Source: Nitrosopumilus sp.
GTDB taxonomy: Archaea; Thermoproteota; Nitrososphaeria; Nitrososphaerales; Nitrosopumilaceae
Direction of reading: 5' to 3'
Assembly: GCA_965224195.1 (NCBI GenBank)
Contig: OZ245040.1
Span: forward strand, 1,280,001 to 1,344,000
DNA: 64,000 nt
Shown in pieces: positions 1 to 64,000 of this stretch (position 1 is its first letter; each line of letters opens with the position of its first letter). The position numbers and the translations under genes are program-made. The notes beneath the pieces are model-generated. The model did no database searches. It was not told where the DNA came from and saw only the letters and a list, made by a program, of their open reading frames with translations.

Positions 1-631
1 ACTACAACCATCTTCTGTTTATCGTGCAGGAATTGCATTTTTAATTATCGGTACTATTATTGGTGGATACTTTGTATTTACAGATGGAATTACTATTGCA
101 ATAATCTTGGGATTTGCAATTTTATCTATCTATTTTTATTCTACTAAAATTGTTGACTCTGGATTGGGTGAATTCTTTGTTGCAGTAAAAGGCTCTATGA
201 TTGTAATTGGTACATTTTTTATTCAATCTGGAGAAATTTCACTTGAATCAATGTTTGCAGGAATTGTTGTGGGATCTTTATCCTCTCTAGTATTATTTAT
301 TGCATCTTTTCCTGATCATGATGCAGATAAATCAAAGGGAAGAAAAACTTTGGTAATCACAGTTGGTAAAAAAAGAGGTGCACAGTTATTTTGGATTTTT
401 CCTCTTGTTTCATATTTGGCCATAATTATCGGTGTTTCTGCAAACTTGTTTCCTGTATATTCTTTGATTGGTTTTCTTAGTATCCCATTAATGATAAAAT
501 CAGGTATTGGTTTACAAAAAAATTACAATTCTATAGAAAACCTTGTACCATACATGTCATCTACATTGATGTTTGGTAGAATCACTGGAGTGTTGTTTAT
601 AGTTGGATTTTTAATTGATAGTATCACTTGA
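1..631 (+). CDS. UbiA/MenA-family prenyltransferase (5'-truncated by window edge)
   Basis: Multi-TM protein with FPDHDADKSKGRKTL Asp-rich motif; reading frame open upstream of the ORF-track start. Confidence 0.85.
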   Translation, partial: LQPSSVYRAGIAFLIIGTIIGGYFVFTDGITIAIILGFAILSIYFYSTKIVDSGLGEFFVAVKGSMIVIGTFFIQSGEISLESMFAGIVVGSLSSLVLFIASFPDHDADKSKGRKTLVITVGKKRGAQLFWIFPLVSYLAIIIGVSANLFPVYSLIGFLSIPLMIKSGIGLQKNYNSIENLVPYMSSTLMFGRITGVLFIVGFLIDSIT

Positions 632-661
632 CATAAATTTAGCAATTTATAGAATGATCTC

Positions 662-1762
662 ATGATTCCTGGTTTTGCTAGTCCTGATGGAACACAAAAA
701 TTTGCTAAAAATTCAGGCGTAAATGAAGGTAATTTTAAAAAATTTGAAAATTTACATCTATCCAATATTGGTATTGGAACCTATCTTGGAGATCCTGATA
801 CTCAAACAGATCAACTAGTAACAAATGCAGTAAAGAAATCAATTTTGTTGGGAATTAATGTAGTTGATACTGCAATTAACTATAGATCTCAAAAGGCAGA
901 ACGCTCAGTTGGTAAAGCTATTTCTGAATTAATTGATGATGGTAAAATTACTCGTGATGAAATTTTCATCAGTTCAAAAAATGGATATGTTACTAACGAT
1001 GCTGATGTTCAGTTGGGTTTTTGGGAGTATGTCAAAGAAGAATATTCTCAAAAAGGTGTAATCCAAGAAGGTGATGTGACATCGGGATATCATTGTATGA
1101 CTGTTCAATATCTTTCTGATCAATTGGAAAGAAGTTTGAAAAATCTAAACATTAAGTGTCTTGATTTGATGTATCTTCATAATGCAGTTGAGGGTCAAAT
1201 AAAAGATGTATTCAAAGAAAAATTTTTAGAAAATTTAAAATCTGTTTTTGAATTATATGAACAAAAACGAAAAGAAGGCAAAATTAAATTTTATGGTATG
1301 GCAACATGGGAATGTTTTAGAGTTCCATCCGATAACCCACAATATCTTTCACTAGAGGATACGGTAAATTTAGCAAAACAAGTTGGAGGTGAAAATCATG
1401 GATTTCGATTTGTTCAATTACCTTACAACATGAATTATGATCAAGCTTTACTTGCAAAAAATCAAACACTTGGAAATGAACATGTGTCTATTTTAGAATC
1501 TGCAGTTAGATTGGGAATTGGTGTGTTTACTAGTGTACCATTCATGCAGGGACGTTTACTAACTCCTGGTACGATGCCTGAATTTAATGAATTAAAACCA
1601 TCTTTACGCGCTTTACAATTTATTCGTTCAACTCCCGGTGTTTTAGCACCATTGGTAGGACAGAAATCCGAAGCACACGTTTTGGAAAATCTTGAAATTA
1701 TGAAAATTCCATCATTGTCTAACGAGGAATTTCTTGCATTAGTAAAGAAATTAACATCCTAA
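662..1762 (+). CDS. Aldo/keto reductase
   Basis: IGIGTYLG, DTAINY, SERSVG-like AERSVG, SKNG and LDLMYLHN motifs of the AKR family. Confidence 0.9.
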   Translation: MIPGFASPDGTQKFAKNSGVNEGNFKKFENLHLSNIGIGTYLGDPDTQTDQLVTNAVKKSILLGINVVDTAINYRSQKAERSVGKAISELIDDGKITRDEIFISSKNGYVTNDADVQLGFWEYVKEEYSQKGVIQEGDVTSGYHCMTVQYLSDQLERSLKNLNIKCLDLMYLHNAVEGQIKDVFKEKFLENLKSVFELYEQKRKEGKIKFYGMATWECFRVPSDNPQYLSLEDTVNLAKQVGGENHGFRFVQLPYNMNYDQALLAKNQTLGNEHVSILESAVRLGIGVFTSVPFMQGRLLTPGTMPEFNELKPSLRALQFIRSTPGVLAPLVGQKSEAHVLENLEIMKIPSLSNEEFLALVKKLTS

Positions 1763-1797
1763 ATCATCAGCCTCAAAATTCTGTATAAAGATAATAA

Positions 1798-2190
1798 ATG
1801 AGTGTAATTGAGGGTCATAGTAATTTGTCTGCAAAAATATATGATTATACAAAAATCTGTAATTCCATATTCACAATTGACCCTAAAATTAGATTTGCTG
1901 GGGTGATAAATGAACGAGGTCGATTAGTAGCTGGTGGTATGAAGGAGAATGTTGAACCCTTAGAAAGCGAAAAAGATGATGAAATGATTTTCATGGAATT
2001 GGCATTGCGCGTAAAGATGAGAAAAGAATTTGATAAACAACTAGGACTTGTAAATTTTGCAATGGCATCTCGTGAACGTGCACTTGCAATTAGTGTAATA
2101 ATCAATGATGACATTTTGTATGTAGTATCTGAACCTGATACTGATTATGGCACACTACCAAAGAAAATCATTGAAATAATTCATTCCTAA
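1798..2190 (+). CDS. DUF6659-like roadblock/profilin-fold protein
   Basis: DPKIRFAGVINERGRLVAGG pattern typical of the expanded thaumarchaeal family. Confidence 0.75.
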   Translation: MSVIEGHSNLSAKIYDYTKICNSIFTIDPKIRFAGVINERGRLVAGGMKENVEPLESEKDDEMIFMELALRVKMRKEFDKQLGLVNFAMASRERALAISVIINDDILYVVSEPDTDYGTLPKKIIEIIHS

Positions 2191-2258
2191 TTTGATCGGG
2201 TTTCCAATTTTGGGACTTTATGATCTTCTTAATTAACAATAAAATTTGATTATTTTAC

Positions 2259-2453
2259 ATGTTTGCCAATGAAAAGTTAGATTTTGATTATTTAGCAATA
2301 TCTGAATTGACTAAAGAAATTGGATTGATTGTAGAGGATTCTTTTGATGAGGGGCGAACTGATTTGTCTTCTTCTGACATTGAACATATTTTAAAAATCA
2401 CTTCTGATGTGACTCATAAAATTAAATCACAATCACGGGAAATTATCATATGA
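2259..2453 (+). CDS. Hypothetical protein
   Basis: 64-aa ORF whose stop overlaps the next start (ATGA). Confidence 0.6.
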   Translation: MFANEKLDFDYLAISELTKEIGLIVEDSFDEGRTDLSSSDIEHILKITSDVTHKIKSQSREIII

Positions 2454-2704
2454 ATTTCTGTAATGACCGACATGAACCTATTTACAAAATAAAGTACAAA
2501 CCTCTTACTTTTGGTGGAAATATTAGTGAATGGTTAGTTTGTGAGAAGTGTTTTGGAAGACAGGAATTTTTTGGTGCTGCTGAAGAAATTGAATCTATAG
2601 TTTCATTAAGGGATTGCATTGAAATTGGATTGAAAATTGAACATCTCTCTATCATGACTGGAACTGTTACAAAAAAACTCAAAAACCCTCTTCTAGTCAA
2701 TTAA
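2450..2704 (+). CDS. Hypothetical protein (possible Zn-binding, CxxC)
   Basis: 84-aa ORF with CNDRH and VCEKC motifs; coupled to the upstream ORF. Confidence 0.6.
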   Translation: MNFCNDRHEPIYKIKYKPLTFGGNISEWLVCEKCFGRQEFFGAAEEIESIVSLRDCIEIGLKIEHLSIMTGTVTKKLKNPLLVN

Positions 2705-2757
2705 GATTGAATCCATTATAGATGAAACTATAAATTGAATTTAAGAGTGGAAAATCT

Positions 2758-2904
2758 GTGCCAGTAGATCCTGTTTGTGGAATAGAACTTGATGAGGAAT
2801 TAGCTTTAATTCATGATCATGATGGAAAAAAAGTTTATTTTTGTTGTTCAGGATGTAGGCGAATTTTCCTCAAAAAACCTCGAAAATATAAAAATAATAT
2901 TTAG
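2758..2904 (+). CDS. YHS/TRASH-domain small protein
   Basis: Read manually (below ORF-track cutoff): VPVDPVCGIELDEELALIHDHDGKKVYFCCSGCRRIFLKKPRKYKNNI. Confidence 0.85.
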   Translation: MPVDPVCGIELDEELALIHDHDGKKVYFCCSGCRRIFLKKPRKYKNNI

Positions 2905-3851
2905 ATTGGAAATGCTCCACACATTCTACAAAATTTAGACTTTCCAACATGATGTTTGCAGTATGGGCACGTTTCATTTGATTTAGAATCTACGGGGATG
3001 CCGTACAGTTTTTTAAAAATTTCATAATAGTACATTGATTCCCTACTTCTAATTATAACATCATCTGTTTTCTCTACTGTGAGTTTTTTCTCCACGAATT
3101 GCTCTTCACCTACTATTGAATCAAATAGATTAGTTAATCCTGCTGTTCCAGAGCCATCTTGCATTGGTGATTTCTCTCTCCATGCAATTTGTCGTGGAAT
3201 ATTTTTTTCAAAAGTTTTCCGTAAAATCCATTTACCGTGTCTCTTACCATCTTCTTCTTTGATTTTGAGATTAACTGGAATTTTTTCAGCCAGTTGGATT
3301 ACTTTATCATTTAGAAATGGGGATTCTATGCTTATTCCTAATGCTTTACCTATCGCCTGTGTTGGAAAGTGCATCACTGAGCATACTCTTTTGATTTCTC
3401 TTTCTAACTCCTCTTCAGATTTATTTATGAAAAAACTGTATCCTGCAAATAATTCATCTGCTCCGTCGCCTGTAATTATTGATTTTTCTCCATTGTTTTT
3501 TGCCCATTTGATTGCTAAATACATTACAACGTTATTGCGAATTTCAATATCGTTAAAATTCTTTAAAATTCTAATTGTTTCTTCTATTGCTTCTAGAATT
3601 TGTTCTGTTTTAACATTGTAAATTGTTAATGGTAATTCCATTTTTTTTGAAATCATTTGACAATATGTCAGATCAGTTGAAACAAAATCTTCAGCAATTA
3701 TTGCTACACCTTTAGGTTTTTTATGTTTTAAAAAATATGTAATTATGGAACTATCTAATCCCCCTGATAGTGATATCAAGTTTGATTTGCATTTGTTACA
3801 TGACTCTTCTAAAACACTGTAAAGATTATTTGAAAACTCTTCCAATACCAT
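2901..3851 (-). CDS. Asparagine synthase C-terminal domain protein
   Basis: SLSGGLDSS PP-loop, TGDGADELFAGY, PFL and KWILR motifs; C-terminal double CxxC. Confidence 0.85.
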   Translation of the reverse strand: MVLEEFSNNLYSVLEESCNKCKSNLISLSGGLDSSIITYFLKHKKPKGVAIIAEDFVSTDLTYCQMISKKMELPLTIYNVKTEQILEAIEETIRILKNFNDIEIRNNVVMYLAIKWAKNNGEKSIITGDGADELFAGYSFFINKSEEELEREIKRVCSVMHFPTQAIGKALGISIESPFLNDKVIQLAEKIPVNLKIKEEDGKRHGKWILRKTFEKNIPRQIAWREKSPMQDGSGTAGLTNLFDSIVGEEQFVEKKLTVEKTDDVIIRSRESMYYYEIFKKLYGIPVDSKSNETCPYCKHHVGKSKFCRMCGAFPI

Positions 3852-3954
3852 CGATGTTATTTTGAAATTAAAATAGATATGCCTAATGAGGCTGGACGGA
3901 TAAATTCATTTTTTATTGCAAACTTTAAATCCTTAATCCAATTCTTGATGGGTA

Positions 3955-4371
3955 TTGCTACTTCCTGCTGAAATAGAATCTAAAACTCTAATCCCTGCAT
4001 TACGTGCTATTCTTGCTAAAAAACTTGCAAAAGATCATAACATTAGAGAGGATGAAATTTCTAAAATGTTGGGTGTGACTCAAGCTGCAATTAGTAATTA
4101 CATTAGAGGTACACGTGGTGATCCTTCTTTGATTGCAAAACTTTTGGCAGAAAAACAAGTTTCAATAATGATTGATGAGTTAACTGATAGTCTTTCTTCA
4201 GACATGGCATACACTCCATCTAGTCTTTCAAAATTTATTGGACTTTGCAATTTTATTAAATCAAGTTTGTTAATCTGTGAGATACATCACAATTTAGAAT
4301 CAGACATTGATGAGCAAGTTTGCAAAGAATGTGAAAATATGCTTCTTAAAGGTCCTGGAAGCGTTTACTAG
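3955..4371 (+). CDS. HTH transcriptional regulator
   Basis: EISKMLGVTQAAISNYIRGTRG helix-turn-helix; C-terminal Cys/His cluster. Confidence 0.85.
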   Translation: MLLPAEIESKTLIPALRAILAKKLAKDHNIREDEISKMLGVTQAAISNYIRGTRGDPSLIAKLLAEKQVSIMIDELTDSLSSDMAYTPSSLSKFIGLCNFIKSSLLICEIHHNLESDIDEQVCKECENMLLKGPGSVY

Positions 4372-4682
4372 TTTTTAATTAAAATAATTTCAATTGTTGA
4401 TGTCATATCTCCAATCCCTGCAGCAGATACTGTGTCTAGATTGATTTTTTGAACTTTGGAGTTGCCTTTGAGCATTTTTTCTGTTATGATGTTTGCTACT
4501 GCAACTGCATTTGGTATTGAATTACCTCTTGATTGTAAAACTACTTTCTTTTTATTTCCTGATATTGATAATACTTCGATAGCTGATTCCATAACTGGAT
4601 AATTTCCTATTTTTATTGTGGCTTGTTCAGACTCTTTGGTCTGCTCTTGACCAATTGGTTCAGATGTCTCTTCCATGAGCAT
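4368..4682 (-). CDS. Alba-family DNA/RNA-binding protein
   Basis: IKIGNYP...LQSRGNSIPNAVAVA...STIEIIL Alba-like pattern. Confidence 0.8.
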   Translation of the reverse strand: MLMEETSEPIGQEQTKESEQATIKIGNYPVMESAIEVLSISGNKKKVVLQSRGNSIPNAVAVANIITEKMLKGNSKVQKINLDTVSAAGIGDMTSTIEIILIKN

Positions 4683-4806
4683 TATTAAATATTTAGAAAT
4701 TTTATGTTCTTTTAAGTTTTGTCGACGATAGGTTCATGTTTAATTATCTCTATATGCAATTTTGTCAACTAACAGGAACTATTTTTAAAATTTTATTTGT
4801 TATTGA

Positions 4807-5298
4807 TTATTTCTCAAAGTAATCAATCGGCATATTCTGATAATCTCCGTTAGGAAGTACACGTCTGATTGTAATTGGTATTACTCTTTGTTCTAACTCT
4901 TCCATTGAAATATCTAGTGAAATTCTAGCAGATTTTGGAATTGGGATAAATGGTGGTGCACCTAATGATAATTGCAATGCTCTTGCTCCCATAATTCTTG
5001 CTTTTTCAAATCTTGTTAATGTTGGTGGCCCAATTGTAACTTTATTTTTCTCACAAGGAATTTCCACTGGATCATGCTCTTCAATTCTTTCAACAACTTC
5101 CCTGTTTTCAATTTCTTTGATTCTTTTTTCAAGACTATCTTGTTCTTTTTCAGTTAATGGTTCAACAAGATCTTTTCTGTCTATTAATTTTCTATAGGTA
5201 TCTAATGCTTTGTTTAATCCTGCATTTTCCTCAACCTCTGCATCTAGTTCTTCAGGTTGTGGAGCTTCGATTAATTCAGTTTCATTAGGTTTAGACAA
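4807..5298 (-). CDS. rpoK: DNA-directed RNA polymerase subunit K (Rpo6)
   Basis: LTRFEKARIMGARALQLSLGAP signature; start placed at TTG 5298 to avoid overlap with the divergent gene. Confidence 0.92.
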   Translation of the reverse strand: MSKPNETELIEAPQPEELDAEVEENAGLNKALDTYRKLIDRKDLVEPLTEKEQDSLEKRIKEIENREVVERIEEHDPVEIPCEKNKVTIGPPTLTRFEKARIMGARALQLSLGAPPFIPIPKSARISLDISMEELEQRVIPITIRRVLPNGDYQNMPIDYFEK

Positions 5299-5350
5299 GT
5301 AAGAAAATTTCCTTAAAACGTTATATAATCTAATCATTTTAAAGTACAAA

Positions 5351-5737
5351 TTGAGTACATCGTCAGTCTCCAGAAAACAACTAATTTTAGAAATTCGTGG
5401 AAAAGTAAAAGTTTCATGTGATCTAAAACGACATTTGTCCCCGAGAACTGTTGGAACCATAATGAGATCTTTGCCGTTAGAAGGTCATGCACATTTACTT
5501 GGAAAAAGCATTTTGTATTTTGAATCTACTGTTGATTCTGGAATTGAAAGATCTAGAACTGAATTCAAGAAAGGGGATGTTGCATTTTTGCCTTCAACTG
5601 GAAGTGTGTGTTTTTTTCTAAATGATGCTGCATTTACAAAAACTATGACTCCTATAGGAAAACTCGGTGAAAATATTGATGCATTAAAGGATGTTAAATC
5701 TGGTGATGTGTTATGTATCTATGAAGAAACTGCTTGA
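5351..5737 (+). CDS. Cyclophilin-like fold protein
   Basis: SPRTV...LPLEG...YF...KGDVAFLP...CFF...PIG pattern. Confidence 0.8.
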   Translation: MSTSSVSRKQLILEIRGKVKVSCDLKRHLSPRTVGTIMRSLPLEGHAHLLGKSILYFESTVDSGIERSRTEFKKGDVAFLPSTGSVCFFLNDAAFTKTMTPIGKLGENIDALKDVKSGDVLCIYEETA

Positions 5738-6027
5738 TACAAATAATGGCCTGAATAACCGCCAACTTTTTTTACAATTCCTTGACTTGTAGATTCTTTT
5801 AAGAATGAATTTGCTGCTGAAATTTTAACACCTGTTTGTCTTGCAAGATCTTGAACTGTAAGAACTTTGGAATTTTGAATAATTTTTAATGCTTGTTGCT
5901 CATTTACCATAACTGTAATCTCTGCTTTCTTTGGTCCTCCTTCTCCTTTGTCTTTCTTTTTCTTTGTGTCTTTAGAACCTGCAGACTTGTCTTTGTTTCC
6001 TGCTGTTGGTTTTTTTGCTCCACCCAT
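5719..6027 (-). CDS. rps25e: 30S ribosomal protein S25e
   Basis: Basic N-terminus MGGAKK; winged-helix region LTVQDLARQTGVKISAA. Confidence 0.85.
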   Translation of the reverse strand: MGGAKKPTAGNKDKSAGSKDTKKKKDKGEGGPKKAEITVMVNEQQALKIIQNSKVLTVQDLARQTGVKISAANSFLKESTSQGIVKKVGGYSGHYLYQAVSS

Positions 6028-6119
6028 GATTTTAGAAAAAAATATTCCTCTTATAAACGATGAACCAATTTTGGAATTACTAGTTTAATGATTAAATATC
6101 ATCTTGATTACTATTCTAT

Positions 6120-6332
6120 ATGGGAGTAATATCAAAAGGAGCAAAATGCAATTTTGAGAGCTGTGATCAAGACGGCGCTCGTTCTCTTAACACTAGCAAA
6201 GTAGAAAATGCTGGGTTGCGTGTAAACTCATCTGGCAAAAAAACAGTTCTTTGTAAAGAACACTACAAAGAATACAAGAAAGAATCTAAAGCTGATCGTG
6301 ATCTTGAACGTGCTCGATTTGACAAGTTTTAG
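6120..6332 (+). CDS. Conserved small Zn-binding hypothetical protein
   Basis: CxxxxC ... LCKEHYKEYKK. Confidence 0.75.
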   Translation: MGVISKGAKCNFESCDQDGARSLNTSKVENAGLRVNSSGKKTVLCKEHYKEYKKESKADRDLERARFDKF

Positions 6333-7420
6333 TTTTTCTTAGATTTTTTTATTTTATTGGCAGGATTTTTAAAATAATCATCACTTAGATTTTTGTATAG
6401 TTTGTCAAGTTTTTTGTAAAGTCTTTTTGGTTTTCTACTCTTCTGATTGCTCAGAACATACAATGCAAGAATAGGAAATGCTATGGTGGCATCTGCATAA
6501 ACTGTGACCATTCCATTATGTGCATCTTGGACTTTGCCCCAACTTTTACCTTCTTGGAGTGTTGCACCTGACAAACCTCCCGTATCTGGACGTGCATCAG
6601 TTATTTGAATAATGTAATCTTGTCCTCCATTTGCTCTTTTTAGAATTTGATCTAAAAGCGGTCCTGTTTGTTGAGCCGTATTCTTTGGTACTCCGCCACC
6701 TAATTCTAAAATTCCTGATTTTTTCGAATCATACACGATAGCAGCTTGTTCTATGATCTCCCTTACAAAATCCAAATTGTATGTTTTGCCTGCTAATCTA
6801 TGTACTGCTAAATTCAAAGCTAGAGAAGAATCTTTTATTGTTGAAACGTATATGGGAACATCATAATCGTATGCTGATGTAACGAAACTCTTTTCAGGAT
6901 GTTTTGCTTTTTCTTTGCTTAATCTTCCCATTAAATTACAAAATTCTGCAGTTGTAAATGGCATATCTGGAAAATCATCTCCGAACATTTTCTGAATTAA
7001 CTGGTCTTGAGCTTCTAATGTTTCATTAAATTTAATATATACATCCCTGATTCTGACAATTTCATTTTCAAACAACTTCATGTCGTTCACATCAAAACTC
7101 CCTTGTTTTACTGGAAGTCCCCATGCAAAATGATCCTCGTGATATACATTGGCCCCTGTTGTGACAATCCAATCTACGAAGCCTCTTTCAATTAGTGTTT
7201 TGATTATTCCACCAAATCCTACTGGTGTCATTGCACCTGAAACTGTCAGACAAATTGTTGCATCTTCTTCAATCATTTTTGCATAAAGTTTTGCTGCATC
7301 CCCTAACTGTCGTCCATTAAATCCTGAGCTTGCAAACACATTGACTAAGTCCTCAATGGTCATTTTAGGATCTAATTTGATATGTGGAATATCTTTACCA
7401 TGAAATTCATGTGGATCCAT
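6329..7420 (-). CDS. Deoxyhypusine synthase-family protein (DHS / homospermidine synthase-like)
   Basis: SGAMTPVG, TTGAN, GGGVPKN, DTGGLSGATLQEGKSWGK and DATIAFP motifs. Confidence 0.9.
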   Translation of the reverse strand: MDPHEFHGKDIPHIKLDPKMTIEDLVNVFASSGFNGRQLGDAAKLYAKMIEEDATICLTVSGAMTPVGFGGIIKTLIERGFVDWIVTTGANVYHEDHFAWGLPVKQGSFDVNDMKLFENEIVRIRDVYIKFNETLEAQDQLIQKMFGDDFPDMPFTTAEFCNLMGRLSKEKAKHPEKSFVTSAYDYDVPIYVSTIKDSSLALNLAVHRLAGKTYNLDFVREIIEQAAIVYDSKKSGILELGGGVPKNTAQQTGPLLDQILKRANGGQDYIIQITDARPDTGGLSGATLQEGKSWGKVQDAHNGMVTVYADATIAFPILALYVLSNQKSRKPKRLYKKLDKLYKNLSDDYFKNPANKIKKSKKN

Positions 7421-7495
7421 GTTTGGAAACTAATTTTTTGGTAAATAATACTATCGAATCCTTTTTGATGGATGCTGAAAATCAAAGTGCACTAA

Positions 7496-8767
7496 ATGAC
7501 GTTTAAAAATTATGTTTTCAAAAATTTATGGCTACAAGTTGTACTTTCTTTAATCATAGGACTAGCTGTGGGATTAATTTTAGGAGGTGATATGGGTGCT
7601 GGACTAGAAGGTGATGATCTTGATTTTGTTACATCATATCTTTCAATTCCTGCTGGTATATTTTTGAGTATAATTTACATGATTATAGTTCCGTTAATTT
7701 TCTCCTCAATTGTTGTATCTGTTACTTCTTTAGGAGCAACAAATAAGCTAAAAACTCTCGGATTAGGTGTTGGCGCTTATTTTGTAATTACCACTACAAT
7801 TGCAATACTTGTAGCGATATTATTGGTGTCAATAGTGTCTCCAGGTAATTTACTTGATATTTCGTTACTCAAAGAATCATACGATCTTACAGATGATGAT
7901 GTAGAAATAAAAGATAGTTTTGCATTAGATGATATTCCAAGTGCAATCTCAAATATTATTCCAAGAAATCCTATAACTTCATACCTTGAAGGACAAATGC
8001 TAAGCATTTTGGTATTTGCCCTGATTGTCGGGTTGGCAATGGCATCTCTTCCAAAAGAATCAATCAAACCTGTTTTAGACTTGCTAGAATCAATTCAAAA
8101 AATAACAATACACATTCTAATGTTTTCAATGAAAATAGTGCCATTTGCAGTGTTTGGTTTGATTGTTGGAATGGTGGCAAAAGTTGGTATAGAATCAATG
8201 GTTGGAATGGGGGCATACATGGGAACTGTTGTACTTGGTCTTGGAGTAATGCTGCTGGTGTATATGTTAATCTTGAAGTTTGTAGCAAAGAGGCCCATAT
8301 TATCTACATTTTCAAAATTCCGTAATCCGCAAACTGTGTCTTTTTCAACAGCTAGTTCAATGGCAACAATGCCCGTTACATTGAAGACTGCAGAAGAGAG
8401 TCTAAAGATAGATCCAAAAGTATCAAAATTTGTAATTCCGTTTGGAACTACTGTGAATATGGATGGTACTGCTTTGTATCAAGTAATAGCTGTTTTCTTT
8501 TTGGCACAGCTCTTTTCAATTGAATTAAGTCTGTTGTCTATGCTTCTAATAATCGTCACCTCTCTTTTGGCTTCTATTGGAACTCCTGCTGTACCTGGAG
8601 CTGGCGTAATTGTCTTATCTACGATACTAGTAACCGTTGGTATTCCTCCAGTTGGGATCTTACTATTAATTTCTGTAGATAGAATTTTGGACATGATTAG
8701 AACTATGGTCAATGTCACAGGAGATCTTACAGCTAGCTGTGTCTTTGATAAAATAACGCGAGATTAG
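7496..8767 (+). CDS. Dicarboxylate/amino acid:cation symporter (DAACS)
   Basis: FSTASSMATMP, PFGTTVNMDGT and DRILDMIRTMVNVTGD motifs. Confidence 0.93.
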   Translation: MTFKNYVFKNLWLQVVLSLIIGLAVGLILGGDMGAGLEGDDLDFVTSYLSIPAGIFLSIIYMIIVPLIFSSIVVSVTSLGATNKLKTLGLGVGAYFVITTTIAILVAILLVSIVSPGNLLDISLLKESYDLTDDDVEIKDSFALDDIPSAISNIIPRNPITSYLEGQMLSILVFALIVGLAMASLPKESIKPVLDLLESIQKITIHILMFSMKIVPFAVFGLIVGMVAKVGIESMVGMGAYMGTVVLGLGVMLLVYMLILKFVAKRPILSTFSKFRNPQTVSFSTASSMATMPVTLKTAEESLKIDPKVSKFVIPFGTTVNMDGTALYQVIAVFFLAQLFSIELSLLSMLLIIVTSLLASIGTPAVPGAGVIVLSTILVTVGIPPVGILLLISVDRILDMIRTMVNVTGDLTASCVFDKITRD

Positions 8768-8840
8768 ATGTAGAATTATTTTTGATAGTAACCCGTATTG
8801 ATATTATTACTTATTTAGGAATAATTCCAAATAATACAGA

Positions 8841-9176
8841 ATGAATATTGTAGATTTACATGATCCTAAACGCGTAGATAGAACCCCTGACACAGTTGAG
8901 ATTTTATTTTCATCTGGAAATTTCATCCAAGATGAATTCAAAATCTCAAAAGTAGAATTACGACTTTATTTAGAACAAACTGATGAAAAATTAGGCGTTT
9001 TTTCTTTAATCACATCTTTTGTTGAAACTGATAGAGGATCGGTAGAAATGATTTATGATGAAGGATTTCGTGGAGAAGAATCTCTTTTAAGAGCAAGTAA
9101 ATTTCTTACATCTAATTTGGGAATCTCTGGGTTGATTCTGCGGTCTGTTATCTCCTTGAGAGAAAAATCAAATTAA
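8841..9176 (+). CDS. Hypothetical protein
   Basis: 111-aa ORF with host-like composition. Confidence 0.7.
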   Translation: MNIVDLHDPKRVDRTPDTVEILFSSGNFIQDEFKISKVELRLYLEQTDEKLGVFSLITSFVETDRGSVEMIYDEGFRGEESLLRASKFLTSNLGISGLILRSVISLREKSN

Positions 9177-9352
9177 TTTTTCTATTTTCTTTAGCCTCAA
9201 ATTCAATTAATTTGTCATTTGTTTTAATGACACAGAGAATTACTAATGGTCTAATAGATGTTGAATCTGTAATTCAAACTGTGGATGATTCAATTACTGA
9301 TTCAAACGTAGAGGAATAACTCCTTTATTTTTTATTTTTTTATTTGAATATT

Positions 9353-9850
9353 TTACCATATTTTTCCTTGTTTTTTTAATTGACTTTTTGCATTTTTTGA
9401 AATAGTATCCAATGTATCTGAATCATAATTGGCCCCTTCAAAATTTGTAGATTCTAGTACGGCACCATCAAAATTTGTATGTCTGAGATTAACGCCACTA
9501 AGATTTGCATTACTCAAATCAGCATTTCGTAAATCTGCATAAAACAAGTCTGCCCCTCTAATATCTGCCCCCCGCATATCTGCTCCATACAAATCAGCAT
9601 CCCATAGTTTTGCACTAGACAAATTTGTTTGCTGTAAATCTGCCCCTCGCATTTTTACATAAAACAATATTGAACCACTCAAATCCGCCTCACTAAGATC
9701 AGTACAACTCAAATCAGCATTGTGAATGTCTCTATTTTTGAGATTTACTCCCTTCATGTTGGAATCTGAAAAATCTCTACCAATCAATTCTTCATATTCA
9801 AAATTAACTTTTGATAGATTCCTTTTCCTAAAAACATCTGATGGGTTCAT
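9353..9850 (-). CDS. Pentapeptide repeat protein
   Basis: Tandem A(D/N)Lxx repeats. Confidence 0.92.
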   Translation of the reverse strand: MNPSDVFRKRNLSKVNFEYEELIGRDFSDSNMKGVNLKNRDIHNADLSCTDLSEADLSGSILFYVKMRGADLQQTNLSSAKLWDADLYGADMRGADIRGADLFYADLRNADLSNANLSGVNLRHTNFDGAVLESTNFEGANYDSDTLDTISKNAKSQLKKQGKIW

Positions 9851-9913
9851 TGTCTGTTTTTATTTATCAATATGGTACATTTGAATTTAGATCTAAAATA
9901 TGACCTGAGAGGT

Positions 9914-10066
9914 CTACTTGTTGTATAGTTCCAATTCTTGTAAAATTTTACCCATAGCATGCTTCCATCTTCGCATTTCATCAATCCCGTGCGGTCTGTT
10001 CTTTTCTAATTCTTTCTTTTCTTTGAGTAGTTCCTGATGTCTATGCTCGTCTTTTCTACCTTGCAT
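9914..10066 (-). CDS. Small hypothetical protein (50 aa)
   Basis: Read manually: MQGRKDEHRHQELLKEKEELEKNRPHGIDEMRRWKHAMGKILQELELYNK. Confidence 0.55.
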   Translation of the reverse strand: MQGRKDEHRHQELLKEKKELEKNRPHGIDEMRRWKHAMGKILQELELYNK

Positions 10067-10193
10067 GATTCATTTGTATTCATTCTGAATAAATTTCAAT
10101 AGTAATTCTGGGCTGACTAATCTTCTAGAACCTCCTCACGGTATTGTGGTTTTTGAGAATCGTATATTTATGCCCGATTTAATATCTCTAAAC

Positions 10194-12062
10194 ATGCGTA
10201 TATTGCAACTTCACTGTGATAATATCGAGTATACTCCTACAAAAAAGGAAATACAATCTGCTGAAGATATTGAAAATCCTCAAACTCAAAGATTGGAAGA
10301 ACTCGTAGTGGTATTTGTCGCAATTGAAGATGGTGATGATTCTTCAGTAGCACAAAATGCAATATCTCAGATTAAAGCATCAATGGAAAAAATTGGGTGC
10401 AAAAAATTATTGTTATATCCTTATGCTCACCTTAGCTCAAATCTTGCAAAACCATCAATAGCAATTAAATTACTTAAAGAGATGGAAGATGGAGCATCAG
10501 AACTTGAAGTATCTCATTCTCCATTTGGTTGGACAAAGTCTTACAAAATCCAAGTAAAGGGGCATCCACTTGCAGAAAGTTCTAAAGTTGTCACAAAAGA
10601 TTCTGCATCTGCAAAACCTGATGAAGAATTAACTTCTGATGCACTCAAAGGTGAATCTAAAATTCGCTCATTTTGGAAAATACTTTCTCCAGATGGAACA
10701 ATGACTAACATTGGTGATTTTAATTTTGCAAAATATCCCAAATTAGAAATTTTGGCAAAATATGAATCTGCAAAAATCCGTAAAGTAGACCAACCTCCAC
10801 CACATGTTGCATTGATGAAGAAGATGGGGATATCTGACTATGAACCTGCGTCTGATTCTGGAAATATGCGATTTTATCCTAATGGCCGTTTGATTAAATC
10901 ATTAATTGAACGATATGTTACTGACCGAGTCAAAGAATATGGCGGTTATGAAGTTGAAACTCCAATCATGTATGATTCAGAACATCCCAGTATGGTTAGT
11001 TACTTTAACCGATTTCCTGCAAGACAATACAACATTGACTCTGAAGGCAAAAAACTCTTTTTGAGATTTGCTGCATGTTTTGGCCAATTCCTAATGGCCA
11101 ATCAATATCAATTATCATACAAAAATTTACCATACAAACTCTATGAGTTGACTCGTTACAGCTTTAGACGTGAACAATCAGGGGAATTAGTCGGTTTAAG
11201 GCGATTAAGAGCATTTACCATGCCTGACTGTCATGCATTTTGTAAAGATATGCCACAGGCAATTGATGAGATCAAGATTAGATTTGATCTTTCTCAATGC
11301 GTTCTCAAAGATCTTGGAATCGATGAAGATGACTATGAAATGGCAATTCGATTCACTGAAGACTTTTACAATGAGAATAAATCATCAATTGAAGGACTGG
11401 TAAAAAAACATGGAAGGCCTGTACTAGTAGAAATGTGGAAAGAGAAATTCTTTTACTTTGTATTGAAATGGGAGTTTAACTTTATTGATGGTCTAGGGAA
11501 AGCATCTGCTTTATCAACTGACCAAATTGATGTAGAAAATGGAGATCGATATGGAATTGAATTTGTTGATGAAAACAATACAAAACAAAATCCAATCATC
11601 TTACACAATTCTCCTAGCGGTGCAATTGAGAGAATCATTTACGCTTTGTTGGAAAAAGCTGCTAAAGATTCACATGAAGGACGAAAACCACAATTCCCAC
11701 TTTGGTTGGCCCCAACACAAGTTAGAATCATCCCACTCAAAGAAGAATTTAATACATTTACAGAAACCCTAGCTGGTAAAATTTCTGCAAACGATGTTCG
11801 TGTTGACATTGATGATAGAAATGAAAGCATTGGAAAACGAATTCGTGAAGCTGAAAAAGAATGGATTCGGTATATTTTGGTAATTGGTGAAAAAGAAGTA
11901 AACTCTCAAAACCTTAGTATTCGTGATAGACAAATGGGTGATGTACGAGAATTGCCATTTGATGATTTTATTAATGAAATTAAAGAGCAAACTAAAGGAA
12001 AGCCTTTCACTGGTTTGAATCTGCCAAAATATCTCTCAAAGAGACCAAATCTGATGGTGTAA
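10194..12062 (+). CDS. thrS: Threonine--tRNA ligase (archaeal type with N-terminal editing domain)
   Basis: MRILQLHCD start, YPYAHLS, PFGWTK, LRFAACFGQF, SFRREQSGEL, AFTMPDCH and anticodon-binding domain. Confidence 0.97.
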   Translation: MRILQLHCDNIEYTPTKKEIQSAEDIENPQTQRLEELVVVFVAIEDGDDSSVAQNAISQIKASMEKIGCKKLLLYPYAHLSSNLAKPSIAIKLLKEMEDGASELEVSHSPFGWTKSYKIQVKGHPLAESSKVVTKDSASAKPDEELTSDALKGESKIRSFWKILSPDGTMTNIGDFNFAKYPKLEILAKYESAKIRKVDQPPPHVALMKKMGISDYEPASDSGNMRFYPNGRLIKSLIERYVTDRVKEYGGYEVETPIMYDSEHPSMVSYFNRFPARQYNIDSEGKKLFLRFAACFGQFLMANQYQLSYKNLPYKLYELTRYSFRREQSGELVGLRRLRAFTMPDCHAFCKDMPQAIDEIKIRFDLSQCVLKDLGIDEDDYEMAIRFTEDFYNENKSSIEGLVKKHGRPVLVEMWKEKFFYFVLKWEFNFIDGLGKASALSTDQIDVENGDRYGIEFVDENNTKQNPIILHNSPSGAIERIIYALLEKAAKDSHEGRKPQFPLWLAPTQVRIIPLKEEFNTFTETLAGKISANDVRVDIDDRNESIGKRIREAEKEWIRYILVIGEKEVNSQNLSIRDRQMGDVRELPFDDFINEIKEQTKGKPFTGLNLPKYLSKRPNLMV

Positions 12063-12067
12063 CAAAA

Positions 12068-12943
12068 ATGAGTTTTCTTGATCTATACATGAATAACAAT
12101 CCCCTAATCACATCTTCAGATGATGATTCAGAACCTGTAGCTACGATATTCGGAATACCTTTTGATGCTACACACTCTTACAAGCCTGGTTGTAGATTTG
12201 GACCTGACGCAATTCGTGACTCTTTTAACAATATTGAGATATTCCATCCTGAACTTGGAATTGATTTAGTGAATGTAAACATTGAGGATTTGGGAAACAC
12301 TCGTCATACTGTCGTGGCCTCTGAAATGATTGACATGGTAAAAAAAATTACCACTGAACTTGTTGCAAAACAAAGACAGTTGTTCATTTTGGGCGGTGAA
12401 CATTCCATAACTTATGGCACGTATACTAGCTTTCCAAAAGAAACTGGATATGTTGTTTTTGATGCACATTATGATTTACGTGATGAATTTGCAGACATTA
12501 AACTAAGTCATGCATCTTACTTGAGACGAATTGTTGAAGAGAGGGGGGCTGAAAATATTTTACATGTTGGTGCAAGAGCCTTTGTCAAAGAAGAATTAGA
12601 ATTTCTAACTGAGAATAAAATTAAGACCATAACTTACGAACAAATTCGTGAAGGTAAAGGTTCTAGTCTTCTAAAAGACCATGTCTCTACATTTGACACC
12701 GTGTACTCTAGTTTTGATCTTGATGTATTAGACCCTGCATACGCCCCTGGTGTTGGTAATCCTGAAGCTGATGGTATTACATCTAGGGAACTGTTTGATA
12801 TGATTCATACTTTTCAGGAAACTAAAGTTACTGGTGTGGATATTGTAGAGTTGAACCCATACCATGATAATGGCGCAACTGCATCTTTAGCTGCAAAGAT
12901 TATCTCTACTTTAATTGCAATTAATCTATCTCGAAATAATTAA
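12068..12943 (+). CDS. speB: Agmatinase
   Basis: GIPFD, GGEHSIT, FDAHYD and FDLDVLDPAYAPGVG ureohydrolase motifs. Confidence 0.93.
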   Translation: MSFLDLYMNNNPLITSSDDDSEPVATIFGIPFDATHSYKPGCRFGPDAIRDSFNNIEIFHPELGIDLVNVNIEDLGNTRHTVVASEMIDMVKKITTELVAKQRQLFILGGEHSITYGTYTSFPKETGYVVFDAHYDLRDEFADIKLSHASYLRRIVEERGAENILHVGARAFVKEELEFLTENKIKTITYEQIREGKGSSLLKDHVSTFDTVYSSFDLDVLDPAYAPGVGNPEADGITSRELFDMIHTFQETKVTGVDIVELNPYHDNGATASLAAKIISTLIAINLSRNN

Positions 12944-13173
12944 TTTATTTTCTACCTGCATAACTGTATTAACAAAAATAGCAAATAATATCCCAAAACT
13001 GACTATTCCTACAATTGCAACTTTAATCGATGTATCTATGATGATTTTCATATTTACATCAAATATTACTATTGTTTTAAATTTGGAAAATCTCGTAATT
13101 TGATGAATTTTTAGCCTATTTTGCCTCATTTTACTCCTGTTCACTTTATTAGATGGTATTTTGGGTGTAACTC

Positions 13174-13746
13174 GTGTTAAATAATCTGCGAGATTCTCTT
13201 AGGCCTACTTTAGAAAAAATAGGCAAGGGATTTGCATCTACAGGGCTGTCTGCAAACTTTTGGACATTTGTAGGGTTGGCATTTGCACTAGTATCTGCAG
13301 TTGTTTATGGAATGGGAATTGAATATGGATTAATTCTTGGCGGTATTTTGTTACTTGTTTCAGGATTCTTTGATATGGTTGATGGACAAGTAGCAAGAGC
13401 TACTGGAAAGACTTCAAAAAAAGGCGAATACCTTGATTCAATGTTTGATAAGATTTCTGAAGTTGCAATATTTTTAGGGCTTTTAGTTGGGGGATATGCA
13501 GAACCATATCTTGTGTTGCTTGCAATTACGTTGTCTTTGTTGGTAAGTTACGCTAGATCAAAATCTGATATTATTAACATTAAACTTCAGGGAATAGGAA
13601 TTGGCGAACGAGCTGAAAGATTATTGGTAATTGCAGTTATTGGGATGATTGGATTTATGGAGTATGCTGTAATTATTGTGGTGATAATTGCGGGAATTAC
13701 TCTGATACAAAGAATGACTTACACTGCTAAAAATATTAAAGAATAA
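13174..13746 (+). CDS. CDP-alcohol phosphatidyltransferase
   Basis: DMVDGQVAR...GEYLDSMFD signature. Confidence 0.93.
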   Translation: MLNNLRDSLRPTLEKIGKGFASTGLSANFWTFVGLAFALVSAVVYGMGIEYGLILGGILLLVSGFFDMVDGQVARATGKTSKKGEYLDSMFDKISEVAIFLGLLVGGYAEPYLVLLAITLSLLVSYARSKSDIINIKLQGIGIGERAERLLVIAVIGMIGFMEYAVIIVVIIAGITLIQRMTYTAKNIKE

Positions 13747-13748
13747 TA

Positions 13749-14036
13749 CTAACGAAGTTTTCCGCGTTTTCTTCTACTATCTGCAGATCTAATTTTTAGA
13801 ATCTTAAAGTGGATTGCACATGAAATACAGTAATGTTTCAAAACTGTTGGTGATGCAATATATGCGCCTTGTGCACGTAGTTCTTTTGCCAATGTATGCT
13901 CAACCAGATTTAATTTTGATGTGACTTTTTTTGCCTTGTCTTTTGGGACTGTCTGTCCGCAGTTTGTACATTGTACTGTACCTGAGGATCCTTTTCCTCC
14001 CTTTGTACGACCTCTACTTGCACGTTTAAGTGGCAT
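13749..14036 (-). CDS. rps26e: 30S ribosomal protein S26e
   Basis: MPLKRASRGR, VQCTNCG, VPKDKAKK and YCISCAIH motifs. Confidence 0.95.
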   Translation of the reverse strand: MPLKRASRGRTKGGKGSSGTVQCTNCGQTVPKDKAKKVTSKLNLVEHTLAKELRAQGAYIASPTVLKHYCISCAIHFKILKIRSADSRRKRGKLR

Positions 14037-14165
14037 GAAATTGAGCAAATTTGCCTACTTATATTCTTGTAGAATTTTAATTAAAATTGGTTATTTTGTG
14101 CCTATATTTTGGATAAAAATCATACATGTTTTAATCTTAGATCGAATAAATTCAATTGATATATC

Positions 14166-14273
14166 ATGCGTGGTCTTTGCCATACTTGTTTCAGATCTGG
14201 AGTAGAAGTAGTGATTATTCATGGTGAGATAATTTGTGAGGAGTGCATATCTAAAAAAAATGCAAAAAACTAA
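14166..14273 (+). CDS. Zn-finger microprotein (35 aa)
   Basis: Read manually: MRGLCHTCFRSGVEVVIIHGEIICEECISKKNAKN (two CxxC). Confidence 0.6.
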   Translation: MRGLCHTCFRSGVEVVIIHGEIICEECISKKNAKN

Positions 14274-14300
14274 ATCTATACTGATTAAAATTAAGAAGAA

Positions 14301-15170
14301 ATGAAACTAGCTGTTTTTTCCCACTGTGCAATTGATACAATAACTATTGATGGTAACAACTATGAACAAATTGGTGGGGCTGCTTGTTATTCTGGTATAA
14401 CTGCCAGACAATTCAAGTTTGATGTAGATTTATACACAAAGTTTGGTCCTGATTTTCCAAAACAATACTTGGATGATGACAAAATTAATCTTGTAAATTC
14501 AGAATCTCAAAAAAATACCACAAAATTTACTATTTCAATTACTGGCTCTGATAGAACTTTGAAACTTGAAAATGAATGTGAAAAAATTGATTATTCCCAA
14601 AGTGATGCTGATGCTCATCTTGTTAGTCCGATTTATCATGAAATATCTGATGAGATATTTAAAAAAATTAAAAGTGATTCAAATTTCATTTTCGTTGATC
14701 CTCAGGGGTTTTTGAGACGTAAAGACTCTCAAAATAATATATTCTTGGAAAAGACTGATCTTGATTTAACTAATATCGACGCAATCAAGGCCAATCCTGA
14801 AGAATCTAACCACATTGTAAATGGAACTCATGATGAAATGATGTTGGCATTACAGAAAAAAGGAGTCAAACATGTGTTGTTAACTGATAAGACAAATGTT
14901 TCTTTATTGGTAAAAGATAAAATTTATTCAATAACTTTACCAAATCAGAATATTCATGATACAACTGGCATTGGTGATATTTTCTGCACTGCTTTTACTT
15001 GTACTATGCTTAAAGAGAAAGACTTTTTGTGGGCACTATGTTTTGCTGGGGGTGCTGCCCAAGCGGCATTAGAATCAAGGAATGTAGGTTTGCAAAAAAT
15101 TCCAAAAAAAGGAACAATCGAAACTAATGCATCTTATTTTTATAATTTAGTAAAATTTCGAGATTTGTAA
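14301..15170 (+). CDS. PfkB-family carbohydrate kinase
   Basis: IGGAACY, VDPQG and DTTGIGDIF motifs. Confidence 0.9.
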   Translation: MKLAVFSHCAIDTITIDGNNYEQIGGAACYSGITARQFKFDVDLYTKFGPDFPKQYLDDDKINLVNSESQKNTTKFTISITGSDRTLKLENECEKIDYSQSDADAHLVSPIYHEISDEIFKKIKSDSNFIFVDPQGFLRRKDSQNNIFLEKTDLDLTNIDAIKANPEESNHIVNGTHDEMMLALQKKGVKHVLLTDKTNVSLLVKDKIYSITLPNQNIHDTTGIGDIFCTAFTCTMLKEKDFLWALCFAGGAAQAALESRNVGLQKIPKKGTIETNASYFYNLVKFRDL

Positions 15171-15277
15171 TTATTTTTCAATTTCTTCTGAAAGAATTTG
15201 AAAATAAATCCCCTTCCAAAGTATTATTTCTAAAATTCATAAATAAATTTAAGTAACATTTTGTGTTATCATAATTT

Positions 15278-15670
15278 ATGGATTTTGTTGTTCTTTTGAA
15301 GAAGATTATGGATTCAGATGTAAACATTAGACATAGTCTGATAACTGACAGTGATGGAAATATTTTAGCTACCAGTCATAGGGAAGGAATTACAAATTAT
15401 TTGTCTGCTGAGGAGACTGCCGCATCCTTGAAAAGGGCATCTGTTGCATGGAAAGGCAGAAATGAATTGATTCCAAAAATTGGGCATGGATTGTATGCTG
15501 TAGCCAAATTTGAGAAAATATCGCGAATTACGTTTCCGCTTGGGGATGAAAATTTGATTTTTGTCAGTTTAGGTTCAGATACAGTTCGACAAAATATTCA
15601 TGAAGGTGGTGAAAAACAGATTATTGAACATGTTTTGAATATCTTGAGCAAAGATCCTACAAAACAATAA
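15278..15670 (+). CDS. DUF6659-like roadblock-fold protein
   Basis: DVNIRHSLITDSDGNIL...KIG...YAVAKFEKISRITFPL. Confidence 0.7.
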   Translation: MDFVVLLKKIMDSDVNIRHSLITDSDGNILATSHREGITNYLSAEETAASLKRASVAWKGRNELIPKIGHGLYAVAKFEKISRITFPLGDENLIFVSLGSDTVRQNIHEGGEKQIIEHVLNILSKDPTKQ

Positions 15671-15749
15671 TTTTATTTTCTATTTTCATATTGTCTCAAA
15701 AGAGTGTATTATACGCACAGAAAGTTGAATATTCTTTTATTGTACCAAA

Positions 15750-16763
15750 TTGACTGTTTCTTCTATGCAAATAGGCATTTACGGTTCTGGTAGTACAGAA
15801 TCTGCTGCAAAGACAATTAAAAAAATTCTTGATGAATCTGAAATCTCTTCATTTCCAATATTAAAATCAAAGAGTAAGCAAGCTGATTGCATAATTGTTC
15901 TTGGTGGAGATAAAGGAGTTAGAAATTACTTTCACAGAACTTTTGATTCAACTTTACCTGTATTGGGAATTAGTGAAGGTGAAGCAAGCGGATTTTTAGC
16001 TCAAATTGAATTAAGAGAGTTTTCAACATATGTCAATTTATTAAAAAAACAAAAGTACACTGTAGAGGAAGTTCCAAGACTTGGTGTCAAAATTGATGGA
16101 AAAAATGTCTATCCTGTGTTAAATGATGTTGCGGTATTTTCATCTAAAAGTGCAATGTTGATGGAACATACTTTGAGAGTTAATGGTGATGAGGTATGGC
16201 ACGATAACAGTGATGGAATAATTGTATCTACTCCTATTGGTTCATCAGCATATTCAATGTCTGCTGGTGGCCCTGTATTATTTCAAGATTCTGCAGTATT
16301 TGAAATAATTTCTGTAAATTCCCTTGATGTTACTCGTAGACCAATCATTGTATCCAATTCTAGTTCAATTGAAATTGATGATATTTCTGCGCGGTTACAC
16401 TGTGAGGTAGTATTGGATGGCTTGGATCGATACAAAGTAAACAACACTGTAGAGTGTACCCAATTTTCCCCTCCAGCAAAAATTATCCGTTTAAAGAAAA
16501 ATTCCACTGCAATATCTGCTCTAGCTAAAAAGGTTCATCTTGCTGAAGAATTACTTAGCATGCCTCCAAGCTCCAAGCTTTTATTGAAAACTCTAGAGTA
16601 TGAAGGAGCTTTAACTCAGAAAGATCTTGCAAACAAAACATTGCTTCCTGATAGAACCGTTAGACTGGCATTAAGCCATTTACTCAAAAAAGGATATGTC
16701 AAAAAGAAAGTTTCAATTCGAGATGCAAGACAGAAAATTTATGAAATTTCTAAAATTGAATAA
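15750..16763 (+). CDS. NAD(+) kinase family protein with C-terminal MarR-like winged HTH
   Basis: LGGDKG, LNDV and DGIIVSTPIGSSAYSMSAGGP motifs; C-terminal LTQKDLA...RTVRLALSHL HTH. Confidence 0.9.
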   Translation: MTVSSMQIGIYGSGSTESAAKTIKKILDESEISSFPILKSKSKQADCIIVLGGDKGVRNYFHRTFDSTLPVLGISEGEASGFLAQIELREFSTYVNLLKKQKYTVEEVPRLGVKIDGKNVYPVLNDVAVFSSKSAMLMEHTLRVNGDEVWHDNSDGIIVSTPIGSSAYSMSAGGPVLFQDSAVFEIISVNSLDVTRRPIIVSNSSSIEIDDISARLHCEVVLDGLDRYKVNNTVECTQFSPPAKIIRLKKNSTAISALAKKVHLAEELLSMPPSSKLLLKTLEYEGALTQKDLANKTLLPDRTVRLALSHLLKKGYVKKKVSIRDARQKIYEISKIE

Positions 16764-16918
16764 TTAAGATTCTTCTTTTGTAAGATTATTGGTATGTGAT
16801 GATTCTTTTTCAGTTGCGTCGTTAATTCGTTTTTGAATATTTATTTTGAAACATTTTTCAGAACAAAATTCTCTAACTCCTACTCATATTCCCTATCACA
16901 TTCCTTACATAGTGCCAT
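16764..16918 (-). pseudogene. Frameshifted small metal-binding (TRASH-like) protein
   Basis: MALCKECDREYE followed, after a 1-nt shift, by GVREFCSEKCFKINIQKRINDATEKESSHTNNLTKEES*. Confidence 0.55.
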
Positions 16919-16926
16919 TGATCTTA

Positions 16927-16968
16927 TTATTTTCATATTGTATGTTATTTTCATATTGTATGTTATTT
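16927..16968. repeat. 18-bp tandem duplication TTATTTTCATATTGTATG x2 (+6 nt)
   Basis: Exact copies at 16927-16944 and 16945-16962. Confidence 0.9.
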
Positions 16969-17010
16969 ACATAATCTACAAATTCCCATTTTTGGAATTT
17001 TTTTGTTAGA

Positions 17011-18621
17011 TTATTTCTCAGATGATGCTTTGATGAATGCTGAAAATACTTCTTCGGGGTATCCTGGTCTACTGTTGAATTCTGGATGGAATTGTACTCC
17101 GAGATAGAATTTATGTGATGGAATTTCAAGTATTTCCATTCTTTTACCGCCATCACTATCTGCTGAAAATATCAATCCATTTCTTTCAAATTGAGGGATA
17201 TACTCTTGATTAATTTCATATCTGTGTCTATGGCGTTTACTGATTGTTGCTGCATTGTAGATTTTTTTGGCATTTGTGTTCTCTTTAATTATGACATCAT
17301 TAGCTCCCAATCGAAGTGAGCCTCCCATATCTGAAACTTCTTTTTGTTCTGGAAGTAAATCTATAATTGGATTCTTTGTATCTGATTTTATTTCTGTAGA
17401 ATTTGCATCTTCTAGATTCAACACGTTTCGTCCAAATGCAATTGCAGCTAGTTGGAATCCAAAACATATTCCAAGATATGGGATGTTTTTCTCCCTTGCA
17501 TAATTTGCAGTTTGAATTATTCCCTCCGAACCTCTTGTTCCAAACCCTCCTGGTACTAGAACTCCATCATAATTTGATAGTATACTGTAATCGGTAATTG
17601 ATTCTGAATCTATCCAATCAATATCAATTGATTTGCCAATTTGTGCACCTGCGTGTTTTAGTGCGTGATTTACGCTTACATAACTATCTGTTAATGTTAC
17701 ATATTTTCCAACCATTGTGATTTTTACTTTGTTATTTTCATGATTAACCATATTCTGAGCAATTTCATTCCACTTGTCCCAATTGGCTGATGCGTTAACC
17801 ATTCCAACTTTTCCAAACTTTCTAAATATTGAATCCATGATTCCTTGGTCGTATAGCATTTGAGGAACCGCAAAAATTGATTTTGCATCATGGCATGATA
17901 GTACGTCTTTTGGTGTAACATTTGTAAACATTGCAATTTTCTTCTTTGTCTTCTCTTCTAATGGTAATGTACATCTAACTGCTAAAAAGTCTGGCTGGAT
18001 ACCTATTCTTCTTAATTCTTGAACACTGTGTTGTGTAGGTTTTGTTTTTTGTTCTCCAACAACGTCTAAGGATGGTGCTAATGTTACATGAACAAAAATT
18101 ACGTTTTCTGGTCCTTCTTCTACTCTCATTTGCCTTAATGCCTCTAGGAATGGTAATGACTCAATGTCTCCTACTGTTCCACCACATTCTACAATCAAAA
18201 AGTCTAGTTTTTCTTCTGCTGCAATTTTTGAAATTCTATTTTTAATTTCATCAGTTACATGAGGGATGATCTGAACACATGCTCCAAGATATTCTCCCTT
18301 TCTTTCAGCTTCAATTACTGAGGAATAGACTTGTGCTGTTGTAATGTTGTGGCTTTTTGGAATATTTTGATTTAGAAATCTTTCATAGTTTCCAATATCC
18401 ATGTCACATTCTCCTCCGTCATCTGTTACGAAGACTTCTCCATGAGCTATTGGATTCATTGTTCCAGCATCGTAGTTAAGATATGGGTCTATTTTGATAC
18501 ATGAGACTTTTTGATCTGCCAATTGTAATAACTTTGCAATTGAGGAAGTTGTTACGCCCTTTCCAAGGCCAGACATCACTCCACCTGTGACAAAAATTAA
18601 CTTTGTCTGCACATTAAACAA
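17011..18621 (-). CDS. pyrG: CTP synthase
   Basis: [34 protein letters not shown] and QFHPEF motifs. Confidence 0.98.
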
Positions 18622-18677
18622 ACGGGTGTCTAGTTTTTGTATGTTTTGTCGATCATGCTAAGTTGAAATAGTGGTGG

Positions 18678-19526
18678 TTGATTTGTTCTGATGTGAGAGT
18701 TTACCTTTTACCTTTGTTAGTTCTATTTGTTGCAGGTTATGCTAGTTTAGCTTTTGCTGAAACTACATATGAAATCAAAATTCCAACTGGCGCTTCAGAT
18801 CCTGGCGCTCCATTCTTTTGGTCTGAAAAATCCACTGGTGCAACCACTGGAATAATTACCATTTTTCCTGGCGATTCAGTAATTTGGCAAAATGCAGATA
18901 CTGCATTTCATACCGTTACATCAATTAGCCAAACAGGTGAAAATATGTTACCTGCTAAAGATAATGAGGATGGGGTTTTTGATAGTGGGTTTTTTACTGC
19001 CGGTGAATCTTATCTTAGAAATTTTGATGACCTTGGAGACTTTTACTACTATTGCAGTCTTCATCCTTGGATGAATGGGGTTGTACATGTTGTAAAAAAC
19101 CCTGGCAATGTTCAATCAATAGATAATGTAGGTTCTGGGTATAGTGATGATGGTTTGGGATTTGAGATAAAGTATATCCTTGACACAAATTTACAAAATG
19201 CAGTTCATGTTAATCCTGATGACAAAAGCTTGACTTTTAAAATTTCAGGAACCAGTGAAAATGATAATATCACATTTGTTTTACCTCTCAAACTAATTGA
19301 AAATCCAAATGCTGTATTCGTTGATGGGGTGATGACTGAATTTGAATCCGAAGATACCTCTTCTGGAACTAAACTAATAATTCCAATAACTAATGATTCT
19401 CAAGAAATTAAAATTATGGGTACAAAGGTAATTCCAGAATTTGGATTTTTAGCTATCAGTATTTTGAGTATCAGTATAATGTCTATATTATTTTTGACTC
19501 GCTCAAAACTCTCAATGTTTAGATAA
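18678..19526 (+). CDS. Secreted cupredoxin (plastocyanin-like) protein with PEFG-CTERM sorting domain
   Basis: Signal peptide; HTVTS and YYCSLHPWMNG type-1 Cu ligands; C-terminal VIPEFG + TM helix + basic tail. Confidence 0.9.
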   Translation: MICSDVRVYLLPLLVLFVAGYASLAFAETTYEIKIPTGASDPGAPFFWSEKSTGATTGIITIFPGDSVIWQNADTAFHTVTSISQTGENMLPAKDNEDGVFDSGFFTAGESYLRNFDDLGDFYYYCSLHPWMNGVVHVVKNPGNVQSIDNVGSGYSDDGLGFEIKYILDTNLQNAVHVNPDDKSLTFKISGTSENDNITFVLPLKLIENPNAVFVDGVMTEFESEDTSSGTKLIIPITNDSQEIKIMGTKVIPEFGFLAISILSISIMSILFLTRSKLSMFR

Positions 19527-19635
19527 TTACGATCTTTACAATTGTAAATAATTAATCTACATTTCAAATGAATTTTAGGTTTTGACACCGTCTTTGTTTT
19601 ATTTTTCTAAGTGTATTGTATGTTGAGAACTTCTA

Positions 19636-19698
19636 GTTTGGCGGCCATAACTGAAATCGAGTTCCCCTCCATGAAAGTTTGCACACTTGACCGCCAAC
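19636..19698. other. GC-rich stem-loop (10-bp stem, 40-nt loop) downstream of trpA
   Basis: TTGGCGGCCA (19638-19647) and TGACCGCCAA (19688-19697) are complementary, with one G-U pair on the minus strand. Confidence 0.6.
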
Positions 19699-19710
19699 TT
19701 GACGTTAATT

Positions 19711-20511
19711 TCAGAGAATTGTTTGTTTTTTAAGATTTTTTGTAAATGATACAATTTTTGATTCTAGCTTGTTTTGAGGTGTTTTCTCAATTAGTTTTAG
19801 ATATGCACTACCAACTATTACTGCATCTGCTCCTGCCTTGATGCATTTTTTTACATTATCTGGTGTTGATACTCCAAATCCCACTCCTATTGGAATTTTC
19901 CCTTTGGTTTGTTTCTTAACTTGTTTTATTGCATCAAGTGTGTATTTTTTAATTCCAGTTTTTACACCCGTTGTTCCAAACACTGCAACAAGATACAAAA
20001 ACCCTGATGATGCTTTAGATATTTTTTGAATTCTTACATTGCTAGTATTTGGTGATATTAGAAAAATTGTGTCTGCCTTGTTTTTGGCTGCCTGTAGATA
20101 ATCTTTTGATTCTTCAATTGACATGTCTGGAAGGATAAATCCGTCAATCCCTGCTTTTTTAGCCTCTGAAATGAATTTTGCATACCCTTTGTGATATAGA
20201 ATATTAGTGTAAGTCATTAGGATTAATGGAATATCTGTTTCTTTTCTAATTTTTTTTACAAGGCTGAAAAACTTTGTAATTTTTGTTCCCTTTTCTAAAG
20301 ATATGATGCTGGCGTTTTGAATTACAGGACCGTCTGCTAGGGGGTCTGAAAATGGAAATCCTAATTCAATAATGTCTACTCCTCCTTTGACTAATCCCCT
20401 TACTGTTGAGATAGTTGCCTTTTCATTTGGAAACCCTACCATGATGTATGATATCAAGGCTTTTTGCTTTTTTTCCTCAAGCTCTGCAAATTTTTCTTTA
20501 ATTCTTGTCAT
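19711..20511 (-). CDS. trpA: Tryptophan synthase alpha chain
   Basis: [22 protein letters not shown] and VIVGSA motifs. Confidence 0.97.
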
Positions 20512-21688
20512 GTTTATTCAAATAATTTTGTACTTCTTCGATGTCTTTATCTCCACGCCCTGAAAGTGTAACAACTATGGTTTCTGATTTCTTACTCTTT
20601 CTTGCAACTTTTACAGCTTCTGCAATTGCATGAGATGATTCCAAAGCTGGAATTATTCCCTCTGTTCTAGTTAGCAGTAGGAATGCATCAATTACTTCTG
20701 CATCAGTTGCTGCATGATATTTTATTCGTTTAGTGTCTTTATAGTATGAATGCTCAGGACCTACTCCTGGATAATCTAGTCCTGCTGAAATACTATGTGT
20801 TTCTGTAACTTGACCTTCTTTGTCTTGTAACAAATATGTCATCATTCCATGTAAAATTCCCTTGCTTCCAGCAGACAATGTTGCTGAATGCATTTTGGAT
20901 TTTAATCCGTGACCTGCAGCTTCTACTCCAATAATTTCTGAATTAGAATTAACTAGTGGATAGAATGTTCCAATTGCATTTGAACCTCCTCCAACACATG
21001 CAATTACTGTATCTGGTGTTTTGTTGTTTATTTTTTTCATCTGTGATTTTATCTCATTTCCAATTACACTTTGAAAATCCCTTACCATTACAGGATATGG
21101 ATGAGGCCCAACTGCTGATCCTAGTAAATAGTAAGTATTCTCTACATTTGTGATCCAGTCACGAATTGCCTCATTAATTGCATCTTTGAGAGTTTTAGAG
21201 CCTGATTTCACTGGATGAACTTCACATCCAAGCATGTTCATTCGAAATACGTTTTGTTTTTGTCTAATTGTATCTCTATACCCCATGTACACTTCTGCCT
21301 TCATTCCCAGTGCTGCACATGCCATTGCAGTTGCAACTCCGTGTTGACCAGCTCCTGTTTCTGCAATGATTCTTTTTTTGTTCATTTTTTTTGCAAGTAA
21401 AGCTTGACCCAATGTATTGTTGATTTTATGAGCTCCTCCATGTAGCAGATCTTCTCGTTTTAGATAGATTTTAGCACCGCCAATTTTTTCAGATAGATTT
21501 TTTGCATAGTATAGTGGTGTTGGTCTTCCTGCATAGATTTTAAGATAGTAATCTAATTCTTTTTTGAATTTTTTATCATTTTTAAATTTAAGATAATTTT
21601 CTTCTAGATCTTCAATTGCTGGAACTAGAGTTTCAGGAATGTACTTTCCACCAAATTCCCCAAATCGACCGTTTTTAGGATATTTCAA
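20498..21688 (-). CDS. trpB: Tryptophan synthase beta chain
   Basis: [24 protein letters not shown] and [13 protein letters not shown] motifs. Confidence 0.98.
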
Positions 21689-22467
21689 TACGCATTCACC
21701 AATTTTTTTACTTGTTCTTCAATGTTATCACTTTTCATTATGCTTGAACCTATCAAAAATGCATCTGCCCCACATTTTTTTAGATATTGAATGTCTTCAG
21801 ATGTATTAATTCCACTTTCAGAAAGTATTGGTCTTGATTTTTCTACTCCTGAAAGAATGTTCTCTGTAGTTTTAAGATCAATTTCTAAGGTATCTAGATT
21901 CCTGTTGTTAATTCCTATGAGGTCAGCTTTTGTGTTTAATGCATTTTCTAATTCTTGTTTTGTATGCACTTCAAGTAAAATTTGCAATCCTTGCTTGTGA
22001 CCATAATCAATAAACTCATCAATGTCTGAGAGGAATTTTTGGTCATACAGTGATTGAATTACCAGCATATAGTCTGCCCCAATCTTCTTTGCAGCATCAA
22101 TTTGGATTTTATCAATCATGATATCTTTCATTAACATCGGAACATCCACTGCTTCTCTTACCTTCATGAAATACTCTGGAGAGCCATGAAACAGGTGTGG
22201 TTGAGTTAAAACTGAGAGTGCTTTTGATCCTCCTGCTATCATTTGGTTTGCAATGCTTACTGGGTCTGTCAGTGTTCTGATTTTACTTAGAGATGGTGAT
22301 GCAAATTTTACCTCTGTAAGTAATGTTGCATGTGGATTTGTTTTAATTGTGTGAAGAAAGTCTTTGGATGATTTTTCCAAGTTTGCATCAACCTCATAGA
22401 CTCCATCATCAATTGCCATCTGGGAGTTGTTTACTAGTTTTCGTAGAATATTTTCAGCCATTAGCAA
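21685..22467 (-). CDS. trpC: Indole-3-glycerol-phosphate synthase
   Basis: [23 protein letters not shown] and SESGI motifs. Confidence 0.96.
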
Positions 22468-23500
22468 TCTCCTTTAATTTTGAAATGTCCCCTGTATCTT
22501 GTACAAACTTTTCTAATAATGAAAATGCTTTACCGCTCTTTATTGTATCTAGTGCAAGTTCTACTGCTTCCTCAAAGTTTTTAGAAATATTGGCAACAAT
22601 TAATCCCCCTGCTGCATTTAATGCAGTAGTTTCTATCATTGCTTGATTTGCAGTATTGTTTAACACACCAACAAATGATTTTATCGCATCCTCTTTAGTA
22701 TTAATTTGAATATCTTGTAGTGTGGATTTATGCAATCCTATGACTTCTGGATTAATTGCATTCATTAACACTTTATCATTTTTTAATATACATACACGAT
22801 TAACTGCACTAGTTGAAAATTCATCCATTCCATCATCAGAACGAACTGTCATGATATTTTCAGCCCCCTTTCTTTTTAGTAATAATGGTAATCTATCTAA
22901 ATATTCAATTGAATATACTCCGACTAGTTGATTTTTTACTCCTGCAGGATTTGATAAAGGACCTAGAAGATTAAATGCGGTTCTTTTTCCAAGTTGTTTT
23001 CTTGCAGTAGAGATATGTTTCATTGCTGGATGAAATTTTTGTGCAAACATGAAACAGATATTGTGTTTTTGTAGAATTTCTGCAATTTTTACAGGCTCTG
23101 TATCCAAATCATATCCAAAATATTCAAAAATATCTGCACTACCTGAAACTCCTGAACTTGAGCGATTTCCATGTTTAGATACTTTCCCCCCAGCAGCAGC
23201 TACTACAAAAGATGCTGTTGTGGATATGTTGAATGTCTGGAGTTTATCACCTCCAGTTCCGCACATGTCTATGAGCGTTCCTTGATTTTTAGCCTCAACT
23301 TTTAGTGAAAATTCTTGCATTTTATCAAGCATTCCTAATAATTCATCATCCGTTTCTCCCTTGTCTGCAAGATATGAAAGAAAATCTGCATTTTCTGAAT
23401 CATTAGTTTTGCCAGATAGAATATCTGTCATAACCTTGTTCATTTCATCATATGTGAGATCTGTCTTTTCCTGTAGTCTTGAAATAATATCTATAATCAT
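22454..23500 (-). CDS. trpD: Anthranilate phosphoribosyltransferase
   Basis: DMCGTGGD, FNIST, KHGNRS and FNLLGPLSNP motifs. Confidence 0.97.
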   Translation of the reverse strand: MIIDIISRLQEKTDLTYDEMNKVMTDILSGKTNDSENADFLSYLADKGETDDELLGMLDKMQEFSLKVEAKNQGTLIDMCGTGGDKLQTFNISTTASFVVAAAGGKVSKHGNRSSSGVSGSADIFEYFGYDLDTEPVKIAEILQKHNICFMFAQKFHPAMKHISTARKQLGKRTAFNLLGPLSNPAGVKNQLVGVYSIEYLDRLPLLLKRKGAENIMTVRSDDGMDEFSTSAVNRVCILKNDKVLMNAINPEVIGLHKSTLQDIQINTKEDAIKSFVGVLNNTANQAMIETTALNAAGGLIVANISKNFEEAVELALDTIKSGKAFSLLEKFVQDTGDISKLKEIANG

Positions 23501-24093
23501 TTTATTTTTTCCTTTACTTGACTAATGAAATTACCTAGAATTTTTTCCCCGTCTTCAGTCATTATTGATTCTGGATGAAACTGTACTCCTTGAATTAGAA
23601 ATTCTTTATGTTCAATTGCCATGATTTCTCCATCATCTGCTGCTGTAGCTATAACTTTGAGCACCTCTGGAATTATTGTCTTGTCCCCAACCAAACTGTG
23701 ATATCTTGTTGCCCTGAAGGGATTTTTTACATTTGTAAATAGTTTTGATTCTAAATAATTCACAAGACTAGTCTTTCCATGTCTCACGCATCCGGCATTG
23801 GTAACTTTACCTCCAAATGCATCGATTATTCCTTGATGCCCTAGACATACTCCTAAAATTGGTGTAGTTGCTCCCATATCTTTAATCACTTCAGAGCATA
23901 CTCCAAAATATTTTTTGTCTTCAGGTGTTCCAGGTCCTGGCGAAATAATTATTGCATCATAATTTTTTTCTTTGATTTGTTGTATTGTGATCTTGTCATT
24001 TCTAATGACATCGCACCCTACTCCCAGTTCTCCAAGATATTGTGCAATATTGTACACAAATGAATCATAATTATCAATAATTAGAAATTTCAA
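23497..24093 (-). CDS. trpG: Anthranilate synthase component II
   Basis: IDNYDSF, SPGPG, GVCLGHQ, RYHSL and QFHPES motifs. Confidence 0.96.
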   Translation of the reverse strand: MKFLIIDNYDSFVYNIAQYLGELGVGCDVIRNDKITIQQIKEKNYDAIIISPGPGTPEDKKYFGVCSEVIKDMGATTPILGVCLGHQGIIDAFGGKVTNAGCVRHGKTSLVNYLESKLFTNVKNPFRATRYHSLVGDKTIIPEVLKVIATAADDGEIMAIEHKEFLIQGVQFHPESIMTEDGEKILGNFISQVKEKIK

Positions 24094-25439
24094 TTTGTTG
24101 CCTCCTTTAATGCTTGAAGCATAGCCCCTGCTTTGTGTTCGGTTTCCTTGAATTCATTTGTTGCAATAGAGTCTGATACTATTCCTGCCCCTGATTGGAC
24201 AAAGCCTTTGTCATTTTCTATGAAAATACTTCTAATTGCAATTGCAAAGTCACAACATCCATTGTATGAGAAATATCCTACAGCACCTGCATATGGTCCT
24301 CTGGCTTCTGTTTCTAATTCATCAATAATCTCCATTGCCCGAACCTTTGGTGCTCCAGATACTGTTCCTGCAGGAAATACTGCCTGAAACGCATCAAACA
24401 TGTCATTTTCAGGTGCCAAATTACCTATTACGTGACTAACTATGTGTTGAACATGACTGAATCGTTTTATCTCCATTAATGATTCTGGATGAACTGTTCC
24501 ATATTTGCAAACTCTACCGATATCATTTCTGCCCAAATCTACAAGCATTGTGTGTTCTGCTAGTTCTTTTTCATCATGAATTAATTCTTCAGATAATGCC
24601 TTATTTTTTACCTCATTATCTGTGATTTTTCTTGTACCTGCAATTGGGAATGTCTCTACTTTATCATCTGTAATTCTAACTAGCATTTCAGGTGATGCTC
24701 CAATGATTGTCTTGTTTCCTTGTTTTAGATGGTACATGTATGGTGAAGGATTTAATTTTCTCAGAGTTTTGTATAGTGTTAGGTTATCTCCATTTGTGTC
24801 AAAAGTAAATTTTCTAGATAATACTACTTGGAAAACATCTCCATCATGAATGTATTTTTTTGCCTTGTTTACTATTTCTGAATATTTTGATTCATCCATG
24901 TTTGGTGTTACTTTGCTTGCATGAAATTCTTCAAACGTATCATCTCCCATTATAAATTTGTCAAATCTGTTTTCATCATGATAAAAGTAGAATAATTTTT
25001 CATGAATTTTGTCATATAAAATCCCATCATCATAAATTCCAAATTCAATTAATGGTTGTGGAGAATTATGAGAATCATTGATATTCTCTACTAATCTGAT
25101 TGCATCATAGTTTACTACTCCTACTGCTCCTCCCAAATACCGATAACTTTGATCATCTGATTTTCCCAATAGTTTTTTTAGCTCTTCAAATGGATTTGTG
25201 GTTTGAATGGTTGTAGTTTTTCCATTTTCAATAATTTCTACTTTATCTGAATACCCTTTTAGGATTATTTTTGGATCAAATCCCATAACTGATGTTTCAG
25301 CTAGAACTTCAGGACCTGTCAGAGATTCAAAGAGAAATGAATGTGAATAGTTTCTTGAAATTTTATTATAAATTTGAAATTGATTTTCAGATAAATCTAG
25401 AGGTATTACTTTTGCTTGTGTCTTTCCAAAGGTGTCCAC
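24090..25439 (-). CDS. trpE: Anthranilate synthase component I
   Basis: FQVVLSR, NPSPYM, EHTMLVDLGRND and PAGTVSGAPKVRA motifs. Confidence 0.97.
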   Translation of the reverse strand: MDTFGKTQAKVIPLDLSENQFQIYNKISRNYSHSFLFESLTGPEVLAETSVMGFDPKIILKGYSDKVEIIENGKTTTIQTTNPFEELKKLLGKSDDQSYRYLGGAVGVVNYDAIRLVENINDSHNSPQPLIEFGIYDDGILYDKIHEKLFYFYHDENRFDKFIMGDDTFEEFHASKVTPNMDESKYSEIVNKAKKYIHDGDVFQVVLSRKFTFDTNGDNLTLYKTLRKLNPSPYMYHLKQGNKTIIGASPEMLVRITDDKVETFPIAGTRKITDNEVKNKALSEELIHDEKELAEHTMLVDLGRNDIGRVCKYGTVHPESLMEIKRFSHVQHIVSHVIGNLAPENDMFDAFQAVFPAGTVSGAPKVRAMEIIDELETEARGPYAGAVGYFSYNGCCDFAIAIRSIFIENDKGFVQSGAGIVSDSIATNEFKETEHKAGAMLQALKEATN

Positions 25440-25590
25440 CCATAAACAAAATTTTGGTGGGTTATTATTTAAATTGATGAGATGATGTTGATCTATCTAG
25501 TATTGTTTGAAATTGTTGATTTCTTAGGCATGAAATAATTACGGTATAGTACGGTACCTTTATAGTCTAGTTGATCGTAGTATAATCACC

Positions 25591-25779
25591 ATGCAGGGGG
25601 TAAATCAAACAATCATGCAAAAAATGCATGTTCTCAAATCACAAACTATCTCATCTTCAGTAAGTAAGGTGGAGTGTTACATTTGTGGAAAGGGATTAGA
25701 GGATGGTCACAGTATTATTGCAAAAACATTGCCTAATGGAATAGTACTATTTTGTGATGTTCATTATCCATTACAGTAA
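25591..25779 (+). CDS. Small Zn-finger protein
   Basis: CYIC ... FCDVH. Confidence 0.6.
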   Translation: MQGVNQTIMQKMHVLKSQTISSSVSKVECYICGKGLEDGHSIIAKTLPNGIVLFCDVHYPLQ

Positions 25780-25961
25780 TTACGATCAAAAGTTCCATTC
25801 CGGAATGTGTTTTTTGTTTTAAATTCCATCATGATTATGTGTATTTTATGTATTGAATATTCATGGTACAATGCCCTCATTGTGAAATTCTGTTGATCAG
25901 TCAAGGCTTTCTAAATCGTCATATACGAACAATACATGCATCTAAAAAATCTATTTCAAAT

Positions 25962-28604
25962 TTACAATAACTTAAACGCAGAAAAAAACTCCTCTGCACC
26001 TTTTTTAGAGAGTCCTTTGTTTTTTGTTTGACAATAGTTTTTGGTAAATGTACATTTTGGACATCCTCCCCAATTCTTTTCTTCTTTCTGATTTTTGTCA
26101 GTTGGGCAATCACAGTCATTTACTAGTGAATTACTTGTGTTGAGTACTTTTTCAAATTCATCATAGATGATTTTACTGCATCCGTTAAAGCCATCTGAAG
26201 AATTGTCATAAATGTAGATTACTCCTTTTTCATAATACACATCAATGTCACTTGATTCAGCTTTTGTCAGAATCTTACTTGCATTACCTAAAACATGTGA
26301 TATGGTGTGAACTCTTGAATCATTAACTATTGGACTTTTTGAATCAGAAATATGTTTTGAGACAAATTCTGGAGGGAGCGTTATACTAACGGCTGAATGT
26401 TTTGACTTCCAATGAAAGTTTTTCCAAGATGATGTGTTACTGCGATTATACATTTCATATTGGTCCGTTGTTTCATTATAGTTTCCTTTCATGTAGCCTG
26501 TAATTGTTCTATCCAGTGAAATTATTCCATAACGTAGAGATAATTTTTTGCTATTAGCATTGATTTCTCTATGGATTGCTTTACCTTCAGATGTTTGAAT
26601 GATTGAAGTTCTGACTATGGGAATTGTTCTCTTTTGTTTTTCATATGATTTTATCAGATATGCCCTTGCTCCATTTTGAGATTTTATCAATGAATTTACT
26701 TCATAGTTTTGTTTGTTGAAATGATAGATTGCCTTTTGATGTAGTTGGTAATACCCTACAGGAACTCCTCGTGTTCCTATTTTTCTTGAATTATAATAAA
26801 TGGAAATATCTCCAGATGTTCCTCTCAAGTTTACACTATTTGCAAAATCAAAGAACTGAGATTTGTCTGACTCGTCTGCAGCTTGATCTTCAATCTTTAT
26901 TGATTCTTCGTGTTTTTCAGAAATTATTGGATTTTTCTTGTTAATTGGAATGATGTGATCTTGTGAGAGATACTCATCAATGTGACGTGCAAAATAATGA
27001 CATGCTGCATCGTCTGGATCAAAAACGCAGATAGCATAAGATTTCTGACCTTTTCTTCCTGCTCTACCTATTCTTTGAATAAATGAATCAAACTCGTTTT
27101 TGAATGCAGAAATAACTACATCTACATGTCCAATATCTATTCCCAATTCTAAAGTTGGAGTACATGATAGTACGTCTAGTTCGCCTGCCTTCATTTGAGA
27201 TTCGTATAGTTTTCTATCCTTTTGATCAAGGCCTCCTCTGTGAATCTGAATTCTAATCCCTGTGTTTGCCTCTTCAACGTTTGATGCCAAAAATTCTGCA
27301 TCATTGTGAGAATTGCTAAAGACTAGTTGAGTTGAATTATTCTTGTAACAAATTGATGAAAGCATCTCCATTGTTGTTCTTTGTTTAAATTTTCTAGGCA
27401 TTACAAAAAACATGTGCATGTTTTGCTTTCGTTTAAATTTGCTTTTGATGTATGTGAACGAATCTTCAGGTAGATCAAACATGTTTGAGAAAAATTCTTT
27501 TGAATTATCAAGAGTAGCTGAAGAGCCTACAAACTGGACTTTACCCATGAATCTTTTCATTCTTTTTAACACATGATACACATTAGAGCCGTGAAAACTA
27601 GTGTAGGAGTGAGCCTCATCCATTACTATAATTTTTGCATTCTTGAATAATTCATTCCATTTTTTATCCTGTAAAATCAAATGGTAATTGATGAAATCAA
27701 AATTTGTTGCAATGATTAGCGATTTTTGATTTGCATCTGAAATTATCATGTCCTTGTAATCCGTATTTTGTCCTCCATGAATTGAGTAGATTTCTATTTT
27801 ATCTGACAGTTTGCATTTTTGAATTAAATCTGAAATTTTTGATACTTGGTCGTCAATTAGTGCATTAAGTGGATACACTAGTAATGTAAAAACTCCTGGC
27901 TCTGGGTTCTCTGAAATTTTTTGTATTACTGGAATTGCAAATGCTTCAGTTTTTCCAGATCCTGTTGGTGCTGAAATAATTGAATTTTCTCCTTTTAGAA
28001 TTGCTCTTACTGATTCTTCCTGGAATGGTAACAATCCTGTAAATCCATACTTTACTAATCCCTTGATGATATTTTCTGATAGTACATCACTTAGAGTTTC
28101 AATTAGAATTTTTTCAGCTTCTGGTGCAATCAATCTTTCATAGTGGATTAATGCAAGAGATTCTCCATCATGTCCTTTAATTATTTCTCTAATTATTGGG
28201 TCATTATCAATTAATGATTTTGGGATTTTAGAAATATCATACATGATACTTTCTGGTAATGGAATTTTATTTTCTGGTATTTTTGATTTTAGTTTTGCAT
28301 ATTTTTTAATTTCATCTGGATAATATGACATTCCTGATTCAGATGGGCCATCACATCTGTGCGGTTCATCAGTTCTTGAATCAATTGGGATGAATTTCCC
28401 ACTATCTGATTTGAATATCTCATCCCAGTAAATTTCTGCACCACAACCTTTGGAACATTGCTTAGTTTTTCCTGAATAATTAACCCCGTAGGTTGGTGTT
28501 TTGACTAGAATTTTTTCAGGGTTGCATTTTGGGCAAACCCATGGACCGCCAACATCTTCGTAGCTTTGAACTAGCCTAGAATCACAGTTGTAACAAAATT
28601 GCAT
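25962..28604 (-). CDS. SF2 DEAH-box helicase with C-terminal DUF1998/MZB Zn domain (Hrq1/MrfA-like) and extra N-terminal Cys-rich motifs
   Basis: APTGSGKT, YPLNAL, DEAH, SAT, TPTLELGIDIG, QRIGRAGR; IYD...GFNG...CDC...GCPKC; N-terminal CxxC/CxxC/CxxxC...HxC. Confidence 0.92.
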   Translation of the reverse strand: MQFCYNCDSRLVQSYEDVGGPWVCPKCNPEKILVKTPTYGVNYSGKTKQCSKGCGAEIYWDEIFKSDSGKFIPIDSRTDEPHRCDGPSESGMSYYPDEIKKYAKLKSKIPENKIPLPESIMYDISKIPKSLIDNDPIIREIIKGHDGESLALIHYERLIAPEAEKILIETLSDVLSENIIKGLVKYGFTGLLPFQEESVRAILKGENSIISAPTGSGKTEAFAIPVIQKISENPEPGVFTLLVYPLNALIDDQVSKISDLIQKCKLSDKIEIYSIHGGQNTDYKDMIISDANQKSLIIATNFDFINYHLILQDKKWNELFKNAKIIVMDEAHSYTSFHGSNVYHVLKRMKRFMGKVQFVGSSATLDNSKEFFSNMFDLPEDSFTYIKSKFKRKQNMHMFFVMPRKFKQRTTMEMLSSICYKNNSTQLVFSNSHNDAEFLASNVEEANTGIRIQIHRGGLDQKDRKLYESQMKAGELDVLSCTPTLELGIDIGHVDVVISAFKNEFDSFIQRIGRAGRKGQKSYAICVFDPDDAACHYFARHIDEYLSQDHIIPINKKNPIISEKHEESIKIEDQAADESDKSQFFDFANSVNLRGTSGDISIYYNSRKIGTRGVPVGYYQLHQKAIYHFNKQNYEVNSLIKSQNGARAYLIKSYEKQKRTIPIVRTSIIQTSEGKAIHREINANSKKLSLRYGIISLDRTITGYMKGNYNETTDQYEMYNRSNTSSWKNFHWKSKHSAVSITLPPEFVSKHISDSKSPIVNDSRVHTISHVLGNASKILTKAESSDIDVYYEKGVIYIYDNSSDGFNGCSKIIYDEFEKVLNTSNSLVNDCDCPTDKNQKEEKNWGGCPKCTFTKNYCQTKNKGLSKKGAEEFFSAFKLL

Positions 28605-29019
28605 GAATGAATTTTTAGACTAAGGTACCATTAATGAACATATGAGAGTGAAAAATTTATCATTAATTTCAAATATCTAACTCTAAAATTGACAATATCT
28701 AATGTGTAGTCATAGCTGTCTGGATTTATTTTGAATCTTGAAGTAATTAGTTGAGAATCTAGGTATTGTCTTCTCTATGTCTAAAATTATAATGACATCT
28801 CTTGTTACAAAACCAATCCAGCCCTCCTAGATATTCTACATGATCTGACTTGCCACAAAATGTACATTTTGTAAAATTCTTTATGCTTTTCTCTCTGGTC
28901 ATGTTGATATCTCTTTTCTTGATTTATGATACAATACACCGTTTATAGTATAGATGAAGTATAATAACACAGAATGATTTTTTGCTATTCAACTCAATAC
29001 GGAGTGTTTAAAAAATAAA

Positions 29020-29265
29020 ATGATTAGTTTTGAAAATGTGAATGTAAAGGATTATGTAAAAATCAAAAGAGGATTGAAAAAATCATTCAAAACTATTCCT
29101 TGTTTAAGTGATAATAGATCTGTGATTGAAACTTTTGATGTTCTTTCAACAAAATCTAAACTTTCAATCACATATTTTAAATCAAAAAAACTTGAAATTT
29201 CATCTGATTTTTCCAATGTTTCAAAAAAAGTTATTGAATTAACACAAAACATTCTAAATCCTTAG
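29020..29265 (+). CDS. Hypothetical protein
   Basis: 81-aa ORF. Confidence 0.55.
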   Translation: MISFENVNVKDYVKIKRGLKKSFKTIPCLSDNRSVIETFDVLSTKSKLSITYFKSKKLEISSDFSNVSKKVIELTQNILNP

Positions 29266-29463
29266 AAAATACTATTCTCAGTTTAATCTTAAGTAATTTA
29301 TTGAAAACCTAAACCTATAAGACCAAGTTTTGCGTGTAATAATTATGGGATGGAAAAAAACCTTGAGCAAATTTTGTATCATGAAAAAGGTTAGAGATAA
29401 GGCAAACAAGCCTGACGAAGAGTAATTTTAAAAATTATTAATCAATTTATTGTAATTCTGATT

Positions 29464-29871
29464 ATGCCCTTAGATAAGATGCCTGAGCCTGATGAATTTG
29501 TTCTAACGCATAATTCCAAGGTGTTACATACGAGTGGAAATCCTGTTGCATGTATAATTGACAATCAAAATGATTCTAGGTATGCCTTCCTGCCTAATTA
29601 TCCTTCATTGAAGGCAAGCTTAATTGGGTTTTTGAATAAACATGATGATTTGGGACTGCTTATGGGATTCAAGTTAAAGATACAAACTGACACTGAATTC
29701 TTTGAGTATAACGTATATCCTAATGAGGAGTTCATTGATACAGTAATTTTTGATGAAACCATCCATATCATTAATAATTTAATGGAACATCTTTTTTCAC
29801 TAAAAAAAATTAACACAGATCAATTTGTGAAAACAAGATCCGAGTTTGAAAAATTTAAAAAAATGATGTAG
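29464..29871 (+). CDS. Hypothetical protein
   Basis: 135-aa ORF, co-oriented with the downstream nuclease. Confidence 0.7.
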   Translation: MPLDKMPEPDEFVLTHNSKVLHTSGNPVACIIDNQNDSRYAFLPNYPSLKASLIGFLNKHDDLGLLMGFKLKIQTDTEFFEYNVYPNEEFIDTVIFDETIHIINNLMEHLFSLKKINTDQFVKTRSEFEKFKKMM

Positions 29872-29912
29872 AATTCAAATCATTCAATAACTACTAGTGT
29901 CAAAAATTTTCA

Positions 29913-30578
29913 GTGGTAAGTTATACACAAATGCTAAAGGCTAGAGAGCCAGTACTTTTGGATAGGGATGATGGACATTGGTACCAGACAAAATTTGATA
30001 AAATTTATCCTTCCATAAGTACAATTCTTTCTGCAACTGCTCCTGAACACAAGAAAAATGGATTACAATCTTGGAAAGACAATGAACCCGCTCATGAATA
30101 CATTACAAAGCAAGCCCAAGACATTGGTACAGAATCTCATAAAATTATAGAGGATTATCTTGGAAATAATCTTGCAATGGAAGAATTTGATTTACTACCT
30201 ATTGCACATTTTAACAATTTGAAACCTTTTCTTGAAAATATTTCAGATGTCACCTCTATTGAGCAGAGAATGTATTCTGACAAATTACAGGTTGCAGGTA
30301 CTAGTGACTTAATTGCCGAATATAATGGAGAATTGTCCATAATTGATTACAAGACAAAGCGCAAGCCTCAGATTGATGAATACATGTATGAATATTATCT
30401 ACAAACTACATGCTATGCACATATGTTTGAGGAGGTAACAGGTCAAAAAATCAATCAGGTGGTGATATTAGTCAGTAGTGAAAAAAACACTAGGCAGGAA
30501 TTTATCAAAGCATGCGATGATTACGTAAAACCTATGATGGAGCGCGTAGACAAATACTATTTGAATAATTTACAATAA
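29913..30578 (+). CDS. PD-(D/E)XK exonuclease (RecB/lambda-exo-like, MGME1/phage type)
   Basis: YPSISTIL, IGTESH, E-x-AGTSD-x-IIDYKT and YYLQTTCY motifs. Confidence 0.88.
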   Translation: MVSYTQMLKAREPVLLDRDDGHWYQTKFDKIYPSISTILSATAPEHKKNGLQSWKDNEPAHEYITKQAQDIGTESHKIIEDYLGNNLAMEEFDLLPIAHFNNLKPFLENISDVTSIEQRMYSDKLQVAGTSDLIAEYNGELSIIDYKTKRKPQIDEYMYEYYLQTTCYAHMFEEVTGQKINQVVILVSSEKNTRQEFIKACDDYVKPMMERVDKYYLNNLQ

Positions 30579-30647
30579 ATCAGGAAAGTTTATCCAATTT
30601 TTTATCTAATTCTTGTACTTGTTTTGTCAAATCACTTACTAAATTAT

Positions 30648-32325
30648 CTAATCCATCTGGTTTTTTTCTGGCTCTTGACTTTTTCCATTTGACCAATCAA
30701 ACATTGCAGATAGTATTTCAATTGCTTGCGATGAACAGTCTGCCAAATCTTTGAGATTTAGTTCTTTTTTTCTTTTATCTTTATGATTGATTACCAAGTT
30801 ACCTGTCTTATCAATTACAAATACTTGTTGTGTTGTTGCTTCTCTAAAATCTAGTAAAAATAACCCTCTGATTGAATTTTGTAATTTTTCATTATAGTTC
30901 ATTTCTTTACAAATCCTTTGTATCATTTGCTCTAATGTTGTATATTTGCCAAAACCTTCTTCTAATTTTATTGGATTGATTATAATTTTTAAAATTTCTT
31001 TATTGCATCTAGATGAGAATTGATGAATGATAATTCTGAATAAACAATAAAATTTGTCAATTCTGCATTTTTAGTTTCAAATGTATCTAATTTTCTGATT
31101 AATTCACTGATTGGATGTGAAAATGATTTTCTAAATTTTATGAAATTTTTAAAAAATTCTTCATCGAGATATTCTTTGTTAAATTGTACTAGTCCTTGTG
31201 ATTCTATGTCTTTTAAAATAGCAAAAGTGGCTTTATAATATATGAGTTGCGTAATTACAAGCAGAAATCTAACTTTTCTGTCATTTAATTTTTAATTTTA
31301 TGGAATTGCAATGAATTCTTCTTTCCATTTAATCTTGAAACTGACAGTCCCGCAAACAATTTCACTTATCACATCATATCTGCATAATTTGTTTCTAAAC
31401 ACATCGCGATTTATCCGAAATTGCCTGACTTGTGCAATGACACGTTCAACTTTTATTCTAATTTTTGACCGCATCCTGTTCCACTCCTTTTGAGCAACAG
31501 TCAATTTTTTTCCTTTCTTTTTCTTGCATGGCAAAACACTTGCCTGTTCTGGAAAGTCCTTTTCCATCCCCAAATATCCAGGATCATAAGACTGCAGCAA
31601 CCCTTCAGACAATGTTGGATGCCTTGATTTGTAAATTCCGTAATCATGATGGCTGCCAGGCGAATGTGCAGATTTGTGGATTGTTATCCCATCAGGATTT
31701 ATGGCGATTTGATTTTGTACTGCATGCTTTTTCTTTTTGCCTGAATGGCGTGCCTTTCTTTTCTTTTTGTTTTTTGGTCTTGGGATGGGCTGTTCTGTGC
31801 CATCAGTGATTGCAACTAATTCCGGAAAGAATTCCTGCAATTCCTGCATGCCGTTAATCTTTTTTGAATCTGCATATTTTTTGGCAGCAATTATATGGAC
31901 TGCTTCACTGCAGGCTCCAAACATCCGATGTTTCTCATTACGTTTGGTTTGTCCAAATCAAATGTCATCCCTGGCATGTCATATGTTGTGTACATTCTGT
32001 AGTACATGAAAAACATTAGAATTCTGCCTTTGAAGGACAAGTCAAACTTGTGTCCTGCACCAATGTCCCTTTCTCTGTTTTTGGACAGTCCCTTTTGTTC
32101 TGCAGTTTTGCAATTTTTCTTTATTTCCTTGTATGGGGAATCAAACTGTGGAACGGTTAGTCCTGCTATTGGCAGGAATTGCTTTGGTTTTTTTGCCAGT
32201 TTGTGCAATTAAACATGAATTGAAAATAATTCAGCCTTAGCTTTGGATCTTATGATTAGAAAATGTTGAGATTATGCTCAAATTGGACTAATTGCACAAC
32301 TCATCTAATATGGATCAAAACTCAA
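30648..32325 (-). pseudogene. Hypothetical gene interrupted near its start by the IS at 31241-32305, with further frameshift decay
   Basis: Removing the IS joins TTG-AGT-TTT-GAT-CCA-TAT (32325 down) in frame to TAT-AAA-GCC-ACT (KATFAILKDIESQG...), which leads via a shift into ORF 30648-30926. Confidence 0.6.
31241..32305 (-). mobile_element. IS5-superfamily (ISL2/Harbinger-like DDE_Tnp_4) insertion sequence with frameshifted transposase
   Basis: Terminal IR consensus GATGAGTTGYGCAATTA; TA (possibly TAATA) on both flanks; ORFs 31891-32208 and 31298-31924 with DGTEQPIPRP, SGKKKKH, HD and RIKVE motifs. Confidence 0.9.
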
Positions 32326-32349
32326 TAATTTTTTGAAATTTCTGTGAAC

Positions 32350-32634
32350 TTAAGCGTATTGGAGTTTAGATTTTATGCTATTTTTTTTCCAGTCTTTCCA
32401 TCTACTGTTGAATTCTATCTCTTCTTTTCGTTCTATAATCTTTCGCCGATTCATTTCCAGTTGTTTCATCTTTTTTTGTAGATCGTCCCATTTTTCTTTA
32501 ATTTCTGCTCTAAGTGTGGGATCTTTTGTACTGCGGTATTCATGTTTTAGAACTGTCCATTGTTTAGTAACATCATCTATTTCATAATTTGCTGCTATCA
32601 ATTCCTTTGATACTTCCACGATTGGTTCATCCAT
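32350..32634 (-). CDS. Coiled-coil hypothetical protein
   Basis: 94-aa charged helical ORF. Confidence 0.65.
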   Translation of the reverse strand: MDEPIVEVSKELIAANYEIDDVTKQWTVLKHEYRSTKDPTLRAEIKEKWDDLQKKMKQLEMNRRKIIERKEEIEFNSRWKDWKKNSIKSKLQYA

Positions 32635-32916
32635 TGATTACTATTCACTGATTTCTAAACTTAAGCCTATTGATAATTTTCCATTTTTGGAATTTAAAAA
32701 ATGAATATGTTGTTAACTATTGGTTTGTGGTAATTAAAAAGAGAAGATTATTTCTCTGAATATTCTATATTGTTCTATGATGACTGAGAAAGAAATTCAA
32801 ATGTTGAAAAAAGAATTACTTGGGAAAATAAATACTAAAGACAGTTCCTACTATGGGCTGTCTCTAGAAAATTTAGTTCTTAAAAATTAATTTTTTGAAA
32901 CCAAAATTAGTTTAAA

Positions 32917-32980
32917 CTAATTAGAAGAAGCTAATTAGAAGAAGCTAATTAGAAGAAGCTAATTAGAAGAAGCTAATTAG
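32917..32980. repeat. 14-bp tandem repeat CTAATTAGAAGAAG x4 + CTAATTAG
   Basis: Exact units start at 32917, 32931, 32945 and 32959, with a partial unit at 32973; overlaps the 18-bp palindrome AATTAGTTTAAACTAATT (32905-32922). Confidence 0.97.
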
Positions 32981-33030
32981 GTGGCTCTAATTTTCCTAGT
33001 GTTTAAATCCATTAATGTGTATAGTATTCC

Positions 33031-33204
33031 ATGAAACAAGATTCATGCAGACGATGTGGTAACGAATTGGAAGTTAACAAGAAATGTGATATTTGTAACA
33101 AAGAAAATCAACTCTATTGTCATGAATGTGGTTGTGTAACTATAGAACAAATTCATTTTGAATGCATGATGACTAGTATTGAAAAAACTTCTATTGTAAA
33201 TTAA
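33031..33204 (+). CDS. Small triple-CxxC Zn-finger protein (57 aa)
   Basis: Read manually: MKQDSCRRCGNELEVNKKCDICNKENQLYCHECGCVTIEQIHFECMMTSIEKTSIVN. Confidence 0.75.
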   Translation: MKQDSCRRCGNELEVNKKCDICNKENQLYCHECGCVTIEQIHFECMMTSIEKTSIVN

Positions 33205-33237
33205 ATAACACAAAAATAAATTATATTAAAAGTAATA

Positions 33238-33588
33238 TTATTCATTCCAAATTGCTTGAGTTTTAAGCCAGGCAATCAAATCCTTGTAGAGTTTACTTTT
33301 TTGCATATTTAGTACTCCGATTTCTAAATTGGTTGATGACTTTACTGTCTTTGTATAGTTATCATAAATTGCAAAAATTATCTTATCTAGAAACATTTCA
33401 TTTTGCATCTCTTTTTTTGCCAATTCTTCAGATTCAGTCATTGCAAAGCTTGCAAATAACACACCGTCTACCCAGTATGCGTTTGCTGCATCTAATGATG
33501 ACATCATGCCTATTAGATCATCGGGATTCAGCTTTATCATGTCTCTAACGTAGATTTTGTCATATGGTTTATGGACAAATTCTGTCAT
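33238..33588 (-). CDS. Hypothetical protein
   Basis: 116-aa ORF with YWVDGVLF motif. Confidence 0.75.
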   Translation of the reverse strand: MTEFVHKPYDKIYVRDMIKLNPDDLIGMMSSLDAANAYWVDGVLFASFAMTESEELAKKEMQNEMFLDKIIFAIYDNYTKTVKSSTNLEIGVLNMQKSKLYKDLIAWLKTQAIWNE

Positions 33589-33658
33589 GACGTTTCCTTT
33601 TTGTTTGGTTTAAAGAACATTTTGGAAATTTTATAACTAGTTTTTTTGAAATAATGTC

Positions 33659-33883
33659 ATGAGTAATGATGAACCTTCAGAACCTGAAATGTTTGTGACA
33701 GAATTTCCAAAGAAAGGTTTTGGAATTGTTGATTATCTTCAAGGTAGAGTACATTTCTCCTTAATGGATCAGATGAAATTAATGCATAAATCTGGAATGA
33801 GCCAAGAGGAAATTAAAAAGACATTGCTTGCTAGTGTTACTGAAATAATAGATAATTTTGAGCCTGAATCAAAAAGTCCTTGA
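33659..33883 (+). CDS. Hypothetical protein
   Basis: 74-aa ORF. Confidence 0.6.
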   Translation: MSNDEPSEPEMFVTEFPKKGFGIVDYLQGRVHFSLMDQMKLMHKSGMSQEEIKKTLLASVTEIIDNFEPESKSP

Positions 33884-34077
33884 GTCTAGTTTTGTAGATT
33901 CGGCCATGATGATTTTGTGACACTGACATGTACAATTAGTATGGGGCATATCATTATCCATTCTGTATTTGCATTCTTTGGTGTGCTCTAACATCATTTT
34001 TTAGCATCTTCTAACATATTATGATATTTTTCATATACTAGAAAAGAGTTGAGTTTTTTTAAAAAATAGTACTAAAT

Positions 34078-34379
34078 TCAAGATTTTGCAATATCATAAT
34101 CTTCTTTACCATTGCCAAATTTCTGTGTAATGATTTTTACTCTGTATTTTTTCCTCTTTGAATATCTTGAGCTAATACAGTTGGTTTACCATTATCATAA
34201 AATTTTGCAACAATCATCTTTCTTGAAGTGTAAAAGTTCTTTATTCCATCAAACTCTTCTTTGGTTTCAATATTTATTTCAATGATCTTTTCTTTGCCCA
34301 CTTTTCTTTCTATATTTTCAATTTTTACAATAGTGAAAACTCCTTTGTCATCTAGTTTTGAAAGTGAGGCTTCGGCCAT
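34078..34379 (-). pseudogene. Hypothetical protein with 1-nt frameshift near the C-terminus
   Basis: Adding one A to the A-run at ~34147-34152 extends ...QRGK to KYRVKIITQKFGNGKEDYDIAKS*. Confidence 0.6.
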
Positions 34380-34532
34380 ATTTCACTTCTCATCTTGTCC
34401 ATCAGTATTGATGTTATCACATTCAGGCATTGACATTGAAATTTGATCATTTTGTTTTATCAAATAATCCAGTGTATTCATGAGTTTTCTATTAAATTTT
34501 TGAACTTAAGCGTATTGTAATTTGGAATTTAA

Positions 34533-34796
34533 TCACTCAAAATCCCATTCCGGAACAAAAACGATTTCATCTCTTCCTAAATCTAGCATGGAAATTGGCA
34601 TATTCTTCGTTAATTTCATGGCTGGTTCATAGCAATTTAGGCTATTACAGTCCAAGCATATCCAACTACCTCCGTCCACATGAGTCATAATCATTTGAAG
34701 ATCATCACTGTTGCAATTGTAACAGATTTCAGGAATTTTATCTAACTGTTTGGCTCTGCAAATTATTAGTCGTCCTGCTTCATCATAATCCGTCAT
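34533..34796 (-). CDS. Zn-ribbon hypothetical protein
   Basis: CYNC ... WICLDC. Confidence 0.7.
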   Translation of the reverse strand: MTDYDEAGRLIICRAKQLDKIPEICYNCNSDDLQMIMTHVDGGSWICLDCNSLNCYEPAMKLTKNMPISMLDLGRDEIVFVPEWDFE

Positions 34797-35011
34797 ATGC
34801 TTTCTGTAAAAATTATGAACTTAAATCTTATTTCGATGATTTCTTCAAATCAAAATATTCTACTAATGCATCGCTGAATTCTTTTAATTTTATTTCATCA
34901 AATTTTGATTCTTTAAGATCTTCCCAACTTTTTTCAATATTTTCCTTAAGAACAAAAAGAGTTCGCTTGTCATCACAATGCATGATTGTACAACTGCAAC
35001 TCAGAATTTAT

Positions 35012-35627
35012 CTATATTGTTGATTTTACTGGGGTGGATATTTTCTTTTTTGCAACTTTGACTGCAATTATCCCCATAACTGCCCCGGGAATACTCATTA
35101 GCCCTAAAATCATTCCTAATGTTTCTGAAAATTCTGGTATCAATGAATATCCTGAAACTCCACTGAATACATAAAATTGAATGTAGGCCATACCTACTAG
35201 TGGCATACTGTATACCTAGATGTTCCTCCTACTATTCCTCCTGCAATCTCTTCTCTAAATTTATTGATTTTAATTTTATTTGAAATTATTGCATCTGCAA
35301 CTATTGCTGTAATCAATGCTATGGCAAACCATGGTAAGTAACTCCACAATGCTTCTGCCGGAATTACATTTGCAGTGATATTGAAGAATATCAATAACGC
35401 TACAACACTGCTTGCCCAACCAAAGTTTTTCATAGATTTTGCTGCTCCCCAAAAAACTAATGTACAAAAAAGTGGCATTGTGACTGCAAGGATTATTCTT
35501 GCTACATATGGGTCGGGATTAAGATTCATAGTTTCTCCTCTTGATACTGGCAAAGTGAATTGAAAGATAAATGCGATTACAATAAACCACAATGCTGAAA
35601 ATGATACGACTGTTGCAGGCTTCACAA
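35012..35627 (-). pseudogene. C-terminal half of a multipass membrane protein (split by inversion, further fragmented)
   Basis: TM-rich ORFs 35197-35625 and 35012-35206; joins in frame to the 39412-39841 fragment if 35627-39841 is inverted. Confidence 0.75.
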
Positions 35628-35733
35628 TTTTAAAACAATAATCAAAGTAGAATTATTGCCATAGAATAGCTGGATATTGGTAATCGCTAAAGCACTCGAC
35701 ATTGATTACCAATTTTATCTGTGGCCTAAAATT

Positions 35734-35988
35734 TTAATTTGGATGAGAATTTTTCAAATAATTAGATTTTTGTTCATCTGAAAATAAATTTTCATTAAAT
35801 GAGATTAATTTCAAAGCATTTTGAAATGCAGGACATTCACAATCTACAGAAAAGAGTTCTTCACATTTTGGACAATGGATAACAGTATGATTTCCCCAAT
35901 CACATTCAATATCATCAATAATTTCAAAAATAACATCTTCATTGCAGATACAGTGTAAATTGTTTTGAAATTTATCATTAATAGACAT
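35734..35988 (-). CDS. Cys-rich hypothetical protein
   Basis: HCIC ... HCPKC ... CECP. Confidence 0.7.
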   Translation of the reverse strand: MSINDKFQNNLHCICNEDVIFEIIDDIECDWGNHTVIHCPKCEELFSVDCECPAFQNALKLISFNENLFSDEQKSNYLKNSHPN

Positions 35989-36048
35989 ACTAGACTATTT
36001 AGAAAATCAAATATAATTTAATAACCATAAAGTTTTGATAAATTTGAC

Positions 36049-36252
36049 TTGACTGAATGCCCTACGTGTAAACTTGCAATGGAGTCACATTCTACAGAAG
36101 AATTAATGGAATGTTGTATGAAGCAAGTAGGTGATGAATTTTCTGAGGAACAATCAGGCATCTGTCCCAATTGTAAACATGATATTAAAAAACATTCAAG
36201 CAAAGAACTTGCAGAATGCACCATAGAATTTCTCAAATCAGGAATAAACTAG
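36049..36252 (+). CDS. Small protein with two internal CxxC-x6-H-x7-C repeats
   Basis: CPTCKLAMESHSTEELMEC and CPNCKHDIKKHSSKELAEC. Confidence 0.75.
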   Translation: MTECPTCKLAMESHSTEELMECCMKQVGDEFSEEQSGICPNCKHDIKKHSSKELAECTIEFLKSGIN

Positions 36253-36293
36253 GTCAAGATAAGATTAAACAGAAGAAAAAAACATGAAATTTA

Positions 36294-36881
36294 TTGGATC
36301 AGACTACTAGAAAATTAATTCAAGATTATTCGCCAATGTGGACTAACAAACAGATTTGGGAATTTGAGCAATTAAATGAAGAATTAACTTTTGATACAGT
36401 CTATGCAGAACGAAATAATTTTGAATCATGGAATTCAAAAATGGCAAATCAAGATACATTCATTCGAGATGTCATGGTTAGAACATTTGATAATTTCTTA
36501 GATGGATACGAGTTGTGGATTTCAAACAAAAACCAAGAAAAAATAGACTCAAAATATGTGGCTTATCTCATGTCAGTTATGGCAGATATCATGATAGAAG
36601 AAGAAATTTGCCTTAATTTTAGAATTGAAAATGATTCCTTAGTGGTTGTAATAGATGAGAAAGCAGATGTAATTGACTGTAAAGAATTTTTTGAAGAATT
36701 TTATCATTTGGCAACGGGGTTTAATTTTGATACAGATACTGGAATACCAGGCGATGAAACAGAAGCTGAACTATACCTTGTACGATTACAAGAAGAATTT
36801 GATGAAAGAATGCAAAATAAATTAGGAGTGAATTATTTGCCAGGTAACAATGATCCAGATACTCTACATGCAAAGGATTGA
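36294..36881 (+). CDS. Acidic hypothetical protein
   Basis: 195-aa ORF. Confidence 0.75.
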   Translation: MDQTTRKLIQDYSPMWTNKQIWEFEQLNEELTFDTVYAERNNFESWNSKMANQDTFIRDVMVRTFDNFLDGYELWISNKNQEKIDSKYVAYLMSVMADIMIEEEICLNFRIENDSLVVVIDEKADVIDCKEFFEEFYHLATGFNFDTDTGIPGDETEAELYLVRLQEEFDERMQNKLGVNYLPGNNDPDTLHAKD

Positions 36882-36913
36882 TCTAAAATACAAGATGAGG
36901 CTATAGACAGATA

Positions 36914-37270
36914 ATGTCAGAGGGAAAACCATATAGAAATTTCAAAGAGAGAGAGCCTTCTCTAACAACAGAACAAAAAGTAGAAAGTTTTGTAAAGAGG
37001 AATTCTCAAAGTGGGTATTTTACCAAAGTTTCAACCATCTCACACAAATTTGGTGTAACTGAAGACATGGCATGGAGTATTGTGGGAGAATTATTATCCA
37101 GTGGCGCCTTTGAATCAACTCACAATGATTACACAGGTGAGATGAAACTATGTGAAATGGGGAAAATATATTCAATTTTAAATTTGGAACAAAAGAGGAA
37201 AAGAGAAAAATATCGTAATAACAATAAAAAATCTAAAGATAAACCCAAACCAAAAAAAGTAAACTCTTAA
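36914..37270 (+). CDS. Hypothetical protein, possible winged-helix with basic tail
   Basis: TISHKFGVTEDMAWSIVGELLSSG resembles an HTH; Lys-rich C-terminus. Confidence 0.65.
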   Translation: MSEGKPYRNFKEREPSLTTEQKVESFVKRNSQSGYFTKVSTISHKFGVTEDMAWSIVGELLSSGAFESTHNDYTGEMKLCEMGKIYSILNLEQKRKREKYRNNNKKSKDKPKPKKVNS

Positions 37271-37370
37271 TTCTAAATTAATTATATAAAATCATGGATG
37301 ATGAAAATTTACCAGTACAATGTCATCCTGCAATAAAATCAAAAAAGAAAAAACCAAAAGAGGAAAAAAA

Positions 37371-37517
37371 ATGATACAATGTAAATTATGTGGAACACCA
37401 TTAGGAAAAGAGCCAACTACCGAAGAATTAGAAACTCATTGGAAGAAACATCATAATTGGCATTGAGAATCAAACAAAGATAAAACACCTCAAGATGCAT
37501 TATTGAAAAAGAGATAA
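37371..37517 (+). pseudogene. Small C2H2-like protein with in-frame TGA
   Basis: MIQCKLCG...HWKKHHNWH*ESNKDKTPQDALLKKR; TGA at 37464-37466. Confidence 0.6.
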
Positions 37518-37684
37518 TCAATGTCTTGGAATAGTGGTCATTTATAGCATGTCTAGACCACTAAACGAAGGCGTCATTAATCATTCAGGCTCGAGATATA
37601 AAAGATGAATTGAACATTTTTCAAACATTTGTTTAATGAAATAAAAATAACGAAACTAATTTTTAGAATATAACTATCTGAAAA

Positions 37685-37909
37685 TTAAGCATCCCATGAC
37701 TTGGTGTTTGTTCTTTTGAATTTACCTTTATCTCGTTTGGAATGTTTTGCTTTGTAATTTAGTAGAAATATACCGCTGACAAAACCAATACCAGTAATTA
37801 CTAAAAGTGGCATAATTGTCTCTTTTGGCAAACTATCCAAGCTTACAGTAATAATTCCAATAATGGCTGAAGCAATTATCAAAGCTAACCCCGTACGCCG
37901 ATTATTCAA
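37685..37909 (-). CDS. Small 2-TM membrane protein
   Basis: Two hydrophobic helices and a basic tail. Confidence 0.65.
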   Translation of the reverse strand: MNNRRTGLALIIASAIIGIITVSLDSLPKETIMPLLVITGIGFVSGIFLLNYKAKHSKRDKGKFKRTNTKSWDA

Positions 37910-38100
37910 TACAATAGTAAATTTTCTATGAACTTAAGCTTTAATTGATTATTCATCTCTTTTTTAATTCTACAAGAATTCATTTAGGCATGATTTATTT
38001 TTGTAATTATAATTCACGCATGATGAAAAATTATTTTTAAGCTTATCACTGAGAAAAAACTTACTTTGAATCTGTAATAGTGATTTTGTCATTATGGGTC

Positions 38101-38334
38101 ATGTCAACAATAGAGGCATATGATATCAAAGCAAAAAAGAAAGTGTCAATGAACAATCCAAAACCATATCTTATGAAAAATGGATCATGGGCACTAAAAG
38201 GAACTAGTTCTGAGACTGGAATTAATCTATTCAAAATTGTCGGAAGACAAAAACCGGTAATTGGCCAGTCAAGATTTGAAGCATTCAAAAATTTGTTTAC
38301 TAGTAGACAATGTGAATGTGAAAAACAGTGCTAG
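38101..38334 (+). CDS. DUF5679-like small basic protein
   Basis: AYDIKAKKKVSM...MKNG...KGT...TG.NLFKIVG pattern. Confidence 0.6.
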   Translation: MSTIEAYDIKAKKKVSMNNPKPYLMKNGSWALKGTSSETGINLFKIVGRQKPVIGQSRFEAFKNLFTSRQCECEKQC

Positions 38335-38540
38335 ATTGGTTTTTTTTATTTATGCTCAAAGTTAGATACAATTAGGTAGATGGGTATAATTCCACCTAGG
38401 AAACCAAGTTTATCATGTTTTTCCCAATTCCAGCAAGATGTTATTTTTTAAAAGATGACTGTAGATGTGAGTTAGAAATGTGTCATGATGGAGATCATGA
38501 TGTTGAATGTACAGAGTCTTGATAATTAGAAAGCATTAAT

Positions 38541-39032
38541 TTGATTAGTCATCAAATGAGAATCATGTCTTTAGATATTACCTGGAAGAACAACTTTTAC
38601 GGAATTTCTTGGGCATATGAGAAAGATAGATTGGTAGTATCCACAGTTTTTGAGGATAAAAATGAGGCCCTATCCATTGCCAAAGAAATTGAAGATTGGA
38701 GTGACAAATTTACAAGATTAACAATCATTGAGAAAGATAATGATGAATTTGCAATTTGCTGTTATCAGGATCCGCAGATTTCAAAAAATAATAACCATTT
38801 AGGATTGTTTCGTACTGGTATGAGACAAAGTGGAGGATATGAACAAGCAAAACCAATGATTGTGGAAAAACCGCCATTGTTACAAATTGCATATGCTGCA
38901 GATGTCAGAGACATGAATACGTATGAGCAAATTTCACGACTAGTTCCAATGCGAAAATGCAGAATCATCTCAGAGAAAGACTTGAAGAAGCAAGAATACT
39001 ATTACGAAAAAACTGCGAACTCTCAGAATTAA
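38541..39032 (+). CDS. Hypothetical protein
   Basis: 163-aa ORF. Confidence 0.75.
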   Translation: MISHQMRIMSLDITWKNNFYGISWAYEKDRLVVSTVFEDKNEALSIAKEIEDWSDKFTRLTIIEKDNDEFAICCYQDPQISKNNNHLGLFRTGMRQSGGYEQAKPMIVEKPPLLQIAYAADVRDMNTYEQISRLVPMRKCRIISEKDLKKQEYYYEKTANSQN

Positions 39033-39411
39033 GAAAAAGGTGAGATTCAAAAATTCTAGGATTGAATCGTTACCAGGTATGGTCGGGTAACAATAATTAT
39101 CAAATTTGAATATAAGATGTTACTACTCTTTTGTACTGAGAAATTGTACTAAGAAATCGTTCATCTTCGTTAAATAGAAAATTCTGTAATTGTATAATAT
39201 GCAAGATAACAATAATCAACAAAATTGGGAAGAAGTAATTGATCTTTCCTGGCTAGTATCAGACGAATAAATTGTCTGGTAATGTTTGTAGTCCCAACTG
39301 TTGGTGCAAATTAGAAAAATCTAATAATACCGACGAACTGCTTTAGATGATTCTAAAGCATTTATTTTTTAATTCGCAATATTCATAAAGTAATATTTTT
39401 GTGTTTCATAT

Positions 39412-39841
39412 ATGAATAAACCATCAAAATTCATTGTAATTATTCTTCTATTATCATTAGTGGGTAGCGTTTTAGAGATTTGGGGAGGAAGTGGGATATT
39501 ACCAGTCATTTACTGGGAGCCCCTGAAACATTTTTCACACCCCCACATGCAGTATTGTATTCTGGAGTTGGAATTAGTTTGATTGCAGCTATTCTTGTTA
39601 GTATCATATTGTTCAAAGACCGAGAATTACGTAGTTCACCATTATCATTTAGTTTGAAATTAATCATTATTGCTAGTGTTATTCAGATTTTTGCTGGACC
39701 TAGTGATTATGCATGGCATGAGATGTTTGGAACAGACGGATTACTTAGCCCAACACATCTAACTCTAATTACAGGGATATTGATTCAGTCAGTTGGAATT
39801 GTTCTCGGATTAACCAGATTAATTCTACACGATTTTAAAAT
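39412..39841 (+). pseudogene. N-terminal half of a multipass membrane protein (frameshift at ~39492, truncated by inversion)
   Basis: MNKPSKFIVIILL...IWGGS then (shift) WDITSH...FFTPPH...DYAWHEMFGTDGLLSPTH...HDFKI. Confidence 0.8.
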
Positions 39842-39946
39842 AAAAAAAGTATGAAAAAGTTGATTTAATTTATTAAAAAATTCAATTGAGCCTGAATCTG
39901 TAAATCTCATCGAAAGTTTTAGGACCCCAATCTGTTTGATTGGTTA

Positions 39947-40846
39947 TTGAAAGCAGTAATTGTAGTAATTGTACTCATGGTGGGTTTTGGATATGCATGG
40001 TATGCAGATTTACTTCCGTTTAACACTGAAACCAGTAAGGGATTATCTCCATCAATTGAAAATCTTCAATAAATATCAAATGTAGTTACATCCAAAGAAC
40101 ATCAAATTATTTACTATTCCTTTGAAGATGTACCTGATGTTCCAGACAAACAAATTCCAATTGACGCATTAAAAAAAGCACTAGATACTTGGGAGGGATA
40201 CAATCCAAATTTAGAATTTATACAATCTAAAAACTCTAACATTGAAATTAACTGGCAAAAATATGCATCATCTACACATACTGGTTTAGCAACATGTAAC
40301 ACTGTTTTGTTTGAAATTTTGAGTCACTGTGTATTGGATATATCCATTGGTACACAAGATTGTAATTCCAATTTTGTTCAAAATGATGAAAATATGGTTG
40401 TAAATATTTTGATGCATGAGATTGGACATGCAATGGGATTAGGTCACACTAGTGAGGAAAACCATTTAATGTATTCTACTGAATCCCCTGAAATTGATTA
40501 TGACACAAAAGGGTACTCTATTCCAGAAATATTTGAAGAATTATACGTTGGACAAAAATTATTGCTATCCAAAGAAAAAGAAATTGAATCTCAAATCAAA
40601 TTATTAGATGGTAAAATTGTTCGTGAAGAATCACAATATGATGAATACTATAAACAGTATGAATTTTATGAAGGAAAGACTCTTCCTCCAAAAGAATTTG
40701 AAAAAGCACAACGAGCTCATGATAAAATAAATGACCAAGCAGAAAAAATAAATGACTTGATTGATCAACAAAATGAATTAATTGTGCAAATCAATGATAT
40801 TTTGAATCAACTTGGCTGTAATCCTAATTTTGAAATTATATCTTAA
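39947..40846 (+). pseudogene. Matrixin-family (M10) Zn metalloprotease with premature TAA after the N-terminal anchor
   Basis: HEIGHAMGLGH + LMY Met-turn; frame continuous from TTG 39947 except TAA at 40070-40072. Confidence 0.85.
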
Positions 40847-40961
40847 CTATCCAAACAACAAAATTAATCCTACAATTAATGCAGATACTGAAATTCCCAT
40901 CCACACATAAAATTTCTTCATCATGAATTGCTTTAAAATCATCTGAGATTAATAGTTTGGA

Positions 40962-41049
40962 ATTGAGAAAGCAAGCAAATTTGATATCCTATCATCGGCC
41001 CTTTGGGGGTTACAGTAGATACCAAATCCGCAATCATCTTGCTTTCAAT
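40962..41049. other. Rod-like multi-stem hairpin (candidate ncRNA)
   Basis: GAAAGCAAG/CTTGCTTTC outer stem, ATTTGATATC/GATACCAAAT middle stem, GGCCC/GGGTT inner stem. Confidence 0.45.
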
Positions 41050-41248
41050 ATTTGTATTGACTGGTATTTTGAAAAATTCATAAAATTAACCATGTCTTGA
41101 ATTTTAATCAAAAAGGGTTGAAAAAGTGATCCATTATTTCATGTATGGTTGAGCCTGATCTTTTAAAAAATTCATGTATGGATAATTTTGTTCAATTTAT
41201 ACACGCGTTTTCTTTTAGTCTGATCCACTAATCAATAACAGAGTCATC

Positions 41249-41308
41249 TGTTTGACGGCACCCTACATGCTTAGTCGACCATACTTGGAATTCATTTGCC
41301 GTCAAACA
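41249..41308. repeat. Perfect 12-bp inverted repeat enclosing 36 nt
   Basis: TGTTTGACGGCA (41249-41260) and TGCCGTCAAACA (41297-41308). Confidence 0.9.
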
Positions 41309-41381
41309 TTCCTCTTTTCAAAATCAAATTCATACCTAAAAAATAAAGAATAATTTTATTCTCATAGAAATACAGTCTGGT

Positions 41382-41918
41382 ATGGGTGAAAAATCAACTT
41401 TGGAATGGAATCCTAACTCTACACTCACATGGTCTGATTTTCAAGCAGAATCGAACCCTGCAGTATTTGAAGACAGTCATAGTGTGATAAAATATAGATT
41501 CACTTGGGTTGTGGATTCAGAAAAAATTGATGATGATATTGTTTTCTTGATTAATGGTATTTCCCTCTATGTAGAGTTTCATCCTTTGTTGTCATGGGTG
41601 AGACAATCTGAAGCAAACAAATCATTACTAAATCATGAGCAAGGCAATTTTGACTTGGCTGAACTAGTAAAACGTGAAAATATCGCAAATCTACAAGAAG
41701 AATTTTACAAAAAACATTTTTCAACTCGAGGACAAAATGATGAACAACAAAAACAATTTGCAAAAGAAGATTCTGGTAAAATGATTAATGAACAAGTGGA
41801 AAAATTACAAAATCTCTTTGATGAAAGATCTCAGAAATACCAAAATGAAACAAATTATGGAAAGAATCTTGAGGAACAATCAGGGTATAATTTGGCTTTC
41901 AAGCAATTACACACATAA
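41382..41918 (+). CDS. DUF922-like protein (predicted Zn-dependent protease)
   Basis: LTWSDFQ, SWV, LLNHEQGNFD and YQNETNYG motifs. Confidence 0.8.
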   Translation: MGEKSTLEWNPNSTLTWSDFQAESNPAVFEDSHSVIKYRFTWVVDSEKIDDDIVFLINGISLYVEFHPLLSWVRQSEANKSLLNHEQGNFDLAELVKRENIANLQEEFYKKHFSTRGQNDEQQKQFAKEDSGKMINEQVEKLQNLFDERSQKYQNETNYGKNLEEQSGYNLAFKQLHT

Positions 41919-42112
41919 TTTGTCTTGCAGTGTAGTCTGCTTTGTTATATGGAAATAATGCTGTTCTAATTTATGGAAACTGCCAAGTTACCGAAATTTA
42001 AATGAGGTGAATTATCAGAACTTAATTCAGGTCACACTGAAAATGTATGGGGATTACAACAGAAGAAATCTACATCTAGAACTTTTGTATCATATACTGT
42101 ATCTTGGGATGA

Positions 42113-42409
42113 TTAGGTTCTGTGTTCTAAAATTTTATTTTCAGGAACTGAATTAATGTAATTTACTAGGCTTCTATAATATTTCAAATGAAAATTTAAA
42201 TCTCTCATTTCTGTTTGCTTTAATTCTTCTAGTTCTGGACCAAAATCTGTTTTGTTTGTTTCAATATGATTTAATGTATTTTCATTTACTTCAATCATGT
42301 GGAAAAGACTGTGCAATACTTCGCCCTTTGTAAGAGTTCTATCACATGATTTTTGTAGTAATGTTTCAACCCAATCCATATCATTTGTAAAAATAATTCT
42401 TATATCCAC
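42113..42409 (-). CDS. Hypothetical protein
   Basis: 98-aa ORF. Confidence 0.65.
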   Translation of the reverse strand: MDIRIIFTNDMDWVETLLQKSCDRTLTKGEVLHSLFHMIEVNENTLNHIETNKTDFGPELEELKQTEMRDLNFHLKYYRSLVNYINSVPENKILEHRT

Positions 42410-42448
42410 TTCAGAATTTGAAATATTCTGACCTTTGCTCTATTTTTT

Positions 42449-42598
42449 TTAGTCTAGGCTGGAATATCTATTTTTTGATGCCTGTTTTTTCCTTTCCTTG
42501 ATTTCTTGATTTCTTTCATTATCTGAATGAACTTCAACATGGTTGTACAGCTCTTCTTTTGAATCAAACAATTGTTCGCAATAGTAGCACTGGTGCAT
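42449..42598 (-). CDS. C2H2 zinc-finger small protein
   Basis: HQCYYCEQLFDSKEELYNHVEVH. Confidence 0.75.
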   Translation of the reverse strand: MHQCYYCEQLFDSKEELYNHVEVHSDNERNQEIKERKKQASKNRYSSLD

Positions 42599-42699
42599 TG
42601 CTATATTACACATATCTCTGATAAATCCCTTTTCCAATTAAATACATAATTTATTCATAAATTGAATATATTTGGTAAAAATTTTAAAAATAATATGGA

Positions 42700-42949
42700 T
42701 GATAATCCGTTTTAGATTATCTTCTCTAACTTTTTGTGCTATATCGCCAAATGGATCTGCATGTCATTGTTCTTTGTTTAAGTCAGCTCCCAAAACTCCT
42801 GTTTTTGGTAATAGTCCTTGCTCTGCTACTTAAGATAAAACAGCATCTTCTGGAATGCAGTTCTTTTGGTTTTTAGTACCGTATGCAATTGCTCCTACCA
42901 TTACTACAACAGCTACGGCGATTGCAACATAAATTAATACGTTTGACAT
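42700..42949 (-). pseudogene. Small membrane-anchored protein with two in-frame stops (3' end approximate)
   Basis: MSNVLIYVAIAVAVVVMVGAIAYG...VLS*VAEQGLLPKTG...KEQ*HADPFGD. Confidence 0.55.
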
Positions 42950-43007
42950 GCAAATAATTGGTAATTTTTTATATTAATGAAGTAAGATTATATTGCAATG
43001 TAATTAT

Positions 43008-43325
43008 TCAAGGTGTTTCTATCTTGATTTCTGCATTACAAACAGGAATATTTCCAGTCTGATTTTTAAAATCTTCAATTAATTGTAGTTGCATCTCTTT
43101 TGGATTCTCTGCAAAGACTCTCTGATAGAATGATGTTTTTTGTTTACATTCATCTCCCTCAAATTCTGTATCTACATATTTTGCAAATTTTACTGCTAGG
43201 CTATCTGTTTCTCCAATAAATATTGGATCTCTATTTCTGGTATACAATACATACACACCTGGATTTGCTTTTACATATTGGGAGCTATCTGTCCACACTC
43301 TCATTTTATCATCTAATAATTCCAT
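43008..43325 (-). CDS. GIY-YIG-like small protein
   Basis: PGVYVLY...FIGET...L...E...PVCN pattern. Confidence 0.7.
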   Translation of the reverse strand: MELLDDKMRVWTDSSQYVKANPGVYVLYTRNRDPIFIGETDSLAVKFAKYVDTEFEGDECKQKTSFYQRVFAENPKEMQLQLIEDFKNQTGNIPVCNAEIKIETP

Positions 43326-43390
43326 GATCTAATCTAATGACAGTATCTATTAAACTAGATTACAACATCTATGATACTCCAATAACCCTT

Positions 43391-45102
43391 ATGCTTTTAA
43401 TACTGAGCAAAAAAGATGTAATCCTGTCTTTATTAGAAAAATTCCCAGATCATTTCACTCCTAGAGAAATTCAAAAAGAGATCATTTCACAAATAGAGGA
43501 GAAATTGAAATCTGGATTTAAAAAAATCATTCTATGTGCTCCTACTGGTGTAGGAAATCCCTTGTTGGTGCAACCATTTCAAATTATTTTGAAAGTTCAT
43601 TCACAGTAACTGCATCAAAACACCTTCAAGATCAATATATCAAAGATATTCCATTTCTAAAGCCTGTAAAAGGCAAGCAAAACTTCCCATGTCTCAAACT
43701 TATGGAATCTGAAAAAGTTGAGAATGATAGAAGAGCCATGAGGTGGGGTTTGACCTGTGACAAAGGTGAATGTCAGGAAAGAGTCTCGAAAAATGGCAAG
43801 GAAGTTTTTGAGGTATGTAAATTCAAGCCTACCATAAAACAGGTAGAAGATAACATTACAGACACAAAATCTTGTCACTATTACATGCAAAAATACGATG
43901 CACTAGTTTCCAATCATTCTCTCTGGAATTATCACGCATTTTTCACAATTATGAAATTCAACAAAAAACTTTTTGAAGACTATCTTGATAGAAAAGTAAC
44001 TGTTTTTGATGAGGCTCATAAAATTGAAGACCAAATAATCCAATTTGTTGGGTTTGACATTTTTGCAGGCTAAGTTGATGAATGTAATCTAAATTCAGAA
44101 AAATATGATTTTACAGATTTGGATTCTATGATTCAGTTAACTGACGATATGGCATTTTCATATGCTAAAAAAATCAAAGATATTAAAGAAAGTGCAGCTT
44201 TTCAAAATGATCCTGATTATGAATTGCTTACAGGATTAGAACGAAGACATGATAGGTCTGCACAAGCTAAAATTGACATAATGACTGACAAGGATAACTT
44301 TGTTGTAAATGATCCTCTTAAAGATTTGAATGGAAACTTTAGAACAATTTCTGTAAAGCCCATTGATGTTTCAAAGTTTGCAAATTCTTTTTTTGAAACA
44401 GAATACCAATTATTCATGTCTGCGACAATTGATAAAAATAGTTTCTGTGAAAACATGGGGTTGATAAAAGATGATGTTGCATTTGTCGATACTCCCAAAT
44501 CTCCTTTCCCAATTGAACATAGAAGTATAGATCTTCTAAATATTAAGAGACTTAGCTATGGCTCTACTGATGAAGATGAACTTGAAGTAATCAAAACAAT
44601 TGATAGGATAATGGATGAGCATTCAAACGAACGTGGATTAATTCTTACATCTTCTATTCCTAGATGCCAAAAAATTATTCGCTATCTTTCTCCAAAAAAT
44701 ACTCAAAGAATTAGACTCTGTCATAGTAAAAATAAGGATGACAAAACACAGGATGAAGTCATTTCTGAACATGCAACTGATCCTACGGGAGTTTTATTAT
44801 CTTCTTCTTTATGGGAAGGTGTTGATTTGAAAGATGATTTATCTAGGTTTCAAATTATTGCCAAAGTTCCATACCCAAATTATACTGAAAAGAGAACAAA
44901 AGCTAAAATGAATAAATTTCCATCATGGTACACTTCACAGACTTTGACTAAAATTCTACAAGGTTTTGGTCGCTCTATCCGAAGTGATGATGATTGGGCA
45001 AAAACATATGTCTTGGATACTGCTGTGAACAATGTATTTTTCAAGGGTCAACAAATAATTCCAAAGGCATACTATGATGTTTTAGGAATGGATGAGGTTT
45101 AA
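43391..45102 (+). pseudogene. XPD/Rad3/DinG-family Fe-S helicase, disrupted
   Basis: PREIQ, APTGVGK(S) broken by a 1-nt deletion at ~43556, Fe-S Cys cluster, DEAH, in-frame TAA 44071-44073, MSAT, WEGVD, KVPYP and QGFGRSIR motifs. Confidence 0.9.
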
Positions 45103-45111
45103 TTTTTTTAA

Positions 45112-45309
45112 TTATTTTCTTTCTGCACATGCACATTTGACATAAACCATTTTGAATTCGTCATCTGATTTTATGTTATGTGCCATTGGCTTTCTACATT
45201 GCTGACATTCTGTAAATCCAAAATATTCATCAACTTTGATCATTTTATAATCCCAGGATTTTTTTTCCTCATTCCAAAATACTGAGTTTATTTCAGATGG
45301 GCCATCCAT
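45112..45309 (-). CDS. Small Zn-binding hypothetical protein
   Basis: CQQC ... CAC. Confidence 0.7.
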   Translation of the reverse strand: MDGPSEINSVFWNEEKKSWDYKMIKVDEYFGFTECQQCRKPMAHNIKSDDEFKMVYVKCACAERK

Positions 45310-45620
45310 GAATAATTATGGAAATTGTTTCATTAATTAATTTTCTATCTATTTAGATTTTTAAAATATGATGATGTGGATAAAGATACTGAAAATCCAT
45401 ACATACCTGATAAAGGAAAACATGATGGTGAATTTTCAGAAAAATCTGGAACAATAATTACACTTAGAAAATTCCATAAACGAAGAACTCCAGAATGTTG
45501 GGATGGAGAGGGTGCTGTTATGTATGGGTTACAAGCTACCAGCATCATAATATGGATAATCATATAGATTACGTAATAAATATAAATATAAATATAAAAA
45601 AACTACAATAGTAACAGCCT

Positions 45621-46388
45621 ATGATTTCTGAGAGGACAATAATTATCTGCTCGTTTATTTTTGCACTGGCTGCAATCTCCTTTGCTTTTGAAGAGGTTTT
45701 TGAAGACATGTCAGGCCAGTATTTTATATCGCCAATAATTGAGCAAGATATGTACTTGGTAAGACAAGAACTTGCACAGCAGGCAGCATTTTTACAAAAC
45801 ATAAACAATGACTCGTACTTTCATGACATGATAAGTAAAACAGATGTTTATCAGGCCTTTGTAACAAAGTACCCACAACATCAGATTGACAGGACAGATA
45901 CAAACGATACCAGCATCATTTATACTGTATTTTATTCTGATTATGTAAGCCCCTATGCTGCAATTATGGTTGACTTTGAGATCTCATGGGTGGGAGCCAT
46001 ATCCACAGAACATAGATGCATGGTCGATGGCTATCACCTAAAAAAACACAACGCCATGCCTACTACAATGTGGATAAATGCAGGAGTATGCCAAGATGTC
46101 ATCTCTGAGAGCAGAGAAGAAAGGGGAGCCTCAGATGTAACGTATTTTGATACCGAGTTTGATGATATGTTACTTGATGCATTTGATGAACTCCAAGAAA
46201 GGATTGCAGGCAATTACTCGCCTGTCAGCGGCGTTACGCTAGATAGTGTAAATCTTGAAGGTGACGTCATAATACTGTTTGTAGATGTCTCAGATATGGA
46301 TTCATCGCAGCCATTGACAGGTGTAACTGATAGTGTTTTGGATCTCTTTGAGCATACAGTACCAATAGAGATTGTATTTCTTGAATAG
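45621..46388 (+). CDS. Secreted hypothetical protein (island)
   Basis: N-terminal signal peptide; GC-richer than the flanks. Confidence 0.8.
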   Translation: MISERTIIICSFIFALAAISFAFEEVFEDMSGQYFISPIIEQDMYLVRQELAQQAAFLQNINNDSYFHDMISKTDVYQAFVTKYPQHQIDRTDTNDTSIIYTVFYSDYVSPYAAIMVDFEISWVGAISTEHRCMVDGYHLKKHNAMPTTMWINAGVCQDVISESREERGASDVTYFDTEFDDMLLDAFDELQERIAGNYSPVSGVTLDSVNLEGDVIILFVDVSDMDSSQPLTGVTDSVLDLFEHTVPIEIVFLE

Positions 46389-46501
46389 CATGTCGTATTG
46401 TGCATTTATACTTGTTTTACGGATATTACTCCCCAGACTTTGCCGTCGTACCAATAGAGATTGTATTTCTTGAATAGCATGTCGTATTGTGCATTTATAC
46501 T
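46359..46501. repeat. 54-bp exact direct repeat x2 flanking a 35-bp unique insert
   Basis: Copies at 46359-46412 and 46448-46501; insert TGTTTTACGGATATTACTCCCCAGACTTTGCCGTC. Confidence 0.95.
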
Positions 46502-49500
46502 GCTACTTTTTACAGCATATTGCACTGTTACATATGGTACGGCATATGCTACAATAGTTGATGATCGTGAATTTCCCGAAGCCCCAATCAAAATTAAACC
46601 AGTTACATATGGTACGGCATATGCTACAATAGTTGATGCCTCAGAAGGCTCATCTATACCAGGATGTGAAACCACATCGACATGTTTTGTGCCTTACCAG
46701 ACAACAGTAGGCAAAGGAGAGACTGTCAACTGGCGCAACCCAACATCTACTGCACATACTGTCACAAGCGGCACACTTGGTACGCCTAATGGTGTGTTTG
46801 ATAGTGGCTTTATGAACCCTGGCACAGAGTATTCTTTTACGTTTGATAATACGGGAGACTATCACTACTTTTGCATGTTTCATCCGTGGATGAAAGGTGT
46901 CATCACGTCAACTGACAACCACAAGGCTGCAAAGCAAACGACTCCAGAGACTCAAAGGCATTGCAAGAACCCAAAACAATTTTTCATGCAGGGGATAGTG
47001 CAAAATACAATATTTGAGGATTTTGAAGTGTACTGCAGGTATGCCAAGGCATCACAAGATGATGCGTTCTCATATGATATCCAACCGCCAAAAAAACCTC
47101 AAAGGACAATGTATGGCATTACATCTGATGACGCACTTGGAACGCGCTCCCTTAATGCAATGCTTTCTGTAAAGCGCACATCAGACAGTAATGCAAACAA
47201 CTATGGTAGTACAAACAACGGCCAGCTGCATGTTGCATCGTTTGTGCCAAAACTGCATATGCTATCAGCTGATGTATATTCTAAGGACATTTCAGCTGCA
47301 AGCTACAGCGGGACTGGCGGCTCTACTACAAAAGTTACCATCATATATCATACCCAAGACAATGACCAAAATGCATTAATTATTACGCCTCACTATGTGG
47401 GAAACCTACACAGCAAGGCATACACGCTTGAGCAAAGCCTGAACACAAAGCGCATAATGCTTGAGAACACCGGACAGATGTCTTGGAAGCATATACAGTA
47501 TGACGTTAGGGACATTTACAACCAAAGCGGTTTTGGCAACTATGACTCTGATGTTGTCTTGTGGAGCCTGTACATTGGAGGCCAGTCATACACGTCATCT
47601 TTGGGCATTGCGTCATGGAGCATAAACATTGACAACCTGTTTGTAACTGATGGTACCTCAGATGCAATCCCGCCTGCATCATACCAGCTTGCAGTAGGTG
47701 TAAAGCCTGAAAACATCTTTTGCAAAAAAGACAAAACCCTTGTATTTAGGATATCTGATAGTGCACCAGTATGCATAAAGGACTCTAGCACAGAAAAAAT
47801 ATACAGTATAGGATATGCAATACCTGCACACACGACAGATGGCACGGCATTGTCTGAGAAGATAAAGTTAAAAAAACAGATGCTTGCATCAATTCTCACT
47901 GATCACTTTTCCCAAAAACCAGACATGTCTACGACCTCTTTTGCCAATGACATTGATGCATACAAGCATCGCATCGCATACAAGATATCTGTCCTAAACA
48001 AACTGGCATCGCCTTCTGGCAACATATCCCTTGACCGGGGGTTTGCAATGTCTACCGGCGGTAATTTTGGGGATGAAAGTTCATGGAATCTTAGAGAGTC
48101 AGGCGAATCATTTGGCATGATCCAAAGAGGCCCAGAATCTGCTACTGAAGCAGAACATGCAGGTTCGGACATATCCCTGCAGTACACTGATTATGTGGAA
48201 TTCTCAAAGACAAATGTGCATGTGATTGGAGTAGACGAACCAGATTTTGTAAAAAATGACGCCAAAAGCATCTATGTGATATCAAACGAAAACGACATCG
48301 CCGTACTTGATGCATCACATGCCAAAGGCCTTGAGATTTTATCTGAGACATCACCGCATAACGATGATGCAAAATCAATACTGCTATACCAAGACATGCT
48401 AATTGTCCTATCTGATGTTGATGAAAAGACGCAGATTACAATGCTTGATGCTGCCGTGTTTCCTCCTGCAAAAAAGCACCAGTTTGCAATTGATTCAAAG
48501 CTACACGATGTAAGGATGATACAAGATACAATCTATATAATTACCCGCTCAAGTGCGCCACAGTCACCTGTGCTATATGACATGATCCAAGGCACACATG
48601 TAATTGAAAGGCCTGCAATGCATTATTTTGAGCACAACCTAATGGCTGATTCCTTGTATACTGTTACTGCCATGCAGATGCAAGACGGTAATGTGCTAAA
48701 GGCCAGTTCTGACTCTTATGTACTAGGCCAGTATGATGTGGTCTATGTCTCAGAGGATAACATCTACCTTTCGTACGTACAGCCATACTCCCAGGCCTCG
48801 TCTGCACTCTTTGATGACGGGTTTTTCTTTGGGTATGCCATAGACAGCCTAAAGCCGCAACAGCTTGCATACCTGTACAGCCTGGCATCAGAGATTGGCA
48901 TGGGCTCTGACAGCATGGTAAAAGACGAGATGGCTGATGTAGTATTTGCAGCATTTGACAGGAATGATGTAGGAGACATAAAAGCTGGCCTGACTGATGC
49001 TGGTATGGATTTCTCAGTGTTTGGTGCCATGCCGCATACTGTAATACATAAGATTGGAGTTGATGAAACAGAGATAAACTATGTTGCATCGGCAAGCATA
49101 AAGGGAACACTGCTAAACCAGTTTGCACTTGACCAGAAGGGAGATGATACCCTCAGGGCAGTTACAAGCTTTTGGCAAGACGGCGTGCTCTCAAGCAACA
49201 TATATGTCTTAGATGATACACTAAAACTTGCCGGCTCCCTTGAAGGCATAGCGCCAGGCGAGACACTGCACTCTACGCGCTTTGCAGGTGACTGGTTGTA
49301 TCTTGTCACATTTAGGCAGGTTGATCCGTTCTTTGTAATAGATGTCTCCTCTGAACATCCAATGGTATTGGGGGAACTGAAGATACCTGGGTACTCAGAG
49401 TACCTGCAAAACTATGATGAGGGGCACGTCATTGGGATTGGAAGGGACACCAACCGCAACCAATGGGACCAGACAACTGATGCGGGCATCAAGATATCGA

Positions 49501-49868
49501 TGTTTGATGTGACAGACTTTGAGAATCCAAAGGAGACGCACAGCATAATAATAGGGGATCACTCAACAGCCTCTGTAGGACTGGTGGAGCACAAGTCCAT
49601 ACTCCTTGACAAAAACAAAAAGATAATCAGCATACCTGTAAGGTTTGGAAACGAACTGTTCTTCTACCTGTATACAGTAGATGACAAATACATGCTTCAT
49701 GAACACTCCAAGATACCACATACACTGGATCCTGCAAACCCACAGCATGTGCGCTCATTTTACATTAAAGACACACTGTACACTGTGACACCTGCAATGG
49801 TAAAGGCAAACAGCCTCCTTGAGCATGATTTAACCCATGGCAGTATATCCCTTGGCATGAAGAAATGA
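46479..49868 (+). CDS. Large secreted mosaic protein: cupredoxin + unknown domain + thaumarchaeal Cys module + beta-propeller domain (Beta_propel-like)
   Basis: Signal peptide from ATG 46479; HTVTSG...YFCMFHPWMKG; PPASYQLAVGVKPENIFC...PVC; FSKTNVHVIGVDEPDFVKND...LNQFALD...YLVTFRQVDPFFVID...LGELKIPGYSEYL. Confidence 0.88.
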   Translation: MSYCAFILLLFTAYCTVTYGTAYATIVDDREFPEAPIKIKPVTYGTAYATIVDASEGSSIPGCETTSTCFVPYQTTVGKGETVNWRNPTSTAHTVTSGTLGTPNGVFDSGFMNPGTEYSFTFDNTGDYHYFCMFHPWMKGVITSTDNHKAAKQTTPETQRHCKNPKQFFMQGIVQNTIFEDFEVYCRYAKASQDDAFSYDIQPPKKPQRTMYGITSDDALGTRSLNAMLSVKRTSDSNANNYGSTNNGQLHVASFVPKLHMLSADVYSKDISAASYSGTGGSTTKVTIIYHTQDNDQNALIITPHYVGNLHSKAYTLEQSLNTKRIMLENTGQMSWKHIQYDVRDIYNQSGFGNYDSDVVLWSLYIGGQSYTSSLGIASWSINIDNLFVTDGTSDAIPPASYQLAVGVKPENIFCKKDKTLVFRISDSAPVCIKDSSTEKIYSIGYAIPAHTTDGTALSEKIKLKKQMLASILTDHFSQKPDMSTTSFANDIDAYKHRIAYKISVLNKLASPSGNISLDRGFAMSTGGNFGDESSWNLRESGESFGMIQRGPESATEAEHAGSDISLQYTDYVEFSKTNVHVIGVDEPDFVKNDAKSIYVISNENDIAVLDASHAKGLEILSETSPHNDDAKSILLYQDMLIVLSDVDEKTQITMLDAAVFPPAKKHQFAIDSKLHDVRMIQDTIYIITRSSAPQSPVLYDMIQGTHVIERPAMHYFEHNLMADSLYTVTAMQMQDGNVLKASSDSYVLGQYDVVYVSEDNIYLSYVQPYSQASSALFDDGFFFGYAIDSLKPQQLAYLYSLASEIGMGSDSMVKDEMADVVFAAFDRNDVGDIKAGLTDAGMDFSVFGAMPHTVIHKIGVDETEINYVASASIKGTLLNQFALDQKGDDTLRAVTSFWQDGVLSSNIYVLDDTLKLAGSLEGIAPGETLHSTRFAGDWLYLVTFRQVDPFFVIDVSSEHPMVLGELKIPGYSEYLQNYDEGHVIGIGRDTNRNQWDQTTDAGIKISMFDVTDFENPKETHSIIIGDHSTASVGLVEHKSILLDKNKKIISIPVRFGNELFFYLYTVDDKYMLHEHSKIPHTLDPANPQHVRSFYIKDTLYTVTPAMVKANSLLEHDLTHGSISLGMKK
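46527..46638. repeat. 37-bp exact direct repeat x2 flanking a 38-bp unique insert (CRISPR-like unit)
   Basis: GTTACATATGGTACGGCATATGCTACAATAGTTGATG at 46527-46563 and 46602-46638; insert ATCGTGAATTTCCCGAAGCCCCAATCAAAATTAAACCA. Confidence 0.95.
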
Positions 49869-50344
49869 GCAGGCTTTGCTTTCTTACAAAGAAGAGGTTT
49901 GCAGTGCCCATACTTGTAATGGCAGGCATTGGAGTTTTATTTACTGCGATAATTTTTGCAGTTGCATTTTCATCGTTTCTTACTTTCGTGTCTGCAGAGT
50001 TTGCAAAGACATTTGGTCCTACATACAAGGATGTTGCAGTAAACAGGTGTCAGCTTTATGACAAAGGCTCAAGCGGCATATTCAACGGAACCTATTCAGA
50101 CGGCACAAAGAACTGGAACAATGCTAACTTCCCTGACAACAGATGCACGCACAGCATAATACTGCTTTTACCTGATAAGACAAAACCGATAACAGATGAG
50201 GTACAGTGCCATGGTCAGTATGATAAAATGGTACAACATACACGCAACGCTAATGTGGAGTTTTGCACAACAGAGAGCTTACAGGTGTGCCAGGACGCAC
50301 TGACGCTGATACATTATGATGAATTTAAAAAAGACGTTTGCTAA
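49865..50344 (+). CDS. Membrane-anchored Cys-containing hypothetical protein (island)
   Basis: Start overlaps the upstream stop (ATGA); N-terminal TM helix; several Cys. Confidence 0.75.
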   Translation: MSRLCFLTKKRFAVPILVMAGIGVLFTAIIFAVAFSSFLTFVSAEFAKTFGPTYKDVAVNRCQLYDKGSSGIFNGTYSDGTKNWNNANFPDNRCTHSIILLLPDKTKPITDEVQCHGQYDKMVQHTRNANVEFCTTESLQVCQDALTLIHYDEFKKDVC

Positions 50345-50666
50345 TGCAGCTTTGCTAACTGACTACACACATTACAGCCAGTCTTGTGCAGCAGTTTCTG
50401 CAACAATCAATGCGGCATGAAATGGTATTACCTGAATCACTTATATTATAAACCAAGTTCCTACCAAAAAACTTGAATCAGATAAGGACCATGCCACATC
50501 ATTGTTTAACCACATCCCAACTGACACACCTGAGATCATACAGATAGTTCTGTCGGGTTATCGTCAGCTAGACACAAAATATGAATTTTCTCTAAATTGA
50601 AAAATTTGAAACCAGATAGAATTTACTTGTATGTAATACAATTTCACAACATCAAATCAATTAAAT

Positions 50667-50885
50667 TTAAGTAATCAAATTTTGACTTTTAAAATCAAGA
50701 CATTTTTCATCAAATTCATTGAGATATTTTTTAGTGTTAATGTTTGCATCCATTATGTATATTTCACATGTTTCTGAATCAATTAGTTGCTGAGAATTGC
50801 TACTGTTAGTCATTACTTGTAATGCAAGAATGCTTACTAGCGCAATTATCACAATTATTGCAAATTTCCTAGAGTAAATGTCCAT
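50667..50885 (-). CDS. Small membrane-anchored hypothetical protein
   Basis: N-terminal TM helix, two Cys. Confidence 0.65.
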   Translation of the reverse strand: MDIYSRKFAIIVIIALVSILALQVMTNSSNSQQLIDSETCEIYIMDANINTKKYLNEFDEKCLDFKSQNLIT

Positions 50886-50992
50886 AAATCATACCCGTTC
50901 ATTTTGAACTTAAATCTAATGATTCGAATATTGAATTGTCTGTTTTATTGTAATTGTAAGGGGTTTTTATGGTACACTTTACTCTGCAATGT

Positions 50993-51094
50993 GTGACTGA
51001 TATTGTTGTTTGCTCAAATTGTGGTTTATCATACTCTACAAAAGAAAATGATCTTTGTACTCATTGTAACTTTACCAACAAACCTCGTACCTAA
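50993..51094 (+). CDS. Zn-finger microprotein (33 aa)
   Basis: Read manually: VTDIVVCSNCGLSYSTKENDLCTHCNFTNKPRT. Confidence 0.5.
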   Translation: MTDIVVCSNCGLSYSTKENDLCTHCNFTNKPRT

Positions 51095-51230
51095 AATTAA
51101 TAGTTCTTGATATAGTTATTATCAGGATTAGAAAAAACTTCTGATGTGGGATTCAAAAAAGGTATTCACAAATGTGTGGAATGTGAAAAGAAGATCAAAG
51201 AAAATCCTGATGATGCAGGTATGTGTAGTA

Positions 51231-51328
51231 GATGAGTTGCGCAATTACAAGCAAAAATCTAACTTTTCTGTCATTTAATTCTTAATTTTATGGAATTGCA
51301 ATGAATTCTTCTTTCCATTTAATCTTGA
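51231..51328 (-). mobile_element. 98-bp terminal fragment of the IS found at 31241-32305
   Basis: Matches 31241-31338 with 4 mismatches and starts at the IR GATGAGTTGCGCAATTA after TA; cuts a small CxxC ORF beginning ~51146. Confidence 0.92.
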
Positions 51329-51725
51329 TTAATGATATTTCCCTCTATGTAGAGTTTCATCCTTTGCTGTCATGGGTGAGACAATCTGAAGCAGATGAAT
51401 CATTACTAAATCACGAGCAAGGCAATTTTGACTTGGCTGAACTAGTAAAACGTGAAAATATTATAAATCTACAAGAGCAATTTTACAAAAAACATTTCTC
51501 AACCCGAGGACAAAATGATGAACAACGAAAACAATTTGCAAAAGAAGATTCTGGTAAAATGATTAATGAACAAGTGGAAAAATTACAAAATCTCTTTGAT
51601 GAAAGATCTCAGAAATACCAAAATGAAACAGATTATGGAGAGAATCTTGAGGAACAATCCGGGTATAATTTGACTTTCAAGCAATTACGGACATAATTTG
51701 TCTTGCAGTGTAGTCTGCTTTGTTA
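51323..51725 (+). pseudogene. 5'-truncated duplicate of the DUF922-like gene and its 3' flank (41545-41947)
   Basis: Colinear near-identical copy at a constant offset of 9778 nt with scattered substitutions. Confidence 0.92.
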
Positions 51726-51858
51726 ATGGTAAAACGAGGTTTTTTTGGGTAAAGTAAGGTTACTAGCTTGTGTAGATTTCAGCTTGTGTGAATATTATAG
51801 TCTTCAGACAAAGCTGTTTTTACTCAAATTATATATTAGATATTTTTGTTTTGCAATT

Positions 51859-52379
51859 ATGGGTGTCTTTAGTGATAACTGAAAACGACGTAAACGAATT
51901 ATTGACCAAATATACAGTAAAAGAATTTTTAGACTTGGTTGATGCTGAAACAGCATCTTTAGATTATAGATCCAAAGTTATAGTTGCTAATATCCGAATT
52001 GAACAATTAATGGAATGTATCATCATTAAAAATTTCAAGAACCATGAAGATTTAATTGAATTTGATTCTTCTAAAAAACAAAAAATCCTCTTTGGATTAG
52101 GAATACTTGGTAAAGACTTGAACTATTAACTCAAAATTACTAATCAAATACGAAACACATTTGCACATGAAATTAATCCAATAGAAAACAAAGTACCACA
52201 TCTCATAAAGAAATCCAAATTTTATGATAAAACTAAAGCATCCAAAACCGATAACCCAATTAATCAGGCTGTAAAATATGGGATGGTTGCAGGCATGATT
52301 ATAGGCCTGTTGACGAGGTATTTGGCAGAAATTCTTTGGGAAACTAATTCTAAGAATAAAAAGCAGTAACAATCGCTAA
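51859..52379 (+). pseudogene. HEPN-like (MtlR/MAE_28990-type) protein with in-frame TAA
   Basis: ...IEQLMECII...KQKILFGLGIL...LNY*LKITNQIRNTFAHEINP: RxxxxH motif lies beyond the stop at 52127-52129. Confidence 0.6.
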
Positions 52380-52589
52380 ACTAGTTCAAATCTTGTAGAT
52401 TTGGTAATCTACATTTTAAAAAATTAGAAAAAGTTGCTTTAGGAAACAAAGTAAAGGTTGTAATATCCACAGGTGATTTTGAAAAGATTAGATGATGAGG
52501 ACAGAATATTTTATCGCAAACAAAAAAAAATCCAATAAATATGTCACCAGTATCAGGAAATTCTAACACAATATCTAAAAAGAATCGAA

Positions 52590-52820
52590 TTGGATCAAAA
52601 ATATGAATCAGGACATCATAAAATAACTACACATAGCTTTCGAGCGTTTTTCATTACAAAGGTGTCACGTCACGATCCAAACTTGGCAAAATATTTTGCA
52701 GGGCAAGAACAATCAAGGGATCTTTTGATGTATGACAGGTTGACAGTAGATGAAAAGCTAGAAAACTATATCAAATTTGAGCCTGATTTATTGATAGGAC
52801 AAGTTGATTCCATAAAATGA
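52590..52820 (+). pseudogene. C-terminal remnant of a tyrosine recombinase/integrase
   Basis: ITTHSFRAFFITK (HxxR), FAGQ at the LGH position, then catalytic-Tyr-like YDRL; no N-terminal domains upstream. Confidence 0.8.
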
Positions 52821-52919
52821 AATTATTAGATAATGTCAGGTGTGATAATTGTTTTTAATGCTCTGCAGGATGACACATAAAAATACTAGCATGATCTTTA
52901 AATCAAATCATAGGATCAG

Positions 52920-53738
52920 ATGATTGTTTTGGTTACAATGTATGTTGATGAATCAGGGTCAGAAAGCTACAAGGATTCTACCAAGTATTTTGTATTGTCA
53001 GGAATCATAGTTTCCGATGACAAAATAAAGAAGATTCAACGATCTTCTTTTGAATACAAACTGAAATATTTTATTGACAAATACATAGATTCAGAGATTC
53101 ACACACATGACATCTATCAATCTAAAAATGATTTTTCAAGTTTGAATTTAATCAAGAAACAAGAGATACTAAATGCATTATACAAAATGATCAACACACT
53201 GAATATTACCATAATATCTATAGTAATTAACAAAGAGTTGTTGAAATCACAATATCCAAGTTGGAAGGTAATTGATACTGCATGGATATATCTGATAGAA
53301 CGTTTTGACAAATTTTTAGAATGTAATGACGAGATTAATGGCAGTATCAAAATCGACAAGAGTACACATCGATCTCAGAGATGCATCTTTGATGTAATTG
53401 ATGATGTAAGAAAAAATGGAACTGACTTTCAACGAAGGGCATGTATAGATAATATCCAATTTGTTGATTCTTCTGGTGTTGAGGGAATTCAGATTGCAGA
53501 TGCTGTTGCATACTGTTCATTGATGCATGCAAAGAACAACAATGCCTTTGAAGATTATTGGAATTTGATCAAGTCTAAAATTCGACAAAGCAGTGATGGA
53601 CACACAAAAAGTTATGGATGGAAAGAATTTCCAGGATTTTTAAAAAACAAGAGCATGCAACAAGGAACCCCCCATTCAACACACTCTCTCGTAATGCGAC
53701 CCGCATCACTTGACATTAATACAGCAGCATACTATTAA
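52920..53738 (+). CDS. DUF3800-domain protein (RNase H-like fold)
   Basis: MYVDESG, YFVLSG, EIH, ERF, FVDS...IQIADAVAY and YGWKEFP motifs. Confidence 0.88.
   Translation: MIVLVTMYVDESGSESYKDSTKYFVLSGIIVSDDKIKKIQRSSFEYKLKYFIDKYIDSEIHTHDIYQSKNDFSSLNLIKKQEILNALYKMINTLNITIISIVINKELLKSQYPSWKVIDTAWIYLIERFDKFLECNDEINGSIKIDKSTHRSQRCIFDVIDDVRKNGTDFQRRACIDNIQFVDSSGVEGIQIADAVAYCSLMHAKNNNAFEDYWNLIKSKIRQSSDGHTKSYGWKEFPGFLKNKSMQQGTPHSTHSLVMRPASLDINTAAYY
53645..53715 (-). ncRNA. Candidate DUF3800-associated small RNA (strand inferred)
   Basis: GC-richer segment just after the conserved KEFP end, containing GGAACCCCCCATTCA and hairpin ATGCG-ACC-CGCAT; minus-strand TATA-like element upstream and T-tract downstream. 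Confidence 0.4.
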
Positions 53739-53954
53739 AATGTACATTTAAGGATTAACGAGGTATGATAAGAAATATGGATCTTCTCCAAATTTGAACC
53801 GAAATTTACGAAAAATTTTCGGAACTAGTAAGTTTGCGGTAGATAATTCTGCCTGGAAAGTGTCGGTAGATACCTAATAACGCCAATCAAAAACGATATT
53901 TGTGTCAGGCAACAAGTACGTAAATTCTGTATCTGATGAGTATTTTTTAAAACA

Positions 53955-54158
53955 ATGGTAAAGCCTAGCATTATTTATTATCAAATTGATTATGATGAAG
54001 ATTCTAAAATCTATACTGGTTATTGCTCAAGTATGAGACCAGTACGATTTTCAGACAAAGATGAATCCAAAGTAAAAGAACTAGTGGAAGATGGAATAGA
54101 TGTATATCTAGAGAAATATCCTAATTTCTCTGATAGTTTCAACTCAAAAGAGGTTTAA
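53955..54158 (+). CDS. HicB-like antitoxin
   Basis: beta-beta-beta-alpha pattern: YQIDYDEDSKIYTGYCSSM...FSDKDESKVKELVEDGIDVYL. Confidence 0.65.
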   Translation: MVKPSIIYYQIDYDEDSKIYTGYCSSMRPVRFSDKDESKVKELVEDGIDVYLEKYPNFSDSFNSKEV

Positions 54159-54170
54159 TTATTTTGTGGA

Positions 54171-54421
54171 ATGAACAGCGTGTAGACTCCAAATCACGAT
54201 ATTTATCGTGTGAAAAAATCAATAAAAGTTTTTGAGAAATTAGGTTTTGGAATTACAGGTACTAAATCTGTTCTACTTTCTTTTTCAGATGAAAAAAAAT
54301 AGAAGATTTTATGCTGCCAAAAGCAGATGAGGGAGTATTATCAAAACACATTACCGATATTTTGGAAAAGATTGGTTTACTTATTGCCTACTTTGATTTT
54401 CTATATGATAGTACAGAATAA
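54171..54421 (+). pseudogene. Degraded HicA-like toxin
   Basis: MNSV*TPNHDIYRVKKSIKVFEKLGFGITG...(frameshift in an A-run)...EDFMLPK...ITDILEKIGL...FDFLY. Confidence 0.5.
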
Positions 54422-54610
54422 TTTACAAAACAAGAAACAGTAATTCAAAATGCGGCCAAGTCTGATCTACCTACACTTTCCAGGCAGAATTATCTACCGC
54501 AAACTTACCGGTTCCCAAAAATATGTACACTGTTCAATCTGCGGCGGTTTTGCCTTTTTTTAGGTACAAAATTTTGCTTATGGTGGATTGTCTGAATACG
54601 TATCAGAACC

Positions 54611-54811
54611 TTATTTTTCGTCTGCATGATTTTTAGGGTCTAAAATATACTCTACATCATCAGCTATCTGACGCGGAATAGCAGGCAGCGCAGTATCATG
54701 ACCTCTGAGGCCACTCCCCTTACTGCGTTGTATGTCCTCGATGGACAGTTGCAGTATTTCAAAGGCATCCTTCATTCTTTTCATCATTTCTTCGTATTCT
54801 GTGTGTATCAT
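54611..54811 (-). CDS. Hypothetical protein
   Basis: 66-aa ORF, GC-richer than background. Confidence 0.55.
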   Translation of the reverse strand: MIHTEYEEMMKRMKDAFEILQLSIEDIQRSKGSGLRGHDTALPAIPRQIADDVEYILDPKNHADEK

Positions 54812-54847
54812 TGTTTCAAAAAAATAAGGGTTAGGATGTTTTAAAAA

Positions 54848-55257
54848 TTAGACTATTCTATAGTAACCTGAGAAGTCTTCATTACCGGAGGTATCGGTTC
54901 CGGAAGATGGTTCGTAGGTTGTTTCAACTCCCCACAACAAAAGATTACCTGACTCTAAGCCACATACGCAGCTTTGATTATTGACATCAAATGCGCGGTT
55001 TATTACCACATCATTACATCTTTGTCCCTGTTGTGAAAGGTTCCTAACACCTATTTTTGCCTCCTCAAAGAATACATCAGTACATCCTATCCAGGCAGCC
55101 CATCCCATACTCTTTTCAGAAGTAAAGTCAGTTACCCATGATATGCTTGCACCTGAATTAGGTGCTGCAGTACCTATGCTACCTGCTCCACTGGAATACA
55201 TATGGACACTCCAATCATCACATTGTCTGTGGGATTTGTCAAAGGTAATTGTTGTAC
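54848..55257 (-). pseudogene. 3' part of a Ser/Thr/Gly-rich (likely extracellular) protein truncated by the IS remnant
   Basis: Frame stays open upstream of the ORF-track start (GTTITFDKSHRQCDDWSVH) until it meets transposase sequence. Confidence 0.55.
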
Positions 55258-55862
55258 CTTCAAGAACTGCAGCAAAAAGGAATCTGGAGGAAGATTCTAT
55301 CTGAACTAATCAAAACAGCTCACAAGTACAGCAAGATTAACATGCAGAAAATATCAGTTGACTCATCAACAATCCACAATAAAAAAGGGGCGACGTAACC
55401 GGATATGACGGATTCAAGAAGATTCTAGGCACAAAGATACATGTTGCAGTAGAGCAAAATGGATTGCCAATATCAATTGTAATGAGTCCTGCAAATAAGC
55501 ATGACAGTACCAAATTCATTGACGTTATGGAAAACATTTCAGAATTCATAGATGATAAAATGGCTCAACAAATTATTTCAGTCTATGCAGACAAGGGTTA
55601 TGATGCTGCATACATTAGAAATTATTTGAGATGTAATGGAATTGGATGTTGTATTCCATACAAGAGTAATTCCAAATTTATCGTACCAAAAAAACATACA
55701 GAACAATACAGCAAGACAAGGTTTGTAGTGGAACGGTTCTTTGCATGGTTGAAAAATGGTTTGCACAGAACAAGAATTAGATATGAGAAGAATTGTGATA
55801 ACTATCTGGGATTTGTTTACTTGGCATGTATCATGATGTATTGGAGGGTTTTAGGATAAGTT
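55258..55862 (+). mobile_element. 5'-truncated IS5-family element (two-ORF transposase with AAAAAAGGGG frameshift site)
   Basis: ORFA remnant LQELQQKGIWRKIL...ISVDSSTIHNKKGAT*; -1 frame GYDGFKKILGTKIHVAV...HD...ADKGYD...RFVVERFFAWLK...RYEK. Confidence 0.88.
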
Positions 55863-56168
55863 GATAATCTGTCTCCACAAACATGAGGATCAGATTCCAC
55901 TCCGCCTTCATATCCAAAAGATTCCTGTACTCCAATGATTCCAACTAAAACTAGTAGAATTACTGCCCACACAAATCTGATTTCTCATAAGAACCTCATA
56001 AAGTTTTCTACTCTTGAGTTCCGTTATCTAATGTGGTAACCGTCTTGATGGCAATTGTCTTTAGTAGATAACAGTAATTTGATAAGCATAAGTTGATTTC
56101 TTTTTCCTGTTATCTCTGATGAGTATCTGAGATCGCGATCTATAAATCTTATGGATAAACTGTTCTTT

Positions 56169-57842
56169 CTATGGATTTGCAGTATTGATTGCACCTTGTG
56201 CTGCAGAACCTACAAGTGTTGCATATTTTGCTAATGCTCCTGATGTGTAGTTTGGTTTAGGTTTACTCCATGATTCTTTTCTTTTTGCCATCTCTTCTTC
56301 TGAAACATGAAGATCAATTGTGCTAGTTTCTGTATCGATTGTAATTTCATCCCCGTTTTTCACAAGAGCAATTGGTCCACCCACATATGCTTCTGGTGCA
56401 ACATGTCCTACCATGAATCCTCTAGTTCCTCCTGAAAACCTTCCATCAGTTACCATTGCAACTTTTTTACCTAAACCTTGACCTACAAGTGCTGCAGTAG
56501 TTGCAAGCATTTCTCGCATCCCTGGGCCGCCTTTTGGTCCTTCATATCTAATTACTACAACATCTCCTTCTTCTACATCTCCTTTGGCAACTGCATCAAA
56601 GGCATATTCTTCTCTATCGTACACTTTGGCTTTACCTGTAAATTTTGTCATCTCTACACCTGCTGTTTTAATTACTGCTCCATCTGGTGCAAGACTTCCT
56701 TTGAGTACTACTGCAGTTCCTACTGAATGCAGTGGATTCTCAATTGGTCGAATAATTGATTGTTCAGGTTCTGGAATATTCATAGCGTCAAGATTTTGTT
56801 GAATTGTTTTCCCAGTTACTGTAATACAATCTCCATTTAGTAATCCATTAGCCGCTAATTTTTTGAGAACAAATGGAATTCCGCCAATTTTATCCAGACT
56901 GTTCATTACATAATTTCCACCTGGTTTCATATCTGCAATATGAGGCGTCTTTTTTCTAATTCTTTCAAAATCGTCATATGTCAATTTGATTCCAGCTTCG
57001 TTGGCCATTGATAACAAATGTAAAATTCCATTTGTAGATCCTCCTACTGCATTTAGCATTACAATTGAATTTTCAAATGCTTCATACGTCATAATGTCTC
57101 TTGGTTTAATGTTTAATTCTAATAATTTGGCACATGCAGCACCTGTGTCATAAACCATTTTGCTTCTACGTTTATCTTCTGCTGGAGGACTAGCACTACC
57201 TGGCAAAGCTAATCCGATGGCTTCTGAAATTGATGCCATTGTATTTGCAGTAAACATTCCACCACATGATCCAGAACTAGGACATGCCGTATTTTCAATA
57301 TTTTTTAGCATCTCTAAAGAGATTTGACCTGAATCATATGCTCCAACTGCTTCGTAAACATCTACAACTGTTAGTTCCTTACCATCTAGAATTCCTGGCA
57401 TAATTGTTCCACCATACACAAAGACTGATGGCAAGTTCAATCTGGCCATGGCCATCATTGTACCTGGTAAACTTTTGTCACAACCTGCTATTCCAACAAT
57501 TCCATCATACTGGTGGGCTCTGACCATTAATTCAATAGAGTCTGCAATAACTTCACGAGAAATCAAAGAAGATTTCATTCCTTCATGACCCATAGCAATT
57601 CCATCACTAACTGCAATTGTTGAGAAAATTCTTGGGGTCGCTCCGTTTTCTGCAACTCCTCTTTTTGCATCTTCAGCTAATGCTGGTAGTAATATGTTAC
57701 AAGGAGTTGCCTCATTTCCTGTATGACAAACTCCAATGAATGGTTTACTGAGATCGTTATCGTCTAGTCCCATGGCCTTGTACATGGCTCTATGAGGAGA
57801 ACGGGCTGTTCCATCAACTACATTCTTACTAGAAATTTCCAT
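56169..57842 (-). CDS. ilvD: Dihydroxy-acid dehydratase
   Basis: [47 protein letters not shown] and TDGRFSG motifs. Confidence 0.98.
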
Positions 57843-57978
57843 AATATGTCAAATTTGAATTGCTATAATTTAGACTTTCGTCAGATTGTCAAAGGGTATC
57901 GGTTTACATGAAATTGTGTTATTTTAGGCACAAATCTACTTTGAAAACTTAATTCACATCTAAACAATATGGAATAGA

Positions 57979-58119
57979 TTGGTTTGTTTCAGATGTGATG
58001 GAAAAGGCGAGTACAAGAATCAATTTGGTATTATGGAAAAATGTGAGTCTTGTCAAAAAATGAGTATGAGTTTTGAAAAGGTGGATGCTGAAGCAGATTT
58101 AGATGAAGAAGGATATTGA
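57979..58119 (+). CDS. Small CxxCxGxG Zn-finger protein
   Basis: Read manually: LVCFRCDGKGEYKNQFGIMEKCESCQK...; start uncertain. Confidence 0.5.
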   Translation: MVCFRCDGKGEYKNQFGIMEKCESCQKMSMSFEKVDAEADLDEEGY

Positions 58120-58213
58120 GAAATTTTCAATAGAATGGCGTTACATAATTTACTGAGATTTTCTAATTGAGCACTTTCATTGAGTTTAAATTGTAAATAT
58201 TTTCAACATTTTC

Positions 58214-58414
58214 ATGGAACAAAAAGCACTAGAATGCCCAGTTTGTAAGAATAACAAAGCTGAGATTGCAGGAGATGACGTGAAACTTAGTGGACGATTT
58301 GAAGATAAGGAATTTCTTACAACAGAGTTGACTGTTCTAAGATGTTCTATGTGTGGATATTATATGATGTTTGACAAAACTGCTTCATCATTTACTACCA
58401 AAGATAAATCCTAA
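58214..58414 (+). CDS. Zn-ribbon protein
   Basis: CPVC ... CSMCGY. Confidence 0.75.
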   Translation: MEQKALECPVCKNNKAEIAGDDVKLSGRFEDKEFLTTELTVLRCSMCGYYMMFDKTASSFTTKDKS

Positions 58415-58419
58415 AAAAT

Positions 58420-59028
58420 TTATTTGACTAGTTCTTGATTGTCTAATTGTAACAAGTATTCATCTATCTCTTCAGGAGTTTCAGCACCATATACAATTAA
58501 CACTCTATCACCTTCCATGATTTCGTATTCTCTAATATCTGGTACTTGTTCACTGTTTATGAAGAATTTTAATTCATAATCTTCGTTTGAACAGAATTGT
58601 TTTCCATCTGTGAATACATAACATTGATCATCAAGACCTATTGCTAGAGTTTCAAATAGATAACCTAGTTTAACTCCTGTTGCATGTTTGTGAATTGTTG
58701 TCCCATCATTACCTTCAAAATGAATCCAACTTGATTTGATTTGGAATGCCGGACTTGCAAATTCAAATGTATCACCAAATATTTTTACCAAAAGTGCTGC
58801 GTGTGAGTGTTCACTTCCTAATGCCCCTGCGCCATCTGGACCTCCAGGTGCAGTTTCAGTCATGTTGAGGAACACGTAGACTGAATATCCAACGATTACT
58901 GTAATTATAGCTAGAACCCCTATTGCGATAAGAGTTTCTTTTCTTTTTGCTGCAGAATGTTTTGTAGCGTAGTTTTCACGTTTTACTTCACGCTCTTTTC
59001 TTTCTTTTCGGCCCATAGTATAATTCAA
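58420..59028 (-). CDS. Membrane-anchored conserved hypothetical protein
   Basis: Basic N-terminus, TM helix, EHSH, WIHFE and IHKHATG motifs, Cys pair. Confidence 0.8.
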   Translation of the reverse strand: MNYTMGRKERKEREVKRENYATKHSAAKRKETLIAIGVLAIITVIVGYSVYVFLNMTETAPGGPDGAGALGSEHSHAALLVKIFGDTFEFASPAFQIKSSWIHFEGNDGTTIHKHATGVKLGYLFETLAIGLDDQCYVFTDGKQFCSNEDYELKFFINSEQVPDIREYEIMEGDRVLIVYGAETPEEIDEYLLQLDNQELVK

Positions 59029-59127
59029 CTCGGAAATTTGCCCTAATTAACCATTCGTCACTTGTTTATTTCAAATTGAAGATATTGTATTGATTTTGAA
59101 TCTGTGAATATTTCTTGAAAAGAGTTA

Positions 59128-59280
59128 ATGTTGATCGATACTGTTTTTGACTAGACTCTTTGTAATGATATTCCTACTAAAACACATGTGAATTGCAAAG
59201 AGGGATTTATTCATGATTTTGTGTGGTTTGAGATACTATCCTCAAAAAGATGTATGCATTGTGGAAAAGAAGAAAATTAG
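59128..59280 (+). pseudogene. Small Zn-binding ORF with in-frame TAG
   Basis: MLIDTVFD*TLCND...CKEGFIHDF...KRCMHCGKEEN. Confidence 0.45.
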
Positions 59281-59378
59281 GCCATTGGGATTTACTTTCT
59301 ATAGTTAAGTTTTACACGCCTAAATCATATTAGTTTGAATTGAATAATAATAAATAAAATTACAAATCGCTGTTCTAT

Positions 59379-59783
59379 ATGGGATGTATTTTTTGTGATA
59401 TTTTGGACGGTAAACGCGATGGACATTTCTTGTATAAGGATGAATCACATGTTGCATTTTTAGATAAATATCCTATAGATGTGGGACACAGTTTGATAAT
59501 TCCAAGAAAACATCATGAAAGAATCACTGATATGGATTCTAAAGATGTTGGAAATGTATTTGCGATAGTTCCTAAAATTGCAAAGGCGATTTTAGATGCT
59601 ACAGGAGCTGATGCTTTTAGTCTTGGACAAAATAATGGACGTGCCGCAAAACAAATCATTCCTCATGTTCACATTCATATTATTCCAAGATATAATAGCA
59701 AGGGTACAGTGTGGACTAAACGCCAGATTTCTACTGATGCTGAACTTTTAGAATTGGCAAAAAAAATCCGTAGTCTTATTTAG
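59379..59783 (+). CDS. HIT-family hydrolase
   Basis: CIFC, GHSLIIP and HVHIHIIPR motifs. Confidence 0.95.
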   Translation: MGCIFCDILDGKRDGHFLYKDESHVAFLDKYPIDVGHSLIIPRKHHERITDMDSKDVGNVFAIVPKIAKAILDATGADAFSLGQNNGRAAKQIIPHVHIHIIPRYNSKGTVWTKRQISTDAELLELAKKIRSLI

Positions 59784-61056
59784 AATGACCTGGATTGTAT
59801 CTCAAAATAGCTCCAACTTTTCCTAAACTTGAAAGCATGTTTCCATGCTCTGCACTCCCAGAAACAACTTCTAACTGAGAACCAGCTTTTGATGATAGAA
59901 TTTGTAAATAATCTACAATATCTTGTTCGTTGACTTCAACATCCATAGTATTGCATCCTGGGCATGGTTTTGAAGAAAATTCCCTCTTTTTTGGAATTAC
60001 TAGTGGTCTTTCAACAATTTCTTCTTGGATATGTTGACAACGTTTGCATTTCCCCTCAACTCTGTGAAGATTTGTGTTATCAGTAATTAACAAAGTTTGA
60101 ACTACATTATTTTTTAGATACTCAATTACCTCTTGCAATCCGTAAGATCCTTTTCCGGTATTTGTATTAATTTCTCTAAACAAGTCTTCAACCATTTTCT
60201 TCTCTTCAACTAATCTGAAATTTCCTAAAATATCTGCAGATTTTGCAAAAGCTTCTCTGATACCCTCAGCTCCTGAATAGGATGCATCGATTGTATTGAT
60301 GATGTTATTTTGTAATCTATATTCTAGATAATTTCCATTTATGAAATCCTCTTTTGTAGGGCCTGGACCTGAAATGATTAATCCTTTTACTGGGTAAATA
60401 TCAATAAAATATTCTCTAGTAGTTTGTGCCACTCTGTTGTAAAAATAACTCAATTCCATCTCTCTTAGTTTTTGAAATCTTTTTGCAGACTGTCCACCTT
60501 GTCTGTGTTTACCTGCAACCCCTGAACCTGTCTGAGATAACACTTCAATTTTATCTCCATATAGTAATCCCCACCCTGCATCTTTTGCATCAATTGCTAA
60601 AAATCCAATTAGGTTGTCATCCTTTAACATGTCCTTTAGAATATCTACGTGGAAATGATCATCACATCTGTAAAGATATTGATTCAAATCTTTTGGGGGG
60701 TCTATCTCCCAAACTGTAACTATCTCACTTCCTAGAGGCCCACCTTCTTCTGGAGGTAATGCTCCACAAAACATAACCAGTCCTTTATCGGGGGTTTTTT
60801 TGTACATCTTTAGTCTTTGAACAACTTTACCTAGCGAATCAACAACATGTGATCTTGTTAAATCTGATTTGATATTATCTGCAGTTCCCTGCTCTTGTTG
60901 TAATGAATTGATAATTTCGTGTAGTTGCTTTCCTTTTGGAATATACACTGTGATTAGTTCAGTCCCTCTGCCTGATTTTTGAGATAACTCTTCTAAAGTT
61001 TTCCTGATTTTGTAAATTTTAACAGAATCTTGTTTTTCAATGTCAATCTTGGGCAT
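59776..61056 (-). CDS. prf1: Peptide chain release factor aRF1
   Basis: GRGTELIT, NIKS, YRCD, KHRQGGQSAKRF and GAILRY motifs. Confidence 0.97.
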   Translation of the reverse strand: MPKIDIEKQDSVKIYKIRKTLEELSQKSGRGTELITVYIPKGKQLHEIINSLQQEQGTADNIKSDLTRSHVVDSLGKVVQRLKMYKKTPDKGLVMFCGALPPEEGGPLGSEIVTVWEIDPPKDLNQYLYRCDDHFHVDILKDMLKDDNLIGFLAIDAKDAGWGLLYGDKIEVLSQTGSGVAGKHRQGGQSAKRFQKLREMELSYFYNRVAQTTREYFIDIYPVKGLIISGPGPTKEDFINGNYLEYRLQNNIINTIDASYSGAEGIREAFAKSADILGNFRLVEEKKMVEDLFREINTNTGKGSYGLQEVIEYLKNNVVQTLLITDNTNLHRVEGKCKRCQHIQEEIVERPLVIPKKREFSSKPCPGCNTMDVEVNEQDIVDYLQILSSKAGSQLEVVSGSAEHGNMLSSLGKVGAILRYNPGHSK

Positions 61057-61108
61057 TATGCTATGTCTCTAAATTGCGAATATATCTTTTTGATTAATTT
61101 TTCAAAAA

Positions 61109-61753
61109 TCATAATTCCGCAAATGTTTTTAGAAATACTTCTAAAGGTTGATTCCCTCGAATTTTAATAATTTTTTCTCCATTAAAGACCAAAAATGATG
61201 GCGTTGCATCAATTCCTATCTTTTTTCCAAACTCATGGATGGTTTTTACTTTGTTTTGGTATTTATAATCATCAAGACATTTGTTAAATTCATTTAAATC
61301 CAAATCCGCTGTATTTGCAAAATTTTCTAATGATTCTCTTGTAACCCAACCTGTTCTTTCTCCTCCCCAATTCTTGTACAATTCATCATGGTATTGCCAA
61401 TACTTTTCTTGGTCTTCTGCACAATACGATGCTTCTGCAGCAAGAAGTGAATCCGGACCATTTAGTGAAAAGTCTTTGAAAATTAATTTGACTTTACCTG
61501 TATTGATAAAATTTTCCTGAATTGTATTTAGAGTATTTTGATGAAATTTGTAACAAAATGTACATTGATAGTCTCCCTATTCTAAGATTGTAATTGGTGC
61601 ATTTGAATTGCCCATAATTGGGGAACCCCCATCAATCAAATTTGAGACTGTAAGTAAATTGGGCTCAGTTTCAGTTTCTGGATAAAATGCCAAAAACATT
61701 CCTGCAATTATTCCAATTAACACTGGAATGACTAGCACGTAAAATTGTACCAT
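61109..61753 (-). pseudogene. DsbA-family thiol-disulfide oxidoreductase with in-frame TAG just before the CxxC
   Basis: TM anchor, GNSNAPITILE*GDYQCTFC...GIDATPSF; TAG at 61577-61579. Confidence 0.88.
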
Positions 61754-61799
61754 ATATGAACAAATTTTATTTCAAGTAAATATCTTGTCTAATTTTATT

Positions 61800-62570
61800 T
61801 TAAATCTGGTTTTCTAATACTGTCATTATTTCTGATAATTTTTTACTGAGTTCTTTTTCTTCCTGATTGATAGTAATCTTGTCTAATTTATCAAACACTT
61901 CTGTATTGTTAATCATATGTTCTAATACATCCAGTGAAAATGGTTTTTCAATTACTGCAATTGCTTTGTTTATCTTTGTCAATACTTCAAGTAATGTTTT
62001 TTCAAGATGTCCTGATGCAAATATAATCTTTTGACGAGGATTGATATTTAGAATTTCTACTGCATCTTGTAAACCTGTCATAAATGGCATTTTTTGATCT
62101 AGAATCACCACATCAAAATAATTCTCTTCCTAATTAGTTAATTTCTTGTAGATATTTACACATTTTTGTCCGTCAGTAGCAGTTGTAATTTCTTTTCCCT
62201 TTGTTTCTAAAAATATCTTGCAGAGTTTTAGAATATCTGTATCATCATCTGCAATTAATAATTTTAATGATTTTTTTTCTATTGATTTTTGCTGTTGGAT
62301 ATTATCCTCTCCGATTTTTAGCATTTCTAATTTTATTGGGTCTAGGATTTTTGATTCTGCAAGTCTCCCAAAAACACCTTCAGCTAATCCTGCAAATAAA
62401 TCATAATTTGTGATAATTTCTTCTTCATTTCTACCACTGATTTTTACCATGGTTTGCATGATTGACTTGTATCCACTGCCTTCATACAGATCAATTAGCT
62501 CTCCTTGAATGATCTCTGAAAGTTGTTTTTCATATCTTTTATTTGGAGAGTCTGTATTTGATGTGCCCAT
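61800..62570 (-). pseudogene. Response regulator (receiver domain) split by in-frame TAG
   Basis: LLIADDD...YKKLTN*EENYFDVVILDQKMP...SG...KPF; TAG at 62130-62132 with both halves in the same frame. Confidence 0.85.
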
Positions 62571-62706
62571 TTTTCTAATTTTATTAGGATTTTTTAGATC
62601 AAAAAGAATAGTATGTATGATCGAATACAAACAGATTTTGTAAAAATAATCTAATTTCTTTATAAATAATACAGTCATCCAAGAGCTTAAATATATTCAG
62701 AGAAAC

Positions 62707-62943
62707 ATGTTTTTTATGTCTGAATCACAACAAATCAGTGTTTCAAAATCTGATGTTTCAAAATTAGCAATTCTAGCATTGGGCATCATCTTTGCAGTAG
62801 GATTGTTTGTTGTAGGATTTGATAATGGGCATATTATGAATTTTGTATTTGCTGAAGATGGCTCTACAGGTGGTATTGATCCCCTAGTCATTCATGAACT
62901 TACACACGATATGCGACATGCAGCAGGCTTTCCTTGCCATTAG
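62707..62943 (+). CDS. cbtB: Cobalt transporter subunit CbtB
   Basis: TM helix followed by HELTHDMRHAAGFPCH. Confidence 0.9.
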   Translation: MFFMSESQQISVSKSDVSKLAILALGIIFAVGLFVVGFDNGHIMNFVFAEDGSTGGIDPLVIHELTHDMRHAAGFPCH

Positions 62944-62952
62944 CTGTTTGAA

Positions 62953-63672
62953 TTGAAAACCATTCCTTTCATTGTAATTATTTTATTTTCAGGGGCATTA
63001 GCTGGATTAGTTCATGGAACTGTAAATTTTGCAATTGTAGAACCTTATCTTGATCAAGCAATTGGAATTGAAAATCATAATTTGTTTGAATCTGGTGAAG
63101 AGGAAGACACTCCTGAATTTTGGGTCGAATATGAGGGATATCGAATATGGCAAAAAAGTGGACAAATACTAGCTGGTATAATTTTAGGAATTTCGATGGG
63201 GGCACTCTTTGGAATTGTATTTGCATTATCTAAAAATTCACTTCCTGGAAATCATATTATAAAAAAATCTGTTTTGTTGGCAGGAATCATGTGGTTTTCT
63301 TTGTACATCATACCTTTTCTCAAATACCCTGCAAATCCTCCAACCGTTGGTGACAGTGAAACTATCATTCTTAGAGCAATTCTTTATCTTTCTTTTATTG
63401 CAATATCTGGAATAGGTGCATTGGTATTTTACAAACTGTCTAAGAAATTTAAAAATAGTAAAAAATTTATTTCTGTAATTGGATATGGTGTTTTCATTAG
63501 TGTAGTATTTTTTATAATGCCTGAAAATCCTGATGAAATTACTGCTCCGATGAATTTAGTAAATGAATTTAGATTGATGTCTATGCTAGGGGTTTCATCA
63601 TTTTGGATTTCAATAGGAGTAATTTTTGGACTATTTCTGAATCAATTCGATTCTGATAAAACAATTCAATAA
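62953..63672 (+). CDS. cbtA: Cobalt transporter subunit CbtA
   Basis: EPYLDQAIGIE, PFLKYPANPPTVG and FR motifs; directly after cbtB. Confidence 0.9.
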   Translation: MKTIPFIVIILFSGALAGLVHGTVNFAIVEPYLDQAIGIENHNLFESGEEEDTPEFWVEYEGYRIWQKSGQILAGIILGISMGALFGIVFALSKNSLPGNHIIKKSVLLAGIMWFSLYIIPFLKYPANPPTVGDSETIILRAILYLSFIAISGIGALVFYKLSKKFKNSKKFISVIGYGVFISVVFFIMPENPDEITAPMNLVNEFRLMSMLGVSSFWISIGVIFGLFLNQFDSDKTIQ

Positions 63673-63682
63673 TACAATATTT

Positions 63683-64000
63683 TTATGAATTTAATTTTGG
63701 GTTTGAAGTGTTTGAATACAAATTTAGGCTTGGCTCCAAATTATCCAAAGTAATTTCCACTTTTCCAATTCTACTTTGATACATTTTGATTTTTTTCCCT
63801 TCAGAAGATATTACATACTTGTCAACCTCTGCAAGGGCAAGCTCCTCCAAAGTAGACAATATCTTGTAAACTGTAGAAAGTGAAATTTTTAATTCATTAG
63901 CAATTTGTGTTGCATCTTTTGATTCATTTTTGACTGAAAACAACACGGATCTTGTACAAACATTGCTAAGGGATTCAACAATTCTTTGCGTAATGTCAAA
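63683..64000 (-). CDS. ArsR-like winged-HTH transcriptional regulator (5'-truncated by window edge)
   Basis: ATQIANELKISLSTVYKILSTLEE...GKKIKMYQS; frame open to the window end. Confidence 0.85.
   Translation of the reverse strand, partial: FDITQRIVESLSNVCTRSVLFSVKNESKDATQIANELKISLSTVYKILSTLEELALAEVDKYVISSEGKKIKMYQSRIGKVEITLDNLEPSLNLYSNTSNPKLNS

Follow-up and report, generated by a model that had tools for sequence, protein, structure and literature searches.

Here, we propose that an exact 37-nt direct repeat enclosing a 38-nt insert, lying within a cupredoxin gene of a Nitrosopumilus genome, is very probably the scar of an off-target (non-canonical) CRISPR spacer integration. An initial annotation, made from the DNA letters, had already taken the unit for a natural ectopic acquisition by Cas1-Cas2, and this main idea is now supported by the cas1 genes of the genome, the geometry of the unit, the origins of the inserts in similar units, empty-site paralogues, and a cross-genome control. 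In such an event, a Cas1-Cas2 adaptation complex of the archaeon, loaded with a prespacer of about 38 nt, would join it not to the borders of a CRISPR repeat but to the cupredoxin gene, attacking the two strands at points separated by 37 bp. Repair of the resulting gaps would then leave a copy of the 37-bp target on each side of the new spacer.

Anatomy of the unit

The unit lies in the 64-kb stretch of DNA that was analysed (hereafter the window), and its features are listed in Table 1. The initial annotation had described a 37-bp exact repeat around a unique 38-bp insert, and this description is confirmed at 46527-46638: the repeat reads GTTACATATGGTACGGCATATGCTACAATAGTTGATG, its two copies start 75 nt apart, and the insert between them is 38 nt long. 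The open reading frame that begins with the ATG at 46479 translates as MSYCAFILLLFTAYCTVTYGTAYATIVDDREFPEAPIKIKPVTYGTAYATIVDASEGSS..., in which VTYGTAYATIVD is present twice. Because 37 + 38 = 75 nt, the gene is kept in frame and gains 25 residues after the signal peptide, and the net gain of 75 bp claimed earlier therefore holds on translation. The hairpin that had been noticed in the repeat is likewise predicted, with a 6-bp stem and a 6-nt loop (-7.4 kcal/mol), in a register that differs from that of the hairpin of the type I-G repeat.

Table 1. Features of the window unit, of the neighbouring unit, and of the genes that carry them (positions in the window)
Feature	Position	Strand	Description
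Repeat copy 1	46527..46563	+	First 37-nt target segment; encodes VTYGTAYATIVD at the signal-peptide cleavage region (exact repeat and translation)
Spacer-like insert	46564..46601	+	38 nt, GC 0.39; with repeat copy 2, accounts for 25 extra in-frame residues
Repeat copy 2	46602..46638	+	Second copy of the 37-nt duplicated segment
Neighbour repeat copy 1	46359..46412	+	Exact 54-nt duplication; spans the end of the upstream ORF (last codons, stop) and the start of the cupredoxin gene (first 8 codons)
Neighbour insert	46413..46447	+	35 nt, of spacer length; no match elsewhere in the genome
Neighbour repeat copy 2	46448..46501	+	Second 54-nt copy; bears the working start codon of the cupredoxin gene, ATG at 46479
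Decoy ORF	46390..46473	+	27 codons, product of the 54-nt duplication
Host gene	46479..49868	+	Secreted protein, N-terminal cupredoxin and C-terminal beta-propeller; Pfam PF09826 (5.5e-109), PF00127 (2.3e-07)
Upstream ORF	45621..46388	+	255 aa, no Pfam family

Exact direct-repeat pairs of at least 20 nt, at most 400 nt apart and not belonging to simple tandem arrays, number only two in the window: the 37-nt pair of this unit and one of 54 nt, which lies 115 nt upstream of it. Over 1.2 Mb of a cas1-less relative, too, the scan gave only two candidates. Chance is therefore no explanation for the 37-nt repeat. An Rfam search of positions 44000-52000 gave no match.

The CRISPR-cas systems of the genome

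The genome carries three cas1 genes, all of them open frames without stops and all within CRISPR-cas loci. The type I-G locus encodes a Cas4g/Cas1g fusion (714.7 bits against a cut-off of 560), Cas3g, Csb2, Cas7g, and Cas2; the second locus encodes Cas4 and Cas1b; and the third, which is I-B-like, encodes Cas7, Cas5, Cas3, Cas6b, Cas1, Cas2, and Cas4. Cas2 thus adjoins two of the three cas1 genes and Cas4 is adjacent or fused to all three, and complete adaptation modules are present. There are three large arrays, with 90, 69, and 132 repeats of 36, 30, and 37 nt and modal spacers of 36-37, 36-37, and 35-36 nt, respectively; the 36-nt repeat belongs to type I-G, and the 37-nt and 30-nt repeats are I-B-like. 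Spacers range overall from 32 to 48 nt, and 22 of 288 have exactly the length of the window insert (38 nt).

The geometry of the window unit matches that of these arrays, in that its 37-nt duplication has the length of the CRISPR repeats of the same genome (36 nt for I-G, 37 nt for I-B-like). The unit is not itself a bona fide array: it has only two copies of a coding repeat that is unique in the genome, and it lies about 130 kb from the nearest cas locus. If an integrase was the agent of the insertion, as we infer, the prime suspect would be the type I-G Cas4/Cas1 fusion with Cas2, which goes with the 36-nt-repeat array, the alternative being the I-B-like system with its 37-nt repeat.

Sibling units in this genome and in relatives

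The initial annotation had suggested a scan for further units that combine a duplication with an insert. Run over the genome (2.07 Mb), such a scan returned 59 isolated candidates, of which 41 passed filtering and 38 were left once three coding tandem repeats had been set aside; there are therefore about 38 isolated units, each with a repeat of its own. Their spacing is 70-76 nt in 33 of the 38. Among the 26 exact units, the duplication measures 35-39 nt in 22, and the inserts are 32-40 nt long. Repeat plus insert averages 72.9 nt, as against 72.9 nt in a simulation built from the canonical arrays. Two units have duplications of about 30 nt, resembling the 30-nt array. Counting against our reading are four exact units with over-long duplications (43, 46, 49, and 54 nt, the last being the window's neighbour and the 49-nt unit having subsequently been removed as a tandem repeat), which a strict ruler fails to predict.

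All 41 inserts differ from one another, sharing only words of 8-11 nt in an all-against-all BLAST. A transposon or MITE with target-site duplication was rejected on this result.

As a cross-genome control, the same scan was applied to 1.2 Mb each of one cas1-positive and one cas1-less relative. The cas1-positive relative (G009), whose arrays are a 37-nt I-G and a 30-nt I-B, gave 16 rows with spacings of 71-75 nt, one unit being listed twice, and a further two units of the ~30-nt type. The relative without a cas1 candidate (G063) gave two candidates, one of them weak at a spacing of 74. Two halves of the source genome, scanned in the same way, gave 15 and 27. Hence the units are associated with cas1 across the three genomes, a comparison of two cas1-bearing genomes with one that has none.

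Origin of the inserts

In eight of the 38 units, the whole insert (34-39 nt) has been copied from a distant part of the chromosome, with 92-100% identity to a source that lies hundreds of kilobases away, and in each of the eight the homology stops precisely at the insert borders. For the other 30, no source was found in the own genome. Among the 288 array spacers, none has a full-length match elsewhere in the genome (outside the arrays) and one has an 18-nt word. The GC content of the inserts is 0.420, compared with 0.414 for the 288 array spacers and 0.336 for the genome. The siblings are thus insertions accompanied by a duplication, and their inserts are of foreign or self origin; the window unit presumably arose in the same way.

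Searches for a source of the window insert gave only a 17-nt word in the own genome (E = 0.003) and only 17-22-nt words at E = 6 in phage records. A search of 400 family genomes that allowed up to 3 mismatches gave no match, nor did exact searches of viral, genome, and metagenome contigs, which diverged protospacers would escape. No common PAM was seen by eye among the eight self protospacers, though all three systems encode Cas4. Of the protospacer and consistent PAM that the initial annotation had looked to, sources were found for eight of the 38 siblings, and neither a source for the window insert nor a consistent PAM was seen.

Empty sites

Insertion with duplication predicts related sequences with a single repeat copy and no insert. 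This is what is seen for the unit at C1:1639458, in one paralogue and in homologues from three other species. More widely, self-BLAST gave the overlap signature of two HSPs that marks an empty-site paralogue for 10 of the 38 units, at identities of up to 98-99%. No clean result was obtained in relatives for unit 739057, which lies at a variable gene boundary, and none of 60 congeneric genomes contained a homologue of the region around unit 1490408.

For the window gene, a DNA search of 40 relatives matched only the cupredoxin core (67-88% identity) and found no homologue of the 5' part, a protein search with residues 1-260 gave one match (52% identity), and a metagenome scan gave two loci (47-52% identity). 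The only homologues with an N-terminal cupredoxin domain are P0001 and the metagenome locus L163. Both are distant; in each, 8-10 residues separate the signal peptide from G[ST]S.PGCE, and the 25-residue insert is lacking. The empty-site allele expected from the initial annotation was accordingly recovered for the ten siblings and not for the window unit.

Target motif and folding

De novo motif discovery recovered G-Y-T-R-M-A-A-T at one end of the duplicated segments, with 5.71 bits against 4.40 +/- 0.23 bits (maximum 4.98) in 60 random sets. Read as its reverse complement, this motif gives the 3' termini ATTGAAGC / ATTGAAAC of the host repeats. Scores of at least 6/7 are reached by 10 of the 41 units, whereas the null gives 6.1% (P = 1.3e-4); the cas1-positive relative shows no significant enrichment, with 2 of 18 units scoring at least 6 (P = 0.25). 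The window unit scores 5/7, a value that 29.5% of random sites reach exactly. The ...GTTGATG end of its repeat had been taken earlier as repeat-like, but the repeat-like end is the GTT... end on the opposite strand, and its 5/7 match lies within the range common in the null.

The duplicated segments also fold slightly better than random 37-mers (-5.0 vs -3.9 kcal/mol, P = 0.004). We draw no conclusion from this, because the segments are GC-richer as well.

Alternative explanations

Could the units have arisen independently of CRISPR, through an undescribed process of about 72 nt per event that lays down a short genomic copy, often a hairpin, together with a compensating duplication of the target? 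We consider this unlikely. Longer repeats do go with shorter inserts (r = -0.57), and the two add up to a tightly constrained total of about 73 nt, yet a simple simulation in which the duplication is fixed at 36/37 nt, the spacers have the canonical lengths, and the borders match by chance gives r = -0.48 with a mean of 72.9, and the outlier sums are 66, 69, 80, and 89 nt rather than 72. A few inserts do fold well, such as that of unit 739057 (-13.1 kcal/mol), but the inserts are no more hairpin-prone than the 288 array spacers (-3.2 vs -4.2 kcal/mol). The eight inserts that copy host DNA and the lack of a shared PAM would suit such a process; the 30 inserts without a genomic source, whose GC is that of array spacers, and the near-absence of units in the cas1-less relative would not.

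An artefact of assembly or sequencing, with a false duplication and filler sequence arising from chimeric reads, from an error in gap closing, or from a k-mer loop, is very improbable. Repeat and insert both keep close to one fixed length, as is possible for k-mer artefacts, but these lengths match the CRISPR units of the genome itself. The inserts are moreover all different, with 30 of 38 absent from the rest of the assembly and yet of array-spacer GC. In addition, 12 of the 38 units have 1-2 substitutions between their copies and have therefore aged, and the pattern recurs in another species, whose genome was assembled independently, but does not recur in a third.

Replication slippage that produced an ordinary tandem duplication, the middle part of which later diverged, is about equally hard to credit. 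Close-set direct repeats are the usual outcome of slippage, and the three of the 41 candidates that fitted this pattern were removed. Slippage, however, yields head-to-tail copies with no unrelated insert. In the window unit the two copies match each other at 100% identity, whereas the 38 nt between them are unrelated to both flanks, including the 38 nt 3' of the second copy and nearby sequence; the derivation from adjacent sequence that had been named earlier as a possible refutation is therefore not what is found. The inserts of siblings, for their part, derive from loci hundreds of kilobases off.

The alternative offered in the initial annotation, DNA capture as a dedicated means of diversifying a surface protein, is extremely unlikely and unsupported. 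One gene for a secreted protein does carry two units within 170 nt at its 5' end, with the genes intact, but they are the only 2 of 38 at the cupredoxin gene, the remainder being scattered over IS-like genes, short ORFs, and the DNA between genes. Of all 38 units, 7 break ORFs and 18 adjoin multicopy DNA, and the spacings of the 38 are spread evenly over the three reading-frame classes (12/14/12). No diversity-generating gene adjoins the cupredoxin gene.

Relation to known systems

Off-target spacer integration is known mainly from the laboratory, from over-expressed E. coli Cas1-Cas2 and from work in vitro. In E. coli over-producing type I-E Cas1-Cas2, it was described as giving rise to "neo-CRISPR" loci (Nivala, Shipman and Church, Nat Microbiol 2018; cited in PMC7054753, PMC6698737, PMC9456107, and bioRxiv 10.1101/148544), and the preprint calls the natural evidence only "circumstantial", from two other species (10.1101/148544). 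The units reported here resemble these loci in having a spacer-sized insert and a repeat-length duplication of a non-CRISPR target outside an array, with inserts possible from the cell's own DNA. They differ from the E. coli work in that about 38 scars are fixed in the genome of a wild archaeon whose own I-G and I-B systems are present, in their 36-37-bp duplications, and in their recurrence in a sister species. Unlike the neo-CRISPR "loci", no unit of the Nitrosopumilus genome has expanded to a multi-spacer array.

With Cas1-Cas2 of Pyrococcus furiosus acting on plasmids in vitro, full-site off-target integration is reported with a 30-bp ruler and a preference for G/C at the borders (PMC6698737). 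Common to both are attack points one repeat length apart and a few bases shared with the repeat, mostly at the borders (PMC6698737). The Nitrosopumilus events are by comparison in vivo scars, with a 36-37-bp ruler and the G-Y-T-R-M-A-A-T end motif. Ectopic acquisition in Streptococcus thermophilus is reported to take place within CRISPR arrays at true repeats (PMC7999890, PMC5338259); it shares with the present units an integration away from the leader-proximal repeat, whereas the target here is unrelated coding or non-coding DNA.

The target duplication of a casposon is far shorter, about 14-15 bp. Casposases are Cas1-like enzymes, found also in Nitrosopumilus, that are reported to make staggered cuts and leave a target-site duplication (PMC8464041, PMC4046053). 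Casposons are kilobase-sized with terminal inverted repeats; the Nitrosopumilus inserts are instead 32-40 nt and all different.

Significance of the units

If the window unit and its siblings are scars of off-target integration, what might they tell us? They would represent about 38 dated natural events in one chromosome, and more in a sister species, alongside native I-G and I-B systems. Such a set would be enough to read the target preference of the integrase, its 36-37-bp ruler, and its prespacer pool, which includes self DNA, never seen in functional arrays. To our knowledge, type I-G adaptation has been little studied, and the scars are for this reason testable substrates. They would also reveal a fitness-relevant side effect of CRISPR adaptation, in the form of broken genes, lengthened proteins, and new upstream ORFs, and are a plausible first step towards new arrays.

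It is possible, and we suggest it only tentatively, that the Cas4/Cas1-Cas2 integrase is intrinsically sloppy in the type I-G ammonia-oxidising archaea of this genus. Off-target integration would then be no rarity but a regular mutational force that breaks genes, adds in-frame peptides of 24-25 residues (the window unit being an example), persists preferentially in mobile and accessory DNA or is attracted to it, and stores self-spacers harmlessly outside arrays as material for new ones. A bolder form, in which hits on IS elements are useful as an integration-based disabling of transposons, is conceivable but not favoured by the evidence.

The neighbouring 54-nt unit

The second exact pair in the window, with its 54-nt repeat and 35-nt insert, is probably an event of the same type in which the second cut was mis-measured. 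Its repeat begins GTACCAAT and scores 6/7 at the specified positions of the end motif. This neighbouring unit and the genome-wide pattern are two things that were absent from the initial annotation. The cupredoxin/beta-propeller gene is intact with both insertions, as is the upstream ORF, whose stop codon lies inside the first 54-nt copy. The decoy ORF has a start and first 8 codons identical to those of the real gene, and it ends in a TGA directly 5' of the real ATG.

Units across the genome

The initial annotation saw an exact 37-nt direct repeat flanking a 38-nt insert in the window, and took this unit for a natural ectopic spacer acquisition by Cas1-Cas2 or else an unknown short-DNA-capture mechanism. 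The observation is real, and the first, main interpretation is supported by sibling units, by the geometry of the class, by the inserts and by empty sites (a single repeat copy without insert). Events of this kind are known, and the units of this Nitrosopumilus genome (2.07 Mb in contigs C1 and C2, GC 0.336; the window is C1:1280001-1344000) are a new natural example of unusual richness.

The pattern is genome-wide, as emerged from the scan for further units that the annotation had suggested. Isolated exact pairs of close direct repeats (periodic protein repeats being left out) numbered 135; for 34 of them the spacing fell at 69-76 nt, a sharp excess, with every pair different in sequence. When mismatches were allowed, 59 isolated candidates emerged, reduced to 41 by restricting the spacing and dropping self-similar ones, and to a final catalogue of 38 units by removing three (778956, 1129510 and 1911472) because their similarity extends beyond the repeat, like that of coding tandem repeats. 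The repeat copies are identical in 26 of the 38 units and carry 1-2 substitutions in 12, and the spacing is 70-76 nt in 33/38. In the exact units, the duplicated segment measures 35-39 nt (22/26; the remaining four 30, 43, 46 and 54 nt) and the insert 32-40 nt. Frame classes of the spacing are evenly filled (12/14/12); for 7 units, in silico removal gives back a longer ORF, and 7 others, including that of the window, lengthen an ORF in frame.

Alignments indicate that the units arose as insertions that duplicated their target. Unit C1:1639458 sits within a multicopy IS-like gene, and its empty sites, in a paralogue of the same genome and in homologues from three other species (G007, G015 and G009), have a single 37-nt segment and no insert, leaving an alignment gap of exactly 71 nt. 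By self-BLAST with 200-nt flanks, 10/38 units gave this same signature, a pair of HSPs overlapping in the subject by one repeat length; paralogue identity is 98-99% for units 1363425 and 1892823. Several copies of the IS-like family exist in this genome and its relatives, one of them in the window (see table).

Features of the window and genome (window coordinates unless prefixed C1)
Feature	Position	Description
Tandem array	32917-32980	perfect; 14-nt unit CTAATTAGAAGAAG, 4.6 copies
Rad3/XPD-type helicase	43337-45102	DEAD_2 plus Helicase_C_2; apparently split across three consecutive + strand ORFs (90, 179, 327 aa)
GC-rich stretch (4.7 kb)	45700-50500	255-aa ORF without known family, cupredoxin/beta-propeller gene, 159-aa ORF
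Neighbouring unit	46359-46412 and 46448-46501	exact 54-nt repeat; 35-nt insert between
Host ORF	46479-49868	from ATG; 1129 codons; signal peptide, cupredoxin domain, beta-propeller domain
Window unit	46527-46563 and 46602-46638	exact 37-nt repeat; 38-nt insert
IS-like gene	55269-55873 (C1:1335269-1335873)	member of family hit by unit C1:1639458
Solitary repeat-like sequences	C1:790579, 793712, 795315	three within 5 kb, not in arrays; like 30-nt I-B repeat (5-8 mismatches)
Orphan mini-array	C1:1626224-1626320	degenerate, remote from all cas loci; one I-G-like repeat (4 mismatches), partial second copy 74 nt further
Array 1		90 repeats of 36 nt; modal spacers 36-37 nt; Type I-G: Cas4g/Cas1g fusion, Cas2, Cas3g, Csb2, Cas7g
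Array 2		69 repeats of 30 nt; modal spacers 36-37 nt; Cas4 and Cas1b
Array 3		132 repeats of 37 nt; modal spacers 35-36 nt; I-B-like: Cas7, Cas5, Cas3, Cas6b, Cas1, Cas2, Cas4

Relation to CRISPR systems

Setting the units beside genuine CRISPR repeats and cas1 genes, another comparison that the annotation had proposed, shows that they have the same geometry as the host arrays. The genome has three cas1 genes, each adjoining a large array. Units were simulated with the duplication fixed at 36 or 37 nt, spacer lengths sampled from the arrays and chance matches at both borders; this reproduced the mean summed length of repeat and insert (72.9 both observed and simulated), the spread of apparent duplication lengths, and the repeat-insert length correlation (-0.57 observed, -0.48 simulated). 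A non-CRISPR reading built on hairpin inserts and compensating lengths does not hold in this genome. Duplications of about 30 nt, present in two units (C1:912671 and 1228750), agree with the 30-nt array. The flanks of another unit, C1:1159163, match segments of the type I-G cas locus (C1:716.6 kb and 723.0 kb) at 89-95% identity; the genome thus carries an additional, partial copy of DNA from that locus, into which this unit has inserted.

In light of this geometry, which system might be responsible? Cas1 is matched in 21/60 genomes of the genus, and two relatives were put through the identical scan, 1.2 Mb of each. G009, with two CRISPR-type cas1 genes and, in the 80 kb examined, two arrays (I-G-type with 37-nt repeats, I-B with 30-nt repeats), yielded 21 candidates, with a spacing of 71-75 nt in 16 rows (one unit twice) and two of the roughly 30-nt type; its inserts are GC-richer than its own genome (0.45 vs 0.36), and enrichment of the end motif described below was not significant there (2/18, P = 0.25). 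G063, with no cas1 candidate, yielded 2 candidates, one of them weak at spacing 74. Overlapping 1.2-Mb halves of the present genome gave 15 and 27 candidates with 70-76 spacing. With one positive and one negative genome, this association of units with cas1 is suggestive rather than statistical. Since I-G is the sole system with 36-37-nt repeats in the 80 kb of G009, suspicion falls first on the I-G module.

Inserts and target sites

The mean GC of the inserts (0.420) is close to that of 288 array spacers (0.414), against 0.336 for the genome. A small mobile element is rejected, as different inserts share words of only 8-11 nt. Eight of the 38 inserts are full-length copies of chromosomal DNA elsewhere, 92-100% identical and up to 1.6 Mb distant, with identity to the source stopping precisely at the insert borders, whereas full-length matches outside arrays are absent for all 288 array spacers (one has an 18-nt word match). 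Such a difference would be expected if self spacers killed the cell from within an expressed array but did no harm in other places. No common PAM was seen beside the eight self protospacers. The small contig C2 (7434 bases, GC 0.31, without close direct repeats) is matched by no array spacer and no ectopic spacer.

Placement of the units is non-random. A de novo search of both ends, with small offsets, showed that the duplicated segment carries, at one end, the motif G-Y-T-R-M-A-A-T (5.71 bits, vs 4.40 +/- 0.23, maximum 4.98, across 60 random sets), which is the reverse complement of the host repeat 3' ends ATTGAAGC / ATTGAAAC. The a-priori pattern GYTNCAAT is matched at >=6/7 positions in 10/41 units vs 6.1% of random sites (P = 1.3e-4), and at 7/7 in 4/41 vs 0.4%; the window unit (GTTACATA) scores 5, not significant by itself, and its neighbour (GTACCAAT) 6. 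Surroundings are GC-richer than average (Mann-Whitney P = 3e-6), and multicopy DNA lies within 200 nt of 18/38 units vs 236/1000 random positions (odds ratio 2.9, P = 0.0015). Clustering is mild, with two pairs less than 200 nt apart (C1:912527 with 912671, and window 46359 with 46527), the units of each pair being independent; by our own estimate 38 random sites would give about 0.14 such pairs, a hint of local hot spots. Together, the motif, GC, multicopy and clustering patterns may reflect a preference for certain targets, or the persistence of units where the DNA is dispensable.

The window unit and its host gene

The unit adds 75 bases and, as the annotation claimed, keeps the frame, so that the peptide VTYGTAYATIVD is present twice with DREFPEAPIKIKP in between. 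No source for its insert was found in the genome itself, phage records, viral, genome and metagenome contigs or 400 family genomes, and no orthologue of the gene's 5' part by DNA, protein and metagenome searches, two checks that the annotation had advised. What supports this unit is therefore how exactly it fits the class, whose nature is shown by the siblings. The only N-terminal cupredoxin homologues, protein P0001 and metagenome locus L163 (52% identity each), have a signal peptide, then 8-10 residues, then G[ST]S.PGCE, a layout that the window protein would match without its 25 extra residues. In a further metagenome locus (L164) the cupredoxin domain is internal and hence uninformative on the insert.

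A second unit, unlisted in the annotation, lies 115 nt upstream, and its 54-nt duplication is over-long. As the upstream ORF's stop codon and the cupredoxin gene's start codon both fall inside this repeat, neither gene is lost, and a decoy ORF of 27 codons arises. The two units lie at the edge of the GC-rich stretch (0.40-0.49 vs a background of 0.31), which looks like acquired or accessory DNA.

Relation to known events

Over-produced E. coli Cas1-Cas2 reportedly integrates off-target, yielding 'neo-CRISPR' loci (work attributed to Nivala, Shipman and Church, 2018). Citing papers mention rare off-target integration events detected in the genome (PMC7054753), suggest that such integration might seed new arrays (PMC6698737), and call the natural evidence for neo-CRISPR, from two other species, 'circumstantial' (10.1101/148544). 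PMC6698737 also describes Pyrococcus furiosus Cas1-Cas2 integrating in vitro at non-CRISPR sites, with attack points 30 bp apart and bases in common with the repeat borders, and the units described here follow the same logic. In the literature searched, PMC6563490 included, no description of dispersed ectopic integration was found for Thaumarchaeota or Nitrosopumilus. As a separate observation, the Rad3/XPD-type helicase gene in the window may be broken.
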